Assembly: GCA_031548835.1 (NCBI GenBank)
Contig: JAVBQS010000019.1
Coordinates: 2,445-66,444, forward strand
DNA: 64,000 nucleotides
From: Spirochaetia bacterium
GTDB taxonomy: Bacteria > Spirochaetota > Spirochaetia > CADAEX01
Direction: 5' to 3'
Part shown: positions 1 through 64,000 of the stretch, piece after piece
How the letters are laid out: every line of letters begins with the position of its first letter
Position numbering within the stretch: position 1 is the stretch's first letter
Program-made: the position numbers and the translations under genes
Notes under the pieces: generated by a model
Databases searched by the model: none
What the model saw: only the letters and a program-made list of their open reading frames with translations
What the model was told of the DNA's origin: nothing

Positions 1-1
1 G

Positions 2-1201
2 GAAGGAAAGAATGTAGTCTTTGTGATAGCAGATATGTTTAATGGGAATTATTTTGGAAATATAGTTGATGAAGATGCTAAATATGCAGAGATATTTTCA
101 GGATTCTCATATTATCCTGACTGTCTTGCTGTTTCATCTTTTACAGCAGTTTCTCTGTCAGGTATATTTGGAGGATATGATTATATACCTGTAAAATTAA
201 ATAATAATGGCAAGACTGGCATTGAAGAATTAGAAGAATCTGCAAGATTATTTTTTAAAAATATTTACAATTCAGATTATGCAATGACTGTTGCTTCTGC
301 TGAAAATATGTATCTTGGTAAAGATCTGGGTGGAAAAATAGAATATCCTGGAAATTATGTAAACTACTGGAAGAAGAAACAAGGGTATGAGAATGAAGGT
401 GGATCAAATAAAACAGTGATATTATTTATGTTGTCTATTTTTAATTCATCACCTTATCACTTTAAATATATCATATATGATAACTCGAGTTGGATAATAT
501 TAAGAAAATCAGCCTTAATAAAGCAATTAAGAAATAATTCGATATATAATTTAGCTTATATTGACTTGCTTCCTGAAATATCGTCGACAAAAGGAAAAGG
601 AAATAAGTTTTTTTATATTCATAATAATCTTCCCCATAATCCTTATGGAATAGACGCGAATGGTAATCTTGTAGGAGATGAATCATCCAGTCATGAAGCA
701 ACTAGCTTCTTTTCTTCGACCGCAGCCTATTATTCAGCCAGAAAATTTGTTGATGTGATGGGAAATTGGATTAACTGGATGAAAGAAAATAATGTATATG
801 ACAATACAATGATTATTATTCTTTCTGATCATGGTAATAGATTTGAAGATAATGATATCAAACTGCCTGTGGAACTAGGTAATTCAAAAAACGATATCTC
901 CTATGCACAGGCATTATTGCTTGTAAAAGGCTTTGGCGACAGCGGTGCGGTGAACATTGATTCTGCCAGGGTGAGTTCTGCTGATATTCCTGCAATATTA
1001 ACAGCTAAAACTGATATTCAATTTTCATCTGATGATAAAGATTATCGTAAAATATCACAATTAAGAAATATTATTTATAGTTTTACTGTAAATAAATGGG
1101 ATTATGGAAATAAAGACAATACAAAATATAGGTCTTATCAGGTAAGAGGTTCAATATTTGATTCTGACTCATGGAGCATCTATAATGATCCAAATGAATA
1201 A
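2..1201 (+). CDS. Sulfatase/alkaline-phosphatase-superfamily domain protein (LTA-synthase / phosphoglycerol- or phosphoethanolamine-transferase-like), 5' end outside the window
   Basis: The reading frame is open to the window edge. The N-terminal 'NVVFVIADM' resembles the start of a sulfatase domain. The 'LSDHGN' motif is typical of the sulfatase/phosphotransferase superfamily. It ends in TAA at 1199-1201. Confidence 0.55.
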   Translation, partial: EGKNVVFVIADMFNGNYFGNIVDEDAKYAEIFSGFSYYPDCLAVSSFTAVSLSGIFGGYDYIPVKLNNNGKTGIEELEESARLFFKNIYNSDYAMTVASAENMYLGKDLGGKIEYPGNYVNYWKKKQGYENEGGSNKTVILFMLSIFNSSPYHFKYIIYDNSSWIILRKSALIKQLRNNSIYNLAYIDLLPEISSTKGKGNKFFYIHNNLPHNPYGIDANGNLVGDESSSHEATSFFSSTAAYYSARKFVDVMGNWINWMKENNVYDNTMIIILSDHGNRFEDNDIKLPVELGNSKNDISYAQALLLVKGFGDSGAVNIDSARVSSADIPAILTAKTDIQFSSDDKDYRKISQLRNIIYSFTVNKWDYGNKDNTKYRSYQVRGSIFDSDSWSIYNDPNE

Positions 1202-1415
1202 AAGTTTTAATTGAATAAACTTTTATAGAACATATAATAATAAAGATAAAAACAATCTCAAAACAAATATTATTAAGCTGATTCTATTTTTGCAAAATGT
1301 TTTAAAATAGATATTTAAAACATTTTATCTAAAAATAAGCAATTTTTCTGGAAGTTGTTTTACATATATTTTAAACTGCTTAATGATATTGTGCTAAAAA
1401 TGAAAAGGGGATGTT

Positions 1416-2237
1416 ATGAAAAAAATAATAAATACAGTTGTTATAATATTAATTTTCTTTGCTGTTTTGTCATGCAGCGCTAAAGGCGGGGCAGGGCAGA
1501 ATAGAGATACAAGTCTTGTAGAAGAAATATCAAGGCGCGGCGTTCTTAAAGTTGGAATATCTACATTTGTCCCCTGGGCAATACAGGATAAAACAGGTGA
1601 ATTTATAGGATTTGAAATAGATGTTGCAAGACGACTTGCAGACGACATGGGTGTTAAAATCGAATTTATACCCACAAAATGGTCAGGCATAATTCCTGCT
1701 CTTCTTACAGAGAAATTTGATATAATAATCTGCGGAATGGGAATAAGAGCAGAAAGAAATTATAAAATAAATTTTTCCATTCCCTATGATTATACAGGCA
1801 TGTCAATTGTTGCAAGTAAAGAGCTTGTGCCAGGACTTACAACAATTGAGCAGTTTAACAGAAAAGATTTTATAATTGCTGCAAGAATAGGAACAACAGC
1901 TGCAGATTCTGTTAAAAAGAGAATTCCTCTTGCACAATTAAAGCTGTTTGATGATGAATCCCAGGCAATACAGGAACTTTTAAACAAAAAAGCACATGCT
2001 GTTGTTGCATCTGCTCCGCTTCCGGCATATCAGGCAATAGAATACCCTGATCAGTTTTATTTGCCTATTAAGGAAAATTTTACAAAAGAACCTATTGGAT
2101 TTGCGCTTAGAAAAGGCGATGTCGATACATTAAACTTTTTTGACAGCTGGATAAGAGTTGCAGATGCAGAAGGTTTTCTTGCTGAAAGAAAAAATTACTG
2201 GTTTAATACAAGAGACTGGGCCCTGTTAGTTGAATAG
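1416..2237 (+). CDS. Polar amino-acid ABC transporter substrate-binding lipoprotein (family 3 SBP)
   Basis: Signal peptide with lipobox 'VLSCSA'. Family-3 SBP-like sequence throughout ('GVLKVGISTFVPWA', 'GFEIDVARRLADDMGVKIEF'). The GGGG SD sits 7 nt upstream of the ATG. Confidence 0.85.
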   Translation: MKKIINTVVIILIFFAVLSCSAKGGAGQNRDTSLVEEISRRGVLKVGISTFVPWAIQDKTGEFIGFEIDVARRLADDMGVKIEFIPTKWSGIIPALLTEKFDIIICGMGIRAERNYKINFSIPYDYTGMSIVASKELVPGLTTIEQFNRKDFIIAARIGTTAADSVKKRIPLAQLKLFDDESQAIQELLNKKAHAVVASAPLPAYQAIEYPDQFYLPIKENFTKEPIGFALRKGDVDTLNFFDSWIRVADAEGFLAERKNYWFNTRDWALLVE

Positions 2238-2347
2238 ATTTACCGGGCGATACTGGAATAAAAGGCATAATTCTGAAACCCGATATTTTAAAAAATAAAA
2301 TACGCTTCTCTTTTCTTGATTATTTACTGCTTGCGCTGGTATTAGCG

Positions 2348-3160
2348 ATGACAGTCTTTATTGTTTATAGAATAAAAGTAAGCCTTAACTATAAATGGAA
2401 GTGGGAATCTGTTTTTCAATATATTATAAGAAAAGATGCAGATACCGGCATGTTTGTTCCAGGGCTTATTTTAAATAGTTTTGCAATAACTATTAAACTT
2501 TCAATATGGTCTACTGTTTCAGCTTTAATTATTGGCATTATTGCAGGAATAATAAGAAGCAGCAGTGGCGCAGCATCAAAGCTTACAGGCTTTTTTTATA
2601 TCCAGCTTGTAAGAAATATTCCTCCCATAGTTCTTGTTTTTATTTTTTATTTTTTTGTAGGCAATTATGTTACTGCATTTACAGGACTTGAGACAGCTGT
2701 TTACAATTTTCCGGAATATGTGAAAAAAATAATAGCTTTTCTTTTTATAAATCCAGCCTATTTTCCTGCATTTCTTTCTGCAATAATTACTATGGGGATT
2801 TATGAAGGCGCTTATATTACCGAAATTATAAAAGCAGGAATAAATTCTGTTGCAAAAGGAGAATGGGAGGCTGGAAGAGCTCTTGGTTTTAGCAGGGGGC
2901 AAATACTGCGTTATATTGTTCTTCCCCAGGCTGTTAAGTATACATTACCGCCTCTGGCAGGACAGTTTATATCATGTATAAAAGACTGCGCAATTGTTTC
3001 TGTTATTTCAATTCCTGATCTTACGTTTCAGGGGCTTGAAATAATATCTGCTACATATTTAACATTTGAAATATGGATTATAATAACTTTTCTCTATTTT
3101 GTTTTAACTTTTAGCTGTTCTTTGATTTTTGATAGATTTTTCCGCTATTCAAATAGATAG
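2348..3160 (+). CDS. Polar amino-acid ABC transporter permease (HisM/GlnP family)
   Basis: Multi-TM protein with the EAA-loop motif 'EAGRALGFSRGQILRYIVLPQA'. It follows the SBP gene. No ABC ATPase gene is adjacent. Confidence 0.85.
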   Translation: MTVFIVYRIKVSLNYKWKWESVFQYIIRKDADTGMFVPGLILNSFAITIKLSIWSTVSALIIGIIAGIIRSSSGAASKLTGFFYIQLVRNIPPIVLVFIFYFFVGNYVTAFTGLETAVYNFPEYVKKIIAFLFINPAYFPAFLSAIITMGIYEGAYITEIIKAGINSVAKGEWEAGRALGFSRGQILRYIVLPQAVKYTLPPLAGQFISCIKDCAIVSVISIPDLTFQGLEIISATYLTFEIWIIITFLYFVLTFSCSLIFDRFFRYSNR

Positions 3161-3163
3161 AAC

Positions 3164-3190
3164 ATGTACAACATGTACAACATGTACATA
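3164..3190. repeat. 3 x 9-bp tandem repeat (ACATGTACA)3
   Basis: 'acatgtaca acatgtaca acatgtaca' lies directly between the permease stop and the exchanger gene start. Each unit carries overlapping ACATGT and TGTACA palindromes. Confidence 0.8.
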
Positions 3191-3221
3191 AAATGTATTT
3201 AACCGCATCGGAGGATTTTTT

Positions 3222-4181
3222 ATGGTATGGATTCAATTCCTTATTGTTTCAGTAATTGTCGTAGTTTTCGGCTATATTATTGCAACCCAGGCAGATAAGC
3301 TTGCTGAAGCAAAAAATTTTGGAAAAGGACTTGTAGGATTTATACTTCTTGGATTTACAACATCAATACCGGAACTAATATCTACGCTATCCTCAACTAT
3401 TATTCTTAATAATCCGCTTATGGGCTCCGGAAACATAATTGGCAGTAATAATGCAAATATGTTAATTCTTTTTGTTTCATTCTTAATGGTAAAAAGCCTT
3501 AGGAAAAAAAATGGAAAACATGACGGAGAAAGCCTTGTTTCTCTTTCTTTCTGTTTAATTATAACAACTATTTTTATGATAGCTGTTATTTTATCAGGAA
3601 AACCTTTTGTTTTTACTGCTCCTGTTTATTGCTACTTAATATTATTTATATTTGCTGTAAGTATTTATGAATTATATAAAGTAGGGGCATTGGAAGTAGA
3701 GGAAAAAGAAAAAAAGAGTCTTCCGCCTTCCTTTTATATAGGTTTTGCTTTTTCCCTGGCTGTTCTTATTGTTGCAAGCTACTATTTATCTTTTGTTGTG
3801 GACAGAATAAGCAAGGAAACAGCTTTTGGAGCAACAGAATCAGGAGCTATTTTTCTTGCATGGTCAACATCTCTTCCTGAACTTGCTGTAACAGTATCTG
3901 CGCTTATAATCGGAAGCAGTGAGCTGGGTATAGGAAATATACTTGGCAGCAATATCTTTAATATGTTTGTAATTTCTGTTTCAGAAATATTTTCCAGAAG
4001 CAGTAAACCTGTATTTGATTTTGATAAAAGCCTTGTTTTTCTTTCTATGCTTCAGATACTTCTGCTGTCCATGCTTTTACTTGCTCTTTCGCAAAATAAG
4101 TTAGTGAAAATATGGAAAATATCTTTTATTCCTTTATGCGCGATTTTACTTTATGTAGGAGGAATGGTAATTATTTTTTAA
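3222..4181 (+). CDS. CaCA-family cation/Ca2+ exchanger (YrbG-like, two Na_Ca_ex alpha-repeat domains)
   Basis: Two internal repeats with 'GFTTSIPELISTLSS' and 'AWSTSLPELAVTVSALIIGSSELGIGNILGSNIFN'. Polytopic membrane protein. Confidence 0.8.
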   Translation: MVWIQFLIVSVIVVVFGYIIATQADKLAEAKNFGKGLVGFILLGFTTSIPELISTLSSTIILNNPLMGSGNIIGSNNANMLILFVSFLMVKSLRKKNGKHDGESLVSLSFCLIITTIFMIAVILSGKPFVFTAPVYCYLILFIFAVSIYELYKVGALEVEEKEKKSLPPSFYIGFAFSLAVLIVASYYLSFVVDRISKETAFGATESGAIFLAWSTSLPELAVTVSALIIGSSELGIGNILGSNIFNMFVISVSEIFSRSSKPVFDFDKSLVFLSMLQILLLSMLLLALSQNKLVKIWKISFIPLCAILLYVGGMVIIF

Positions 4182-4290
4182 AATAATTTTATAAAAGTAA
4201 AATATTTTGATTTTTTTAACTATTTTTCAGATATTATAATATTTTTATGAATAGTTATTTTATTTTTATAATAAAAAATTTTATATTGGC

Positions 4291-4330
4291 TTGACATTTT
4301 ATGACCACTAAATAAATATTAAAATATAAA
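4291..4330 (+). promoter_or_regulatory. Candidate sigma70-type promoter of the V-ATPase operon
   Basis: TTGACA at 4291-4296 is followed by an AT-rich region with TATTAA/TAAAAT-like hexamers about 60 nt upstream of atpE. The -10 assignment is ambiguous. Confidence 0.35.
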
Positions 4331-4352
4331 TCCACCCTGTGCGAGGAATGTT

Positions 4353-4973
4353 ATGGAAGTCCAACTTAAGGAACTGATTGATAAAATTAAAAGCGACGGT
4401 GTAACTGTTGCTGAATCGAAAGCTGCTGAAATAATTAAGAATGCTGAAGCAAAGTCTCAGGAAATTATTGAAAAAGCTAAAAAAGAAGCTGCCCAGATTG
4501 TTTCAAAAGGCAAGGAAGATGCTCTTAGATCTGAAAATTCAGGAAAAGAGGCTCTCCGTCAGGCAGGAAGAGATCTTGTTTTAAATCTTCAATCTAAAAT
4601 AATAGATCTTTTTAATGTAATAATTAAAAACGAAGTTGCAGGCGCAATGGATGAAAAAGTATTAGGCGATGCAATTACAAAACTTATTACTTCATGGAAT
4701 GGGGATGTATCAAATCTTAAAATTCTTCTTTCTGAAAAAGATTATGAAAAAGTGGAAAAAGGTTTAAAAGCAAAATTAGCTGAACAGATTAAAAAAGGAT
4801 TTGAAATAAAACCTTCTAAACAGCTTGATGCAGGTTTTCTTGTTTCTGTGAAAGATGGTTCTGCATACCACAATTTTTCAGCTGAAGGAATCGCAGAGGT
4901 GCTTTCAGAATATTTAAACCCCAGGCTTTCAGCTCTGCTTGAAGAAGGGGTCAAGGGAAAAGCGGGGGCATAA
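4353..4973 (+). CDS. atpE: V-type ATP synthase subunit E
   Basis: 206 aa, Lys/Glu/Ala-rich helical N-terminus ('AEIIKNAEAKSQEIIEKAKKEAAQI') typical of V/A-type subunit E. First gene of the operon. Confidence 0.85.
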   Translation: MEVQLKELIDKIKSDGVTVAESKAAEIIKNAEAKSQEIIEKAKKEAAQIVSKGKEDALRSENSGKEALRQAGRDLVLNLQSKIIDLFNVIIKNEVAGAMDEKVLGDAITKLITSWNGDVSNLKILLSEKDYEKVEKGLKAKLAEQIKKGFEIKPSKQLDAGFLVSVKDGSAYHNFSAEGIAEVLSEYLNPRLSALLEEGVKGKAGA

Positions 4974-4976
4974 GCC

Positions 4977-5531
4977 TTGGCAAATCAGTATTACTATTTA
5001 GTTTCTTCTCTTCCAATGCTCTCTTATGATATGGAAAAGTCCATGTCTGAGGAAGAATTTTTTGATTCTTGCGAATCAATATTAACTGAAAAAGATTATA
5101 AAACTGTTAAAAATTCCAGAATTATTCCTTTAGAAGAAAAACCTGCAAATCAGGTTCTGGAAAAATGGAACAACTGGGAGAGAAGCCTCAGAAATGAACT
5201 TGTAAAAATGAGGGCAGGCAAAAAAGGGCAGGATAGTGAAAAATATGTTTCTGCCGGAGGGCTTGAGACAGGAACAGCCGAAGTTGCCCGCGAAGCTTTT
5301 CAAGCTTCAATGCCGCTTGATGCTGAATCAATTCTTAACAAAGCAAGATGGGACTATCTTGAAATGCTTGAAGCAGGACACTATTTTGATCTTGGCAAAA
5401 TTATTATCTATTTTTTAAAGCTTCAAATCCTGCAAAGAAAATTACAGATCAATAAAGAAAAAGGAAAAGCTGCTTTTGCGGAAATTTATTCCAGCATTCA
5501 CGGCAAAAACAACCAGCAGAAAAGCAGCTGA
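4977..5531 (+). CDS. Conserved small protein of spirochaete-type V-ATPase operons (function unknown, possibly C-like accessory subunit)
   Basis: Probable TTG start 3 nt after the atpE stop. Its position between atpE and atpA matches the E-X-A-B-D-I-K arrangement. Ends with TGA. Confidence 0.55.
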   Translation: MANQYYYLVSSLPMLSYDMEKSMSEEEFFDSCESILTEKDYKTVKNSRIIPLEEKPANQVLEKWNNWERSLRNELVKMRAGKKGQDSEKYVSAGGLETGTAEVAREAFQASMPLDAESILNKARWDYLEMLEAGHYFDLGKIIIYFLKLQILQRKLQINKEKGKAAFAEIYSSIHGKNNQQKSS

Positions 5532-5650
5532 TGGCTGGTTAATTAATTATTATTAAAATATATATCTTTACAAACTGAAAATAGATGTTTGTAATTTTTG
5601 GAATTTATAGAAAGAACAGGGATGAGGAATATTTGTTGTAGGGGTATTTT

Positions 5651-7435
5651 ATGGCGGATATAAAGAGTACAGGTAAGGTTGTCGGCGTAAACGGCAACAT
5701 GGTAACTATCGAATTTGAAGGCGAAGTTCTGCAAAATGAAGTAGGTTATGTTCAGGTAGGCGCAGCTGAAGGAAAAAACAGCCTTAAATCAGAAGTTATT
5801 AGAATAAAAGGAAACAGGGCAGACATGCAGGTCTTTGAAATGACCCGCGGCATAGGTATTGGAGATAGTGTAGAACTTACAGAAAACCTTCTTGCAGTTA
5901 CTCTAGGCCCTGGTCTTTTGGGACAGGTTTTTGACGGTCTTCAAAACCCTCTTCCAAAACTTGCAGAAAAGGAAGGATTCTTTCTTAAAAGAGGTGTTTA
6001 TTTAAACCCGCTTCCTGATAAAAAATGGGATTTTACACCTTCTGTAAAACAGGGCGACACAGTAACAAGAGGCGATTCTTTGGGAACAGTTCCTGAAGGA
6101 ATTTTCTCGCACCAGATAATGGTTCCTTTCAATATGTATGACACATATAAGGTTAAATCAATTGCAGGAAAAGGTTCATACTCGGTAAATGATAAAATTG
6201 CTGAAATTGAAGATTCAAAAGGAAAAGTTTTTCCTCTTACAATGAAATTTCAGTGGCCTGTAAAAAGAGCAGTTGATGCCTATGCAGAAAGACTTAAACC
6301 TGTTGACCCAATGATTACAAAGTTAAGACTTATAGATACATTTTTTCCTGTAGCAAAAGGCGGTACATATTGTACTCCAGGTCCTTTCGGCGCAGGCAAA
6401 ACAGTTTTACAGCAGATAACAAGCCGAAATGCAGAAGTAGATATAGTAATTATTGCTGCATGCGGTGAAAGAGCCGGAGAAGTAGTAGAAACACTTAAAG
6501 AGTTTCCTGAGCTTGCTGACCCAAGAACAGGCAGATCTCTTATGGAAAGAACAATAATAATATGTAATACAAGCTCCATGCCTGTTGCAGCAAGAGAAGC
6601 TTCTGTATATACAGCAGTAACTCTGGCCGAATATTACAGACAGATGGGACTTGATGTTCTTCTTCTTGCAGACTCAACATCAAGATGGGCGCAGGCAATG
6701 AGAGAAATGTCTGGACGTCTTGAGGAGATTCCCGGCGAGGAAGCTTTCCCTGCATACCTTGAGTCTGTTATAGCTTCTTTCTATGAAAGGGCAGGACTTG
6801 TAAGACTTAAAAGCGGAAAAAAAGGTTCTGTAACAATAGGCGGAACAGTAAGCCCTGCAGGCGGTAACTTTGAAGAGCCAGTTACCCAGGCTACACTTAA
6901 AGTAGTAGGAGCTTTCCACGGCCTCTCAAGAGAGAGATCAGATGCAAGAAAATATCCTGCAATAGATCCTCTTACAAGCTGGAGCAAATATAAAACATCT
7001 CTTGATGAAGAAAGAACAGAATATGCAAGAAATGTGCTTGTTAAGGGAAGCGATGTTGCGCAGATGATGAAGGTAGTAGGCGAGGAAGGAACAAGCACTG
7101 CTGACTATATTACCTATCTTAAAAGCGATTTTCTTGATGCTGTTTATATGCAGCAGAACTCTTTTGACCCTGTTGATAACTCTGTTTCACTTGAAAGACA
7201 AAAACATATTTTTGAAATAATATTTAAAATTCTTGGAATAATTTTTGATTTCCAGACAAAAGATGAAGCAAGACAGTATTTTAACCAGTTAAGGCAGCTT
7301 TTCCTTGATTACAATGGAACAGGTTGGCAGACCGATGAATTCAAGGCAAAAGAAAAAGAACTTCTTGAATTGATTTCCTCAAAACAGAAAGGTATTGAGG
7401 AAAATGCAGCAGCCATGCTGGAAAATACAAAGTAA
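5651..7435 (+). CDS. atpA: V-type ATP synthase catalytic subunit A
   Basis: 594 aa. Walker A 'GPFGAGKT'. The non-homologous insert region and overall A-subunit architecture are present. Confidence 0.95.
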   Translation: MADIKSTGKVVGVNGNMVTIEFEGEVLQNEVGYVQVGAAEGKNSLKSEVIRIKGNRADMQVFEMTRGIGIGDSVELTENLLAVTLGPGLLGQVFDGLQNPLPKLAEKEGFFLKRGVYLNPLPDKKWDFTPSVKQGDTVTRGDSLGTVPEGIFSHQIMVPFNMYDTYKVKSIAGKGSYSVNDKIAEIEDSKGKVFPLTMKFQWPVKRAVDAYAERLKPVDPMITKLRLIDTFFPVAKGGTYCTPGPFGAGKTVLQQITSRNAEVDIVIIAACGERAGEVVETLKEFPELADPRTGRSLMERTIIICNTSSMPVAAREASVYTAVTLAEYYRQMGLDVLLLADSTSRWAQAMREMSGRLEEIPGEEAFPAYLESVIASFYERAGLVRLKSGKKGSVTIGGTVSPAGGNFEEPVTQATLKVVGAFHGLSRERSDARKYPAIDPLTSWSKYKTSLDEERTEYARNVLVKGSDVAQMMKVVGEEGTSTADYITYLKSDFLDAVYMQQNSFDPVDNSVSLERQKHIFEIIFKILGIIFDFQTKDEARQYFNQLRQLFLDYNGTGWQTDEFKAKEKELLELISSKQKGIEENAAAMLENTK

Positions 7436-7450
7436 GAGAGGCTAAAGAGA

Positions 7451-8743
7451 ATGCGTAAGGTTTATAGTAAAATAGAATCAATATCAGGAAACGTTATTAC
7501 AGTATCTGCAGAAGGGGTAAAATATGATGAGCTTGCAGAAGTTACATCAGCTCATGGTAAATCTCTTGCCCAGGTTATAAAACTGAGCGATGATAAAGTT
7601 TCTCTTCAGGTTTTCTCTGGAGGAAGAGGTATTTCCACAAATGATGAAGTGCGTTTCCTCGGCCATTCAATGCAGATATCTGTTTCAGATAATCTTTTAG
7701 GCAGAATTTTTAACGGCAGCGGCGAGCCAAGAGATAATGGCCCTGCTCTTCATGAAAACATGATAGAAACAGGAGGCCCGTCTGTTAACCCTGCAAAAAG
7801 AATAATTCCAAGGAATATGGTAAGAACTGGTATTCCTATGATAGATGTTTTCAACTCTCTTGTTGAATCACAGAAACTTCCTATTTTCTCATCATCAGGA
7901 GAGCCATATAACGAACTTCTTGCACGAATTGCGATGCAGGCAGAAGTTGATATGATTATTCTTGGAGGAATGGGCCTTAAATATGACGACTACCTCTTTT
8001 TTAAAGATACACTTGAAGAAGGAGGAGCTCTTAGCAGAGCAATCTTCTTTGTCCATACAGCATCAGACCCTATAGTTGAATGTCTTCTTGTTCCAGATGT
8101 TTCTCTTGCAGTTGCAGAACAGTTTGCGCTTAAAGGAAAAAAAGTTCTTGTTCTTCTTACAGATATGACAAACTTTGCAGATGCTCTTAAAGAAATTTCT
8201 ATTACAATGGAGCAGGTTCCTTCAAACAGAGGCTACCCGGGAGACCTTTACAGCCAGCTTGCTTCCAGATATGAAAAAGCAGTTGACTTTGAAGGCGCTG
8301 GTTCAATTACAGTTCTTGCTGTAACAACAATGCCTGGCGATGATGTAACCCACCCTGTGCCTGATAATACAGGATATATTACAGAAGGGCAGTTTTACCT
8401 TAAAGGCGGAAGAATTGAACCTTTCGGATCTCTTTCAAGACTTAAACAGCAGGTAAACAAAGATACCAGGGAAGACCACAGAGCTCTTATGGATGGTATG
8501 ATTAAACTTTATGCTGCATATAAAGAGACAGTTGAAAAAAAATCAATGGGTTTCAGAATGTCAGATTGGGATACTAAACTTCTCAAATATGGCGATATAT
8601 TTGAAAAAGAACTTATGGATCTTTCAGTAAATACACCGCTTGAAAAAGCTCTTGATAAAGGCTGGGAAATTCTTGCAGCTTGTTTCAAACCGGAAGAAAC
8701 TGGAATGAGATCAGAACTTCTTAAAAAGTTCTGGCCTAAATAA
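7451..8743 (+). CDS. atpB: V-type ATP synthase subunit B
   Basis: 430 aa, ATPase alpha/beta-family fold lacking a canonical P-loop Lys, as expected for regulatory subunit B. Immediately downstream of atpA. Confidence 0.95.
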
Positions 8744-8758
8744 GGACTAAAAATAAAA

Positions 8759-9355
8759 ATGGCAAAAATCAAACTGACTAAAAATGAGCAGAAAAAACAG
8801 AAAGACAGCTTAAAAAGATATACCAGATATCTTCCTACTCTTATGCTTAAAAAGCAGCAGCTTCAGCTTGTAATAAGACAGGTTGAAAATAGCCTTAGGG
8901 AAAAAAAAGAGGAAAGAGACAGGTTTCAAAATGAAATCTACTCCTGGGTTGATGTTTTTGGAGAAAAAGTTGATTTTGATAGCCTTGTAAAGATCAAATC
9001 TCTTGAAATTGAAAATGGAAATATAGCAGGTGTTGATATACCTACTTTTAAAGGAATATCTTTTGACCTGCCTGAATATGATCTTTTTGAAAAACCGCTT
9101 TGGATAGATGCTGCAGTTGAAAAAGTTTCAAAACTGCTTGCATTTGATGAAGAAGTTAAAATTCTTGAAAAACAGATTGAACTTCTCGGCGCTGAATTAA
9201 GAGTAACAACCCAGCGTGTAAATCTTTTTGAAAAGGTAAAAATACCTGAGACAAAAGAAAGTATCAGAAAGATTCAGATATACCTTGGCGACCAGCAGAC
9301 TGCAAGCGTTGTGCGCGGAAAGATGGCCAAGAATAAGCTGGTAAAGGTGTCATAG
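8759..9355 (+). CDS. atpD: V-type ATP synthase subunit D
   Basis: 198 aa basic coiled-coil protein ('MAKIKLTKNEQKKQKDSLKRY...') in the D-subunit position. Confidence 0.9.
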   Translation: MAKIKLTKNEQKKQKDSLKRYTRYLPTLMLKKQQLQLVIRQVENSLREKKEERDRFQNEIYSWVDVFGEKVDFDSLVKIKSLEIENGNIAGVDIPTFKGISFDLPEYDLFEKPLWIDAAVEKVSKLLAFDEEVKILEKQIELLGAELRVTTQRVNLFEKVKIPETKESIRKIQIYLGDQQTASVVRGKMAKNKLVKVS

Positions 9356-9357
9356 TT

Positions 9358-11172
9358 ATGATAGTAAAAATGAATAAAGTTTTTCTTGTAATTCTTGACT
9401 CAACCAGGGAAAAGTCGCTTGAAAAACTACGGAAATTAGGTGTTGTTCATATTGAAAAAGAAAATAAATCAAATGAAACACTTAACTCATTAATTGAAAA
9501 AAGAGTTCTTTTTGAAAAAACTATTTTTGCTCTTCCCAAACATCATAATGAGCATAAGGAATCTGCTCCTCTGCATGTTGATTTTTCAGAAGCTGAAAAA
9601 GTTGCAGAAGAGGTAAATGGAATTCTTGAAAAAATACACAGCCGCGAAGATGGAAAAGAAAGGGATAAAAAAGATATCCAGACTCTTACGCCATGGGGTG
9701 AATTTGATCCTTCAACTATAGCTCTTCTTGAAAAAGATGGAATCTCTTTAAGATTTTATACTCTTACAAAAGAACAGTTTGCAAATCTGCCGCAGGATCT
9801 GAAATATATAACAATAAATAAAATAAAAGATATAACTTATATTGTTTCTATCTTTTTGAAAGGAGAATCTCCTGTTGAAATTGCAGGAGAAAAACTTGTT
9901 CTTCCTGCTGCAGGCATAAAACAGCTTTCTGAAAATATGAACAAGAAAGATGAAGAAATTGCAGAATTGCACAAAGAGCTTGAAAACCTGGCAGATAAAA
10001 AAGAAATTCTTGAAGAAGGCCTTAAAGAACTTAAAACAACTCTTGAGTTTGAAACTGTTAGCGCAGAAATGAATATGGAACAACAATTTTCCTATATTTC
10101 AGGTTATGTTCCTGTTAATCTTTTAGAAGATGTTAAAAAAGAAGCAGCAGCAAATAATTGGGCTCTTCTTATCCGCGAGCCTGATAAGGAAGAGAATCCT
10201 CCTACTCTTATCAAAAATAATAAATTTGTAGAATTTATAAAACCGCTTTTTAGCTTTCTTGATGTAACTCCCGGTTATAAAGAATTTGACATAAGTTTCT
10301 TTTTCCTTATTTTCTTTATACCATTTGTGGCAATGATTGTAGGAGATGCAGGATATGGATTATTTGTTTTAATTTTTACAATAATCCTGCGTATTAAGGT
10401 CAAGAATTTTCCAGGAAAACTGTTTGGCCTTTTATGTGTATTAGGCTGCGGAATTCTAGCCTGGGGAACGGTAACTGGAAACTGGTTTGGCTCATCAGCA
10501 ATCGCACAACTGCCATTTGTTAAAGCGCTTACAATTCCTCAAATTGCAAGCTTTGGGGCTTATGATACTTCAGATAATATTAAGCAAATTGCATTTACAA
10601 TTGGTATGATACAGCTTACTCTTGGTATTATTATAAGCTTTATAAGAAAAATGCCGTCGCTTGCAGCATTTGCAGATATTGGCTGGCTTTTTGTTCTATA
10701 TGGAATGTATTTCTTTGCGCAATACTTTGTAATGGGAGCAGCGTTAAATCCTCTTGCAATAATATTGGTTCTTGTAGGCTTTGTAATTTTAATTCTCTTT
10801 TCCTATCAGGGGGGAAAAAATATTTTTAAGGGAGCTTTGCTTGGAATAGCATGGTCGCCGCTTACAGCTCTTAACTGTGTAAGTTTGTTTGCTGACCTTG
10901 TTTCATATATAAGGCTTTTTGCTGTTGGCCTTGCAGGTGTGGCAGTTGCTTCAAGTTTTAACAATATGGCTGCAGAAATTGCCAATAACGGAATTGTTGG
11001 CATAATATGCGCAGCTCTTATTATTATTGTTGCACAATCATTTAATATAGTGCTTTGTGCTCTTTCTGTAATTGTTCATGGCGTAAGGCTTAACATGCTT
11101 GAATTTGGAAATAAAATCGGAATGGAATGGAATGGTCATAGCTATGATCCATTCAGAAAAAAAAGTTTCTAA
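9358..11172 (+). CDS. atpI: V-type ATP synthase subunit I (membrane a-subunit)
   Basis: 604 aa with a hydrophilic N-terminal half and a C-terminal polytopic membrane domain. The start overlaps the atpD stop. Confidence 0.9.
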   Translation: MIVKMNKVFLVILDSTREKSLEKLRKLGVVHIEKENKSNETLNSLIEKRVLFEKTIFALPKHHNEHKESAPLHVDFSEAEKVAEEVNGILEKIHSREDGKERDKKDIQTLTPWGEFDPSTIALLEKDGISLRFYTLTKEQFANLPQDLKYITINKIKDITYIVSIFLKGESPVEIAGEKLVLPAAGIKQLSENMNKKDEEIAELHKELENLADKKEILEEGLKELKTTLEFETVSAEMNMEQQFSYISGYVPVNLLEDVKKEAAANNWALLIREPDKEENPPTLIKNNKFVEFIKPLFSFLDVTPGYKEFDISFFFLIFFIPFVAMIVGDAGYGLFVLIFTIILRIKVKNFPGKLFGLLCVLGCGILAWGTVTGNWFGSSAIAQLPFVKALTIPQIASFGAYDTSDNIKQIAFTIGMIQLTLGIIISFIRKMPSLAAFADIGWLFVLYGMYFFAQYFVMGAALNPLAIILVLVGFVILILFSYQGGKNIFKGALLGIAWSPLTALNCVSLFADLVSYIRLFAVGLAGVAVASSFNNMAAEIANNGIVGIICAALIIIVAQSFNIVLCALSVIVHGVRLNMLEFGNKIGMEWNGHSYDPFRKKSF

Positions 11173-11247
11173 TTACTGTCTTGGGAAGAGTTTTTTCCTT
11201 GATAGAATAATATAACTTAAAGTTATTTTTAAGGAAGGAGTTAATAT

Positions 11248-11679
11248 ATGGGTATCGCTCAAATGGGAATAGCAGCAGCATTTGCTCTTGCGGCAGCGGG
11301 ATCAGCAATTGGTATTGGATTGGCAGGTATGTCTACAATAGGGGCATGGAAAAAAGCTTATGCACAGAATAAACCAGCTTCTTTTCTTCTTATTGCTTTT
11401 GTTGGCGCTCCATTTACACAAACAATTTATGGAATGATTCTTATGAATCAGCTTAAAAGTGCAGTAGAATCAACAGATCCGGGAGTTATTCTTGGCGCTG
11501 GTATTTTCGGCGGACTTGGTATTGGTATGTCAGCATGGTTTCAGGGAGCAGCTGCAGCTTCAGGAGCTGATGCTCTTGCAAGCACAGGAAAGGGATTTAG
11601 TAACTATCTTATAGTTTTAGGACTTATAGAATCTGTAGCGCTTTTCGTTATGGTTTTCCTTATGGGAATTTTAGGCTAA
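11248..11679 (+). CDS. atpK: V-type ATP synthase proteolipid subunit K
   Basis: 143 aa, Gly/Ala-rich, four predicted TM helices ('GAGIFGGLGIGMSAW'). Confidence 0.9.
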   Translation: MGIAQMGIAAAFALAAAGSAIGIGLAGMSTIGAWKKAYAQNKPASFLLIAFVGAPFTQTIYGMILMNQLKSAVESTDPGVILGAGIFGGLGIGMSAWFQGAAAASGADALASTGKGFSNYLIVLGLIESVALFVMVFLMGILG

Positions 11680-11716
11680 AAGCTAGTTTGGCTTTCACTG
11701 CCTAAACATAATGAAG

Positions 11717-11735
11717 ATCAGGATTATATCCTGAT
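11717..11735. repeat. 19-bp perfect palindrome ATCAGGATtatATCCTGAT
   Basis: Read directly from the sequence. It shares the ATCCTG core with the repeats at 11843-11879 and 38439-38528. Confidence 0.7.
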
Positions 11736-11802
11736 TATAGGTAGTTTTGCCAGGGTTTTTATCCCAGATGAATCATGGCAGGGTATTACACAAAGAAAGG
11801 AA

Positions 11803-11840
11803 GGCAGGCATGGAGTTAAAAATTCATGCCTGTTTTTTTA
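11803..11840 (+). terminator. Rho-independent terminator of the V-ATPase operon
   Basis: 8-bp GC-rich stem caggcatg/catgcctg (11805-11812 / 11825-11832) with a 12-nt loop, followed by T8 at 11833-11840. Confidence 0.7.
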
Positions 11841-11842
11841 TT

Positions 11843-11879
11843 ATCCTGGCATGTATAGTAAGCCGTGTCAGGGTTATTT
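11843..11879. repeat. Short intergenic repeat ATCCTGG-N22-CAGGGTTATT (copy A)
   Basis: 'atcctggcatgtatagtaagccgtgtcagggttattt'. Related copies with the same ends occur at 38439-38471 and, inverted, at 38507-38528. A degenerate copy 'atcccag...cagggtatta' lies at 11761-11789. Confidence 0.6.
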
Positions 11880-12055
11880 ATACTTTATAGCTTAACTATT
11901 TTTATTTAAAAAATGCTAAAAATATATTCTGATATTTACAATATTATAAATAATTAAATATTTATTTAAAAATAGAAAAGATCCTATTCATAACTGTTCT
12001 TTTTTCTTTTATAATTGATATTATCTAAATTAAATAATTTATACAGGAGGTCAAA

Positions 12056-12955
12056 ATGAAACTTTCCAGCCTTCTGAAGCCGGACTATATTAAGATTAAT
12101 AAAGATGTTCGGACCAAGGGCGACGCAATAAAAGAGATTCTCAAAAATTTCAGAGAAACTTATGATTTTACAGTTGATAACGCTTATCTATTAAATGCGG
12201 TAGAAGAACGTGAAAAACTTGGAGGCACAACTTTTCCCACAGGTATTGCAATACCTCATGCACGTCTTGATAATTTTGATGATATTCTTATAGGCATTCT
12301 TATTCCTCAAAATCCTATAAAAGACGAAAATATTGATATCAAAATGGTAGTTCTTATCCTTACATCAAAAACTGTTTCAACTGTCTACCTTAATGCTCTT
12401 GCTGCGCTTATAAAAGTATCAAGAGATAAAGATGCATTTTCAAAAATAGCAGCTGCGGCAAACGGACAGGAGTTGGTAAACATAGTTGATAAACTGGATA
12501 TAACAGTAAAAAAAGAGATGACTGTTGCAGACATAATGTCTGAAGAAGTTTTTTCTGTGACTCCAAAAACTACAATAAAAGAGCTTGCTGATATTTTTTA
12601 TGTAAATAAAACAGTTTATGTGCCTGTTGCTGATGAAAAAGGCGAATTTATCGGCGAAGTAAATTTAATGATACTTATAGAGGAAGGAATTCCCGATTAT
12701 GCAACCCAGCTCGGTAATCTTAATTTTCTTAAAACTTTTGAACCTCTTGAAAGGCTTTTCAGAAAAGAAGATGAGATTACTGTTGGCCAGATAATGAAAA
12801 AACCTTCTATTGTTTTTACCAGGGAAACATCAATTGTAGAAGCTGCTCTTGAATTTACCAAAACACAAAGAAGACATATTCCTGTTGTTGAAGGCAAAAA
12901 AGTAATCGGTGTTCTTGCGCTGGTTGATTTCCTTAACAAGATATTAAGGAGCTAA
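12056..12955 (+). CDS. PTS EIIA(Fru/Ntr-type) domain fused to a tandem CBS pair (regulatory protein)
   Basis: N-terminal 'GIAIPHARLD' with the phosphorylatable His of PTS_EIIA_2. The C-terminal half has two CBS-like repeats ('VADIMSEEVFSVTP', 'VGQIMKKPSIVFTRE'). Confidence 0.75.
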   Translation: MKLSSLLKPDYIKINKDVRTKGDAIKEILKNFRETYDFTVDNAYLLNAVEEREKLGGTTFPTGIAIPHARLDNFDDILIGILIPQNPIKDENIDIKMVVLILTSKTVSTVYLNALAALIKVSRDKDAFSKIAAAANGQELVNIVDKLDITVKKEMTVADIMSEEVFSVTPKTTIKELADIFYVNKTVYVPVADEKGEFIGEVNLMILIEEGIPDYATQLGNLNFLKTFEPLERLFRKEDEITVGQIMKKPSIVFTRETSIVEAALEFTKTQRRHIPVVEGKKVIGVLALVDFLNKILRS

Positions 12956-12958
12956 ATT

Positions 12959-14233
12959 ATGACAACTATGATTATTGCATTGATAATATTTATTGTTCTT
13001 TATTTAATTATTTCATTTGAACTTATAAATAAGACTGTCGTAGCTCTTTTCGGCGCAGCTCTCTTTATGGTTATGAAAATTATTGGAGAGGAAGAAGCAT
13101 TTAGGGTAATTGACTGGAATGTAATATTTCTTCTTGTAAGCATGATGATAATTGTCGGAATAACCAAAAATACAGGACTTTTCCAGTATGTAGCAATTAA
13201 GGCAGCAAAGCTGGCAAAAGGGGAGCCAATAGTTATTCTAATACTGCTTGTAATTATAACAGCAGTATTTTCAGCTTTTCTTGATAATGTAACTACAGTA
13301 TTAATTATTATTCCTGTTACAATGCTTATAGCTGTAGAGCTTGGTATATCTCCTGTTCCTTTTGTAATAAGCATTGCAATTGCCTCAAATATTGGAGGCA
13401 CTGCAACACTTATAGGAGATCCTCCCAATATAATGATTGGAAGCGCTGCAAAACTTGATTTTATGCAATTTTTGGTTAATCTTGGGCCGCCTGTTCTTGT
13501 ATCTCTTGTTGCCTTTAATATAATTATCTATTTTATTTTTAGGAAAAAATTAAAAGTATCTACAGAAAGGCGGGCAAGAATTCTTGAATTTGATGAATCA
13601 AAAGCTATTACAGATAAAAAATTATTAATTAAATGCCTTATTGTATTAACACTGGTTATTGTAGGATTTCTGCTGCATGGAATTCTCCATCTTGAAGCTT
13701 CTATAATTGCAATGTTTGGCGCAACCACACTAATGCTTATTACAGGTGTTAAAGAGATTGAAGAAGTTTTAAAAGATATAGAATGGGGAACAATCTTTTT
13801 CTTTATAGGCCTTTTTATTTTGGTTGGAGGCCTTGTAGAAACAGGAGCAATAAAAATTGCTGCTCAATATATTATAGGATTAACACAGGGCAATATTGCA
13901 AATACATCAATACTTATAATATGGGTTTCAGGTATTTTTTCTGCATTTGTAGATAACATACCATATGTTGCCACAATGATTCCTCTTGTGCAGGACATGG
14001 GAAACAGCCTTGGGGCACAAGCAATAGTTCCTGTATGGTGGTCCCTTGCTCTTGGAGCCTGTCTTGGCGGCAACGGAACTCTTGTTGGAGCTTCCGCAAA
14101 TGTTGTTTCTGCAGGACTTGCAGGCAAGAGCGGTTATAAAATAACATTTATGCAATTCACAAAGTATGGCTTTGGGTTCATGATTCTTACCCTTGTCATA
14201 TCTACTATTTATGTAGCATTATTTTTGTTATAA
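12959..14233 (+). CDS. ArsB/NhaD-superfamily anion permease (divalent anion:Na+ symporter-like)
   Basis: 424 aa polytopic protein with the 'GGTATLIGDPPNIMIG' signature. Starts 4 nt after the EIIA-CBS gene. Confidence 0.8.
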   Translation: MTTMIIALIIFIVLYLIISFELINKTVVALFGAALFMVMKIIGEEEAFRVIDWNVIFLLVSMMIIVGITKNTGLFQYVAIKAAKLAKGEPIVILILLVIITAVFSAFLDNVTTVLIIIPVTMLIAVELGISPVPFVISIAIASNIGGTATLIGDPPNIMIGSAAKLDFMQFLVNLGPPVLVSLVAFNIIIYFIFRKKLKVSTERRARILEFDESKAITDKKLLIKCLIVLTLVIVGFLLHGILHLEASIIAMFGATTLMLITGVKEIEEVLKDIEWGTIFFFIGLFILVGGLVETGAIKIAAQYIIGLTQGNIANTSILIIWVSGIFSAFVDNIPYVATMIPLVQDMGNSLGAQAIVPVWWSLALGACLGGNGTLVGASANVVSAGLAGKSGYKITFMQFTKYGFGFMILTLVISTIYVALFLL

Positions 14234-14414
14234 AAAATTATGAAAAATATCATGCTGGTGTATAAAAAATAATACACTGGCATGAACAATATTCCAATCC
14301 ACTTTTATTAAAAATAATAAATCCTTATACCGCAAGTAATTATTTAATTAAAAAAACTTTTATAGATGGCACGGTAATTGCATGTTAGTTAGCAAATCTA
14401 TATTGAGGTGATTT

Positions 14415-15038
14415 TTGAATAATTTACTTAGTGTTATTACAACAAAAACTTTTCCCGCAAACATTTTGGAATTAAGAACAGAGTTGTTTAGAAAAAGCAT
14501 TCATATGCTTATTGCTTTAGTTCCAATGATAGCTGCAATTGATAAAGGAATTGCGCTTGCATTGCTTGGCGGCGGAGCAATAATATACACTTATTCAGAA
14601 ATGTTAAGAGCCAGAGGGCTTAGCCTTATATTTATTTCAGGCATTAAGAATTTTGCATTAAGAGAAAAAGATAAAAATAGTTTTGCAGGAGGGCCTGTAA
14701 CACTTGCTCTTGGCGCAATGATTGCTCTTCTTTTTTATCCATCTGATGTGGCAAAAATTGCAATCTATGCTCTTGCTTTTGGCGATGGTTTTGCAAGTCT
14801 TATAGGAAAAACTTTTGGTGTAACTAAAATACCTTTTACAGGGGGAAAAAGCTTTGAAGGAAGTTTTGCATGCTTTTTTGCAATATTGATTTCATCTTTT
14901 AAAATTACATCAAATATTGGAGTATCTTTTACAACAGCTCTTGTTGTTACAGTTGTGGAAGCTTTTCCGCTTGGCGACTATGATAACATTATTATTCCCA
15001 TAGTTGCAGGTTCCACTGCTTTAATAATGATTGGCTAG
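14415..15038 (+). CDS. CTP-dependent polyprenol (dolichol/phytol) kinase-like membrane protein (CdsA superfamily)
   Basis: Probable TTG start after SD 'gaggtga'. Multi-TM protein with 'AFGDGFASLIGKTFG' (GDGxAxxIGxxxG motif of the VTE5/Sec59 kinase family). Confidence 0.45.
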   Translation: MNNLLSVITTKTFPANILELRTELFRKSIHMLIALVPMIAAIDKGIALALLGGGAIIYTYSEMLRARGLSLIFISGIKNFALREKDKNSFAGGPVTLALGAMIALLFYPSDVAKIAIYALAFGDGFASLIGKTFGVTKIPFTGGKSFEGSFACFFAILISSFKITSNIGVSFTTALVVTVVEAFPLGDYDNIIIPIVAGSTALIMIG

Positions 15039-15139
15039 CCAAATCTCTTCCTAAGAATTTCCATAATTTCCTAAAAGTTTAAAAAGGTGATTAGCAGAAA
15101 TGTTAATCACCTCCTTTTTTAGCGTCTAAAAGACAACTG

Positions 15140-15931
15140 TTAATACCATTTGTAAATTTCATGAAGTTTGTTTGAGAACAAAATAGTTCCTGCAATCATA
15201 AATGCCATTCCAGCTATAAAATATTCAATTGATACAAGATAAAATGTTATTTCCCGTCCTATAACAATAAGCATTGTGCTTAATGCAAGGTAAAAATATT
15301 CATTATTTCTTTTTTGAAAATAATTTATAACAAAAATAAGAACAGTAAGAAATTCTATAAAAAGAAAAGTAAAAATAAAATAGTTAAAAAAACCAGGCAT
15401 ATAATAACCGCTGTCAAGTATATTATCTGAAAGAGGAACAGCAGAAGAAAACATAAAAGAGAGAACAGCTATAATTATTATTGGCGTATTAAGTTTACTA
15501 ATTCCAATATCAGAAGATGAAAGCGCTGATACAAAAAGTGAAAAAACGCCGCATATTTTGCCGAAATAAGCTGCTCTTGAAAGAAACATTATATAAACAA
15601 ATGAAGAATTAAGCTCTTTAAGCAGTAAAATAAGCGATCTTGAAGATTCAAAAAGCAGACTTATCAAATATAGCATAAAGAAAAAAACTTCTGTGCTGTT
15701 TGTTTTATAAAAAAACAATCTTACAAAAAATAAACTTACAGCAGAATATAAGAGCAGTGTAAAGCCGAAAATATAATTGGGAGAAGTGCAAAATTTTTTG
15801 TAAGCAGCTGTAAAGCTCTCTATTTCTCCAGCTTCATAAAGAATATAGGGTGCAAATGCCAGAAATAAAAGAATAACCAGCAATATTCCGATAACAACTA
15901 GTAAAGTGTTATTTCTCTGTGTTATAGTCAT
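15140..15931 (-). CDS. Hypothetical polytopic membrane protein
   Basis: 263 aa, about 7 hydrophobic segments, no recognisable motif. Confidence 0.55.
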   Translation of the reverse strand: MTITQRNNTLLVVIGILLVILLFLAFAPYILYEAGEIESFTAAYKKFCTSPNYIFGFTLLLYSAVSLFFVRLFFYKTNSTEVFFFMLYLISLLFESSRSLILLLKELNSSFVYIMFLSRAAYFGKICGVFSLFVSALSSSDIGISKLNTPIIIIAVLSFMFSSAVPLSDNILDSGYYMPGFFNYFIFTFLFIEFLTVLIFVINYFQKRNNEYFYLALSTMLIVIGREITFYLVSIEYFIAGMAFMIAGTILFSNKLHEIYKWY

Positions 15932-16009
15932 ATAATTTCAATAATAATATAAAAAACTTTCATGAAAGACAATGTTCTGTACGATAAAGAAGTTAAAGGA
16001 AGAAGAAAA

Positions 16010-16687
16010 ATGCGGAAAATATTAATATTAATTATATTTATTTTTGGAAGTCATTTCCTTTTTGCAGGCGATATTGCTAATTTTGTAAATATTGGATTTT
16101 CGGGAGATTCCCGCTATTTTATGTTTGCCCAGTATGGTATGACAGATTCTGCAGTATATTCAGATATATATACTGTTGATGTTCTCAATAATAGTTTTGT
16201 TCAAAATGGCGTAAACAGTAAAGAATATCCTGTAAAAGCTTATTCTATGGATGATGGCACAGGCGCATTTTATAAAGGTTTGCTTGCATCAAGCCAGATT
16301 ATCCAGAAATTCGGCATAGATACTCTTTTAAAAGGCCGCTCCCTCTATGTAAATATCAATGGCGATCCTATACATGTTCTTGAATTCCGCGATTTTAAGA
16401 CAGGAAAAACTTATAAAATAAATCTACAGGAAAAAAGTGAAATTAAATCATCTGTTTATGAATCATCATTTTCTTTAAATATTTTAGTTGAAAAGGAAGG
16501 ATTGCCTTCCAAGGTATATTCTGCAGGTTCTCCAACTGTAAAAAGAAAAGGTATAAAAGGTTATAATATTAAAACTATTTTTCTTTCTCCTGATGAAAAA
16601 AACATGGTGCTTGTAATTGAAAAAACAGAAGTAAATAAAGATTCTGTATCTATAAGATATATGGTTGAGACATTGCCTTTACAGTGA
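16010..16687 (+). CDS. Hypothetical secreted protein
   Basis: A signal peptide begins at the internal Met ('MRKILILIIFIFGSHFLFA'). The ORF is open from 15962. No recognisable domain. Confidence 0.55.
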   Translation: MRKILILIIFIFGSHFLFAGDIANFVNIGFSGDSRYFMFAQYGMTDSAVYSDIYTVDVLNNSFVQNGVNSKEYPVKAYSMDDGTGAFYKGLLASSQIIQKFGIDTLLKGRSLYVNINGDPIHVLEFRDFKTGKTYKINLQEKSEIKSSVYESSFSLNILVEKEGLPSKVYSAGSPTVKRKGIKGYNIKTIFLSPDEKNMVLVIEKTEVNKDSVSIRYMVETLPLQ

Positions 16688-16802
16688 TTTAAAAAGTATT
16701 TTTAGCTTTTCTTGAGAGGTTATGCCGGCAGTTTTAGCTGTAAAAGATATGTTATTAATTTATTCTCATAAAAATATTCAAGTATTATCAGTTGTCAGGC
16801 TG

Positions 16803-17993
16803 ATGGCAATAATCTGGATTATCTTTTTTTCTCTCTTTCAAACAGGCTGTTCAAATAAAAAAGATAATAAAAAAGAATCTGTTGAATTTAAAAATCCTGT
16901 CTCAATTTATCTATTATCTCCTCCTGCACGGGAAGAGTGGTTTACAGGTATTAAAGATTTTTCAGCAGCTACAGGCGCAAGTGAAATGGTTCCATGGCCG
17001 CAGGCTGTTAGAATTACAGATATAGCAGAAACAGAAAATGGCGCAATTGTTATTTTAGTAAATAAAAGAGGTGTTATTGCAGGCAAAGTATCTGCTGCAG
17101 ATAGCGGAATATCTCTGCAAAATAGTAAAGCATCTTCTATTAATAAAGACCAGCCGGCAAATGCCAAAAAAAAATCTAATAATAATGATAATAATCCATC
17201 ATATTCTCTTATATCGCAGATAACACATGAGAGCCTGGATGCATGTACCTCCGGCAAAATAGTTAAAGGGGGCGGCTCTATATTGTGCCATGTTTATATC
17301 GATAGTTTTTTTGATAATTCTCTCTCTTTGCCATCATCTCCTTTTGTTGAAATAGATATTGATAATAGCAAAAGCATATATAGCAGGCACAGTTATCCTG
17401 ATGCTTTAAGTAAATTATCTCTTATAAATCTTAAGAAAATAGATGATAAATGGTTTTCTGCATGGAAAAAAAGCGATAACAATGGAACATTTTTTAAATA
17501 TTTTATACATAATAGCGCTATTGGTGAAAATGCATCTGAAATAGCAGAATCAAGATTTATGCTTGCTAATCAATTTTTAAATAAGAGCAATTTGCCTGAT
17601 AATATAAAAGAATTTATTTTTAATATTACAAAAACTGAACAGGATAATAATTCTGTTATAGAGCTTGAATTAAGAAGTAAAAATATATCTGCTGTAAGCA
17701 CATATTTATTAGGAGCAGCAGAAAGCAATAGCAGCAAATATGAAAAAATATGCGCTGCATCTGAACAGGGAAAATATTTTATTTCCTATAAGGGAGAGAT
17801 TTATCTTATAGAAAATAGCGGAATATTCAAACTTTCGGGAGCTGGAAAATTGCCGGATAATTACAACTATACTGTGCTGTATGCAGCAGAAGATACACTC
17901 TATGCTGCATGGGAGCAGCAGAATTTTTTTCTTACAGGAGCTTCAGGTTTTAGCTTAATAGATATAAAAAGGGTTGATAAAATTCCGCAATAG
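16803..17993 (+). CDS. Hypothetical lipoprotein
   Basis: Start placed at the Met preceding the lipobox 'LFQTGCSNKK' (ORF open from 16722). Low-complexity Asn/Ser-rich regions. Confidence 0.55.
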   Translation: MAIIWIIFFSLFQTGCSNKKDNKKESVEFKNPVSIYLLSPPAREEWFTGIKDFSAATGASEMVPWPQAVRITDIAETENGAIVILVNKRGVIAGKVSAADSGISLQNSKASSINKDQPANAKKKSNNNDNNPSYSLISQITHESLDACTSGKIVKGGGSILCHVYIDSFFDNSLSLPSSPFVEIDIDNSKSIYSRHSYPDALSKLSLINLKKIDDKWFSAWKKSDNNGTFFKYFIHNSAIGENASEIAESRFMLANQFLNKSNLPDNIKEFIFNITKTEQDNNSVIELELRSKNISAVSTYLLGAAESNSSKYEKICAASEQGKYFISYKGEIYLIENSGIFKLSGAGKLPDNYNYTVLYAAEDTLYAAWEQQNFFLTGASGFSLIDIKRVDKIPQ

Positions 17994-18013
17994 TAATTTA
18001 ATAGAATACATAG

Positions 18014-18694
18014 ATGCTTAATAAGAGACTAGCTTTACTTCCAGTTTTATTTTTTCTTTCTCTGACACTTTATGGGCTTGAGTCATTCGGGATAACAGCT
18101 GGAGTAATGTATGTAAGAAATTCCAGCGATGAAGGAGCTCCTTCCCCAATATTGCCATACCTTGGCGCAACAGCAAGTTTTGCCTTGGGTGAAAAATCTT
18201 TTCTTGAGCCATCTCTTATTTTTAACTGGAATTATTATTTATGGTCCAGCGATGAAGAAATGGCATTGCCTGCTGAAATTGAATATGCGGATTCTGTTTT
18301 GTTATTAAATATTGTTCTTGATTGCCCTTTTGTCATGAAATATAAAATTAAGAATAATGTTTCTTGGGGATGGCTTGCTTCTCCTGCTTTTATTTTTAGA
18401 ATTCCTCTTAAATCATGGGGCGAGGGAGATTCTGATAAATCTGATATTTTATCCTATTTTTACGGCGGAAGATTTATTTTTCTTGAAGCAGGCGGCCTTG
18501 TCGAATGGGATTATTCTGCAAAAAATTCGCTAAAAGCCAAGATTGATGTATTGCTTCCAATATACAATATTTGGGATGGCGGCTCTTTCAGCAACCAGCT
18601 TTCTGTAAGGCTTGGCCTTACATTTTCCTTTATACCGAAAAGTGCGCAGAAGCAGCAACCTGCCGCAGAGATTGCTCCTTCTGCTGCTGAATAA
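18014..18694 (+). CDS. Hypothetical secreted/outer-membrane protein
   Basis: Signal peptide 'MLNKRLALLPVLFFLSLTLYGLES'. Alternating aromatic/hydrophobic pattern suggestive of beta strands. C-terminal Phe-containing tail. Confidence 0.55.
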   Translation: MLNKRLALLPVLFFLSLTLYGLESFGITAGVMYVRNSSDEGAPSPILPYLGATASFALGEKSFLEPSLIFNWNYYLWSSDEEMALPAEIEYADSVLLLNIVLDCPFVMKYKIKNNVSWGWLASPAFIFRIPLKSWGEGDSDKSDILSYFYGGRFIFLEAGGLVEWDYSAKNSLKAKIDVLLPIYNIWDGGSFSNQLSVRLGLTFSFIPKSAQKQQPAAEIAPSAAE

Positions 18695-18722
18695 CAATTT
18701 TCAATTATAAAGCTTATCTCTG

Positions 18723-19958
18723 TTATATAAAATCTTTTGCATCAACATCATCCCTGTTATCTCTGCTTTTGTATGAAATCATAAGCGAACAGATTCCTGC
18801 AGCAATAACATCTATAAGAACAGCAAAGCTTAAAAGCAGGGGCAATATCGGCCTAAACATTAAGTAGCCGTCTTCTATTCCGTTTCCATACATTGAACAA
18901 ACAGTTGTAAGCAGCACAAGAACGCCATTTCCAGGCGCTGAACAAAAAACAAAAGAAATTATAAAAATAAGAAATGATATATATACTATTTGGGAAAAAC
19001 CAGCTTCAATGCTTGAATAAGATCTTAACATTACGATAAAACAGATTGCAGATACAATGGCTGTTCCAGGCCTTCCAAACATTGAAAACATTGAAATTGA
19101 AATAGTGCCTGTAGGCCTTGATATTCCAAGGTTTTCATGGCTGTGGCGGATAAGCACATTATTTGCAAGATAATTATCGCCGGAGAGAAATCCTGCAATG
19201 CCTGCTCCCAGGATGCCATACAAATATTTATATGGTTTTTCCTTAAATCCAATCAGATATAAAACTGCAGGAAATATAAGAAAAATTACAAAAACAGTTG
19301 TAATAAAAAGAATTAGAAAAAGCTGTTTATAAAGAGCTATCTGGCTTACCGAAGATATTGTAAAAAAAAGGTATGCAGAAAAGAATCCCATTCCGGGAGC
19401 TATTACTTCCATTATAAGACTGTTGATATTATATATAATACGGTTGAATGAATCAAAAAGTGTTACAACAGGCTTTGTTATTGTTTTATCAAAACCAAGA
19501 TTAACTCCAAGCAATAAAGCAAGAAATGCAGTAGGAATTAAAAAGTTGCCATTATCTGCAAAGATGCTAAAAAGGTTTTTAGGAAATATTGCAAAAATTT
19601 GAGAAGAAAGAGGAGGGAAAACTTCAACTGATTTTTTTTCAAGAAGCACAGGTATTCTTTCAGGTGAAAATACCAAGGTTATAAGTACTCCCAGTATTGT
19701 TGAAAAAAATACTGCAGCAACCATAATTATTATAGCATTTTTATGTATTTGAAAAAATTTTTTGTTAAGAAGAAGTTCATGCACTCCAATTGTCAAAGAA
19801 AAGAATACCAGCGGATAGAAACTATATCGTCCGATATTTATAAAAATATCAACGAAAGGTTTTACTACCTGCAAAGCAGCTGCAGAATTATTTGAAAAAA
19901 TAATTCCAGCTATAAGACCAAGTATTAGGCCTGCAAGATATTTAACCCATATTTTCAT
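18723..19958 (-). CDS. Polytopic membrane transporter, possibly DAACS-like (sodium:dicarboxylate symporter fold), assignment uncertain
   Basis: 411 aa. The N-terminus 'MKIWVKYLAGLILGLIAGIIF' resembles SDF-family starts. The remaining motifs are degenerate. Confidence 0.4.
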   Translation of the reverse strand: MKIWVKYLAGLILGLIAGIIFSNNSAAALQVVKPFVDIFINIGRYSFYPLVFFSLTIGVHELLLNKKFFQIHKNAIIIMVAAVFFSTILGVLITLVFSPERIPVLLEKKSVEVFPPLSSQIFAIFPKNLFSIFADNGNFLIPTAFLALLLGVNLGFDKTITKPVVTLFDSFNRIIYNINSLIMEVIAPGMGFFSAYLFFTISSVSQIALYKQLFLILFITTVFVIFLIFPAVLYLIGFKEKPYKYLYGILGAGIAGFLSGDNYLANNVLIRHSHENLGISRPTGTISISMFSMFGRPGTAIVSAICFIVMLRSYSSIEAGFSQIVYISFLIFIISFVFCSAPGNGVLVLLTTVCSMYGNGIEDGYLMFRPILPLLLSFAVLIDVIAAGICSLMISYKSRDNRDDVDAKDFI

Positions 19959-20030
19959 AAAAAAACAATATAGAATTAGAGGCTATAAGTCAATTGCTGT
20001 ATTTGTTGTTATTATGTTGTTATCAATATG

Positions 20031-20660
20031 TTAAAAAAGAGTATACCGGAACTGTTTAAACCATTTTCCCCTGTTTTTTATTCCTTTATCCTGTACAGTT
20101 GAGAAAACATAGTCTGCAAATACATCTGGATTTTCTTTTCCAATTTCAAATGCATTTATATTTATTTTTGACAATTCTGCATCTTCAAGAATATTTGTTA
20201 TAAAAGATTTAAAAAAATCTTTATAAGGATTACTTGTATCTGAACTTCCCAAAACCAGAAAAAGGTTGGGTGATTTATTATTTCTGGAAAGTTCATTGAT
20301 AAGTTCGCTGGTAATAGAAATTTGGCTTTTTATATAAAGATCAATTGTTTTTTGTATATCTGTCTGACTCTGTTTATAAAATGGTGCAGTTTCTTCAGGT
20401 ATGGAATATAAAATAATATAATACTTTATATCAGGGTATTGTCTTAGATTAAGAATAATATTTTTGGAAGAAAAAGGAGAATAGCTGTTCCAGTTAAGCT
20501 CTGTAAGCATGTTTTCCCTGCCTGAAGCAGGTGTTTCAGATATTTCATCTTCCAGCTCAGTTACTGTTTTTATTACTCTATAACTGTTAGCTAAAAACTT
20601 ATCTGCAATCTTTCTCCCATAACGCGATCCCTGACTAACAATAAAAACAGAATTTTCCAT
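20031..20660 (-). CDS. Hypothetical protein
   Basis: 209 aa. The weak Rossmann-like N-terminus 'VFIVSQGSRYGRKIA' is not convincing. Confidence 0.45.
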   Translation of the reverse strand: MENSVFIVSQGSRYGRKIADKFLANSYRVIKTVTELEDEISETPASGRENMLTELNWNSYSPFSSKNIILNLRQYPDIKYYIILYSIPEETAPFYKQSQTDIQKTIDLYIKSQISITSELINELSRNNKSPNLFLVLGSSDTSNPYKDFFKSFITNILEDAELSKININAFEIGKENPDVFADYVFSTVQDKGIKNRGKWFKQFRYTLF

Positions 20661-20802
20661 TAAGAAAAGATTTTATCAATATTTTATGGTTTGTCAACAA
20701 ACACATCTGCCTGTAAAATTTTATTACCTGGAAAGTGTTTTATATATAGTGTTGCTGTTTTTTATTTAATCATATAAATTTAAAATAATAACAGGAAAAA
20801 TA

Positions 20803-22446
20803 ATGAAAATTGCAATAGCTCAGATTAATACAATTATTGGCGATTTCTCTGGCAACAGGGAAAAAATTATTGAATATATAAAAAAAGCCCTAAAACAGGA
20901 AGCAGATATTGTTGTCTTTCCTGAACTTTCAATATGCGGCTATCCTCCTCTTGACTTACTTGACCAGCCTCTTTTTTATGAAAAAAATGAAGAATCTTTA
21001 AAATGGCTTTTAAAAAATATTCCAGAAAATATTACTGTCTTGGCCGGCCATGTATCAAAAAATATATTGCACAATGGTAAAGGTTACTGTAATAGCGTAA
21101 CTGTTATAAAAGATGGAAATATATTATTTAGCCAGGCTAAAACACTTCTTCCTTCCTATGATGTTTTTGATGAATCAAGATATTTCCAGCCTGCAGTTTG
21201 GCGGAATATTTTTGAACTTAATGGTATAAAAATAGGAATAGCAATTTGCGAAGATTTATGGTGGAACTCAAGTGTCGGCCAGCAGGAGCGTTATGATATT
21301 GACCCAGTGGAAGAACTTATTAATAAAGGTGTGGAGCTTATAATTGCTCCATCTGCATCTCCATTTTTTGCAGGAAAAAGAAAAATAAGATTTGATTTAA
21401 TAAGTAATATTAGCAAGAGAGGGGCTGTTTCTGTTATATATGTTAATTCAATAGGAGGCAATGATAGCCTTATATTTGACGGCAACTCAATGGTAACTGA
21501 TGGCAAAGGCAGCCTTGTGCTTCTGGGCAAGGAATTTGAAGAAGATCTCTTTTTTTATGATACTGAAAAAAAATATAACAGTATGGATTTTAAAGAAGAT
21601 TATTATAATGATATAGAAAAAGCACTAATTCTTGGACTTAAAGATTATCTCGCAAAATGCAGTTTTAAAAAAGTTCATTTAGGATTATCCGGCGGTATTG
21701 ATTCTGCTATTGTTGCCTATCTTGCTGTAAAAGCTTTGGGAAAGGAAAATGTAAAAGTTTTTGCAATGCCTTCGGAATTTTCATCTGAAGGAAGTATTAC
21801 AGATGCACAAAAACTTTCAGATAACCTTGGCCTTAAAATGGAAGTAATTCCAATAAAAAATATTTATAGCCAGTTTTTGTTCCAGCTTGATCCTTTTTTT
21901 AAAGATACGTCTTTTGGCCTTGCAGAAGAGAATCTTCAGGCAAGAGTAAGGGGCACTCTTATGATGGCATATTCCAATAAATTTAATTCACTTCTTCTTA
22001 CAACCGGAAATAAAAGCGAACTTTCAGTCGGCTATTGCACATTATATGGAGACATGGCAGGCGGGCTTGATATATTGGGAGACCTTTTTAAGACAGATGT
22101 TTTTGAATTATGTAGGTATATAAATAGAAGAGAAGGGGAAGTTATTCCGGAATCTATAATTTCAAAACCTCCCTCAGCAGAACTAAGGCCTGATCAAAAA
22201 GATGAAGATTCTCTTCCTCCTTATAATATTCTTGATAATATATTAAAATTATATATTCTGGATAATCTTTCAAAAAAAGATATTATTGAAAAAGGATATG
22301 ATGAAAAAACTGTAAGTTTTGTTATTTCGCTTGTTGCCAAAGCAGAATATAAAAGAGTACAGGCTCCTCTTGTTTTAAAGATTTCTCCAAGAGCTTTTGG
22401 AATAGGAAGAAGAGTCCCGCTTGCCAGAAAAATTTACGAGAATTAG
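20803..22446 (+). CDS. nadE: Glutamine-dependent NAD+ synthetase (CN-hydrolase domain plus NAD synthetase domain)
   Basis: N-terminal nitrilase-like domain ('KIAIAQINTIIGDF'). C-terminal PP-loop 'GLSGGIDSAIVAYLA'. 547 aa. Confidence 0.9.
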   Translation: MKIAIAQINTIIGDFSGNREKIIEYIKKALKQEADIVVFPELSICGYPPLDLLDQPLFYEKNEESLKWLLKNIPENITVLAGHVSKNILHNGKGYCNSVTVIKDGNILFSQAKTLLPSYDVFDESRYFQPAVWRNIFELNGIKIGIAICEDLWWNSSVGQQERYDIDPVEELINKGVELIIAPSASPFFAGKRKIRFDLISNISKRGAVSVIYVNSIGGNDSLIFDGNSMVTDGKGSLVLLGKEFEEDLFFYDTEKKYNSMDFKEDYYNDIEKALILGLKDYLAKCSFKKVHLGLSGGIDSAIVAYLAVKALGKENVKVFAMPSEFSSEGSITDAQKLSDNLGLKMEVIPIKNIYSQFLFQLDPFFKDTSFGLAEENLQARVRGTLMMAYSNKFNSLLLTTGNKSELSVGYCTLYGDMAGGLDILGDLFKTDVFELCRYINRREGEVIPESIISKPPSAELRPDQKDEDSLPPYNILDNILKLYILDNLSKKDIIEKGYDEKTVSFVISLVAKAEYKRVQAPLVLKISPRAFGIGRRVPLARKIYEN

Positions 22447-22454
22447 ATTCAGCT

Positions 22455-22493
22455 TATTGCTGCATCATCCCGGCTTTGCCTGCTGCGGCCGGG
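22455..22493. terminator. Candidate bidirectional terminator hairpin between convergent nadE and the MCP gene
   Basis: 9-bp stem catcccggc/gccgggatg with a 12-nt loop. No clear U-tract. Confidence 0.3.
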
Positions 22494-22524
22494 ATGGCAA
22501 TAGAGAAGAAAAACACAGCATAAG

Positions 22525-24324
22525 CTAGGCAAGTTTAAATTTATTTACCTCATTATCAAGGTGTTTTGCAATATTGTTGTTGCTATCGATAAGCACTGAA
22601 AGATTTGACATAGATAATTTAATCTCATTTATACATTTATCAATTTCCAGGACAGCTGAATTAGTATCCATATATGTTGAATTAAGATCTTTTATAATAT
22701 TATCTATCTGGACAGTTCTTTTATTAATGTCATAAGCATCTGCTTTAATTGCCTTTGTAATATTGGCTAAATTCAAAGCTGCTCCATTAAGCTCTCCTGT
22801 TCCTGAAGACATTTCATTCATATTATTATTAATTGTTGTAAATCCATTTATAAATTCTTCCAGTTTTGTATTTATTGTTGAAAACCCGGTCTGGCTTTCT
22901 GCAGAAATATTTGATGCAAGAGAAATTTTTTCATTTATAATTCCAAGAATATTTTTTATTTTATTTGAATTTTCACTTGTAGATTCTGCAAGATTTCTTA
23001 TCTCATTTGCCACAACTGCAAAACCTTTCCCAGCCTCGCCTGCATGAGCAGCTTCAATTGCTGCATTTATTGCAAGCAGATTTGTCTGCCTTGTTATATT
23101 GTTTATTATCTGTAGTATTTCATACATTTTTGATGCTTCTCCTTTTATATCATCAACAATACTTTTTGTTTTTTCTATTTTTCCGCCGCCTATAATAGTA
23201 ATTTGTGTAAGCTCTTTTGATTCTGTTAAATTTTCATTTGAGATAGAATTTACATTGGTAATTGTAGAATAAAGCTGCTGGACAGCAGAAGATGTCTGTG
23301 TAACTATGGAAGACTGGCCATCTATTTTTTCTGTAAGTGTATTTATATTTCCGGAAATATTCTCAACTGATTCAGAAGTTATGCTGACTGCTCTTGAAAG
23401 ATTTTCAAAAAGATTTTTTATTGCTTCTATTCTTGTAATTATGTTTGATATATTTCCATAAGTTTCATTTGCAGAATCTATAACTTTTCCGCTTATATCT
23501 ACAGTATTATTTGAGGCATCTTTAACCTCATGTATCAGGCTTTTCAAGCTATTAAGCGCAATAGAAAAATTTTTGTAAAATTTGCCAATCTCATCATTTT
23601 TTTTATAAACAGGAAAGGTCGAAAGATCTCCTTCTGCAATTTTTGAAGTAGTATCTATAATAATGCTTATCGGTTTTGATATAGATCTTGCCACTACTCC
23701 AGATATAATAATAGCTATAATAATACTCACAATTATTGATATCAACGTGATATTTTTTGAAACATCCAGGAGTCTCGATGTTTCGGCGCTTGTTGTTTCC
23801 AGATCTTCTCTTAGTTTTAAAACAATAATTTCAATTTCATCCTGGAGTTTTTGTGAAAGAGGCTCAAAATTCATTTTCCTCATTGAATCGCCATGATTAT
23901 TGCCTCTTTCAATATATGTGTCAGCCATTCTTAAACCTTCATCAAAAAAGACATTATAGACACCTTTTGATATTTTAAAATAGTCAGATATATCTGTGAA
24001 CTGGGTCTGCTCAAGAGATTTTTCTATAGCATCTGTCTTTGAGATAAGATTGTTATAAAGTTTTTTGGCGCTGTTTATAAGCAAATCTTTCTCTTTTGTA
24101 AGAGAAGCAGTGTAAAAAAGTGTTTCAATATCTTTAATATTATTACTAATATCAAAAAGCTGGACAGTAATAGGCATAAGCTCCTGTGTTACATATTGCA
24201 TTGAATTTCTATTTCTGCTGCTGCTGTAAAACATAAATCCAATAGCAATACAAAATATAATTACAAGAGAAATGCAGCTAATAAAGATTTTAGCTTTGAT
24301 GGAATTTAAGTTCAGGAAATTCAT
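22525..24324 (-). CDS. Methyl-accepting chemotaxis protein (TM sensor, HAMP, MCP signalling domain)
   Basis: 599 aa with an N-terminal TM helix, a second TM helix followed by HAMP, and a highly conserved signalling region ('[29 protein letters not shown]'). Confidence 0.9.
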
Positions 24325-24394
24325 TAGTTGTTACCTCTTTTTTAAATGATAGCAACTAATATAGCATATTTTTCTGCTTCCGGATAATCTTTTT

Positions 24395-25735
24395 TTATCT
24401 TTCTGCCAACGGAATATATTTTTTCCTTGGCGCAACATTTTTATATGCCGGGCGTATGATTCTTCCGCCATTTACAAGCTCTTCTATTCTATGGGCAGAC
24501 CAGCCTGCTATTCTTGCTATTGCAAATATTGGAGTATAAAGCGCTGTAGGAATATTTAGCATTTTATAGACAAAGCCTGAGTAAAAATCAACATTTGCAG
24601 AGCCTCTTTTGTCTGAATGTTTTTCCTGAGATATAATTTGCGGCGCAATTTTTTCAACTTTGGTAAAAAGGTTAAATTCTGCCTCAAGCCCTTTTTCTGC
24701 AGCAAGATCTGAAGCTTTTTCTTTCAATAATATTGCCCTGGGATCTGAAAGTGTATAGATTGCATGGCCGTATCCATATATAAGGCCTGCTTTGTCAAAA
24801 ACTTCTTTATTAAGAATTCTGCGGAGGTAATTTCCTATCTCATCTTCATCATCCCAATCTTTTATATTTTCCATCATATTTTCCATCATATTGAGAGCTT
24901 TCTTGTTTGCTCCTCCATGCCTGGGGCCTTTCATGGAGCACAATGCTGCTGCAATTGCAGCATAGGTGTCTGTATGGCTTGATGTTACCACATGATTTGT
25001 AAAAGTAGAGTTATTTCCTCCGCCATGTTCTGCGTGAAGAACAAGCGCAAGGTCAAGAACCTGTGCTTCCAGTTTTGTATATTTACTGTCGCTGCGTATA
25101 AGGTGTAAAAGATTTTCTGCTGTGCCTATTCCAGATTGCGGTTTATGGATATAAAGGCTGTTGCCTTCATGATAATGGGATTTTGCCTGGTAGCCGTAGG
25201 CTGCCATTGTCGGGAATCTTGCTATAAGCTCTATACATTGTCTTAATACATTTTCAATACTTATATCATCTGCATTTTTATCATAAGAATATGAAACAAG
25301 CACGCTTCTTGCAAGCTTGTTCATTATATCGCGGCTTGGAGCCCTCATTATCATATCTTCTGCAAAACCGTCAGGCAGCTCCCTGTAGGAATCAAGAAGG
25401 CTGTTAAACTCATCAAGTTCGTTTTTTGAAGGCAGCTCGCCAAAAAGAAGAAAATAGGTAGTTTCTTCAAAGCCGTGCCTGTCTTCAGCTATCATTCCTT
25501 TTACAAGTTCAGTTATATTTACGCCTCTGTAAAGAAGCCTTCCCTCATCAGGCTGCATTTCTCCTTCATCAAAGACATAGCCGTGGACATCTCCTATTTC
25601 TGTAAGCCCTACAAGCACTCCTGACTCATCGCTGTTTCTAAGCCCTCTTTTTACATTATATCTGGTATATAAACTGGGATCTATTTTATTACTCAAAATC
25701 TTGTCTTTCATTTTTTCAATAAAATTTGCAGCCAT
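24395..25735 (-). CDS. gltA: Citrate synthase
   Basis: All the catalytic motifs are present: 'GPRHGGAN', 'GYGHAIYTLSDPRA', 'NVDFYSG', 'ARIAGWSAHRIEE'. 446 aa. Confidence 0.9.
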   Translation of the reverse strand: MAANFIEKMKDKILSNKIDPSLYTRYNVKRGLRNSDESGVLVGLTEIGDVHGYVFDEGEMQPDEGRLLYRGVNITELVKGMIAEDRHGFEETTYFLLFGELPSKNELDEFNSLLDSYRELPDGFAEDMIMRAPSRDIMNKLARSVLVSYSYDKNADDISIENVLRQCIELIARFPTMAAYGYQAKSHYHEGNSLYIHKPQSGIGTAENLLHLIRSDSKYTKLEAQVLDLALVLHAEHGGGNNSTFTNHVVTSSHTDTYAAIAAALCSMKGPRHGGANKKALNMMENMMENIKDWDDEDEIGNYLRRILNKEVFDKAGLIYGYGHAIYTLSDPRAILLKEKASDLAAEKGLEAEFNLFTKVEKIAPQIISQEKHSDKRGSANVDFYSGFVYKMLNIPTALYTPIFAIARIAGWSAHRIEELVNGGRIIRPAYKNVAPRKKYIPLAER

Positions 25736-25743
25736 TTTTTCCC

Positions 25744-25758
25744 CCTGATGATGTCAGG
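25744..25758. promoter_or_regulatory. Palindrome CCTGA-TGATG-TCAGG immediately upstream of the gltA start codon
   Basis: A perfect 5-bp inverted repeat with a 5-nt spacer, 9 nt upstream of the gltA ATG (minus strand). A near-identical element occurs at 28233-28255. Confidence 0.5.
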
Positions 25759-26025
25759 CAGTAATGATATAGATAATAGCATTCCTGCTTACATTTTAAT
25801 TTATTTTAATATAAAATAAAAACAATGGAAATAGCGTAATTTATTACTGTTAAATTTGAAATTTAAGTTAAATAATTGTCCAGTCAGGAAAGTTTTAGCC
25901 GTAATGTTTAGCTTATAAATAATCATAAAATAATATTTTTATTTTTTAATAACTTTATATATAAAATAAAAATAATTATATAAAATTATACAATTTAATA
26001 ACTTTAAGTTATTAAAGAAATGAAA

Positions 26026-26065
26026 ATAAATGAGTTGTCTTTATAGATAAATGAGTTGACTTTAT
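26026..26065. promoter_or_regulatory. Two 19-bp direct repeats (ATAAATGAGTTG[T/A]CTTTAT) with 21-bp periodicity in the gltA / CS-like divergent intergenic region
   Basis: 18 of 19 positions are identical. The repeats lie about 120 bp upstream of the 26187 gene. Their two-helical-turn spacing is typical of transcription-factor tandem sites. Confidence 0.45.
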
Positions 26066-26186
26066 GCAAGGAATAATTTAGGGTTGTATAAAAAATATTG
26101 ATTTTTACCTGTTGTTATCTGCATTTGTAGAGTCCTTTCAGGTAGAAACATTATATTAAATGTAACTTAATATAGGAGGAGAGAGA

Positions 26187-27083
26187 ATGGATCGGAAACC
26201 ATTGATCCAAAGGAAAACTGCAATCTGTTACAAAACAGAAGAAAAAACAGTTTTACGCGGTTTTAATGTAAGTGATCTTGCTGAAGCAGGCTACACTTTC
26301 ATAGATGCTCTGTATGTTCTTTTTCAGGGAAGAATTCCTGCTGAAAATGAGAAAAAAATGCTTGATTATGAGGTAGCAGAGTTTCTTGAACACTCAATGT
26401 CACCTTCAGCTGTATCTGCTATAGCTGTTATTAACGGACATCCAATGCTTCCAGCTGCTGTTGCATCATCAATCATGACTTTTGGTGGAGCTCACGGCCC
26501 AGGTGCAGCACACGGATATATGATGAAAAAATACCTTGACAGAGCTGCTGACACAGGAAAAAGCATCAAAGAAGTTGCTATTGAATGTGTAAACGAGTAT
26601 ATGGATGCAGGTCTTGCTGTAATGGGTATGGGACAGCCGCAGCACCTTGACGGTGACCCAAGAGCAGAACCCACACACCTCAAACAGGAAGAACTTGGAG
26701 TTACAGGTGTATATCTCCAGTTCCAGAGAGCTCTTGAAGATAAATTCTATGCAAGAAGAAAAGAAGAAGGCAGAGCTTATGTTGCTGTAAACATGGTTGG
26801 CGCTGGTAATACTGCTCTTTCTGACATGGGATTTGCTCCAAATGCAGGATGGGTTATCGGTTGTGTAACAAGAGGTTACAGCTGTGCTTGTCACGCTCTC
26901 TATACACTTAAAAAAGGAAGAGCATGGGCAGCATCAAGAAGCGAGCCAATGGTTCAGATGCTTGACCTTGCAATGATTAAATATGTAGGGCCGGAAGACA
27001 GGGAAGTTCCTCCTATGTCAGAAAGACAGGCATATGCAAAAAAACAGTTAGAATCAGGAGAATATAAGAAATGGGCGCTGTAA
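26187..27083 (+). CDS. Citrate-synthase-family protein, subunit 1 of a putative heteromeric enzyme (retains the His264-equivalent and the DPRA motif)
   Basis: 'GGAHGPGAAHG' aligns with 'GPRHGGAN', followed about 35 aa later by 'GMGQPQHLDGDPRAE' (the GxGHxxY His is replaced by Gln). The C-terminal 'GWVIGCVTRGYSCACHALY' matches the 'ARxxGWxAH' motif. The N-terminus matches the CS region 'LRGFNVSDLAEAGYTFIDALYVLFQGRIP'. Strong SD 'aggagg'. Confidence 0.7.
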   Translation: MDRKPLIQRKTAICYKTEEKTVLRGFNVSDLAEAGYTFIDALYVLFQGRIPAENEKKMLDYEVAEFLEHSMSPSAVSAIAVINGHPMLPAAVASSIMTFGGAHGPGAAHGYMMKKYLDRAADTGKSIKEVAIECVNEYMDAGLAVMGMGQPQHLDGDPRAEPTHLKQEELGVTGVYLQFQRALEDKFYARRKEEGRAYVAVNMVGAGNTALSDMGFAPNAGWVIGCVTRGYSCACHALYTLKKGRAWAASRSEPMVQMLDLAMIKYVGPEDREVPPMSERQAYAKKQLESGEYKKWAL

Positions 27084-28144
27084 AATATTCAGATGACAGA
27101 ATTGCACAAATGAAATTTGCAAAAAGGCCAACTCTCGGTAACCTTGCAGATCCAAGATTAAAATATGACTATACAAACAGAGAGATTGGAACACTTCCTC
27201 CAGATAACAGGGAAAGTTTTAAATGGGTTTCTGAAGTAGCATACAAAAATATCCACAGAATCGTAGCTAGAGGTTATGATACAACAGAAATTGTAGAAGC
27301 TGGTTACGGAGTATGCGAAGTACTCTTTATAGACTATCAGTCAAGAATTCCTCTTGTTGAAGAGAAAGAAGTTCTTGATTACTGCATGGTTTTAGGACTT
27401 GAAGACGGCCTTTCAAACCCAGCTCTTCTTGCAAGACTTATTGCAAGAGGTAAATCTTACGTAACACAGGCTTGCGGCGGTTCAGTGCTTGCTTTCGGAC
27501 ATGCATATGCTTCTTACGATGCAACAGGAAAAATGATTGTTAAATATGCTTCAAAAGTAGAAGAAGGAATGAGCCTTACAGATGCTGCAAAGCTTTGTAT
27601 AAAAGAATGCCAGAAAGAAGACCATTTTGGTATTTCTACTCTTTATGCTAAAGATGCTGCGCCAAAAAAACTTCTTGACTTTGCAGAGAAAAAACTCTCA
27701 GGCGTAAAGAAACTCAGATATGTAAACTTCATGAAAGAACTCGACAAACAGGCTAAAGCAGCGCTTGGTGCTAATTATGGCGTAGACATGATTGGCGCTC
27801 TTTCAGCAGCAATGCTTGAACTCGAATTCTCAAGTGATGGAGCATGGTGTTTAATGGCTGTTACAAGATCATTTGCAGCAGGCGCTCATGCAATTGAAGA
27901 AATGGAAAGAGAGACACTTGATGTTCTTGGCCAGACACTTACTCCAAAAGATTGGTACGACGGTCCGGCAGACAAACCAGTTCCTTCACAGAAAGAAAGA
28001 TCAGGCTTCAAAGGCGGCCAGGCTCAGACAGCTGCTGAATGGAGAGCTCTCTGGAAAAAGAATGAAGCACTCAAAGGTTCTGGATATTCAATCCCATTTG
28101 TTGTTGAAGATCCAAGAAAAGCTAGTGTAACAAAAAAGAAATAA
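27071..28144 (+). CDS. Citrate-synthase-family protein, subunit 2 (paralog; retains the His305- and Asp362-equivalents)
   Basis: 'AFGHAYASYDATG' aligns with 'GYGHAIYTLSDPRA', 'GANYGVDMIG' with 'ANVDFYSG', and 'AVTRSFAAGAHAIEEME' with 'ARIAGWSAHRIEE'. The N-terminus is paralogous to ORF 26187 ('RGYDTTEIVEAGYGVCEVLFIDYQSRIP'). It overlaps the upstream gene by 13 nt. Confidence 0.7.
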   Translation: MGAVKYSDDRIAQMKFAKRPTLGNLADPRLKYDYTNREIGTLPPDNRESFKWVSEVAYKNIHRIVARGYDTTEIVEAGYGVCEVLFIDYQSRIPLVEEKEVLDYCMVLGLEDGLSNPALLARLIARGKSYVTQACGGSVLAFGHAYASYDATGKMIVKYASKVEEGMSLTDAAKLCIKECQKEDHFGISTLYAKDAAPKKLLDFAEKKLSGVKKLRYVNFMKELDKQAKAALGANYGVDMIGALSAAMLELEFSSDGAWCLMAVTRSFAAGAHAIEEMERETLDVLGQTLTPKDWYDGPADKPVPSQKERSGFKGGQAQTAAEWRALWKKNEALKGSGYSIPFVVEDPRKASVTKKK

Positions 28145-28159
28145 TTTCTTTTTACAATA

Positions 28160-28191
28160 TCTGCAGAGTGTTATCATAGACATTCTGCAGA
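28160..28191. promoter_or_regulatory. Two TCTGCAGA palindromes spaced 24 bp centre-to-centre
   Basis: Seen in the 147-bp gap between the second CS-like gene and the aldehyde dehydrogenase gene. Confidence 0.3.
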
Positions 28192-28232
28192 ATAGTTTTA
28201 ATAAAATAAAATTTTTTTTTTACAGAAAAAAT

Positions 28233-28255
28233 ACCCTGATGATGAGTCAGGGTAT
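28233..28255. promoter_or_regulatory. Palindrome TACCCTGA-tgatgag-TCAGGGTA (8-bp stem), second copy of the gltA-upstream element
   Basis: It shares 'CCCTGATGATG..TCAGG' with the site at 25744-25758 and lies 37 nt upstream of the ALDH start. Confidence 0.5.
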
Positions 28256-28291
28256 AACTATGTATAACTAATTTATTAGGAGAAGGTAGAG

Positions 28292-29698
28292 ATGTCAGAT
28301 AACATTAAGGAAATGTATGCTAAAGCAAGAAAAGCTTTTGAAGTTGTTGAATTCTGGGATCAGGAAAGAGTTAACGAAGTAGTTGCTGCTGTTGCTTGGC
28401 AGTGGATGAAAAAAGAAGTTGGAGAAGAACTTGCAAAACTTGCAGCTGAAGGCTCTGGAATGGGTAAATATGAAGATAAATGCCAGAAAGCAAACAAGGT
28501 TAGAGGAATAATGTGGGATATGAAAGATGCTAAAACAGCAGGCATCATTAAAGAAGATAAAGAAAAAGGTATTACAACATATGCAAAACCAATGGGTGTT
28601 GTTGCAAACGTTGTTCCTACAACAAACCCAACAATAACAGCATGTTTTATCGGTCTTTCACTTCTTAAGACAAGAAATGCAATGATCTGTTCACCGCACC
28701 CAAGATCAAAAGATTCTACATATAGAACAATTGAATGGGGAAGAGCAGCTCTTAAAGCTGTTGGCGCTCCGGAAGATCTTTTCCAGTGTATTCAAGATCC
28801 TACAAATGAAAAAACAGTTGAACTTATGTCAACATGCGATTATGCAGTTGCAACAGGCGGAAAAGCTCTTATTAAAGTAGTACATTCAGCAGGAACACCT
28901 TCTGTAACAGTAGGCGCTGGTAACGTAAGAGCAATTATTGATCCATCTGCAGATCTTGCTAATGCAGCTTTCTGCGTAGCTAAATCAAAGACATTTGACA
29001 ATGCTACATCATGTTCTTCAGAAAATGCTGTTTCTATCCATGTGTCAATATATGACAAAATGATGGAAGAGCTCAGAAAAGTTGGCGGATACATGCTTAA
29101 CACAGAAGACAGGGAAAAACTCAGAAAAGCTATGTGGCCTGACGGACACACACTTAACAGAGACATTGTTGCAAAACCTGTACAGCATATTGCAAAACTT
29201 GCTGGCATTAGCGTTCCAGAAGGAACAAAATTCATCATGGTAAAAGGTGAAAAAATCGGACCAGAAGATATGTTCTCTAACGAAAAACTTTCACTCGTTC
29301 TTACTGTATGGACATGGGAAGATTTTGACACAGAGATCAAAACACTTAAGAAAAACCTTCTTTTCTCTGGTATTGGCCATTCATGTGCTCTTCACTCAAC
29401 AAAACCGGAACAGTGGCACAAACTTGCTGCTTTTATTCCTACAGGAAGAGTTAACATAAACATGCCTAACACAACTGTAAACAGCGGAAGCTGGTTTGCT
29501 GGCCATGAATTTACAACAACAATTGGTTGCGGTACATGGGCAGGCAACAGCCACAGCGATAACATCAACTACAGACATTTTATGAATACAACAAGACTTG
29601 CCACACCTCTTAAAGAATATGTTCCTACAGACGAAGAAGTTTGGGGAAAATATCTTGATAAGGCTAAAAAAGCAACAGCAAATCTTAAATTAAACTAA
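28292..29698 (+). CDS. CoA-acylating aldehyde dehydrogenase (EutE/PduP/AdhE-N-terminal family)
   Basis: 'GVVANVVPTTNPT' and the catalytic-Cys region 'FDNATSCSSENAV' correspond to 'FDNGVICASEQSV' of AdhE-type enzymes. 468 aa. SD 'aggagaagg'. Confidence 0.85.
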   Translation: MSDNIKEMYAKARKAFEVVEFWDQERVNEVVAAVAWQWMKKEVGEELAKLAAEGSGMGKYEDKCQKANKVRGIMWDMKDAKTAGIIKEDKEKGITTYAKPMGVVANVVPTTNPTITACFIGLSLLKTRNAMICSPHPRSKDSTYRTIEWGRAALKAVGAPEDLFQCIQDPTNEKTVELMSTCDYAVATGGKALIKVVHSAGTPSVTVGAGNVRAIIDPSADLANAAFCVAKSKTFDNATSCSSENAVSIHVSIYDKMMEELRKVGGYMLNTEDREKLRKAMWPDGHTLNRDIVAKPVQHIAKLAGISVPEGTKFIMVKGEKIGPEDMFSNEKLSLVLTVWTWEDFDTEIKTLKKNLLFSGIGHSCALHSTKPEQWHKLAAFIPTGRVNINMPNTTVNSGSWFAGHEFTTTIGCGTWAGNSHSDNINYRHFMNTTRLATPLKEYVPTDEEVWGKYLDKAKKATANLKLN

Positions 29699-29717
29699 TA
29701 TTATATTGGTTTAAACA

Positions 29718-29747
29718 GGGGCTCCTTAACCGGAGCCCTTTTTTTTC
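29718..29747 (+). terminator. Rho-independent terminator after the aldehyde dehydrogenase gene
   Basis: Stem gggctcc/ggagccc with a 6-nt loop, followed by T9. Confidence 0.75.
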
Positions 29748-29917
29748 TTTTTAAAAAACTGATGGGCTGCGAAGCGTACTGTATAGATAACATATAACAA
29801 ATATAAATTTGATAATTAAATACAGTATACACTTCGTTATCCAGCACAATTTTGGTAGATAAATTTATAGACTGTTAAAGTAAAATAGTTTAGTTTAAAT
29901 ATATAAAGAGGAAAAAA

Positions 29918-30619
29918 ATGATAAAAGCTATTGTATTTGATTTTGTTCAGACACTTGGCAGCGCTGCAGATGGCTATAAAGATGCTGAAAAAAAATCTCA
30001 GAAAAAACTATATGAAAAACTTGGCATCAATGACTGGGATAAATATATGGATCTATACAGGGAAGAGAGAAAACAGCATTTTTTAAGATCTGATTTTTCA
30101 AGAAAAAATGTCTGGATAAAACTTTGTGATTATTTTAATGTTCCTGTGGATAATAAATTTCTTGATCAGCTTGAAGACCAGTATTGGGAAATTGTAAAAA
30201 ACAGCATGAAACTTTTTCCTGAAGCGCTTGATGTAATTAAGAAATTAAAGCCCAGATATAAGCTTGGCATGGTTTCCAATTCCCAGAAAGACGGCAGCAC
30301 AAAAGCTCTTGAAAATGATGAATATAAAAAGCTTGAAAAACTGTTTGATGCAATTGTTATATCAGGAGAAGGAAATATTCCTGCCAAACCAGACCCTGCG
30401 CCGTTTAAAATAGTTTTGGAAAAACTTGGTGTTAAGTCGGAAGAAGCTATTTTTGTTGGAGATGATTTTAGAGTAGATATTGAAGGCAGCAAAAATGCAG
30501 GAATGACACCTGTATGGCTTAAGCATTACTCTGTTGAACGCAACTGGCCTGAAGCATCATTCAAAGTTATAGAAATAACCAATCTTGAAGATGTAGTTGA
30601 TATAGAGAAAAAGCTTTAG
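29918..30619 (+). CDS. HAD-superfamily hydrolase (phosphatase-like)
   Basis: N-terminal 'IVFDFVQTL' (motif I). Motif IV 'GDDFRVDIEGSKNAGM'. 233 aa. Confidence 0.8.
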   Translation: MIKAIVFDFVQTLGSAADGYKDAEKKSQKKLYEKLGINDWDKYMDLYREERKQHFLRSDFSRKNVWIKLCDYFNVPVDNKFLDQLEDQYWEIVKNSMKLFPEALDVIKKLKPRYKLGMVSNSQKDGSTKALENDEYKKLEKLFDAIVISGEGNIPAKPDPAPFKIVLEKLGVKSEEAIFVGDDFRVDIEGSKNAGMTPVWLKHYSVERNWPEASFKVIEITNLEDVVDIEKKL

Positions 30620-30663
30620 GGTATTGACCTGTTAGAAAGTAATCGTTAACATGAAAAATAGTT

Positions 30664-31569
30664 ATGAATCTCTATCATTTAAAGACTTTTTATTATACTG
30701 CAAAATGTAAAAGCCTTACAAAGGCAGCAGATATGCTGTGTATTACTCAACCTGCTGTTACCAAGCAGATTAAACAGCTCCAGAGCTACTATGACCTTAA
30801 ATTCCTTGATATTATAGGGAAAAAAGTTATTCTTACTGATGCAGGTGAACATCTCTATAGCATTGCAGATAAAATTTTTGATATGGAAAGCCAGGCAGAG
30901 GAAAGCATCAAGGATTTCCAGCATTTTAACAAAGGCAAGATTTCAATATTGTCATGCGAAAGTTTTGGAGCTTACTATCTTCCCTATATTATTAAATATT
31001 ATAGCAAAGCAAACCATGATATAAATGTTTCCATGATTATTGGTCATAACGAAAGTATTATTGAAAATACAGCAGAGCTTAATAATGATATAGGATTTAT
31101 ATCAAAACCTATTCAGAATCCAAAAATATCAGTGCAGGAAATTCTTGAAGATAATATTGTGTGTATTGTTCCGCGCAACCATCAGCTTACAAGAAAAGAT
31201 CATCTTGAAGTAAAAGATATTGAAGGATACAACCTTATTGTACATGAAAAAGGTTCTGTAACCAGAAAAATAACAGAAACTTTTATAAGAAAAAATAGAA
31301 TTAATGTAAATATGCATTATGAAATTTCAAATAATGAAACTATAAAAAGGCTTGTTGAACAGGGCCTTGGAGTCGCATTTATATCAAACAATATGGTAAA
31401 TGAAGAAGTAAAAACAGGGAGATTAATTGCCCTGCCTGTTGAAGATAAAAATTTTAAAAGAAAATATTATATGATCCACCACAGCGATAAATATTTTTCA
31501 AAACCTCTTAAAGATTTTGTAGACCTTGTGCACCAGTGGTCTAATATTTATCCTACGCCAATGTTTTAA
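30664..31569 (+). CDS. LysR-family transcriptional regulator
   Basis: N-terminal wHTH 'LKTFYYTAKCKSLTKAADMLCITQPAVTKQIKQLQ'. About 300 aa with a C-terminal substrate-binding domain. Confidence 0.9.
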   Translation: MNLYHLKTFYYTAKCKSLTKAADMLCITQPAVTKQIKQLQSYYDLKFLDIIGKKVILTDAGEHLYSIADKIFDMESQAEESIKDFQHFNKGKISILSCESFGAYYLPYIIKYYSKANHDINVSMIIGHNESIIENTAELNNDIGFISKPIQNPKISVQEILEDNIVCIVPRNHQLTRKDHLEVKDIEGYNLIVHEKGSVTRKITETFIRKNRINVNMHYEISNNETIKRLVEQGLGVAFISNNMVNEEVKTGRLIALPVEDKNFKRKYYMIHHSDKYFSKPLKDFVDLVHQWSNIYPTPMF

Positions 31570-32057
31570 AGAAACAGTATTTTAAATTCTTTTTCAAAAT
31601 TAGGTGTAAAAATATTTTTGCCCAGCCTATCTTTAATTTCTTTTATTGAAAAAAATCTGCCGTCTGTTACTTCATTGTTATCTATTTTAAATGGGCCATT
31701 ATAATTTGTTTTATATACAAAAGAAAGCTCTGTTTCTGTCTCATCTTTGTTAAGCTGTGTAAATAAAAATTCAGCATTTTTTAGATCAATTCCCAATTCT
31801 TCTTTTGCTTCTCTTACAAGCGCTGTATAAATATCTTCACCTGCTGATACATGGCCGCCTACAGCTGTATCCCACATATCAGGATATGTATCTTTGGTTG
31901 CTGCTCTTTTCTGGAGAAAAATTTCTCCTCTTGAGTTAAGTATTAATAAGTGGACAACCATCTGAATCATCGAAGGGTCTTTGTGGCAAATACTGCGCGG
32001 AGCGCTTCCTTCAGGAATTCCATCGGAGTTACATAACTGAATCATCTCTTCTTTCAT
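31566..32057 (-). CDS. Nudix hydrolase
   Basis: Nudix box 'GGHVSAGEDIYTALVREAKEELGI'. 163 aa. Confidence 0.85.
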   Translation of the reverse strand: MKEEMIQLCNSDGIPEGSAPRSICHKDPSMIQMVVHLLILNSRGEIFLQKRAATKDTYPDMWDTAVGGHVSAGEDIYTALVREAKEELGIDLKNAEFLFTQLNKDETETELSFVYKTNYNGPFKIDNNEVTDGRFFSIKEIKDRLGKNIFTPNFEKEFKILFL

Positions 32058-32187
32058 AAAATTAATAATAACAGTGCAGAATATAGATGTAAAGCAGTGC
32101 CATCTTTATTAATTAAACTGCTGCATTAAAAAATTATATATTTTGAAATAACAATAAAAGCCAAGTTTAAAGTTATTTTAGTAATTA

Positions 32188-32358
32188 GGCCTGTTCGACA
32201 ACCTGGTTAGAAGTTATTTTGTGAATACCAAATAAGTACTAATTTGGAGACAATGTATGATTTTTTACAGGTAGTTCATAATCTTAAAGGTTTTATTTTA
32301 TAACCCCGGCATGACTTACCATACCGGGGTTACCATTTTTAGGTTGTCGAACAGGTCT
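32188..32358. repeat. 171-bp element bounded by 15-17-bp perfect inverted repeats (CCTGTTCGACAACCT), containing a small ORF and a strong internal hairpin. MITE-like, or a structured leader/ncRNA.
   Basis: The left IR is at 32190-32204 and the right IR at 32341-32355 (aggttgtcgaacagg). The internal 9-bp hairpin taaccccgg/ccggggtta at 32301-32332 is followed by 'ccattttt'. A 16-codon ORF (MYDFLQVVHNLKGFIL, 32253-32303) has GGAG 3 nt upstream. Confidence 0.6.
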
Positions 32359-32408
32359 ATTATATAAAATATATACATTTATATTTATATGGCTTAAAAT
32401 AATAAACT

Positions 32409-34169
32409 ATGGGGTATTTCTTAAAATACAGAATTAATATTAAAATTTTTATATCTTTTATCTTTATAATTCTTGTCACAACCGTTACTTCTCTGTTAAT
32501 CAACTACTTGTTATTTAAGGATTCTGTTAAAAAATCAAATATAATAAGACTGCAGGACAGCACCACTGCTTACTATAATGAAATCAAATTTACCGAAGAT
32601 ATATGCCTTAAAGCAGTAAGCACGTTATCCAAAGATAATACTCTTTCTGATTTAATACTGTTAAAAAATACAGATACTCTTGGTAAAATACTTGGCAATT
32701 ATTACAAAATGGGATTGTTTGATATTGTTGAAATTGAAAATCCTGACGGAACTGTTTTTATAAGAGCTCACGATCCTGATCAAAGCGGAGATCTTAAAGC
32801 AGAACAAAATATTGTAAAAGAAGGACTTGCAGGAAAAATAGCTGTCAGTTATGAAAGCGGTAAATCAGGCATTGCGATAAGAGCAGTCGCCCCTCTTGAG
32901 AAAGACGGCAAAATAATAGGACTTCTGATGCTTGGAAAACTTTTCTCGGAAGAACTTGTGGCAAATATGAAAAAGCTTACAGGGCTTGATAATGGAATAT
33001 ACTGGAAAGATAAAAAAATAATTTCTACCTATGATGGAATTCAAACTATTTATAATGATAAAATGGAAAAACTTTTGGAAAATGGCTCTGTCATATTTGA
33101 TGAAGTAATTGGCAAAGATAGATATTATTTTATGATCAAGGCTTTATATACAGATGATCAGCGCTACTGGGGAGCAGTAACTTTATTTATTAAAGAAAAA
33201 GATAATGCAGGCTATCTTTCATATATAAAAAGCATTCTGTTTTTTATGGTAATGATAGGTTTTTTTCTTTCTTTTTTAGCTTATCTTCTTCTTGCAAATG
33301 ATATAAACAATTCTTTAAGTAAAATTATTGATAGAATCAATAATTTTAACATAGATGACAGTTCTCAAATAATAGATGTAAAAGCAAATGATGAATTTAA
33401 AATAATTGCAGACAGTATAAATAATCTTTCAAAAAAAATATATAAATATAACCAGCAAATAGTAAAGCTTCAGGATGACATGATAAGGTCTGCAAAACTG
33501 GCAGTTGTCGGTCAGCTTTCGGCAGGACTTGCCCATGAAATAAGAAATCCGTTGAGCTCTATAAAAATGATGTCGCAGATAATAAAGGCCAGATATTTGC
33601 ATAATAAGGAAGGCCTTGAAGAAATTAATACAGTACTTGAAGAAATTGAAAGAATTGATAATTTAATTAAGGATTTGCTGGAATTTTCAAAACCAGGGCC
33701 TATGTATTTTGCGCAGCATGATATTAATAAATTAATTCTAAATACTTTAAATAAATACAGATATAATATTGAACATCAAAAAATAACAGTTGAATATAAT
33801 TTTGAAAAAAAATTGCCTCTAATATCTGTGGATAGTGAAAAAATACAAATCTGTTTTATAAACTTTATTGTTAATGCAATTCAGGCAATGGCTGAAGGCG
33901 GAAAACTTACAATAAATACAATGCTGCAAAATGATAAAATAGTTATAGAATTTAAAAATAACGGGCCTTTAATTTCTGAAAAAGATATAGATAAAATATT
34001 TGAACCATTTTTTACTACAAAAAAAGAAGGCACAGGATTGGGCCTTGCTCTTACAAAATTAATAATTGAAAGACATTATGGAAAAATATTTTCTTCAAGC
34101 AATGAAAAAGAAACAGTTTTCAGCATAATCCTTCCTTTGGTAAATAATAATATTATTCCAATTGTATAA
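32409..34169 (+). CDS. Sensor histidine kinase with periplasmic (Cache-like) sensor domain
   Basis: Two TM helices flank a roughly 250-aa extracytoplasmic domain. H-box 'HEIRNPLSSI'. HATPase motifs 'GTGLGLALTK'. Confidence 0.85.
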   Translation: MGYFLKYRINIKIFISFIFIILVTTVTSLLINYLLFKDSVKKSNIIRLQDSTTAYYNEIKFTEDICLKAVSTLSKDNTLSDLILLKNTDTLGKILGNYYKMGLFDIVEIENPDGTVFIRAHDPDQSGDLKAEQNIVKEGLAGKIAVSYESGKSGIAIRAVAPLEKDGKIIGLLMLGKLFSEELVANMKKLTGLDNGIYWKDKKIISTYDGIQTIYNDKMEKLLENGSVIFDEVIGKDRYYFMIKALYTDDQRYWGAVTLFIKEKDNAGYLSYIKSILFFMVMIGFFLSFLAYLLLANDINNSLSKIIDRINNFNIDDSSQIIDVKANDEFKIIADSINNLSKKIYKYNQQIVKLQDDMIRSAKLAVVGQLSAGLAHEIRNPLSSIKMMSQIIKARYLHNKEGLEEINTVLEEIERIDNLIKDLLEFSKPGPMYFAQHDINKLILNTLNKYRYNIEHQKITVEYNFEKKLPLISVDSEKIQICFINFIVNAIQAMAEGGKLTINTMLQNDKIVIEFKNNGPLISEKDIDKIFEPFFTTKKEGTGLGLALTKLIIERHYGKIFSSSNEKETVFSIILPLVNNNIIPIV

Positions 34170-34181
34170 AAGAGGTGTTGT

Positions 34182-34529
34182 ATGGCATCAATACTTGTAA
34201 TAGATGATGATAAAGGCATTCAAAAAAGTTTTGCTAACCTATTGAGTAAAGAACACGAGGTTTTAAGCGGATATAACGGAAAAGAAGGGCTTGAAATTCT
34301 TGAAGCCAGGGAAGCTGATATGGTTTTTCTTGACTATCAAATGCCGGGAAGCGACGGCATTGAAGTATTAAAAATAATAAAAAAGAAAGAACCTGAATTG
34401 CCTGTAGTCATGATTACAGCGCATGGCAGTTTTGAAACAATAATAGAAGCAATATCTTTAGGCGCATATGATTATATAGAGAAACCTCTTGATATTGATA
34501 AAATTAATATTATCGTAAAAAGAGCATGA
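34182..34529 (+). CDS. Response-regulator receiver domain (N-terminal part of an interrupted NtrC-type activator)
   Basis: 'ILVIDDDKGI', 'DMVFLDYQMPGSDG' and the conserved Lys region 'VVMITAHGS'. It ends with TGA at 34527-34529, in frame with the next ORF. Confidence 0.85.
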   Translation: MASILVIDDDKGIQKSFANLLSKEHEVLSGYNGKEGLEILEAREADMVFLDYQMPGSDGIEVLKIIKKKEPELPVVMITAHGSFETIIEAISLGAYDYIEKPLDIDKINIIVKRA

Positions 34530-34541
34530 GAATCCTGCAGG

Positions 34542-35570
34542 ATGAACAAATATGTGAATGCTGTGCAATCTGAACAGATAAAAAACTATGGATTTAAAAA
34601 AATTATAGGAAATTCAACCGCAATACAGGAGGTTTTTAAATCTATAGGAAGGCTTGTTAATAATGATGTTATTGTTCATATAGCAGGAGAAAGCGGGACA
34701 GGAAAAGAGTTGGTTGCACATGCGCTGCACTTTAATGGCAAGAGAAAAAATGAACCTTTTATTGCTGTTAACTGTTCCGGCCTTATAGAATCTATTTTGG
34801 ACAATGAACTTTTCGGCCATGAACCGCAGGCTTTTACAGGCGCTGTATCGCTTAAAATAGGAAAATTTGAAGCAGCAGGAGAAGGAACAATATTTCTTGA
34901 TGAAATTGGAGATATGCCTCTTACAATACAAACAAAATTCCTGAGAATTCTTCAGGAAAATGAATTTCACAGAATGGGTGGACTTAAAAATATTAAATTA
35001 AAGGCAAGAGTTATAACTGCAACAAACAGAAATCTTTTTGAAGAAGTACAGGCAGGCCGCTTTCGGGAAGATCTTTATTACAGAATAAATGTTGCAAAAA
35101 TAATTTTGCCGCCCCTTCGGGAAAGAAAAGAAGATATTCCTGAACTTACAGATTTTTTTGTTCAAAAAATTTCAAGAAAAATTAACAAAAGTTTTATATC
35201 TGTGCCTGAGCAAATAAAAAATGAATTTATAAATTATGATTGGCCTGGAAATGTAAGAGAGCTTGAAAATCTAATTACAAGTATGTGTATAAATGCAAAA
35301 GGAGCTGTTCTTGCATTAGACGATATGCCGGCTACTGTTTTAAAATCATCAAGAGAAGATTGTCTTTCCAAAGTTATAGATAAATTTTATATGGAAAATA
35401 AACATTCAAAAAATCTGCTTCCTCTGCTTTATGAAAAACTTGAAAAAATAATGATAGATAAAATTGCACATGAGCAGAACAATAATAAATCTGCCATGGC
35501 AGAAATACTTGGGATAAGCAGGGTTACGCTTACAAAAAAAATGAATCAGGATGAAAAAAGCCATAATTAA
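34542..35570 (+). CDS. Sigma-54 interaction (AAA+) domain plus Fis-type HTH (C-terminal part of an interrupted NtrC-type activator)
   Basis: Walker A 'GESGTGKE'. The GAFTGA-like 'GHEPQAFTGA'. 'VRELEN'. C-terminal HTH 'SAMAEILGISRVTLTKKM'. It is in the same frame as the receiver ORF, separated by TGA plus 4 codons. Confidence 0.85.
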   Translation: MNKYVNAVQSEQIKNYGFKKIIGNSTAIQEVFKSIGRLVNNDVIVHIAGESGTGKELVAHALHFNGKRKNEPFIAVNCSGLIESILDNELFGHEPQAFTGAVSLKIGKFEAAGEGTIFLDEIGDMPLTIQTKFLRILQENEFHRMGGLKNIKLKARVITATNRNLFEEVQAGRFREDLYYRINVAKIILPPLRERKEDIPELTDFFVQKISRKINKSFISVPEQIKNEFINYDWPGNVRELENLITSMCINAKGAVLALDDMPATVLKSSREDCLSKVIDKFYMENKHSKNLLPLLYEKLEKIMIDKIAHEQNNNKSAMAEILGISRVTLTKKMNQDEKSHN

Positions 35571-35761
35571 AAAATGCTTTTGTAAAAAAGCTTATCAATA
35601 GTGATAAATTGCTTTACATATTTTTTATCTTTTGGAAAAAACTGCCCATTTGTTTGGACAGTTTAATTAAAATTTATTTTAATTATTTATAATATAACTA
35701 TTTATTTCTAAATATCATTTTCAAAGATATTATACAACTTGGCATATTTTATGCATATATA

Positions 35762-36382
35762 ATGGCAGATAGTAAAATGTTTAAGCATTTATTCAAAAAA
35801 AGAGTAGGGCTGGAAAATAAAATTATTGAAGAGATTGATATAGTTCTCTCACTCATTGAAACTATGGGCAAAACAGCAACTGAGCCAAATTCTTTTATTA
35901 TTGCAAATAATATACTTGAACTTGAAACAGTTTTAGATAAGCAGGAACAAGAATTTATAGAACAGATCAACAAGCAAAACCATCTGCCTGATTGCTGGGA
36001 GGAGCTATTTAAAATAAGTAATAGTTTAAAACAACTGTTTAAACAGCTTTCTATGGCTTTTAATAAAATTCAGATATTTAAAGATAATGAATCTTATTTT
36101 TCATTCTATGAGCATGAAAAAAGATTTCTTTTTAATATTAAAAATTTTATTTATGAATATGTTAAAAACCGCAAATATGCATATCAGCTTGTGGTAAATA
36201 ATCAGCATGAACTTAAAGATTTTATGAAAATATATTATACAAAACTTAATGCTGCATTTGGCGGCAGCCCAGAGCATTCTGATATAAAAATAAAAATGCT
36301 GGAGATTTTTCAGCAAATAAATAAAATAAACGAAGAGGTGCAGGAAACAGTAACTAAAATATATGTTAGTTCAGGTGTTTGA
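35762..36382 (+). CDS. Hypothetical all-helical protein (possibly a PhoU/DUF47-like accessory protein of the downstream Na/Pi transporter)
   Basis: 206 aa, predicted helical, no diagnostic motif. Placement upstream of a Na/Pi cotransporter is the only basis for the PhoU-like suggestion. Confidence 0.4.
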   Translation: MADSKMFKHLFKKRVGLENKIIEEIDIVLSLIETMGKTATEPNSFIIANNILELETVLDKQEQEFIEQINKQNHLPDCWEELFKISNSLKQLFKQLSMAFNKIQIFKDNESYFSFYEHEKRFLFNIKNFIYEYVKNRKYAYQLVVNNQHELKDFMKIYYTKLNAAFGGSPEHSDIKIKMLEIFQQINKINEEVQETVTKIYVSSGV

Positions 36383-36641
36383 TTATATAAAAATAAAAAT
36401 ATATATCGTTATTTTTATAGGCTTGTTTACCTATTGATATTTTGCCATAAAAGATATTTAATTGTTAAATATTTTTTAGAGAATAGTTAGGTAAATGTTA
36501 GCAAATAGTTAATTTAAATATAAATTATTTCAAACAGTAAATTATTTAAAAACAGTTTTAAAAATACTGTAATAAATAATATATATACATGAAACATAGA
36601 GTCTAGTGTTTCTGTAAAAAATAGAAGAGGGGAGATAATAA

Positions 36642-38312
36642 ATGAGTGTCTGGAATGTGTTTACACTGATAGGAGGGCTTGCTGTTTTTCTCTATGGAAT
36701 GATGGTAATGAACAGAAACCTCACATCAATAGCAGGTGAGAAAATGAAATCCATAATGCTCACACTGACTAAGAGCAGGCCAAGAGGTTATATTACTGGC
36801 CTTGGTATTACAATGATTAATCAGTCATCGTCAGCAACAACAGTACTTGAAGCTGCGCTTGTCGGTGCCGGATTAATGACTTTTCACCAGAGTGTTGCTG
36901 TTACTTTGGGTGCTGAGCTTGGTTCAACTTTCCTGGCACACATTGTAGCTTTTCCATCAATAACCAAATTTGCAGCTCTTATAATTGCCGGCGGTTTTTT
37001 CGCTTCTATTATGCTTAAAAAACAGAAAGCTATTAATGCAGCTCTTGCTATTTTTGGTTTTGGTCTTTTATTTATGGGAATGGACATGATGTCTGAATCT
37101 CTTAAACCATTAAGAACATATCAGCCTTTCCTGGATCTTATGATAAAAGTTGAAACTCCTATCCTTGGTATACTTTTGGGCCTTGTTTTTACAATGGTAG
37201 TTCAGTCATCTGGCGCAACAAGTGGCCTTACCATAGCTATGGCAATGGCAGGAACAATAAGTCTTGAACAGGCTGTTCCAATTAACCTTGGCGCTGCAGT
37301 AGGAACATGTATTACCGCAATTCTAGGAAGCCTTGCATTAAACTGGGAAGCTAAAAGATCTGCCTATATCCATGTAATGTTCCAGGTTATAGGTACTATT
37401 TGGGTTTATATACTTTTAATGATACGTATGCCAAACGGAGAAAGAGTTTTTATCTGGCTTGTAAAATGGGTTACAGCAACTGTTTTCAGAACAGATAATC
37501 TTGGAAGAGAAATTGCAACAGGTTTTACACTTATGCCTGTAATTAACCATATACTTTTATTTGCTGTTCCAAAATTTCTTGATACAGTTGTTGCTATTTT
37601 TGAGAAAATATTCCCGCCGAAAGAGAGCGAAAAGCCTTTCAGTGTAAAATATCTGCAGGAGCAGCTTATTGACGGAAGTGTTGAAATAGCTCTTGAAATG
37701 GCTAAAAAAGAAATTCTTATTGATGCAGACCTTGTAAAAAGCATGTTTGAAAAGGTTGATCTGGCATTTAAACATAAGGATATGAAATTAATAAATCAGA
37801 TTTCAGAAACAGACTCAAAAGTCGATCTTCTTCATAAAACCATAATTCTATTTCTTGCAAGAATATCGCGCAAAGAACTTGGCCAGGATGAATCCAAGAG
37901 AAGTATGAACTATCTTTATATAGAGAATGAACTTGAATCTATTGGAGATGTTATTGATAAAAACCTTATGGTAATGGCTAAAAAGATGATAAATCTTGGA
38001 CTTAATTTTTCAGAACAGGGCGGCAAAGAACTTACCGAACTTCATGGAAAAGTAATGGAAAATATTAATAGAATGGTTAAAGCTCTTGCAGAAGAAAATG
38101 CTGAGCTTGCAAAAGAAATAAAAGAAGTATATGCAGATGTTAATGAGACAAAATATCAGCTTTCACATATTGAAAGGCTCCATAAAGGCCTTAAAGTATC
38201 AATTGATACATCATCTGTGCATCTTGATGTAATAAACTATTATGCAAGAATAAATGAACATGTTGCTTATATTGCAGACAGGATAATCTGGCTTACAAAG
38301 AAGCATGTTTAA
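36642..38312 (+). CDS. Na+/phosphate cotransporter (NptA/Na_Pi_cotrans family) with C-terminal PhoU-like domain
   Basis: 'GGLAVFLYGMMVMNRNL' and a repeated transporter half. The C-terminal roughly 200 aa are helical and PhoU-like. 556 aa. Confidence 0.85.
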   Translation: MSVWNVFTLIGGLAVFLYGMMVMNRNLTSIAGEKMKSIMLTLTKSRPRGYITGLGITMINQSSSATTVLEAALVGAGLMTFHQSVAVTLGAELGSTFLAHIVAFPSITKFAALIIAGGFFASIMLKKQKAINAALAIFGFGLLFMGMDMMSESLKPLRTYQPFLDLMIKVETPILGILLGLVFTMVVQSSGATSGLTIAMAMAGTISLEQAVPINLGAAVGTCITAILGSLALNWEAKRSAYIHVMFQVIGTIWVYILLMIRMPNGERVFIWLVKWVTATVFRTDNLGREIATGFTLMPVINHILLFAVPKFLDTVVAIFEKIFPPKESEKPFSVKYLQEQLIDGSVEIALEMAKKEILIDADLVKSMFEKVDLAFKHKDMKLINQISETDSKVDLLHKTIILFLARISRKELGQDESKRSMNYLYIENELESIGDVIDKNLMVMAKKMINLGLNFSEQGGKELTELHGKVMENINRMVKALAEENAELAKEIKEVYADVNETKYQLSHIERLHKGLKVSIDTSSVHLDVINYYARINEHVAYIADRIIWLTKKHV

Positions 38313-38321
38313 TTTTTAAAC

Positions 38322-38349
38322 GAGGGCATCTTTTTGATGCCCTTTTTTA
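38322..38349 (+). terminator. Rho-independent terminator of the Na/Pi cotransporter gene
   Basis: Stem gggcatc/gatgccc with loop ttttt, followed by T6. Confidence 0.75.
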
Positions 38350-38438
38350 TCCCGGCATAGTACCGCCACAATGGTTATTGCCCTAAAATCTACGGAACCG
38401 CTGATTAAATTGACTCTAATCATCGGTTTCATATTACT

Positions 38439-38528
38439 ATCCTGGTTTGGCAAAGCCATATCAGGGTTATTTTTCCCGTTTTCCATGGAAAACTGCGAAA
38501 AACAATAATAACCCTGGTGTGCCAGGAT
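38439..38528. repeat. Composite palindromic element: ATCCTGG..CAGGGTTATT (copy B1), central 16-bp perfect palindrome GTTTTCCATGGAAAAC, and an inverted copy AATAACCCTG..CCAGGAT (B2)
   Basis: B1 is at 38439-38471, the central palindrome at 38478-38493, and B2 at 38507-38528. It is the same repeat family as 11843-11879. Confidence 0.6.
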
Positions 38529-38615
38529 AAAAAAATAGTGCTGATTTATTCTCTACCCTGAAACAAGTATACTTCGCTACCCAAAGGGTGCTTCGCAACT
38601 TTTGAATAAATCAGC
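38528..38615 (-). terminator. Candidate terminator of the minus-strand zinc-ribbon gene: 12-bp stem (gctgatttattc/gaataaatcagc) with a long structured loop, followed on the minus strand by U7
   Basis: The inverted repeat at 38540-38551 / 38604-38615 was read from the sequence. The A7 run at 38529-38535 gives a U-tract on the minus strand. The loop is unusually long (52 nt). Confidence 0.35.
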
Positions 38616-38630
38616 GTTGCTCTAATTAAA

Positions 38631-39020
38631 TTATTTTGCCTTACGGCACAAGGTACAGCCCAGCACATGAAGATGTTTTTTTCCCGGCCGTATAAAATAT
38701 CTTCCCACAACATATCCGTCTGCAGGCAGCTTTTTTTTACATACCGGACATATTCTGCTTTTTGTTCCATATGGCGGAATACATTTGGGGCACCCAAAAA
38801 CATCCATAAGAGTATCTTTACTTTCTGTAGGATAAGTTTTTGATTTTACATTTTCTCCTTTGGAAAGCGATGAATTGCACAAAGGACAGAATTTTGATGA
38901 TTTACTCTCTTCCTGACGATTTTTTTGCCTATTATTTGCTGTTTTTTGGGGAAATGAGAAACCAAGCCGTAGAAGTATAAAAATAATAGCTAAAAGAAGA
39001 ACAATAATAAGATATTCCAT
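38631..39020 (-). CDS. Small membrane-anchored protein with four CxxC pairs (zinc-ribbon-like)
   Basis: N-terminal TM 'MEYLIIVLLLAIIFILLRLGF', followed by 'CPLC', 'CPKC', 'CPVC' and 'GCTLC'. Confidence 0.55.
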   Translation of the reverse strand: MEYLIIVLLLAIIFILLRLGFSFPQKTANNRQKNRQEESKSSKFCPLCNSSLSKGENVKSKTYPTESKDTLMDVFGCPKCIPPYGTKSRICPVCKKKLPADGYVVGRYFIRPGKKHLHVLGCTLCRKAK

Positions 39021-39211
39021 AATTCTCTTTTGTATTATTCATCAAAACAGATTTATTGTAAATTATATTAAATATGTGGGAAAAGTTATAATAACTTATT
39101 TATAAATTTATTATCTTAAATGCTAAAAAAAATAATTTTTCAATCACATGATTTTATATCTTTAAAAAGATAAAACTCGACATTTATTCTATTAATGATT
39201 AAAGTTACCCT

Positions 39212-39892
39212 ATGGGAACTCTTTATATAGTAGCAACTCCTATCGGAAATCTTGATGATATTACCTATAGAGCTGTTGAAACACTTAAAAATGTTGATAC
39301 TATTGCATGTGAAGATACAAGGCATACTCTGGGGCTTTTAAATAAATATGGCATAAAAAAGCCTCTTATAAGCTATTATGCAGCAGCAGAAGAAAAAGGC
39401 ATATTCAACATATTATCAAAGCTTGAAAAAGGCGGATCTGTCGCTTATGTAAGCGATGCAGGCACTCCTGGGATAAGCGATCCTGGAGGAGCTCTTGTAA
39501 GAGCAGCAAGGGAAGCAGGCCATGATATTATTCCAATTCCAGGGCCTTCTGCATTTGCAGCATTGGTAAGTATAGGAGGAATTTCCGGAAAAACAATTCT
39601 TTTTGAAGGATTTTTATCTCCAAAAAAGGGAAAAAGAAAGAACAGGCTTAGCCAGCTTCTGGAACGGGAAGAGAGTTTTGTTATATATGAGTCCCCCTTT
39701 AGGGTTGTAAAAGTGCTGGAAGAGCTTAAAGAGCTTGCCCCGGAACGAAAAATAGTGGCTGGAAGGGAACTTACAAAGAAATTTGAAGAAATATTGACTG
39801 GAACAGCAGAATCTATTCTTGACATTTTAAACACAAAAGGTAAAATTCAAGGTGAATTCTCTATCCTTATATGTGAAAAAAAATATGATTAA
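39212..39892 (+). CDS. rsmI: 16S rRNA (cytidine1402-2'-O)-methyltransferase
   Basis: 'GTLYIVATPIGNLDDITYRAVETLKNVDTIACEDTRHT' matches the RsmI/tetrapyrrole-methylase-fold N-terminus. Confidence 0.85.
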   Translation: MGTLYIVATPIGNLDDITYRAVETLKNVDTIACEDTRHTLGLLNKYGIKKPLISYYAAAEEKGIFNILSKLEKGGSVAYVSDAGTPGISDPGGALVRAAREAGHDIIPIPGPSAFAALVSIGGISGKTILFEGFLSPKKGKRKNRLSQLLEREESFVIYESPFRVVKVLEELKELAPERKIVAGRELTKKFEEILTGTAESILDILNTKGKIQGEFSILICEKKYD

Positions 39893-39939
39893 ATTTCAAG
39901 GAAAAGAATGTCGATATTCCTAATGTAAGGAAGGTAAAT

Positions 39940-40224
39940 ATGACAATTGATAAGCTTGGATCTATCAATCCTTTGCAGCATTACAACAGACCGGAAAAAG
40001 CAGCAAAATCTGCCTATAACAATGAACAGGATTCTATAAGTGTATCAATTGAAGCAAGAACTATGGGTGAAATATATCAGGCAGCTGAAATAGTAAAAAA
40101 TGCTGATGATATAAGAATTGATAGAGTTGAAGAAGTCAGAAGAAAACTGGAAGACCCTTCTTATATAAATAATGCAATTATAGATGTAGTTGCTGACAGA
40201 ATAATGGATGTATTTAAAATATAA
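39940..40224 (+). CDS. flgM: Anti-sigma-28 factor FlgM
   Basis: 94 aa. C-terminal 'IRIDRVEEVRRKLEDPSYINNAIIDVVADRIMDVF' is characteristic of FlgM. Confidence 0.7.
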   Translation: MTIDKLGSINPLQHYNRPEKAAKSAYNNEQDSISVSIEARTMGEIYQAAEIVKNADDIRIDRVEEVRRKLEDPSYINNAIIDVVADRIMDVFKI

Positions 40225-40300
40225 TAATGGCATAACTTGACTTAAAGCAGAGAGTGTTTAACATTTCTCTGCTTTTTTTTTATTAAAAAGGGGGAAAACA

Positions 40301-41437
40301 ATGGCAGAGTTAAATATCAATATAAAAAGTACTCTTATATCAGGCAGGGGGAAAATAGAAAAACTTTCTGCTTTTTTAAGAAAAGAGTGCAGAAGAGCTG
40401 TTATTGTCCGCGACCCCAATACTCCTCCCGATATTGCTTCTGATATATCAGGTATATTATTAAAAAAAGGGGTGGATTGTGTTTTTTATACTGATATTTC
40501 ATCAAAATCTGCCTCAAAAGATGCAGAAATTCTTGTAAATTTTATAAAAAAAGGCTTTGTTCAATGTGTTATAGGATTTGGCGGGCCAAAAGTTGTTAAT
40601 ATTGCAAGAATTTCAGCTTTTGCAGCAGAAAATAATCTGAATATTGATGATATTCTGGATGGGCTTGCTAATATAACTCCAGACAGTGTAAAAAGCAGTA
40701 AAGATAGAATTGATTATATGGAAATTCCTTCTTCTATAAGAAATCCTTTAATGTTTACGCCTTTTGCAGCAGTCACAGACAGCAGAAGCAAAAATGTTAA
40801 AATAACTGATATAGGCTGCCAGCCTTCTTTTATTATAAAAGACTCATCTATTTTTGAAAAACTGTCAAAAATTTCTATTGATTCAATTAGTTTTGAGCTT
40901 CTTTTAATTATGTTTGAAGTTCTTGTCTCAAGGGAAAAAAACTATTTTACAAATACACTTGTAACAGAACCTCTTTCCAGGCTTTATAATGCTCTTGATA
41001 AAGATGAAGCTTTTTCAATAGATGATTATTCAGATATTGCGCTATGCAGCGATTATGCATATTCTATCCACGGCCCCGGCATAAGCTATTATATTGCCCT
41101 TGTTATAAATAGTATGACAGGAATTCCTTTATCAATTATTTCAGCAATTCTTTTTCCCCATATTGTAGAATATTATTCAGAATTTTCTTCTGATACAGTT
41201 AAAAATATTATTGGCAAAATATATAAAGATCAAACTATTGATACTGAAGATTTTATTACTATTGCCCGTAAATTGATAAAAAAGAAAAACCTGCCGATTA
41301 GGCTTTCAGAAACAGGGATAAAAAAAGAAAAACTCAACAGTATTATATCTTCCATAAACCAATATCCTGCTATAATAAAAAACAGCTGTAACCTGGAAGA
41401 AGACAAAATTAATTCAATTTTGCATAATGCTTTATAG
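40301..41437 (+). CDS. Divergent Fe-ADH/dehydroquinate-synthase-like superfamily protein
   Basis: 378 aa. 'VIGFGGPKVVNIARISAF' corresponds to the GGGS-xxD-xAK nucleotide-binding segment of Fe-ADHs, but is degenerate. Confidence 0.4.
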   Translation: MAELNINIKSTLISGRGKIEKLSAFLRKECRRAVIVRDPNTPPDIASDISGILLKKGVDCVFYTDISSKSASKDAEILVNFIKKGFVQCVIGFGGPKVVNIARISAFAAENNLNIDDILDGLANITPDSVKSSKDRIDYMEIPSSIRNPLMFTPFAAVTDSRSKNVKITDIGCQPSFIIKDSSIFEKLSKISIDSISFELLLIMFEVLVSREKNYFTNTLVTEPLSRLYNALDKDEAFSIDDYSDIALCSDYAYSIHGPGISYYIALVINSMTGIPLSIISAILFPHIVEYYSEFSSDTVKNIIGKIYKDQTIDTEDFITIARKLIKKKNLPIRLSETGIKKEKLNSIISSINQYPAIIKNSCNLEEDKINSILHNAL

Positions 41438-41439
41438 AG

Positions 41440-42234
41440 ATGTTTTTTTCAGAAAAAAAAATTAAAAAACTTAGCCTCAGTAATAGATTTCAGAAAACTG
41501 CTTTAATTATTCTGGAAATAGAACAGCAGCTATATGCAGGGAAAAAAATAGACTCATCTTATATAAAAAATATTCTTAATATTATTGAAAAAGAGATAAG
41601 CAGTGAATGGAAAGAGCTTTTTTTATCTTCTTTTTCCAAGCTTCCTGAAATACTTTCAGGTGAAAATATAAGAGATTTAACTAATTTAAGATATGTAATT
41701 CTTTCAGATATAGGAAAAGAACCTGCTGAATGGGATTTGCCTTTTCTCTCGCCAGATGGAGCAAAGAGAAAAGAACGGGAGATTTTCCCAATAAATGTTT
41801 ATCTTGATGATTTAAGATCTCCTTTTAATGTAGGGTCAATATTCCGCACTGCAGAATCATTTTGTTATGAAAATATTTTTTTATCGCTGCATACTCCTTC
41901 CCCTACTCATAGAAGAGCTGCCAGAAGTTCTATGGGAACTGTCGAAGCAGTAAAGTGGAGCAGAGCATCTATTGATAATCTTCCGCAGCCTCTTTTTGCG
42001 CTTGAAACAGGCGGAACTCCTGTTTCTGATTTTGTCTTTCCTGAATCAGGGACTGTAATTATAGGATCTGAAGAAAGCGGAATAAGCCATGCTGTTATTG
42101 AGAGTGCAAAAAAAAGTCTGGGAGTTGTTTCAATACCTATATATGGCGTAAAAGGCTCTCTAAATGTCGGAGTTGCTTTTGGAATACTATCTTTTTGCTG
42201 GGTTAATATGCTTAAAAGTGAAAAAAAATTCTAA
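41440..42234 (+). CDS. SpoU/TrmH-family RNA 2'-O-methyltransferase
   Basis: C-terminal SPOUT domain 'NVGSIFRTAESFCYENIFL', 'IIGSEESGIS', 'SLNVGVAFGIL'. Confidence 0.75.
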   Translation: MFFSEKKIKKLSLSNRFQKTALIILEIEQQLYAGKKIDSSYIKNILNIIEKEISSEWKELFLSSFSKLPEILSGENIRDLTNLRYVILSDIGKEPAEWDLPFLSPDGAKRKEREIFPINVYLDDLRSPFNVGSIFRTAESFCYENIFLSLHTPSPTHRRAARSSMGTVEAVKWSRASIDNLPQPLFALETGGTPVSDFVFPESGTVIIGSEESGISHAVIESAKKSLGVVSIPIYGVKGSLNVGVAFGILSFCWVNMLKSEKKF

Positions 42235-43718
42235 TGGGTTTTTTCACTTTCAGTTTCTTTATCATAAGTTTCAATAAGCTTGCTTAAAAGAAGGTTAAAC
42301 TGTTCTTCTGTTGATATACCAAACCTTTTGAGAACATTTTTTGATATCTGTTCAAATGTTATATCAGTTTCTTCATAATTTGCCATTGAATTGGCAAGAT
42401 AAATTGTTGCAACAGTTTCCCATTTATCAGCAGGCGCTGCATCAGGTTCATGATGATATTTTATTGAAATTACAAGATCTTCAGGAAAATTCCATTTTTC
42501 AGCTATAAGAGCGCCTATTTCCGCATGATTAAGCCCTGCAGAAAGAGCCTCAAATATATCTCTGTCCATTTCCTTTTCTTTTGAAAATTCAGATATTTTT
42601 CCAATAAGCTTTGGATGTGCATTAAAAAATATAATTTTACCTATATCATGCAGGATTCCGCCAATATAGACATCATCCAGTATATCTTTTTTCTTTATAT
42701 AGCTTTTTGCAAGAGCATAGGCATAGAATGCTGTTCTGTTTGCATGATTCCACAGCTCTTTTAATCCTGACTTAAGTATTTTTTGTGTTCCATAGGAATA
42801 TAAAAGGTTTTTAAGTCCTCGTAATCCTACAAGTTTTACAGCTTCTGTTATGCTGTCAACTTTTTTTGATAGCATATACTGGGCAGAATTTACTATTTTT
42901 AAAAGATCTGCAGTAAGGCTCATATCCATTGCAATATGTCTTGATATATCTGTTATTTCAGATTCAGGGTCATCAATCATTTTCTGGAGTTCTACAATAT
43001 TTTCCGGGAATTGCGGAAGTTCATTGATTTCTTTAACAATTTCCCTGGATAAAACATGAAGATTTTCTTTGTGGACTTTTGAAAATGGAACAACAAGTTT
43101 TGCTACAGTTTCTTCGCCTTCCACATCAAGATCAAAAGCATCTTCACTTAATCCAAGTTTTTTAAGCATTAAAACAAGAATTACAAGGCCAAGGCCGGCG
43201 CCTTCAGAGCTATCCATTACAGATGACATTGCTTCATCAAGAGTATTAAAAGCTCTTGACCTTGCTATTCTGTCATAAACTCTCATTTGCTCTCTTCTTG
43301 AAATTTTTGAATTATTGCGTATAGCTACTGTCAGCTCTCCGTTTGCTGCCTGAAAAATTATTTTTATATATAAACCTGAATCTTTTTGTTTTTCCAGATA
43401 ATATTCAATATTATCAAGTGTATCTGTTTTAAAAGATTCCATTCCTATTTTATAATCTTCTTCATCTTCAATATCGAGTTCTTTATCCATAAAATAGGTT
43501 CTTTTTGTATTTGCTTTGTTGGCATTTACTGCAAGTTCTCTCATGCAATAGGATATTTGCGGCAGGATTTCTTTTTGCCCAAATTCAGCAAGAAAGACTG
43601 ATAAAACCTGTTCAAGCTGTTCTTCTATTTCATGATTAATTTTGTAAGTCTTAATTATAAGAGGTAGAGAGTTTCGGGCTGCTTTTTGAATTTTAGGAAC
43701 ATCAATATTAACTGCCAT
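42231..43718 (-). CDS. Signalling protein with N-terminal GHKL/anti-sigma-like ATPase domain and C-terminal HDOD domain
   Basis: N-terminus 'EGAGLGLVILVLMLKK' (G2 box-like). C-terminal HDOD 'IGGILHDIGKIIF', 'LNHAEIGALIAEKWNFPEDLVISIKYHHEPD'. Confidence 0.7.
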   Translation of the reverse strand: MAVNIDVPKIQKAARNSLPLIIKTYKINHEIEEQLEQVLSVFLAEFGQKEILPQISYCMRELAVNANKANTKRTYFMDKELDIEDEEDYKIGMESFKTDTLDNIEYYLEKQKDSGLYIKIIFQAANGELTVAIRNNSKISRREQMRVYDRIARSRAFNTLDEAMSSVMDSSEGAGLGLVILVLMLKKLGLSEDAFDLDVEGEETVAKLVVPFSKVHKENLHVLSREIVKEINELPQFPENIVELQKMIDDPESEITDISRHIAMDMSLTADLLKIVNSAQYMLSKKVDSITEAVKLVGLRGLKNLLYSYGTQKILKSGLKELWNHANRTAFYAYALAKSYIKKKDILDDVYIGGILHDIGKIIFFNAHPKLIGKISEFSKEKEMDRDIFEALSAGLNHAEIGALIAEKWNFPEDLVISIKYHHEPDAAPADKWETVATIYLANSMANYEETDITFEQISKNVLKRFGISTEEQFNLLLSKLIETYDKETESEKTH

Positions 43719-43899
43719 TTTCCTTATCCATGGATAGCATTTTTTAAATAAATAATAATTAGCCTGTTGCCAATACTATTTAGCTAATTTATCTATATCT
43801 ATACTATAGAGAAGTATAGTATTTAATTTTTCTTAATGTCAATAAAATAACTATATTATAGAAAATTATAAAAAATAACTTTTTATATAAACAAATATT

Positions 43900-46311
43900 T
43901 TAACGCCATAAACTTTTACCTTTCTTTGATAAAATTTTAAGCTTTTTTCCTATAATAGCATTAAAAGAATCTGATGGAAATTGTCCTTTTTTATTAATTT
44001 CTCCTGCATATATTCCTGATAATATAGTTATGCCTTCATTTATATTTTTTATCGGATAGATAGAAAAATTTCCATTTTTTACAGCTTCTTTAATATTTTT
44101 CCGCAGTATAAGATTTTTAACATTTGATTCAGGGATTATTACTCCCTGCGAACCTGTTAAGCCGAATTTTTCGCAAACTGAATAAAATCCTTCAATTTTT
44201 TCATTAACCCCGCCTATAGGCTGTATTTGCCCAAGCTGATTAACAGATCCTGTTATTGCAATATCTTGTCTAAATGGCGCTTCTGCAATAGCTGATAATA
44301 GTGCAAATATCTCTGTAGATGATGCAGAATCGCCTTCTATTTCTCCATAAGACTGCTCAAAACAGATACTTGCAAATATTGATATTGGAAAATCTTTGCC
44401 ATAAAAAGATCTTATATATCCCTCAATTATCATTGCTCCTTTGTTATAGATTTCTCCCGAAAGCCCTGCTTCCCTCTCAATATTGATTATTCCTTCATCT
44501 CCGGGAGCTACAGTTGCTGATACAAGAAATGGCCTTCCAAATGTGTAGAAACCTCTGTCATAAACTGCAAGTCCATTAACTACACCTATTTTTTTGTCTT
44601 TTACTTCAATTCTTATAGTGCCTTCTTCTATTAGGGATGTAAGTTTTTCTTCAGGAAGATTGTTCATACAATTGCGTTTTTCTATTGCATGTTCTACTTC
44701 TTCCCTATCTATTTTTTCTGAACCTATTTCTCTTGCCCAATAATCAACTTCAACAAGAAGATCAAGAATTTTTGAGAATTTTGTTGAGTATTTTTTCCTG
44801 TGGCCTGTCATTCTTATGCCAAAATCAATTATTGCCTGGATTCCGGCATCTGTAATTGGTTTTAGATTTTTACCTTTTATCTGTTCATCTATAAAACTTA
44901 TATATTGGCCTGTGTTTTCATTGCTTATATCCATTTCAGAATCAAATTCTGCAATAACTTTAAAAAATTTTTCAAAATCCTGGTCTGTGTTATAGAGAAT
45001 GTCATAAATATTTTCATTTCCTATAATTATTATTTTTGTATCAATTTTTACAGGTTCAGGCTTTAAAAATCCTCCAGAAGGATTAAATGGAGATATAGGC
45101 TGCTGTATCTGTACTTCGCCGCTTTTTAAAGCTCTTTTAAGATGCTCCCAGGAGTTTTCTTCCTGGAAAAGAGATTCTGCATCCAGTATCAAAAAGCCGC
45201 CAGATGCTTTTATAAGTGAACCTGCCTTTGCCATCATAAATGAAGTTTTGACTTCAATATTATGTTCCATTTTGTTCTCTATTGTTCCAAATAGATTTGA
45301 AAAAGATGGATATGATTCAAAAATTACAGGAGCATGTTTTACTTTTGAGTTATCAACAAGAATATTTATCTGGTATCTTTCCTGTTCATTTTCGCTATAA
45401 AACTCTAATTCACTCTCTTCTTCGCCGTGTTCTTCCTCTTCATCAATAAATAGATAAAGCCTCTCAAGTATATCTTTTTTAAGATCTGTAAGATATTTTT
45501 TTACATCTCCCTGCCTGTATTCAGAGGTAAGGTCATCGATTTCAGATGTAATAATAGGTTCTATAAATTTTTTTTCTTCTTCAAGCAGCCTGTTTTCAAG
45601 TTCAATCCTGTTATGCTGCATTTTTCTTAAAAGTTCCTGGAGCGAATCAAGATGTTTAAAATAATCATTTCTTATTTTTTCTTCATCTTTTGAACTTATT
45701 TTGTTTTCACTTACCATCTGCTGGATTTCATCAAAATCCACAGGTTTGCCTTTTATGGCAGGCATTATGTCAGAGATCATTTCATTATCTTCTGTTTTTG
45801 AATTTACAAGAAGAAATCCGCTTGATTTAAGGTTATTTTCAAATTTTGTAAGAAGTTCTTTTTCCATATTGTCGTGTGATTTGATTATGGAATTTCTTTT
45901 CTTTTTGAAACTGTCGCTTTCTATTCTGCTTTTAATTCTCTTGCGGACTATTGTAATTAAATTATTGAGGCTGTTTCTGAAATTCTTGGCTCTTCCTGCA
46001 GGAAGGTAGAGAATTCCGGGCGATTCAGGATTTGAGAAATTAAAAACACATACAATGTCTTTTAAAGGCGCTTCCCAGTCTAAATTTTCAAGTATTTTAT
46101 TTATTGCGCTGTGCCTTCCAGTGCCAGTGCTTCCTGTAACAAAGATATTGTATCCTGGTTTACGCAATTTAGTTCCAAAAGCCAAAGCATCTGCAGCTCT
46201 CTTTTGCCCTGCAATAAATGTTTTTATTTCTGATTCTCTTAAAGATTTTATTAATTCAATTGGAATGCTGAATTCAAGTTCTTCTGCATTAAGTTTTTTA
46301 TATAGATTCAT
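43900..46311 (-). CDS. Lon-like ATP-dependent protease (COG1067/LonB-LonC type: AAA+ module plus Lon S16 proteolytic domain)
   Basis: C-terminal 'GDSASSTEIFALLSAIA' (catalytic Ser) and 'PIGGVNEKIEGF' (catalytic Lys). The N-terminal P-loop-like 'VTGSTGTGRHSA' has Arg in place of the Walker-A Lys. Start chosen at the internal Met 'MNLYKK' (46311). The ORF is open to 46389. Confidence 0.75.
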   Translation of the reverse strand: MNLYKKLNAEELEFSIPIELIKSLRESEIKTFIAGQKRAADALAFGTKLRKPGYNIFVTGSTGTGRHSAINKILENLDWEAPLKDIVCVFNFSNPESPGILYLPAGRAKNFRNSLNNLITIVRKRIKSRIESDSFKKKRNSIIKSHDNMEKELLTKFENNLKSSGFLLVNSKTEDNEMISDIMPAIKGKPVDFDEIQQMVSENKISSKDEEKIRNDYFKHLDSLQELLRKMQHNRIELENRLLEEEKKFIEPIITSEIDDLTSEYRQGDVKKYLTDLKKDILERLYLFIDEEEEHGEEESELEFYSENEQERYQINILVDNSKVKHAPVIFESYPSFSNLFGTIENKMEHNIEVKTSFMMAKAGSLIKASGGFLILDAESLFQEENSWEHLKRALKSGEVQIQQPISPFNPSGGFLKPEPVKIDTKIIIIGNENIYDILYNTDQDFEKFFKVIAEFDSEMDISNENTGQYISFIDEQIKGKNLKPITDAGIQAIIDFGIRMTGHRKKYSTKFSKILDLLVEVDYWAREIGSEKIDREEVEHAIEKRNCMNNLPEEKLTSLIEEGTIRIEVKDKKIGVVNGLAVYDRGFYTFGRPFLVSATVAPGDEGIINIEREAGLSGEIYNKGAMIIEGYIRSFYGKDFPISIFASICFEQSYGEIEGDSASSTEIFALLSAIAEAPFRQDIAITGSVNQLGQIQPIGGVNEKIEGFYSVCEKFGLTGSQGVIIPESNVKNLILRKNIKEAVKNGNFSIYPIKNINEGITILSGIYAGEINKKGQFPSDSFNAIIGKKLKILSKKGKSLWR

Positions 46312-46378
46312 ACAAAGAATAATATTGTAAAGTAACAGTTTGTTGTCAAGGATAGTATAAAAATATATAATTATTTTT

Positions 46379-47140
46379 ATGCATATCAATGAAATTGACA
46401 GGTTTTTCCATGAATTATTGCCTATTGATAATATTAAAAAAGCAGACAGGGCAATTAATGGGCTTCAGGTTTCAAATAAATCAAAATCTGTATCAAAAAT
46501 AGCTTTTGCTGTTGATGGTTCGCTTGAGTCTTTTAAAAGAGCAGCACACTGGGGAGCTAATATGCTTTTTGTCCACCACGGTATTTTTTGGGGAACAGAA
46601 AGAGCAATTACAGGAGACTATTTTAACCGCATCTTTTTTTTAATTGAAAACAATATTGCTCTCTATGCTGTCCATCTTCCGCTTGATGTTGATCCTGTGA
46701 TTGGAAATAATATATCTGTAACAAAAAAAGCAGGGCTTGAAGATATAGAAGCTTTCGGAGAGTACCACGGAATAAAGATAGGATATAAAGGAATTTTTAA
46801 AAAACTTGTAAGTTGTGATGAAATTCTTTCTGCTTTGGGATTTAATGCTTCAGAAATGCTTGCTATACTTAAATTCGGCCCTGAAAAATGCAGGAGCGCT
46901 GCTGTTATTACAGGAGGCGCATGCAGGGAAGTAGAGCAGGCTATTGATGAAAACCTTGATCTTTATATAACAGGAGAGATAACACATCAGATTTATCACC
47001 AGTGTCTTGAAGCAGGCATAAATATTATTTCTGCAGGACACTATCTTACAGAGACTTTTGGCGTAAAAAATGTTGCCAAAGCAGTTAATGAAAAACTTTC
47101 TATTGAAACCTGTTTTATTGATATACCTACAGGACTTTAA
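46379..47140 (+). CDS. Nif3/YqfO-family dinuclear-metal-centre protein
   Basis: 'MLFVHHGIFWG', 'LYAVHLPLDV', C-terminal 'ISAGHYLTE'. 253 aa. Confidence 0.8.
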   Translation: MHINEIDRFFHELLPIDNIKKADRAINGLQVSNKSKSVSKIAFAVDGSLESFKRAAHWGANMLFVHHGIFWGTERAITGDYFNRIFFLIENNIALYAVHLPLDVDPVIGNNISVTKKAGLEDIEAFGEYHGIKIGYKGIFKKLVSCDEILSALGFNASEMLAILKFGPEKCRSAAVITGGACREVEQAIDENLDLYITGEITHQIYHQCLEAGINIISAGHYLTETFGVKNVAKAVNEKLSIETCFIDIPTGL

Positions 47141-47187
47141 AATATAATATTAAAAGATATCTGAATGATTTTTTATTGGGGATATAG

Positions 47188-47694
47188 ATGAATTTTAAAA
47201 ATAAAATACTGCCATTTTCTCTTTCTTTTCTTATAATAGCAATTGATCAAATTACTAAAATTATTGTTGTAAACACTATACAGCCCTATACTATAAAATT
47301 TTCATTTTTTGATGGCCTTATAAGAATTGTGCATGTAAGAAATAAAGCAATAGCTTTTAGTATTGGCCATGGAATTCCGGAAGAGGTAAGAATTATGATT
47401 TTTTCTCTTTTACCTCTTATTATTCTTATTTTGCTTATTGTTTATATTATAAGAACAAATGATCTTAATATGCCTCAAAGGTGGTTTCTTGCCGGCATAA
47501 TCGGCGGCGGATTCGGTAATCTTATAGACAGATTTTTCCGCCCTGCAGGCGTTGTTGATTTTATTGATGTAAAATTTTTTGGAATTTTCGGACTTGAAAG
47601 ATGGCCTACATTTAATGTTGCAGATTCATCTATTGTGGTGTGCGGTATTCTGCTTTTTGCCTCTCTTTTCTGGTGGAAAAAAAGTAAAATTTAA
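47188..47694 (+). CDS. lspA: Lipoprotein signal peptidase II
   Basis: 168 aa, 4 TM helices. 'FNVADSSIVVCGILLF' signature. Confidence 0.85.
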   Translation: MNFKNKILPFSLSFLIIAIDQITKIIVVNTIQPYTIKFSFFDGLIRIVHVRNKAIAFSIGHGIPEEVRIMIFSLLPLIILILLIVYIIRTNDLNMPQRWFLAGIIGGGFGNLIDRFFRPAGVVDFIDVKFFGIFGLERWPTFNVADSSIVVCGILLFASLFWWKKSKI

Positions 47695-48070
47695 TAGAAT
47701 TTTACTTAAAAAGTATTTTTCTTTAAAATTTATATAAAAAGTTGAAAATTTTATATAAAAAATATAAAATAGTATTTTTGACAATATTTTATTTTATCCC
47801 GCTATTTTCAATAAAATTAAAAATAGAAAAGCATTAAAATATAAAATTTTTCCCTGCAAATTTTAAAATTAATGAATTTATTAATAAAAATTAGAAAAAC
47901 AATAAAAAAAGATTAAATTTTAAGCAGGTAGATTCCAAAAATTATATAAAAGAGTTGGTTGTTCAGATTTAGAAAAATAAGGCAACTTTAAGAAAATAAT
48001 ATTTTCTTTTAAAATGGGATATGATACAATGTGGTTTGCCTAAAAGCTAATTCTATATGTAATTTATAGA

Positions 48071-49897
48071 ATGAGAGGAGCATCTATGAGGTGTAACAAA
48101 TTATTAAAAATTACAAAAAGTTTAATACCTATATTAGGTATATTATTTATATTTGGCTGCGATAGTTCTGGAGGAAGCGGAGGGCCAAAAGGCGGAGCAG
48201 CGCCGGCAGTGCCGACAGGAGTTACATTAACTGAACAGGAAAATCAGTTAATGGTAAACTGGAGCGCTTCTGAGGGAGCCGAAAAATATACAGTTTACTG
48301 CGGCACAGTAGAAAACCATGCTGTCGCAGACAAGAAACTGGAAAATATAACATTAACAAATACATTAATTCCCGGCCTTGCCGGCGATACAACATATCAT
48401 GTATGGGTACAGGCTCATAATAGCTATGGCTCAAGCAATGTAAGTACAAGAGCAAGCGGGTCTCCAAGAGGAACAGAGGGTCCTGTAATACCAGTAGTGC
48501 CTGCAGCGCCGACAGGCGTTACAGTAACAGCAGCAGATAGCCAGTTAACAGTAAGCTGGAATGCCTCACAGGGGGCAAGTTCATATAAGGTTTATTACAG
48601 TGCAGCAAATACCAAACCGGCAAATACAGATAAAACAGGAATAACAGGCACAACAGTAGTTTTAACAGGCCTTGCAAATAATACAACCTATAATGTATGG
48701 GTAGTTGCAGGAAATACCGCTGGAGACAGCGCTGCAAGCACAGTTACAAGCGGAATGCCGAAAGCAGCAGTTACAGCGCCAGCAGCTCCAATAAATGTAA
48801 CAGCAACAGCAGAAGGCTTTGGAGAACTTATACTAAACTGGAGTGCGCCTGAAGGTGCAACTATATACAAGGTTTATTCCAGTAAAACAAATACAATGCC
48901 TGCCACAGTTACTAAATCAGGAATAACAAGCACAACCTTAACCATAACAGGACTTATAAATGATACAACCTATTATGTATGGGTAGTTGCATCAAACAGC
49001 GCAGGAGACAGCTTGCCGAGCGCAGTTGCAAGCGGAAAAACAAAATTGCCGTTGCCTGAAGCGCCTCTAGATGTAACAGTAACAACAGCAGGCAATGGAG
49101 CTTTTAAGGTAAAGTGGAGCGCTTCACAGGGAGCAAGTTCATATAAGATTTATTATAATACATCAGATAGCATGCCGGCTGAGGCAAATAAGACAGGAAT
49201 AACAGGAACAGCAGAAACCATAACAGGACTTGCCAATGACACAACCTATTATATATGGGTAAAAGCTGCTAACAGCGCCGGAGAAAGCATTGCAAGTAAT
49301 GTTGCAAGTAAAAAAACAATATTACCAGCGCCGGCAGTACCTGCAGGAGTTACAGTTACAGAAGCAGATAGACAATTAACAATAAATTGGAATGATGTTC
49401 CAGGAGCAGAATTTTATATTGTTTATTGGAATACTGAAGATAATTATGAATCTGCAAATATTTTTCATACAATAACAACAGACAGTGATGGTTTTTTATA
49501 TACAGAAGTTTTAGTTGATGGACTTATTAATGGCGCTACCTATTATTTCTGGATAGCTGCAGGCAACAGCGCTGATTCAAGTGAAGTAAGTACAGTTGTG
49601 AGCGGAATTCCAAATCTATTATATGGACCTATTACAGCTCCCACAGATATAACAGTATTTGTAAAGAAAAAAAATATGACAGTATCTTTTAGTGCAGTAC
49701 CGGGCGCTGTATTATACGTAGTTTATCGTACTACATCTCCTACTCCTCCAAATATTGAATCTAAGTCAGGAGCTAATACAAAGATAAAAGTACAAAATAG
49801 TGTATCTGGAACAACATATTATATATGGGTTAAAGCAGTTAGCAGTAGTGGCGACTATAGTGATTTTAGCGAAATGATAACTTTTACAATGCCTTAA
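48071..49897 (+). CDS. Surface lipoprotein composed of about 6 tandem fibronectin type-III-like repeats
   Basis: Lipobox 'IFGCDSSGG'. About 90-aa repeats '(A/V)P(T/A)GVTVT..QL(T/M)V.W..S.GA..YKVYY......TGITGT...TGL.N.TTY.VWV.A.N.AG.S'. Confidence 0.8.
   Translation: MRGASMRCNKLLKITKSLIPILGILFIFGCDSSGGSGGPKGGAAPAVPTGVTLTEQENQLMVNWSASEGAEKYTVYCGTVENHAVADKKLENITLTNTLIPGLAGDTTYHVWVQAHNSYGSSNVSTRASGSPRGTEGPVIPVVPAAPTGVTVTAADSQLTVSWNASQGASSYKVYYSAANTKPANTDKTGITGTTVVLTGLANNTTYNVWVVAGNTAGDSAASTVTSGMPKAAVTAPAAPINVTATAEGFGELILNWSAPEGATIYKVYSSKTNTMPATVTKSGITSTTLTITGLINDTTYYVWVVASNSAGDSLPSAVASGKTKLPLPEAPLDVTVTTAGNGAFKVKWSASQGASSYKIYYNTSDSMPAEANKTGITGTAETITGLANDTTYYIWVKAANSAGESIASNVASKKTILPAPAVPAGVTVTEADRQLTINWNDVPGAEFYIVYWNTEDNYESANIFHTITTDSDGFLYTEVLVDGLINGATYYFWIAAGNSADSSEVSTVVSGIPNLLYGPITAPTDITVFVKKKNMTVSFSAVPGAVLYVVYRTTSPTPPNIESKSGANTKIKVQNSVSGTTYYIWVKAVSSSGDYSDFSEMITFTMP
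48200..49890. repeat. Intragenic tandem DNA repeats (about 270 bp period, about 6 copies, divergent) encoding the FN3 modules
   Basis: The periodic recurrence of 'acaggcgttacagtaacagcagcagatagccagttaacagtaagctggaatgcctcacagggggcaagttcatataaggtttattac'-like blocks is visible in the DNA. Confidence 0.7.
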
Positions 49898-49930
49898 AAT
49901 CAATTTTGATTGATTATTTTGGAATAAACT

Positions 49931-49980
49931 AAAAAGAATATATTCATCAAATATCATTACATGGTATTTGATGAATATAT
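49931..49980 (-). terminator. Rho-independent terminator of the 551-aa hypothetical gene (16-bp perfect stem)
   Basis: Stem at 49938-49953 / 49965-49980 (atattcatcaaata/tatttgatgaatat, extended by 2 bp) with an 11-nt loop. The A5 run on the plus strand gives a U-tract on the minus strand. Confidence 0.6.
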
Positions 49981-50139
49981 AAAAACAAAAAGTTCTGGAT
50001 ACAGCAATATGTTTTCTATTTGATCTGCTATATATAAAATCACAATTTAATAAATATCAGTTTTATTAAAATATTTTTCCCTAAATTATGAAAAATAGGT
50101 TTTTTACTATTATTCAACGCAAAACTAAAAATTCTATAA

Positions 50140-51795
50140 TCAATAACCGTCAGACATAGCAATATTCATATCTTTCTTATAAAGTTCGTTATATACAAAG
50201 CCCCTGTTTCTAAGCCTGTCTTTAATTTCCTGCGGAAATGGAATATTGCGCCAAAAAATACCTCTTATATCTTTATCAAGTTTCTGCATTCCATCAGACT
50301 CTTTTGTTATCCAGAGATAGTAGTTATTTATAAAAGATTCTTTTACATCACCGCGCATTTTCTGGTCTGTAAACCACTGATAATACCTGCCGGTAAGACC
50401 TTCTTCCATCCAGTAATATGAAGCTGTTTCTTTGGCAACCTGCCACCTGAGATCGCCCATTGCATAAATTATTGCTATTTTTAGGTCTTTCGGATAAATG
50501 GGAATAGCTATTCTTCCTCTTCCTGTTGCTCTGTTGAATTTTTCATAAGGCTCCCAGCATACTCCAAACTCTCCATAACTGGGAATCAATATAGTGTATG
50601 GAACAATTCTGTTTGTCTGGCGCTTAAATGTTCTTTTAAAAAGCCCTGGATCTATTTTTTCAATCTCTGACATTATTGTTATTACATTTTCACGTGTTGC
50701 AATATCTTTTATATTTGCTCTCATATATTGCTGCATCAGAATTGGAAAATGGTTTCCTTTTCGTCCGACACTCATCTTTGCCATCTGTTTTACTGTCATA
50801 AACTCTTCTACTATGACCTGCGAATCAACACCTTCGTCAGCGCCTTCTTCTTTTGCTTTTTGTTCAAGTTCTTTTACTTTTTCCACAGCAGTTTCCATAT
50901 TTTCAATAGCAAAAGCGAGGTCTTTATCATATTGAAGAAGTTTTTTGGAAAGCTCCTGTATTTCACTTATGAAATTTCTCTGTTCAGTAGAATATGGGCC
51001 TGCTATATTTCCATATTTTCCAATTAGCTCATGTTTTTTTAAAGCAGTTGCTTTTTCTATAATCAGGCTTTCCATCTCTTGAATAGCAGCAGTCTTATTT
51101 TTCATAAGAACAAAAATTGCCTCTTTATGGCCGCGTTCCCGTTCAAGAGCGCTATTTACTTTTCTTGCCTGTTTCCCCTTACCTTTCTTTGTTTCATCAA
51201 CAATTGACGGATTTATCTCTCCTGATGCTATTTTTGCAAGCCATTCATCTACATAGAATACAGGTTCGCCTGTATCATTCTCTTCTATTACTTTTGAGAG
51301 AACAAGACGCTGATCTTTATTTATAAGTGTTGGCAACAACACGCCGAACCGCAAAAGCATTTTTTTAGGTATGGGAATTGTTCTACCGCTTTTTGCAGAA
51401 ATTGATGATGCAAGCTCCCAATAAGCTACTATAAGCCTTTCCCTGTATGTTATTTTAGCTTTAGGATCTTCTGCTTTTAAAAAATCAGAGAGCAGGGAAT
51501 GTACTTTTTGTGATATTTCACCCTCTCCAGAAAGAGCAATTTTATAATAATCTTTATCATTAAAATAAGGTTTGGGAGCCTGTTCAAATTTGGTAATTTC
51601 TGTAAATTTACCTTTAATCTCAAGTCCGTCGCCCTGTACAACATCCTCTTCTTCAGGAGCCTCTTCTGCAAAAAGATCAAAAAAATCAGGATTATCTGAC
51701 GGCTTATTATCTTCAAGCCCGATAAGATCTGCAATTTCAGGATCCAGGTCATGAGAACTATTATTTGATTTACCTTTACTTTTTAAATCGCTCAT
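50140..51795 (-). CDS. Hypothetical protein (acidic N-terminus, central coiled-coil, aromatic-rich C-terminal domain)
   Basis: 551 aa, no recognisable motif. Good-sized ORF with consistent codon usage. It lies immediately downstream of tRNA-Ala on the same strand. Confidence 0.6.
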   Translation of the reverse strand: MSDLKSKGKSNNSSHDLDPEIADLIGLEDNKPSDNPDFFDLFAEEAPEEEDVVQGDGLEIKGKFTEITKFEQAPKPYFNDKDYYKIALSGEGEISQKVHSLLSDFLKAEDPKAKITYRERLIVAYWELASSISAKSGRTIPIPKKMLLRFGVLLPTLINKDQRLVLSKVIEENDTGEPVFYVDEWLAKIASGEINPSIVDETKKGKGKQARKVNSALERERGHKEAIFVLMKNKTAAIQEMESLIIEKATALKKHELIGKYGNIAGPYSTEQRNFISEIQELSKKLLQYDKDLAFAIENMETAVEKVKELEQKAKEEGADEGVDSQVIVEEFMTVKQMAKMSVGRKGNHFPILMQQYMRANIKDIATRENVITIMSEIEKIDPGLFKRTFKRQTNRIVPYTILIPSYGEFGVCWEPYEKFNRATGRGRIAIPIYPKDLKIAIIYAMGDLRWQVAKETASYYWMEEGLTGRYYQWFTDQKMRGDVKESFINNYYLWITKESDGMQKLDKDIRGIFWRNIPFPQEIKDRLRNRGFVYNELYKKDMNIAMSDGY

Positions 51796-51807
51796 TTTAG
51801 CTTATTG

Positions 51808-51881
51808 TGGAGGTGGTGGGAATTGAACCCGCGGCCTCGTGAATGCCATTCACGCGCTCTAGCCAACTGAGCTACACCCCC
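51808..51881 (-). tRNA. tRNA-Ala (anticodon GGC)
   Basis: The reverse complement folds as a cloverleaf. Acceptor stem GGGGGTG/CACCTCC with the G3:U70 alanine identity pair. D-arm GCTC/GAGC. Anticodon stem CGTGA/TCACG with loop ATGGCAT. T-loop TTCAATT (one mismatch in the T-stem). Discriminator A, no encoded CCA. Confidence 0.85.
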
Positions 51882-52131
51882 GTTTTTCCCTTTTATTTAT
51901 GATAATATATTGTATACTATAATAGAATTATTTTATTCACAATATAGCATATTTTTTTAAACCAGCAAACTGGTTATCATTTCCTGATTATTTTAACAAA
52001 TTATACTATTTGAAATTATAATATATTTTAGTTATAATATATATAAGTATAAATTTTTTATGAAACTTATTGATATAGACAATCTTAATTTATTGAAATC
52101 TTTTACTTAATTATCTATTGTATAAAAAATT

Positions 52132-52923
52132 ATGATAACGATTAAGCCGCTTATTAAATATGTAAAAAAAGCAGGAAAAAAAGCTGCTAGAGAGCAGTTC
52201 AAAGTAAAAAGAAATTTTAAAAGTGACGGTTCTGTCGTTACATATGTAGATAAAGAGTTAAATGAATATCTTTCAAAAGTTATCTCTTCTCTTTATCCAG
52301 ATGCAAATCTTATTACAGAAGAGTCTGAAGGAGAGTTTGATAGCAATAAAGAATACTGTTTTGCTGTTGATCCAATAGATGGGACAGATTCTTTTAGCCA
52401 GTCAATGCCTGGCTGGTGTGTTGCCGTAGGTTTGCTTAGAAAAGGCGAGCCTGTTGCAGGTATTGTATATGCTCCTTTATGGGGAGGAAAAGATGGAACA
52501 TTTATCTATACAGATATTGACGGCCCTGTTTTTATAAATGGAGAAAAATTATCTGCAGATAAAATGAAAAATTTGCCGGATCTTGATAAAATTCAGCTTG
52601 CTGTTGCATCAAAAATTCATCATTATTTTAATTTTTCCTCTTTTAGGGGAAAAATAAGAGTGACAGGATCTGCTGTAATTAACATTATATCGCCTGTTAT
52701 TCATAGCGTTATGGGCGGTGCAATTATACCTCAATGCAGCATATGGGATATTGCAGCTCCGCATGCTATTGTAAAAAAGGCAGGACTTGAATTTTCTTAT
52801 ATTGATGGTTCTAATGTGGATTATAGTAAACTCTATGACCGGTCGATAATAAAGAATGTAGTTATCTGCGGTTATAATAATGTTTGTGATATGATAAAAA
52901 ATAGCTTTGAAAAGATAAGTTGA
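52132..52923 (+). CDS. Inositol-monophosphatase family protein (IMPase / CysQ-like)
   Basis: 'AVDPIDGTDSF' (the DPIDGT metal-binding motif) and 'WDIAAPHAIVKKAG'. 263 aa. Confidence 0.8.
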   Translation: MITIKPLIKYVKKAGKKAAREQFKVKRNFKSDGSVVTYVDKELNEYLSKVISSLYPDANLITEESEGEFDSNKEYCFAVDPIDGTDSFSQSMPGWCVAVGLLRKGEPVAGIVYAPLWGGKDGTFIYTDIDGPVFINGEKLSADKMKNLPDLDKIQLAVASKIHHYFNFSSFRGKIRVTGSAVINIISPVIHSVMGGAIIPQCSIWDIAAPHAIVKKAGLEFSYIDGSNVDYSKLYDRSIIKNVVICGYNNVCDMIKNSFEKIS

Positions 52924-53010
52924 GAAAAATAACGCTGCGGAGGATATTATCTAAAAGATAATTTTTAATTTTAAAAGTTTTAAATTGCTTTATGGAGAAT
53001 TTTATATTTA

Positions 53011-54912
53011 ATGCATAATATTTTATATATAAGTAAAAATATTGATTTGCCTCTTTCTATTAAAGAAGCTTATAAAGATGATATAGTTTTTGCCGCTGAA
53101 TTTTCGCCTGCCATAGCAAGCTATTCCGGAATTATTATTGGAAGTGATGAAATTAATAACAAAAATACTGAAAGAATAAAAAGCAGCAATTATCCGATTA
53201 TTATATGGCCTGGCGCTGATAAAAAAAGAAACAGCAAAAATTTTGAAAAAGATGGGAAAAATCTGAATATCTATTTTTCCTTTAAATCTGTGCCTGCCAA
53301 AAATATTTTTTCACAGGTTATAAAAAACTATGTTGATGTTTTAACAGAAAAGAAAAATAAACAGCTGTTTGAAGACAGATTTTCAAGTCAGGAAAAACTT
53401 AATCAGGAACTTCTAAATATTGGCGTTGCTCTTTCTGCAGAGCGGAATAATTCAAAACTGCTTAATTATATTATGGTTAAAGCTTGTGAAATAACCAAAG
53501 CAGATGCAGGAAGCCTTTACCTGCTGGATGTGGATAAAGCGACCGGCCAATCATCAATGATTTTTAAAATATCGCATAATGATTCAAACAAAACTGATTT
53601 TACAGAATTCAGAATGCCTCTTTTAAAAAAATCTATAGCAGGCTATGTAGCTATAACAGGAAAAGCATTAAAACTTGATGATGCATACTCAATTCCCAAA
53701 GATGCAGAGTATGGATTTAATAAAAGCTATGATGAAAGCACAGGCTACAGGACAAAAAGCATGCTTACAGTTCCTATGAAAAACCATAAAGATAAAATCA
53801 TAGGAGTAATTCAGCTTATAAATAAGAAAAAAGAACGCACAATTATACTTTCAGACCATCAGGCTGTTGAAGAAGGTGTAATTCCATTCAATAAACTGGA
53901 TGAAGAAATTATATTATCGCTTTCTTCGCTTGCTGCAGTAAGCCTTGATAATAACCTTCTGTATAATGAAATACAGGAACTTTTTGAATGTTTAGTATCA
54001 GCTTCTGCAAAAGCAATTGAACAGAGAGATCCTGCAACAAGCGGCCACTCAGCAAGAGTTGCCCAGTATACTGTTGCTCTTGCTGAAGCTGTAGCTCTGG
54101 AAAAAGAGCGTTTTAATGGTGTTACTTTTTCAGAAGAACATCTTAAAGGACTTAAATTTGCAAGCCTGCTGCATGATTTTGGAAAAGTAGGCGTAAGGGA
54201 AAATGTTCTTGTAAAAGCAAAAAAACTTTATCCTGGAATGCTTGAACAGATACTTTTAAGGCTTGATAATATTGTCAGCAATATAAAGCTAAAAACACTT
54301 GAAACAAAATTTGCACTTGATCCTGAAGATGCTTCATATAATAAAGAGATAAAAGAACTTGATTCCCGCGAATCAGCTGAAATTGCAAAAATTGATAAAT
54401 ACAGGGATGCTATTATAAAAGCAAATGAACCTACTGTTCTTGATTCTGCGCCTGAACATATTCTGGCTGAAATAAAAAATGATAAGAAAAACAATATTCT
54501 TTCCAATACAGAACTTGAATATCTAAGTGTTAAAAAAGGTTCTCTTACAAAAAAAGAACGGGAAGAAATTATGCTTCATGCATCCCATACATATGATTTT
54601 TTAAAAAATATTCCATGGCCTGAAAGTATGGAGTGGATTCCTGAAGTTGCAAGATGGCACCATGAATCAATCGATGGCAGCGGCTATCCTGACGGCAAAA
54701 AAATGGGAGAACTGCCTCTTGATTCAAGGCTTATGGCTGTAGCAGATGTATTTGATGCATTAACATCAAGCGACCGTCCATATAAAAAATCAATCACTCC
54801 TGAAGAAGCTCTAAAAATACTAAAAGAAGAGGCTAAAAGAGGCAAGCTTGACAGCAATGTGGTAGATATCTTTATTAAAAGAGAAGTCTATAAAGTTGCG
54901 GGGCTTAACTAA
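53011..54912 (+). CDS. GAF-domain / HD-GYP c-di-GMP phosphodiesterase-type signalling protein
   Basis: Central GAF domain. HD motif 'LLHDFGKVGV'. 'HHESIDGSGYPDG' (HD-GYP signature). 633 aa. Confidence 0.85.
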   Translation: MHNILYISKNIDLPLSIKEAYKDDIVFAAEFSPAIASYSGIIIGSDEINNKNTERIKSSNYPIIIWPGADKKRNSKNFEKDGKNLNIYFSFKSVPAKNIFSQVIKNYVDVLTEKKNKQLFEDRFSSQEKLNQELLNIGVALSAERNNSKLLNYIMVKACEITKADAGSLYLLDVDKATGQSSMIFKISHNDSNKTDFTEFRMPLLKKSIAGYVAITGKALKLDDAYSIPKDAEYGFNKSYDESTGYRTKSMLTVPMKNHKDKIIGVIQLINKKKERTIILSDHQAVEEGVIPFNKLDEEIILSLSSLAAVSLDNNLLYNEIQELFECLVSASAKAIEQRDPATSGHSARVAQYTVALAEAVALEKERFNGVTFSEEHLKGLKFASLLHDFGKVGVRENVLVKAKKLYPGMLEQILLRLDNIVSNIKLKTLETKFALDPEDASYNKEIKELDSRESAEIAKIDKYRDAIIKANEPTVLDSAPEHILAEIKNDKKNNILSNTELEYLSVKKGSLTKKEREEIMLHASHTYDFLKNIPWPESMEWIPEVARWHHESIDGSGYPDGKKMGELPLDSRLMAVADVFDALTSSDRPYKKSITPEEALKILKEEAKRGKLDSNVVDIFIKREVYKVAGLN

Positions 54913-54939
54913 AAGTTACAATAAATTACTATATAAAAA

Positions 54940-55932
54940 TTACCATTTTATATAGTTGCCGCCATATGTAAGCCCGCCGCCAAAACCAACAGTAAGTATA
55001 TTATCGCCGCGCTGTATAAGTTTTTTATCCACAACTTCTGTTAATGCTATAGGTATTGTTGCAGCAGAAGTATTTGCGAAATTTTCAATATTTAAATAAA
55101 ATTTTTCAAGCGGAATTGAAACTCTTTTTGCAGCTGCTTCCACTATTCTTATATTTGCCTGATGCGGAATAATATATTTTACTGAATCAATGGTAAGATT
55201 ATTATTCTCCATTAATTTAAAAATAGTATCTGTCACAGCTTTTACTGCAAAATTATAAACCTGCCTGCCGTTCATATATAAAAAAAGCTCTTTTGGGTCT
55301 GTAACTCCCGGAATAAAAAGATGTGCTGTGCCTCCTGCCGGCCTTTTAAGAGCGTCAGCTCCGCTTCCATCCATTCTTAAAAAAGAGGATACTATTTCAC
55401 TTTTTGATTCTTTATCTCCATTTCCTGTTATTAAAGCAGCTCCTGCTCCGTCTCCAAAAAGAACTGCTGTATTTCTGTCTGATAAATCCATGATCCGGGA
55501 AAGCACCTCGGAACCTATAACAATAATATTTTTATAATTGCCTGATCTTATAAAATTGGCAGCTGTTTCTACTCCATAGATAAATCCTGTGCAGGCAGCA
55601 CCAAGATCATATCCCCCTGCATTTTTTGCTCCAAGTTTATCCTGCACAAGACATGCTGTTGCAGGAAAACCAAGATAATCAGCGCTGCTTGTGCATACAA
55701 TAATAAGATCTATCTCTTCTGCTGTAACTCCTGCCTTTTCCATTGCAATTTTGGCAGCTTTTGTTGCTAAATCAGAATTATTTTCATTTTCGCCTGCAAA
55801 ATATCTTTTTTTAATACCTGTGTGGGAGACAATCCATTCATCAGAAGTATCCATTATTTTTGAAAGATCATTATTTGTCATAACTTTTTCAGGCACATAG
55901 TACCCAATAGATTTTATATAAGGTTTAATCAT
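54940..55932 (-). CDS. fabH: 3-oxoacyl-ACP synthase III
   Basis: 'MIKPYIKSIGYYVPEKVMTNNDLSKIMDTSDEWI'. The active-site Cys region 'GAACTGFIYG' and the C-terminal 'GFGGGLTYG'. Confidence 0.9.
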   Translation of the reverse strand: MIKPYIKSIGYYVPEKVMTNNDLSKIMDTSDEWIVSHTGIKKRYFAGENENNSDLATKAAKIAMEKAGVTAEEIDLIIVCTSSADYLGFPATACLVQDKLGAKNAGGYDLGAACTGFIYGVETAANFIRSGNYKNIIVIGSEVLSRIMDLSDRNTAVLFGDGAGAALITGNGDKESKSEIVSSFLRMDGSGADALKRPAGGTAHLFIPGVTDPKELFLYMNGRQVYNFAVKAVTDTIFKLMENNNLTIDSVKYIIPHQANIRIVEAAAKRVSIPLEKFYLNIENFANTSAATIPIALTEVVDKKLIQRGDNILTVGFGGGLTYGGNYIKW

Positions 55933-56093
55933 ATTTCCCTCCCGTAAAAATAATAATCTATGGAACTATAATTTATATATCATAAAACCGATAATTGTAT
56001 AAATTTAAGTCAATAAACTAAAAAATGTATATATTTTAGATGATAAGGTCAATATTGCTTGCTTGTAAATAATATAAAAGGTATGGATTAAGT

Positions 56094-57410
56094 ATGGGTT
56101 ATATTGGAATAGTAAATTCAGAAGAAGAAATAGGCAATAACATAGTAAATTTGCTTAAAAAAGATGGGATAACTAACTATAAGATATTAACAAATGAGGA
56201 AGAAATTGTTGAATTTATTAGCTTTGAACTTCCTGAGCTTGTAATAATCAATTTTAGCGATTCAAGTTTAAATATAGATTCAATTATGGAAAGAATAAGC
56301 CATGATATATGGGTAAATAATTTTGGAATTATTGGATTATATAACCAGGAACAGACAACAGAAGATGCAATTATGAAAAAATATCTGGAATTTAATGTCC
56401 TGACATTGCTTGATAATATTATATTTAAGGTAGTATTAACAAAATGCGTAAAAATAATTCTGGAAAATAAGCAGCTTTTATTTAATAGAGATCTTTCAGA
56501 AAAGCTTTTTGATAGAGATGTGGGGTCTTTTGCAATAGGAAATGATCCTTTTACAGTTTCAATATATGCAGGCCTTGCTTCATCAATGCTTATGCAAAGA
56601 GGCCTTATAAAACCTGAATCAAGAATGCATCTTCAGCTTATTCTTGCCGAGTTGATTATAAATGCTATTGAACATGGTAATTGCGGAATAACTTATGATG
56701 AAAAAACAGAATTTCTGGAATCTGGCGGAAATATTATAGATCTTATATCTCAGAAATGTTCAGATCCGGGTATAGGGAATAAAAAAGTTTTGCTGGAGTG
56801 GGAAATAACACGCGACAGAAGTAAATTTGTTATAAAAGATGAAGGAAACGGATTTGATATATTTAAGCTTAAAAATAAGATAGAAAAAGAGGGAGCTTAT
56901 GCGCTTCATGGAAGAGGCATAAGAATGGCCAGTCTTTTTGCAGAAAGGCTTGCTTATAACAGAAAGGGAAATGCTGTGCTTGTACAGATAAGGCATGATA
57001 AAGATATAGCCCCCAAAGCGCCTCAAAGCCTTTCCAAAGAAGAGATAATTGATGTTAAAAAAGGAGATATAGTTTGCAGGGAAGGGGAATTCGGCGATTC
57101 TCTTTATTATATTTCTTCAGGAAAATATAGTGTATGGCATGCAAATAAAAGAGTTGGAGAACTTGACCCTTCAGATATTTTTATGGGAGAGATGGCATTT
57201 TTTCTTAATAATGAAAGAAGCGCAACTGTAATTGCTGAAACCAGCGGAAGAATAATAAAAATACCAAGAAAAAATTTTATTCAAATAATTAAAGAATATC
57301 CTCAATACGGCCTTTTTCTTGCCAAACTACTATCTGTTAAACTTGTGCGGGCAAATAGCAGTAATGCAGAACTTCAGACTAATCTTGCCCATATGAAACC
57401 AACTGTATGA
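56094..57410 (+). CDS. Regulatory protein: pseudo-receiver-like N-terminus, RsbW/SpoIIAB-like GHKL kinase domain, C-terminal cyclic-nucleotide-binding domain
   Basis: 'LILAELIINAIEHGN' (anti-sigma kinase N-box-like). C-terminal cNMP motif 'GEFGDSLYYISSGKYSV...GEMAFF...RSATVIA'. Confidence 0.65.
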   Translation: MGYIGIVNSEEEIGNNIVNLLKKDGITNYKILTNEEEIVEFISFELPELVIINFSDSSLNIDSIMERISHDIWVNNFGIIGLYNQEQTTEDAIMKKYLEFNVLTLLDNIIFKVVLTKCVKIILENKQLLFNRDLSEKLFDRDVGSFAIGNDPFTVSIYAGLASSMLMQRGLIKPESRMHLQLILAELIINAIEHGNCGITYDEKTEFLESGGNIIDLISQKCSDPGIGNKKVLLEWEITRDRSKFVIKDEGNGFDIFKLKNKIEKEGAYALHGRGIRMASLFAERLAYNRKGNAVLVQIRHDKDIAPKAPQSLSKEEIIDVKKGDIVCREGEFGDSLYYISSGKYSVWHANKRVGELDPSDIFMGEMAFFLNNERSATVIAETSGRIIKIPRKNFIQIIKEYPQYGLFLAKLLSVKLVRANSSNAELQTNLAHMKPTV

Positions 57411-57493
57411 TTATTTGTTTATACTTTATAGATTAATAGAATTGTTGAATTTTACCTTTAGTTTACTTATATTTAGAAATGTGATAGGTTTTA

Positions 57494-59755
57494 ATGAAAA
57501 AGAAAAATATTTATTGTTTTTTATATTTGTTTCTTTTAATTTCTATTCTTTTTCAGGTGTCATCATGTAAAAAAAAGAAAGAACAGGCTGAAGAAATAAA
57601 AAAACTGGATGCTGTTGTAACATTTGTGTCAGGAGATGTTTTTGTAATTTCTGAAAATGCAATTCTTCCTGCTATAGTTGGAAATATTTTGAAAATAGGA
57701 GATTCTCTTAAAACAGCGTCAGACTCATATCTTGAAATACTTATTGATGGAAAATCAGTAATAAGAATGGATGAAAATACAGAACTTGCAATAGAACGGC
57801 TTGTATCTTCCGGAACAGAAACAGATATTTCCGTTTCTCTTTTAAGCGGAAGCATTATAAATAAAGTTGAAAAAATAGTAAGCTCATCAGAAAATTATTC
57901 TGTAAAAACAAAAAGCGCTGCTTTTGGAGTAAGAGGAACAGAATTTATGGTTTCTTCTCCTGAATCAGGAGAACCTGTTCTTGCTGTAAAATCAGGAAGC
58001 GTGCAGATGATTCCTCATTCAGATGTTATTGAAAGACTTAAAGAAAAAGCTCCTGCTCGTGATGAAAATGTTGAAACATTTATAAAATTGGTTGAAGAAA
58101 GTTTTCCTGTTGTAACAGGAGGAAGCGAGATAGCTATAACACCTGATTTATCAGCAGAAATTTTAAAATCTCTTTCAACAGTTGAGACAGCTGTTGATGA
58201 TGTCAGAGCTGGAAGATTAAGGGCAAGAGATCTTTCCGAAGTTGTTTCAAGCTCTTCTATTACTGCCAGATCTGAAGCAGAAAAAACCCTGGCTTTGGTA
58301 AAAAGCATTGATAATGCCAATCTTGAAAAACTTAAAATAACAGATTTTATGCAGGTGTATGATAATAGTGAAAAACTTAAAGAAGTTATTTTTAAAACAG
58401 AACCTGCAGGAGCCAGAATTTATTTTGACGGAAGTTTTATAGGTCTGGGTTCTGTCAGCGCGCTTCTTGCAGAAGGGCGTACAGTAAAAGTAACTGCTGA
58501 ATATGAAGGCTATGAATCTTTTGAAAAAGAACTTGTGATTTCTGAAATTACTGAAAAGCCGTACATAATAACACTTAAACCAAAAGAGCCGGCAAAAGGC
58601 TATTTTGAATTATCTGTCCTGCCTGCTGATGCTGAAATCTTTATTGGAAACAGGGGCGCAGGAAGAGGAATGTATACAGGCAGCTATGCTCCTGGAACAA
58701 AGCTTGATATTTCTGTGCAGAGAAAAGAATATAAAACTGAAAATCTCTCTGTTGAAATTAAAGAGGGAGAAACTTTAAAAAGAAATATTGCGCTATCTGT
58801 GCTGCTTGTGCCATATTCATTTGATACAGGATTTAATAAAGCAGATGCAATTATTCCTGCAGGAAGAGGCTACTATACAGTTTCTTCAAGCGGAAATGGT
58901 TTTTCTGTAATAAATTCAGAAGGAAAAACTCTGTTTAAAAATAGCGATGCTAATGCAGGTGTTCCTGTATTTTCAGGAGGAAAACTCTTATTTGTATCTG
59001 AAAATAATTTCAAAGCTATAGATACAGCAAGCTGGAAAGAAGCAGGAACTATTGAACTTGAAGAAGCTCCGTATAGAACTCCTGTCCTTGATGGTAATTC
59101 TGTTCTTATAAACAGCGGAGATTCAATTCTTGTTGTAAATAACGCTGATTTTAAACTTGGCAGAAAAGTAAAAGTGCCTGATACAGTTGTTTCATATCCG
59201 TATTCCTATAACAGCAGAATTTTAACAGTAACTGATAAAGGAGTTCTCCAGGTTTTCGGACAGGAAGATACACCTCTCTCTTCTGTGCCTGTAACACTGG
59301 GAAGCCCTAAAGGCATAAGCATTGCTGTAAATAGCAATGTAGGTTATTTTGCAAATGTAAATGGCTCTATTAATGCTGTAGAGCTTCAGACAGGCAATTT
59401 TCTTTGGGGCGGAAAATTCCAGCCTGATATTTTAGGCAAGCTTCCGTATTTAAGCGCATCTGAACGCGGCATTATGATTTACTCAAATAATGCACTGAAA
59501 TTTTTTAAATTAAGCGGAGAGGAAATAAAAGAGATAGAAAAAGTAAAAAGCTTTTGTCAGGGTGAGAATTTTCTTATTTATGCAGCTTCTGAAACTGGAA
59601 GAATTACAGCATATAATCCTGTATCAGGCGCTGCTGTAAAATATGCAGACACAGGCATCTCTCTTGAAAGTATTGTTTATAGAGATGGAAAAATTCATGG
59701 AGCATCGGAAAACGGAAAATATGTTGTTATAAATCCCGCTGCATTCAGGCAGTAG
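57494..59755 (+). CDS. Lipoprotein with FecR-like domain, PEGA domain and C-terminal beta-propeller-like region
   Basis: Lipobox 'FQVSSCKK'. N-terminal FecR-like 'VVTFVSGDVFV...GDSLKTASDSYLEILIDGKSVIRMDENTEL'. PEGA-like 'TEPAGARIYFDGSFIGLG'. Confidence 0.65.
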   Translation: MKKKNIYCFLYLFLLISILFQVSSCKKKKEQAEEIKKLDAVVTFVSGDVFVISENAILPAIVGNILKIGDSLKTASDSYLEILIDGKSVIRMDENTELAIERLVSSGTETDISVSLLSGSIINKVEKIVSSSENYSVKTKSAAFGVRGTEFMVSSPESGEPVLAVKSGSVQMIPHSDVIERLKEKAPARDENVETFIKLVEESFPVVTGGSEIAITPDLSAEILKSLSTVETAVDDVRAGRLRARDLSEVVSSSSITARSEAEKTLALVKSIDNANLEKLKITDFMQVYDNSEKLKEVIFKTEPAGARIYFDGSFIGLGSVSALLAEGRTVKVTAEYEGYESFEKELVISEITEKPYIITLKPKEPAKGYFELSVLPADAEIFIGNRGAGRGMYTGSYAPGTKLDISVQRKEYKTENLSVEIKEGETLKRNIALSVLLVPYSFDTGFNKADAIIPAGRGYYTVSSSGNGFSVINSEGKTLFKNSDANAGVPVFSGGKLLFVSENNFKAIDTASWKEAGTIELEEAPYRTPVLDGNSVLINSGDSILVVNNADFKLGRKVKVPDTVVSYPYSYNSRILTVTDKGVLQVFGQEDTPLSSVPVTLGSPKGISIAVNSNVGYFANVNGSINAVELQTGNFLWGGKFQPDILGKLPYLSASERGIMIYSNNALKFFKLSGEEIKEIEKVKSFCQGENFLIYAASETGRITAYNPVSGAAVKYADTGISLESIVYRDGKIHGASENGKYVVINPAAFRQ

Positions 59756-59930
59756 GATTGCTAGTCCGGCTCTATATAAACAAGCAGGCTTTTGCTTAAT
59801 TAAGTTTATAAGTCAAATTGGCTCAGGCATATAATCATGCCTGAGCTTACAATAATATAATACCTGTTATTTTAATTTGGGCAGCTGCAGCGAAGTAGAC
59901 ATTTAGGCTGTAAACTAATATTATTAAATT

Positions 59931-61232
59931 ATGGAACAACAAAAACCTGAATTATATAAATCAAAAGAAGAATATTTAAACGAGCTTGAAAAAAGGGGAA
60001 AACTTCCCGAAGGTTTTAAAATATCTGTTATTTCGCTGGAATTTTTTCCTGTTGAAAGGCCTGTTGAAAAACCTCTTCCAATGAGAATGTCTCTCTTGGC
60101 GCTTGATGAACCCACAGATGTTTTTGGCGCAGTATTTACAAGAAATAAATGCCCGGGCGCTCCTGTAATAATAGGCAAAGAAAGGCTTTTATCTGAAAAA
60201 ATACGCGGAGTTATTATTAACAATAAAATAGCTAACGTTTGTACAGAAACAGGAATCAAGGATTCAACTCTTCTGCTTGAATATCTTGCAAAAGAGACAG
60301 GAGCTTCTGCAGAAGAGTTTATTCCATCATCAACCGGAATTATAGGCTGGCGACTTCCTGTTGAAGATATGGTAAAAAATATTCCAAGGCTGGTTTCAGG
60401 AATTTCTCCAGGTTCAGGTGTAGATCTTGCAAAAGGAATAATGACTACAGACTCTTTTCCAAAGCTGCGGTCAGCAGAAGTTGGAGACGGCCGTATTGTT
60501 GCTGTTGCAAAAGGCGCAGGAATGATAGAGCCCAATATGGCCACAATGCTCTGTTTTATTATGACAGATGTTACAATAGAAAGAGAATCTGCAAGAAATA
60601 TTTTAAAAAAAGTTGTGGAAAAAACTTATAACTGTATCTCTGTAGACGGCGACCAGAGCACAAGCGATACTGCTATTATAATGAGTTCCTGCAAAAAGAA
60701 AAAAGTTTCAGAAGAAGAGTTTGAAGCTGCTCTTTATAAAGTATGTTCAGATCTTGCAGTAGATATAGTAAGAAATTCAGAAGGCTGCGGGCATGTGGTA
60801 AAAGTTTCTGTCACAGGCGCATCTGATTTTGAAACAGCAAGAAATGTAGGAAAAGCTGTTGTAAATTCTCCGCTTGTTTCAACTGCAATATTCGGCAATG
60901 ATCCAAATGTTGGAAGGCTGCTTTCTTCCATAGGAGATTATGCAGGCAACAATAAAATGGAACTTAACAAAAATAAACTTATTATCTCGCTTGGCGGCGA
61001 AGTTGTTTTTGACAAAGGAGCTTTCCGGCTTAATCAGGAAAAAGAAATCAGGCTGTCAAACTATCTTAAAGCAAGATCTCTTGATTCTGAACATAAAGAA
61101 TTTCCCCAGCATAACCATACAGTTAACATTGATATAGATCTTGGCACAGGACATGACAGCGGCAGCGCCGCAGTGTTTGGAAGTGATCTTTCATATGGAT
61201 ATGTAAGGGAAAATGCTGACTACAGATCATAA
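59931..61232 (+). CDS. argJ: Glutamate N-acetyltransferase / amino-acid acetyltransferase (ornithine acetyltransferase)
   Basis: The self-cleavage and active-site motif 'PNMATMLCFIMTDV' (ATML Thr). 433 aa. N-terminal 'GFKISVISLEF'. Confidence 0.85.
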   Translation: MEQQKPELYKSKEEYLNELEKRGKLPEGFKISVISLEFFPVERPVEKPLPMRMSLLALDEPTDVFGAVFTRNKCPGAPVIIGKERLLSEKIRGVIINNKIANVCTETGIKDSTLLLEYLAKETGASAEEFIPSSTGIIGWRLPVEDMVKNIPRLVSGISPGSGVDLAKGIMTTDSFPKLRSAEVGDGRIVAVAKGAGMIEPNMATMLCFIMTDVTIERESARNILKKVVEKTYNCISVDGDQSTSDTAIIMSSCKKKKVSEEEFEAALYKVCSDLAVDIVRNSEGCGHVVKVSVTGASDFETARNVGKAVVNSPLVSTAIFGNDPNVGRLLSSIGDYAGNNKMELNKNKLIISLGGEVVFDKGAFRLNQEKEIRLSNYLKARSLDSEHKEFPQHNHTVNIDIDLGTGHDSGSAAVFGSDLSYGYVRENADYRS

Positions 61233-62220
61233 TATTCATGATAGGAATGAGGTATTTAAATTGGATAGCAGCTTAAATAAACTTGCAGGAATTTTTGACA
61301 AACTTGAGACAGCAAAAAAATATTTTCTTGATACAGTTATTGATGGAGAATTTATTTATAACAGGTTTATAACAGCCTATATAGCTGGCGGGCATGTTTT
61401 AATCGAAGGAGTTCCCGGTCTTGCAAAAACCAGGGCTGCAAAAGCTCTTTCAGAAATTGCAGGAGCTGATTTTTCAAGAATCCAGTTTACTCCCGACCTT
61501 CTTCCGTCAGACATTATAGGAAACCTTGTTTTTATTCCAGTAACGGGAGAATTTACTGTAAGAAAAGGCCCTGTTTTTTCAGGCATTGTTCTTGCAGATG
61601 AAATAAACCGCGCTCCTGCAAGGGTTCAATCTGCGCTGCTTGAAGCAATGGAAGAACGTCAGGTTACAATAGGAGAATCAACCCATAAGCTTTCCGCCAA
61701 TTTTTTTGTAATTGCAACGCAGAACCCTATTGAGCAGGAAGGAACATACAGGCTTCCCGAAGCGCAGCTTGACAGATTTTTAATAAAGATTGATCTTGTT
61801 TATCCTTCCCATGATTCAGAGCTTAAAATTCTTGCAATGCATGATAAAGAAGAAAAAGCATTTCCCAAATTAAAAGATAAAATTACATCGGAAGATATTT
61901 TAAAGCTTTCAGATGCTGCTGAAAATATAACATTAAATGATGATATAAAAAAATATATTGTTGATATTGTAAGAGAAACAAGAAAGAAAAATAAATATAT
62001 TGAATTTGGAGCATCGCCAAGAGCATCTATCGGAATAATGAGATGCTCCCGCATAAAAGCGCTTTTGGAAAAACGCAAATTTGTGACACCTGATGATATT
62101 AAAGAAATTGCTCCTGATATTTTAAGGCACCGCATAATAAGAAGCTTTGAGGCTGAAGCTGAAGGAGCAGATGCCAATATTATAGTTTCCGCCATACTTG
62201 GTGCTGTTAAAACTCCATAA
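61213..62220 (+). CDS. MoxR-family AAA+ ATPase
   Basis: 'HVLIEGVPGLAKTRAAKALSEIAGADFSRIQFTPDLLPSDIIG', 'VLADEINRAPARVQSALLEAMEERQVTI'. Confidence 0.9.
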   Translation: MLTTDHNIHDRNEVFKLDSSLNKLAGIFDKLETAKKYFLDTVIDGEFIYNRFITAYIAGGHVLIEGVPGLAKTRAAKALSEIAGADFSRIQFTPDLLPSDIIGNLVFIPVTGEFTVRKGPVFSGIVLADEINRAPARVQSALLEAMEERQVTIGESTHKLSANFFVIATQNPIEQEGTYRLPEAQLDRFLIKIDLVYPSHDSELKILAMHDKEEKAFPKLKDKITSEDILKLSDAAENITLNDDIKKYIVDIVRETRKKNKYIEFGASPRASIGIMRCSRIKALLEKRKFVTPDDIKEIAPDILRHRIIRSFEAEAEGADANIIVSAILGAVKTP

Positions 62221-63100
62221 GATGAACAAGAAAGAAATTCTTTCTGAGATAAAAAAAATTGAAATTGTAATCAGAAAGCGCCTGAGCGGAAACTCTGCAG
62301 GCCTATATATCTCTGCCTATAGAGGTAACGGCATAGAACTTGAAGGGATTAAAGAATATTCTGATGAAGATGATTTCAGGCTTATTGACTTTAATGCTTT
62401 TGCAAGAACAGGCCGGCCTTTTACTCTTGTTATGCAGGAAGAGAGAGAGCTTGAGCTTTATCTTATTGTAGATGTTTCAGCATCTATGGGAGCAGGAGGC
62501 TCGCTCTATCCTGTAAGAAAAACAAAACTTGAAACAGCAGCAATTGCTGCTGCAATACTTGGGCTTTCCGCTGCTTCAAACCGTGATAAAACAGCAGCAA
62601 TTCTTTTTTCAGGAAATGTTGAAGAAACAGTGCTTCCTGCATCAGGAAGAAGCCATATTCTTTCAATTGCAGAAAAAATTATTGATTCCCAGCCGAAACA
62701 CAAAGGTTCCAATCTTGAAACAGCCTGCAATGCTTTGCCTAAAAGTTTTAGGAAAAAAGGAATATGTATAATAATTTCCGATATGGAATATGATATACCG
62801 TGGAAAACTCTGTTAAGAATTTCCTCCAGAGTTGAAACTGCAATTTTACGCATAAAAGATAATGCTGAAAATAACAATATAAATTTGTTTTCATATAAAT
62901 CTGAAAGCAGCGATCCTGTTCCTTTTAATTATTTTTATATAAAAAAACCGAAAACAGATAGAATAAAAAATCCTGCTGTTAAAAGCAGCGATAAAGATTT
63001 TTCAGAAGCTGCGAAATTCGGCATTCCGCTTGTTGATATATATACTGGCGATAATATTGTTGAAAAAATAAACACTTTTTTTAAATCAAGGAAAAGATGA
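62198..63100 (+). CDS. DUF58 protein (vWA-fold MoxR partner, Bat-operon type)
   Basis: 'LYLIVDVSASMG' and position immediately after MoxR with an overlapping start. Confidence 0.85.
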   Translation: MVLLKLHKMNKKEILSEIKKIEIVIRKRLSGNSAGLYISAYRGNGIELEGIKEYSDEDDFRLIDFNAFARTGRPFTLVMQEERELELYLIVDVSASMGAGGSLYPVRKTKLETAAIAAAILGLSAASNRDKTAAILFSGNVEETVLPASGRSHILSIAEKIIDSQPKHKGSNLETACNALPKSFRKKGICIIISDMEYDIPWKTLLRISSRVETAILRIKDNAENNNINLFSYKSESSDPVPFNYFYIKKPKTDRIKNPAVKSSDKDFSEAAKFGIPLVDIYTGDNIVEKINTFFKSRKR

Positions 63101-63945
63101 AAAAAATATTTTTATTGCTGTTTATTTTTATTTTAATTACTTTCTCATATTCCCAAAACATGGAATCAAAAGGAACTATTGTAAGTTACACTTTAAATCC
63201 TCCCGCGCTTAAAACAGGAGAAAAAGGATTTGCAAGAATCAGAATTGCAGAAAATTTTGCATTGCCTGAAAGCAGGAAATTTTCAATCAGAAATAATCAG
63301 TGGTTTCATATTGATGATATAAAAATAAATTATGAAGAAAATGAAATTCTTGTCTGGTTCATGCCTCTTGATCCATCTATTACTGCTTTCCCGGATTTTA
63401 AAATACAAAATAAATTATATTCAGGCATTCCTCTTACTGTAAAATCACAGCTTGGAAATGTAAATTTAATTAGTCTTTTGGATGAAAAACTTTTATTGCC
63501 CTGGACAAAACTTTTATTTGCAGCATGTTTTACATTGCTTATTCTGTTTTTATCTTTATGTTATTATATAGTTAAGGTAGTTCCTGAAAATATCAGAAAA
63601 ACATTTATTTTAAAAAACGCTGTCTTTAAAAGAAAGCAGCTGCTTAAAAAAATTACAAAACTTACAAATAAAATAAAGTTATATGAACAGGCTGATTATA
63701 TAAAGCAGCTTTTAAAATTATTAAAACAATATCTTGAAATTGTTACAGATAAAAAAGCTACCTGTTTTACCACAGGAGAGATGATTAAAGAATTTCCTGA
63801 CGCTCCTTCAAAAGAACTTCTTTTCCTTGACTCTGTCCGTTTCGGAAACAGCAGCGCAGACTCAGGCACAATAGCAGAAGCTTCGGGATCTGTTTATAAT
63901 TTTGCATTAATGTTTGAAGAAATTGCGGGGGGTAAAAAAATATGA
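63097..63945 (+). CDS. Hypothetical membrane protein of the Bat-type MoxR operon
   Basis: Signal peptide plus a central TM helix. ATGA overlaps with both neighbours. Confidence 0.55.
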   Translation: MKKIFLLLFIFILITFSYSQNMESKGTIVSYTLNPPALKTGEKGFARIRIAENFALPESRKFSIRNNQWFHIDDIKINYEENEILVWFMPLDPSITAFPDFKIQNKLYSGIPLTVKSQLGNVNLISLLDEKLLLPWTKLLFAACFTLLILFLSLCYYIVKVVPENIRKTFILKNAVFKRKQLLKKITKLTNKIKLYEQADYIKQLLKLLKQYLEIVTDKKATCFTTGEMIKEFPDAPSKELLFLDSVRFGNSSADSGTIAEASGSVYNFALMFEEIAGGKKI

Positions 63946-64000
63946 TGTTTGAAAATCCTGCAATGCTTTTAATAGTGCCTGTTGTTTTTTTCCTTATGTG
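63942..64000 (+). CDS. Start of a BatA-like membrane/vWA protein (3' end outside the window)
   Basis: 'MMFENPAMLLIVPVVFFLM' resembles BatA N-termini. The ATGA overlaps the upstream stop. Confidence 0.3.
   Translation, partial: MMFENPAMLLIVPVVFFLM

Follow-up and report, generated by a model that had tools for sequence, protein, structure and literature searches.

A probable recent nonsense mutation in an NtrC1-like sigma-54 activator gene located next to a Na/Pi cotransporter-PhoU gene of a spirochaete

Two neighboring ORFs at positions 34,182–34,529 and 34,542–35,570 of the analyzed DNA (a stretch of 64 kb, referred to below as the window) were found to be parts of a single ancestral gene (34,182–35,570, + strand), which encoded a 462-aa NtrC-family, NtrC1-like sigma-54 activator and is interrupted at codon 116. 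The interruption is probably a very recent, lineage-specific nonsense substitution, Leu116 to TGA, in a formerly normal one-chain activator; we infer that the base call is true.

Organization of the locus

The gene located directly upstream of the interrupted regulator (32,409–34,169, + strand) encodes an intact sensor histidine kinase of 586 aa; a cognate kinase had been noted here in the first-pass annotation of the window. The domains dCache_3, HisKA and HATPase_c were assigned using Pfam. The kinase is 59–71% identical to its syntenic copies in the loci L001, L005, L007, L025 and L044 and, among the named equivalogs, is closest to AtoS and ZraS.

Positions 32,174–32,371 hold an element of about 198 nt that is bounded by imperfect terminal inverted repeats of 31 nt (perfect core CCTGTTCGACAACCT). 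It contains an internal GC-rich hairpin (32,301–32,332), and its predicted RNA fold has an energy of −68.3 kcal/mol (z −7.4). This element is present as a single copy in the window, Rfam gave no match to it, and the NUDIX–kinase intergenic region of L001, L005 and L007 lacks it; it therefore resembles a MITE-like insertion, located immediately before the conserved promoter-proximal block of the kinase gene.

The first ORF of the regulator (34,182–34,529, + strand; 115 aa) is preceded by a strong ribosome binding site, AAGAGGTG, with a Shine–Dalgarno (SD) duplex of −7.1 kcal/mol. It encodes a receiver: Response_reg (PF00072) was matched by residues 4–110 with an E-value of 2.4e-29 in Pfam, and residues D8, D9, D51 and K101 correspond to invariant columns of the alignment. 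The ORF ends with TGA (34,527–34,529, + strand), which, according to the codons of the orthologues and the alignment column, stands in place of a leucine codon. This stop is followed by four codons, GAA TCC TGC AGG (E S C R; 34,530–34,541, + strand), which are conserved coding sequence in the orthologues.

The second ORF (34,542–35,570, + strand; 342 aa) starts at a conserved internal methionine, Met121, and encodes the AAA+, lid and Fis-type HTH parts of the protein, namely Sigma54_activat (PF00158, E 1.7e-62), AAA_lid_14 and HTH_8 (PF02954, E 2.5e-10) in Pfam. The motifs GESGTGKE, DEIG and xAFTGA are invariant in the alignment, and Walker A and B are intact in the window protein. The GAFTGA loop reads QAFTGA across the whole orthologue group, with the first G replaced by Q.

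The window gene does not place the three domains on one polypeptide, and the TGA at 34,527–34,529 is the cause. The protein obtained by reading through this codon was aligned end to end with single-chain homologues (E about 1e-247), so the colinearity of the two ORFs is not due to chance. It had been claimed earlier that the two ORFs share one frame, that they are separated by only TGA and four codons, and that read-through would give a typical NtrC-like protein. All of this was borne out: the ATG at 34,542 is in frame and lies 12 nt after the stop, and the 462-aa product aligns over its full length with the fused homologues.

Comparison with known sigma-54 activators

The closest solved structures are those of Aquifex aeolicus NtrC1 (4L4U, E 8e-89; 1NY5, E 1e-87), a negatively regulated group I bEBP with the same order of receiver, AAA+ sigma-54 domain and Fis-type HTH. 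The alignment with NtrC1 covers residues 3–455 of the window protein (E 8e-89). The AlphaFold model used was that of P0001, the closest intact orthologue, which is 83% identical to the window protein and has the same numbering (mean pLDDT 83.6). In this model, alpha5 and the linker form one continuous helix at residues 105–136, with a pLDDT of about 60 at residues 121–140. Judging from the model, residue 116 is within this alpha5–linker helix, the one that NtrC1 uses to hold inactive dimers (PMC4878744). The break had been placed in the inter-domain linker by the first-pass annotation. It does fall between the domains, but the model predicts a continuous helix at 105–136 and no loose linker there.

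The long continuous alpha5–linker helix predicted for residues 105–136 resembles the helix of NtrC1 (PMC4878744), and the linker is similar in length, being 2 residues longer. A long structured linker has been tied to negative control by the receiver, with deletion of the receiver leading to constitutive activity (PMC10696123, PMC4878744), and the GHG motif of the receiver is a second indicator of negative control (PMC10696123). As regards these two features of the NtrC1/DctD class, the helix is present in the P0001 model and the GHG motif is missing, since the window protein reads ITAHG and the orthologues read AHG, AYG or AFG. The differences from NtrC1 are thus AHG instead of GHG, the QAFTGA loop, and the chain being cut at residue 116 by TGA.

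The repaired protein also matches the families NtrC/GlnG (TIGR01818), AtoC (NF008469) and ZraR (NF007689) over the full length, with scores below the NCBIfam cut-offs (442.3 vs. 558.6, 417.9 vs. 714 and 331.4 vs. 760, respectively). The targets of NtrC, AtoC and ZraR are nitrogen, acetoacetate and zinc genes, whereas the apparent target here is a Na/Pi-PhoU transporter. The 342-aa ORF has the same AAA+ and HTH architecture as the PspF-like receiver-less bEBPs. However, PspF-type genes stand alone, with their own translation signals and control in trans, whereas the window ORF is the tail of a broken gene without a dedicated ribosome binding site.

Enhancer, promoter and target operon

A perfect dyad, TGTAAA-N5-TTATCA-N4-TGATAA-N5-TTTACA, was found 11 nt past the stop codon of the regulator (35,581–35,618) and is a putative enhancer (UAS). 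There is a single copy of its core in the window, and each orthologous locus covering the region likewise has one, 139–178 nt upstream of a −24/−12 element. In the window, this element is a sigma-54 type promoter, TGGCAT-ATTTTA-TGCA (35,740–35,755, + strand), which starts 148 nt past the point where the dyad core begins. All seven loci of the alignment agree in the TGGCA and TGCA columns, and the element is always located before Na/Pi-PhoU genes. In other loci, the region of the dyad and promoter is situated at 4005–4159 (L001), 4429–4597 (L005), 4449–4642 (L025), 831–992 (L027) and 6487–6660 (L044).

The first ORF past the sigma-54 promoter, orf206 (35,762–36,382, + strand), has no family match. 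Homologues of it were found in L025 (57%, two tandem copies) and L044 (40%), and the remaining syntenic loci L001, L002, L005, L007 and L027 gave no match. Since the first ATG of orf206 is only 7 nt past the −12 element, the true start may be the ATG at 35,777, which would give a very short leader. The next gene (36,642–38,312, + strand) encodes a Na/Pi cotransporter-PhoU fusion of 556 aa, which was assigned using Pfam and is present by synteny in every orthologous locus.

The conserved gene order, namely LysR, NUDIX, kinase, regulator, sometimes orf206-like ORFs and then the Na/Pi cotransporter-PhoU fusion, was observed in termite-gut Spirochaetaceae bins and metagenome contigs, the bin names matching the MAG set of PMC7024585. 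Judging by sequence and spacing, the dyad and the −24/−12 element have the classical layout of enhancer-binding-protein control, and the conservation of this layout makes the Na/Pi-PhoU operon the probable target of the regulator.

Another near-consensus sigma-54 promoter motif, TGGCACGGTAATTGCA, is present at 14,367–14,382 of the window (+ strand), about 120 nt upstream of an ORF at 14,505–15,038 (177 aa, no Pfam family).

The stop column and the ancestral codon

The read-through protein was used as the query in the search for homologues, which gave thousands of matches. Among the best 120 listed, more than 100 proteins with an identity of 43–83% are each encoded as one fused protein of 448–483 aa; this count leaves out P0011 (the window's own 342-aa half), fragments at contig ends and one frameshifted copy. 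In the column of the stop, Leu is present in seven of the eight closest relatives and Ile in the eighth, with Leu or Val further out. Trp was found in 0 of 28 aligned homologues, and no relative in the alignment has TGA or Cys at this position. The orthologous codon is TTG in L001, L002, L006 and L007, CTA in L005 and GTC in L025. As L002 and L006 are two assemblies of one gene (protein P0007), TTG is represented by three distinct genes.

On this comparison, Leu is the ancestral residue at codon 116. TGA is one step from TTA, and TTA codons are 2.6 times as frequent as TTG in the 64-kb window, which makes TTG → TTA → TGA a parsimonious and likely path, with a synonymous first step and TTA as the presumed intermediate. 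It had been proposed earlier that a Trp codon, TGG, mutated to TGA. A single transition would suffice for such a change, but this origin is extremely improbable given the ancestral Leu (TTG, CTA or GTC), the lack of a Trp column and the absence of TGG from the orthologous DNA. A path from TTG through TGG to TGA would also pass through a non-conservative Trp in the helix.

In the orthologues, the spacer codons and the following Met conform to the pattern E-[STA]-x-[KR]-M and are ordinary conserved coding positions. The SD duplex at ATG 34,542 is −2.7 kcal/mol, and 28% of internal in-frame ATGs are equal or better. A search for an internal sigma-70 promoter for the second ORF gave consensus matches at the level of chance (33 vs. 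27.4 ± 4.5). A natural split into two genes, which was also among the earlier proposals, would be expected to appear as orthologues consistently encoded in two parts; the uncut listed homologues are fused. Natural gene fission is contradicted by the sequence comparison, because the close relatives are all fused, the spacer and Met are conserved as coding sequence, and the SD signal is at background.

In the more distant locus L044 (contig ctg12861l), the regulator (5001–6412) is split into 289 and 124 aa by homopolymer indels, and the PHO4 transporter (1476–2419) is split into 152 and 143 aa. This broken orthologue (P0109) was considered as a case of recurrent inactivation and was rejected as such in view of several homopolymer indels and the split PHO4 on the same contig. 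The breaks in L044 are most likely noise of the long-read consensus and not biology.

Age of the lesion

The dN/dS ratio (Nei–Gojobori) of the window gene against four orthologues was 0.11–0.16 where dS was measurable, with both halves alike, and that among the intact orthologues was 0.085–0.12; with dS near saturation (about 0.9), a brief period of relaxed selection would not be visible in these values. At 2 otherwise invariant columns, the window protein deviates uniquely; the range in its close relatives is 0–4. By these values, purifying selection has acted on the regulator gene during essentially the whole of its divergence. Beside the broken gene, both the enhancer palindrome and the −24/−12 promoter are intact, which fits a young lesion. 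Taken with the intact catalytic residues, the low dN/dS ratio indicates that the stop is either very recent or an error. An old decaying pseudogene was considered and rejected on account of the single lesion, the dN/dS ratio of 0.11–0.16, the 2 unique deviations and the intact motifs.

The window gene is comparable to single-stop 'pseudo-pseudogenes' (PMC9122581, PMC7918605), which likewise have one premature stop in a conserved gene with low dN/dS; like them, it may have low-level expression by read-through. Unlike the pseudogenes of PMC7918605, its stop was found in no second genome, so the conservation by which that paper excludes errors is lacking here. A disrupted regulator is in itself ordinary, since bacterial genes that are intact apart from one premature stop are common.

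TGA usage, the palindrome and recoding

TGA terminates 9 of the 56 stop-to-stop ORFs of at least 150 aa in the window. When TGA was read as sense over the 64 kb, extra TGAs appeared only at gene edges or in antisense shadow frames, and no mid-gene TGA was found in the other real genes of the window. This stop usage excludes an alternative genetic code, TGA being a normal stop and the sole mid-gene TGA being the one in the regulator.

The 12-bp palindrome ATCCTGCAGGAT, reported earlier as beginning 2 nt past the stop, was found there (34,532–34,543) and is absent from all the orthologues. Base composition predicts about 29 perfect 12-bp palindromes in the window; there are 54, and at least six G/C are present in 11 of these. 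As RNA, ATCCTGCAGGAT forms a 4-bp stem (−2.8 kcal/mol, z −1.27), and shuffled sequences fold as well as the 64 nt past the stop (z −0.91). The palindrome is a lineage-specific chance by-product that depends on the codons TCC and TGC, both specific to the window. A SECIS-like or read-through element was considered and rejected, since the palindrome is missing in the orthologues and folds weakly. Only tRNA-Ala was detected in the search of the 64-kb window for tRNAs and Rfam families, with no tRNA-Sec or suppressor tRNA.

Programmed recoding, whether by selenocysteine insertion, by read-through stimulated by the palindrome or by an alternative code, is hardly conceivable and already largely refuted. 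Of the stop codons, UGA is the most leaky (PMC7918605), and there is indeed a small hairpin 2 nt past the stop, but this hairpin has only a 4-bp stem of −2.8 kcal/mol in a region with a fold z of −0.9, it has no counterpart in the orthologues, and the relatives have no TGA/Cys column. In addition, TGA ends nine ordinary genes of the window and is absent within others, no tRNA that could decode it as Sec or suppress it is encoded in the window, and residue 116 is a buried-type hydrophobic position in a helix, not a catalytic site. The earlier suggestion of programmed read-through is contradicted on the same grounds: no relative has TGA at this site, other genes of the window use TGA as an ordinary stop, and there is no meaningful structure downstream.

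Sequence context and database searches

The window has a G+C content of 33.5% and is 90% coding. The other ORFs of the greedy gene set have no obvious break, and most of them have full-length Pfam matches (11 ORFs have none); thus, the assembly is not riddled with errors or pseudogenes. The lesion in the regulator is a substitution, unlike the homopolymer indels of the noisy contig L044.

Next to a full-length citrate synthase gene (24,395–25,735, minus strand), there are two adjacent ORFs at 26,187–28,144. The match of the 298-aa ORF to the Citrate_synt profile is confined to the C-terminal half (positions 166–352 of 357), and the 357-aa ORF has no family. Instead of a broken gene, this pair could represent citryl-CoA lyase/synthetase-like genes.

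The two halves of the regulator occur on only one NCBI contig of 76,963 bp. Exact look-ups of the 115-aa product, the 342-aa product, the kinase and the NUDIX protein found no record, and the same was true of the alternative product with a GTG start. Eight repaired alleles, which have L, W, C, S, R, G, I or V as residue 116, were looked up in a collection of 15 billion proteins, and none was found. A short query centered on the stop revealed no near-identical fragment, the best match being 68% identical.

Two Logan contigs, L045 (SRR23967709) and L046 (SRR23967707), were found via the Na/Pi-PhoU protein. They are 100% identical to the window at 36,142–38,423 and 36,486–38,423, respectively, which indicates that the strain is present in both runs. 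Both contigs stop short of the regulator and end at 38,423, and this shared end may be a break caused by coverage or strain variation. A literature search for the two run numbers found nothing.

Discussion

The ancestral activator and the upstream dCache histidine kinase would have formed a two-component system, in which the activator would bind the conserved palindromic enhancer located immediately past its own gene and would fire the sigma-54 promoter located before orf206 and the Na/Pi cotransporter-PhoU gene. Codon 116 would then have changed recently from TTG to TTA and to TGA. With the stop in place, the main product would be a free 115-aa receiver. The AAA+/HTH part could be made at a low level by two routes, namely leaky read-through of UGA, which would give the full-length protein (PMC7918605, PMC9122581), and reinitiation at Met121, 12 nt downstream, which would give a receiver-less activator. 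Such consequences for expression are what we infer from the arrangement of the ORFs. By analogy with receiver-deleted activators, the reinitiated product might, speculatively, be constitutively active. As the AAA+/HTH part could be made only at a low level, the locus would be a young pseudogene or hypomorph and not a designed feature.

Among the four explanations offered by the first-pass annotation, a nonsense mutation or pseudogene and a sequencing or assembly error stay credible, and a natural split and programmed read-through do not. In the second of the credible cases, TGA would be an artefact of sequencing, assembly or consensus calling, or a minor variant in a MAG consensus, and the organism would encode an intact 462-aa regulator with Leu116. 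The pristine state of the rest of the gene and of the regulatory DNA is consistent with this, as is the fact that the sequence is known from a single contig. Furthermore, the relatives are metagenome bins, in which consensus calls can mix strains, and the Logan contigs of the same strain break within the locus at 36,142 and 36,486, which may reflect low coverage or strain variation. A genuine nonsense mutation, for its part, would have required two steps from TTG, the two halves of the gene are seen on one NCBI contig only, and no near-identical fragment spans the site. Nevertheless, an artefact or minor variant is rather unlikely: substitution errors are rare in consensus assemblies, the other ORFs in the 64 kb carry no obvious lesion, which argues against an error-prone assembly, and no repaired allele is present in the 15-billion-protein collection. 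Bacterial genes often contain in-frame stops, TGA especially, and these stops are leaky (PMC7918605, PMC9122581). A real recent mutation is favored because the change is a substitution in a clean 64-kb sequence and because nonsense pseudogenes are common.

It is also quite improbable that the split is functional and has been retained because it uncouples the activator from the kinase. The lone receiver would then act as a phosphate sink or partner, and a receiver-less AAA+/HTH protein, produced by termination and reinitiation at Met121, would act constitutively on the Na/Pi-PhoU promoter in a PspF-like manner. The 12-nt distance between the stop and the ATG, the intact target promoter and enhancer, and NtrC1 as the best solved homologue are compatible with this possibility. 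The long alpha5–linker helix at residues 105–136 of the model points the same way, since such a helix is typical of negatively regulated activators that become constitutive after deletion of the receiver (PMC4878744, PMC10696123). However, the split is unique to the window genome, and none of the listed homologues, including 21 with at least 64% identity, is comparably split. The ATG codes for an internal Met that is conserved, its SD signal does not exceed background, there are no compensatory changes, and the receiver reads AHG in place of the GHG motif tied to negative regulation (PMC10696123). It would be highly improbable, too, that the TGA is both real and selected, with the reinitiated receiver-less product constitutively locking on the sigma-54-driven Na/Pi-PhoU phosphate-uptake operon. 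If this were true, the selected split would be a one-nucleotide route to the rewiring of a two-component system in a termite-gut spirochaete.

On the preferred reading, a recent nonsense mutation, the value of the finding is primarily one of annotation: the two ORFs should be described as a single sigma-54 response-regulator gene, disrupted by an internal stop at codon 116, and not as two genes. The surrounding module, consisting of the dCache kinase, the NtrC-like regulator, the dyad enhancer, the sigma-54 promoter and the Na/Pi-PhoU genes, is of modest interest, and its conservation suggests sigma-54/NtrC-type control of a phosphate transporter in termite-gut Spirochaetaceae.
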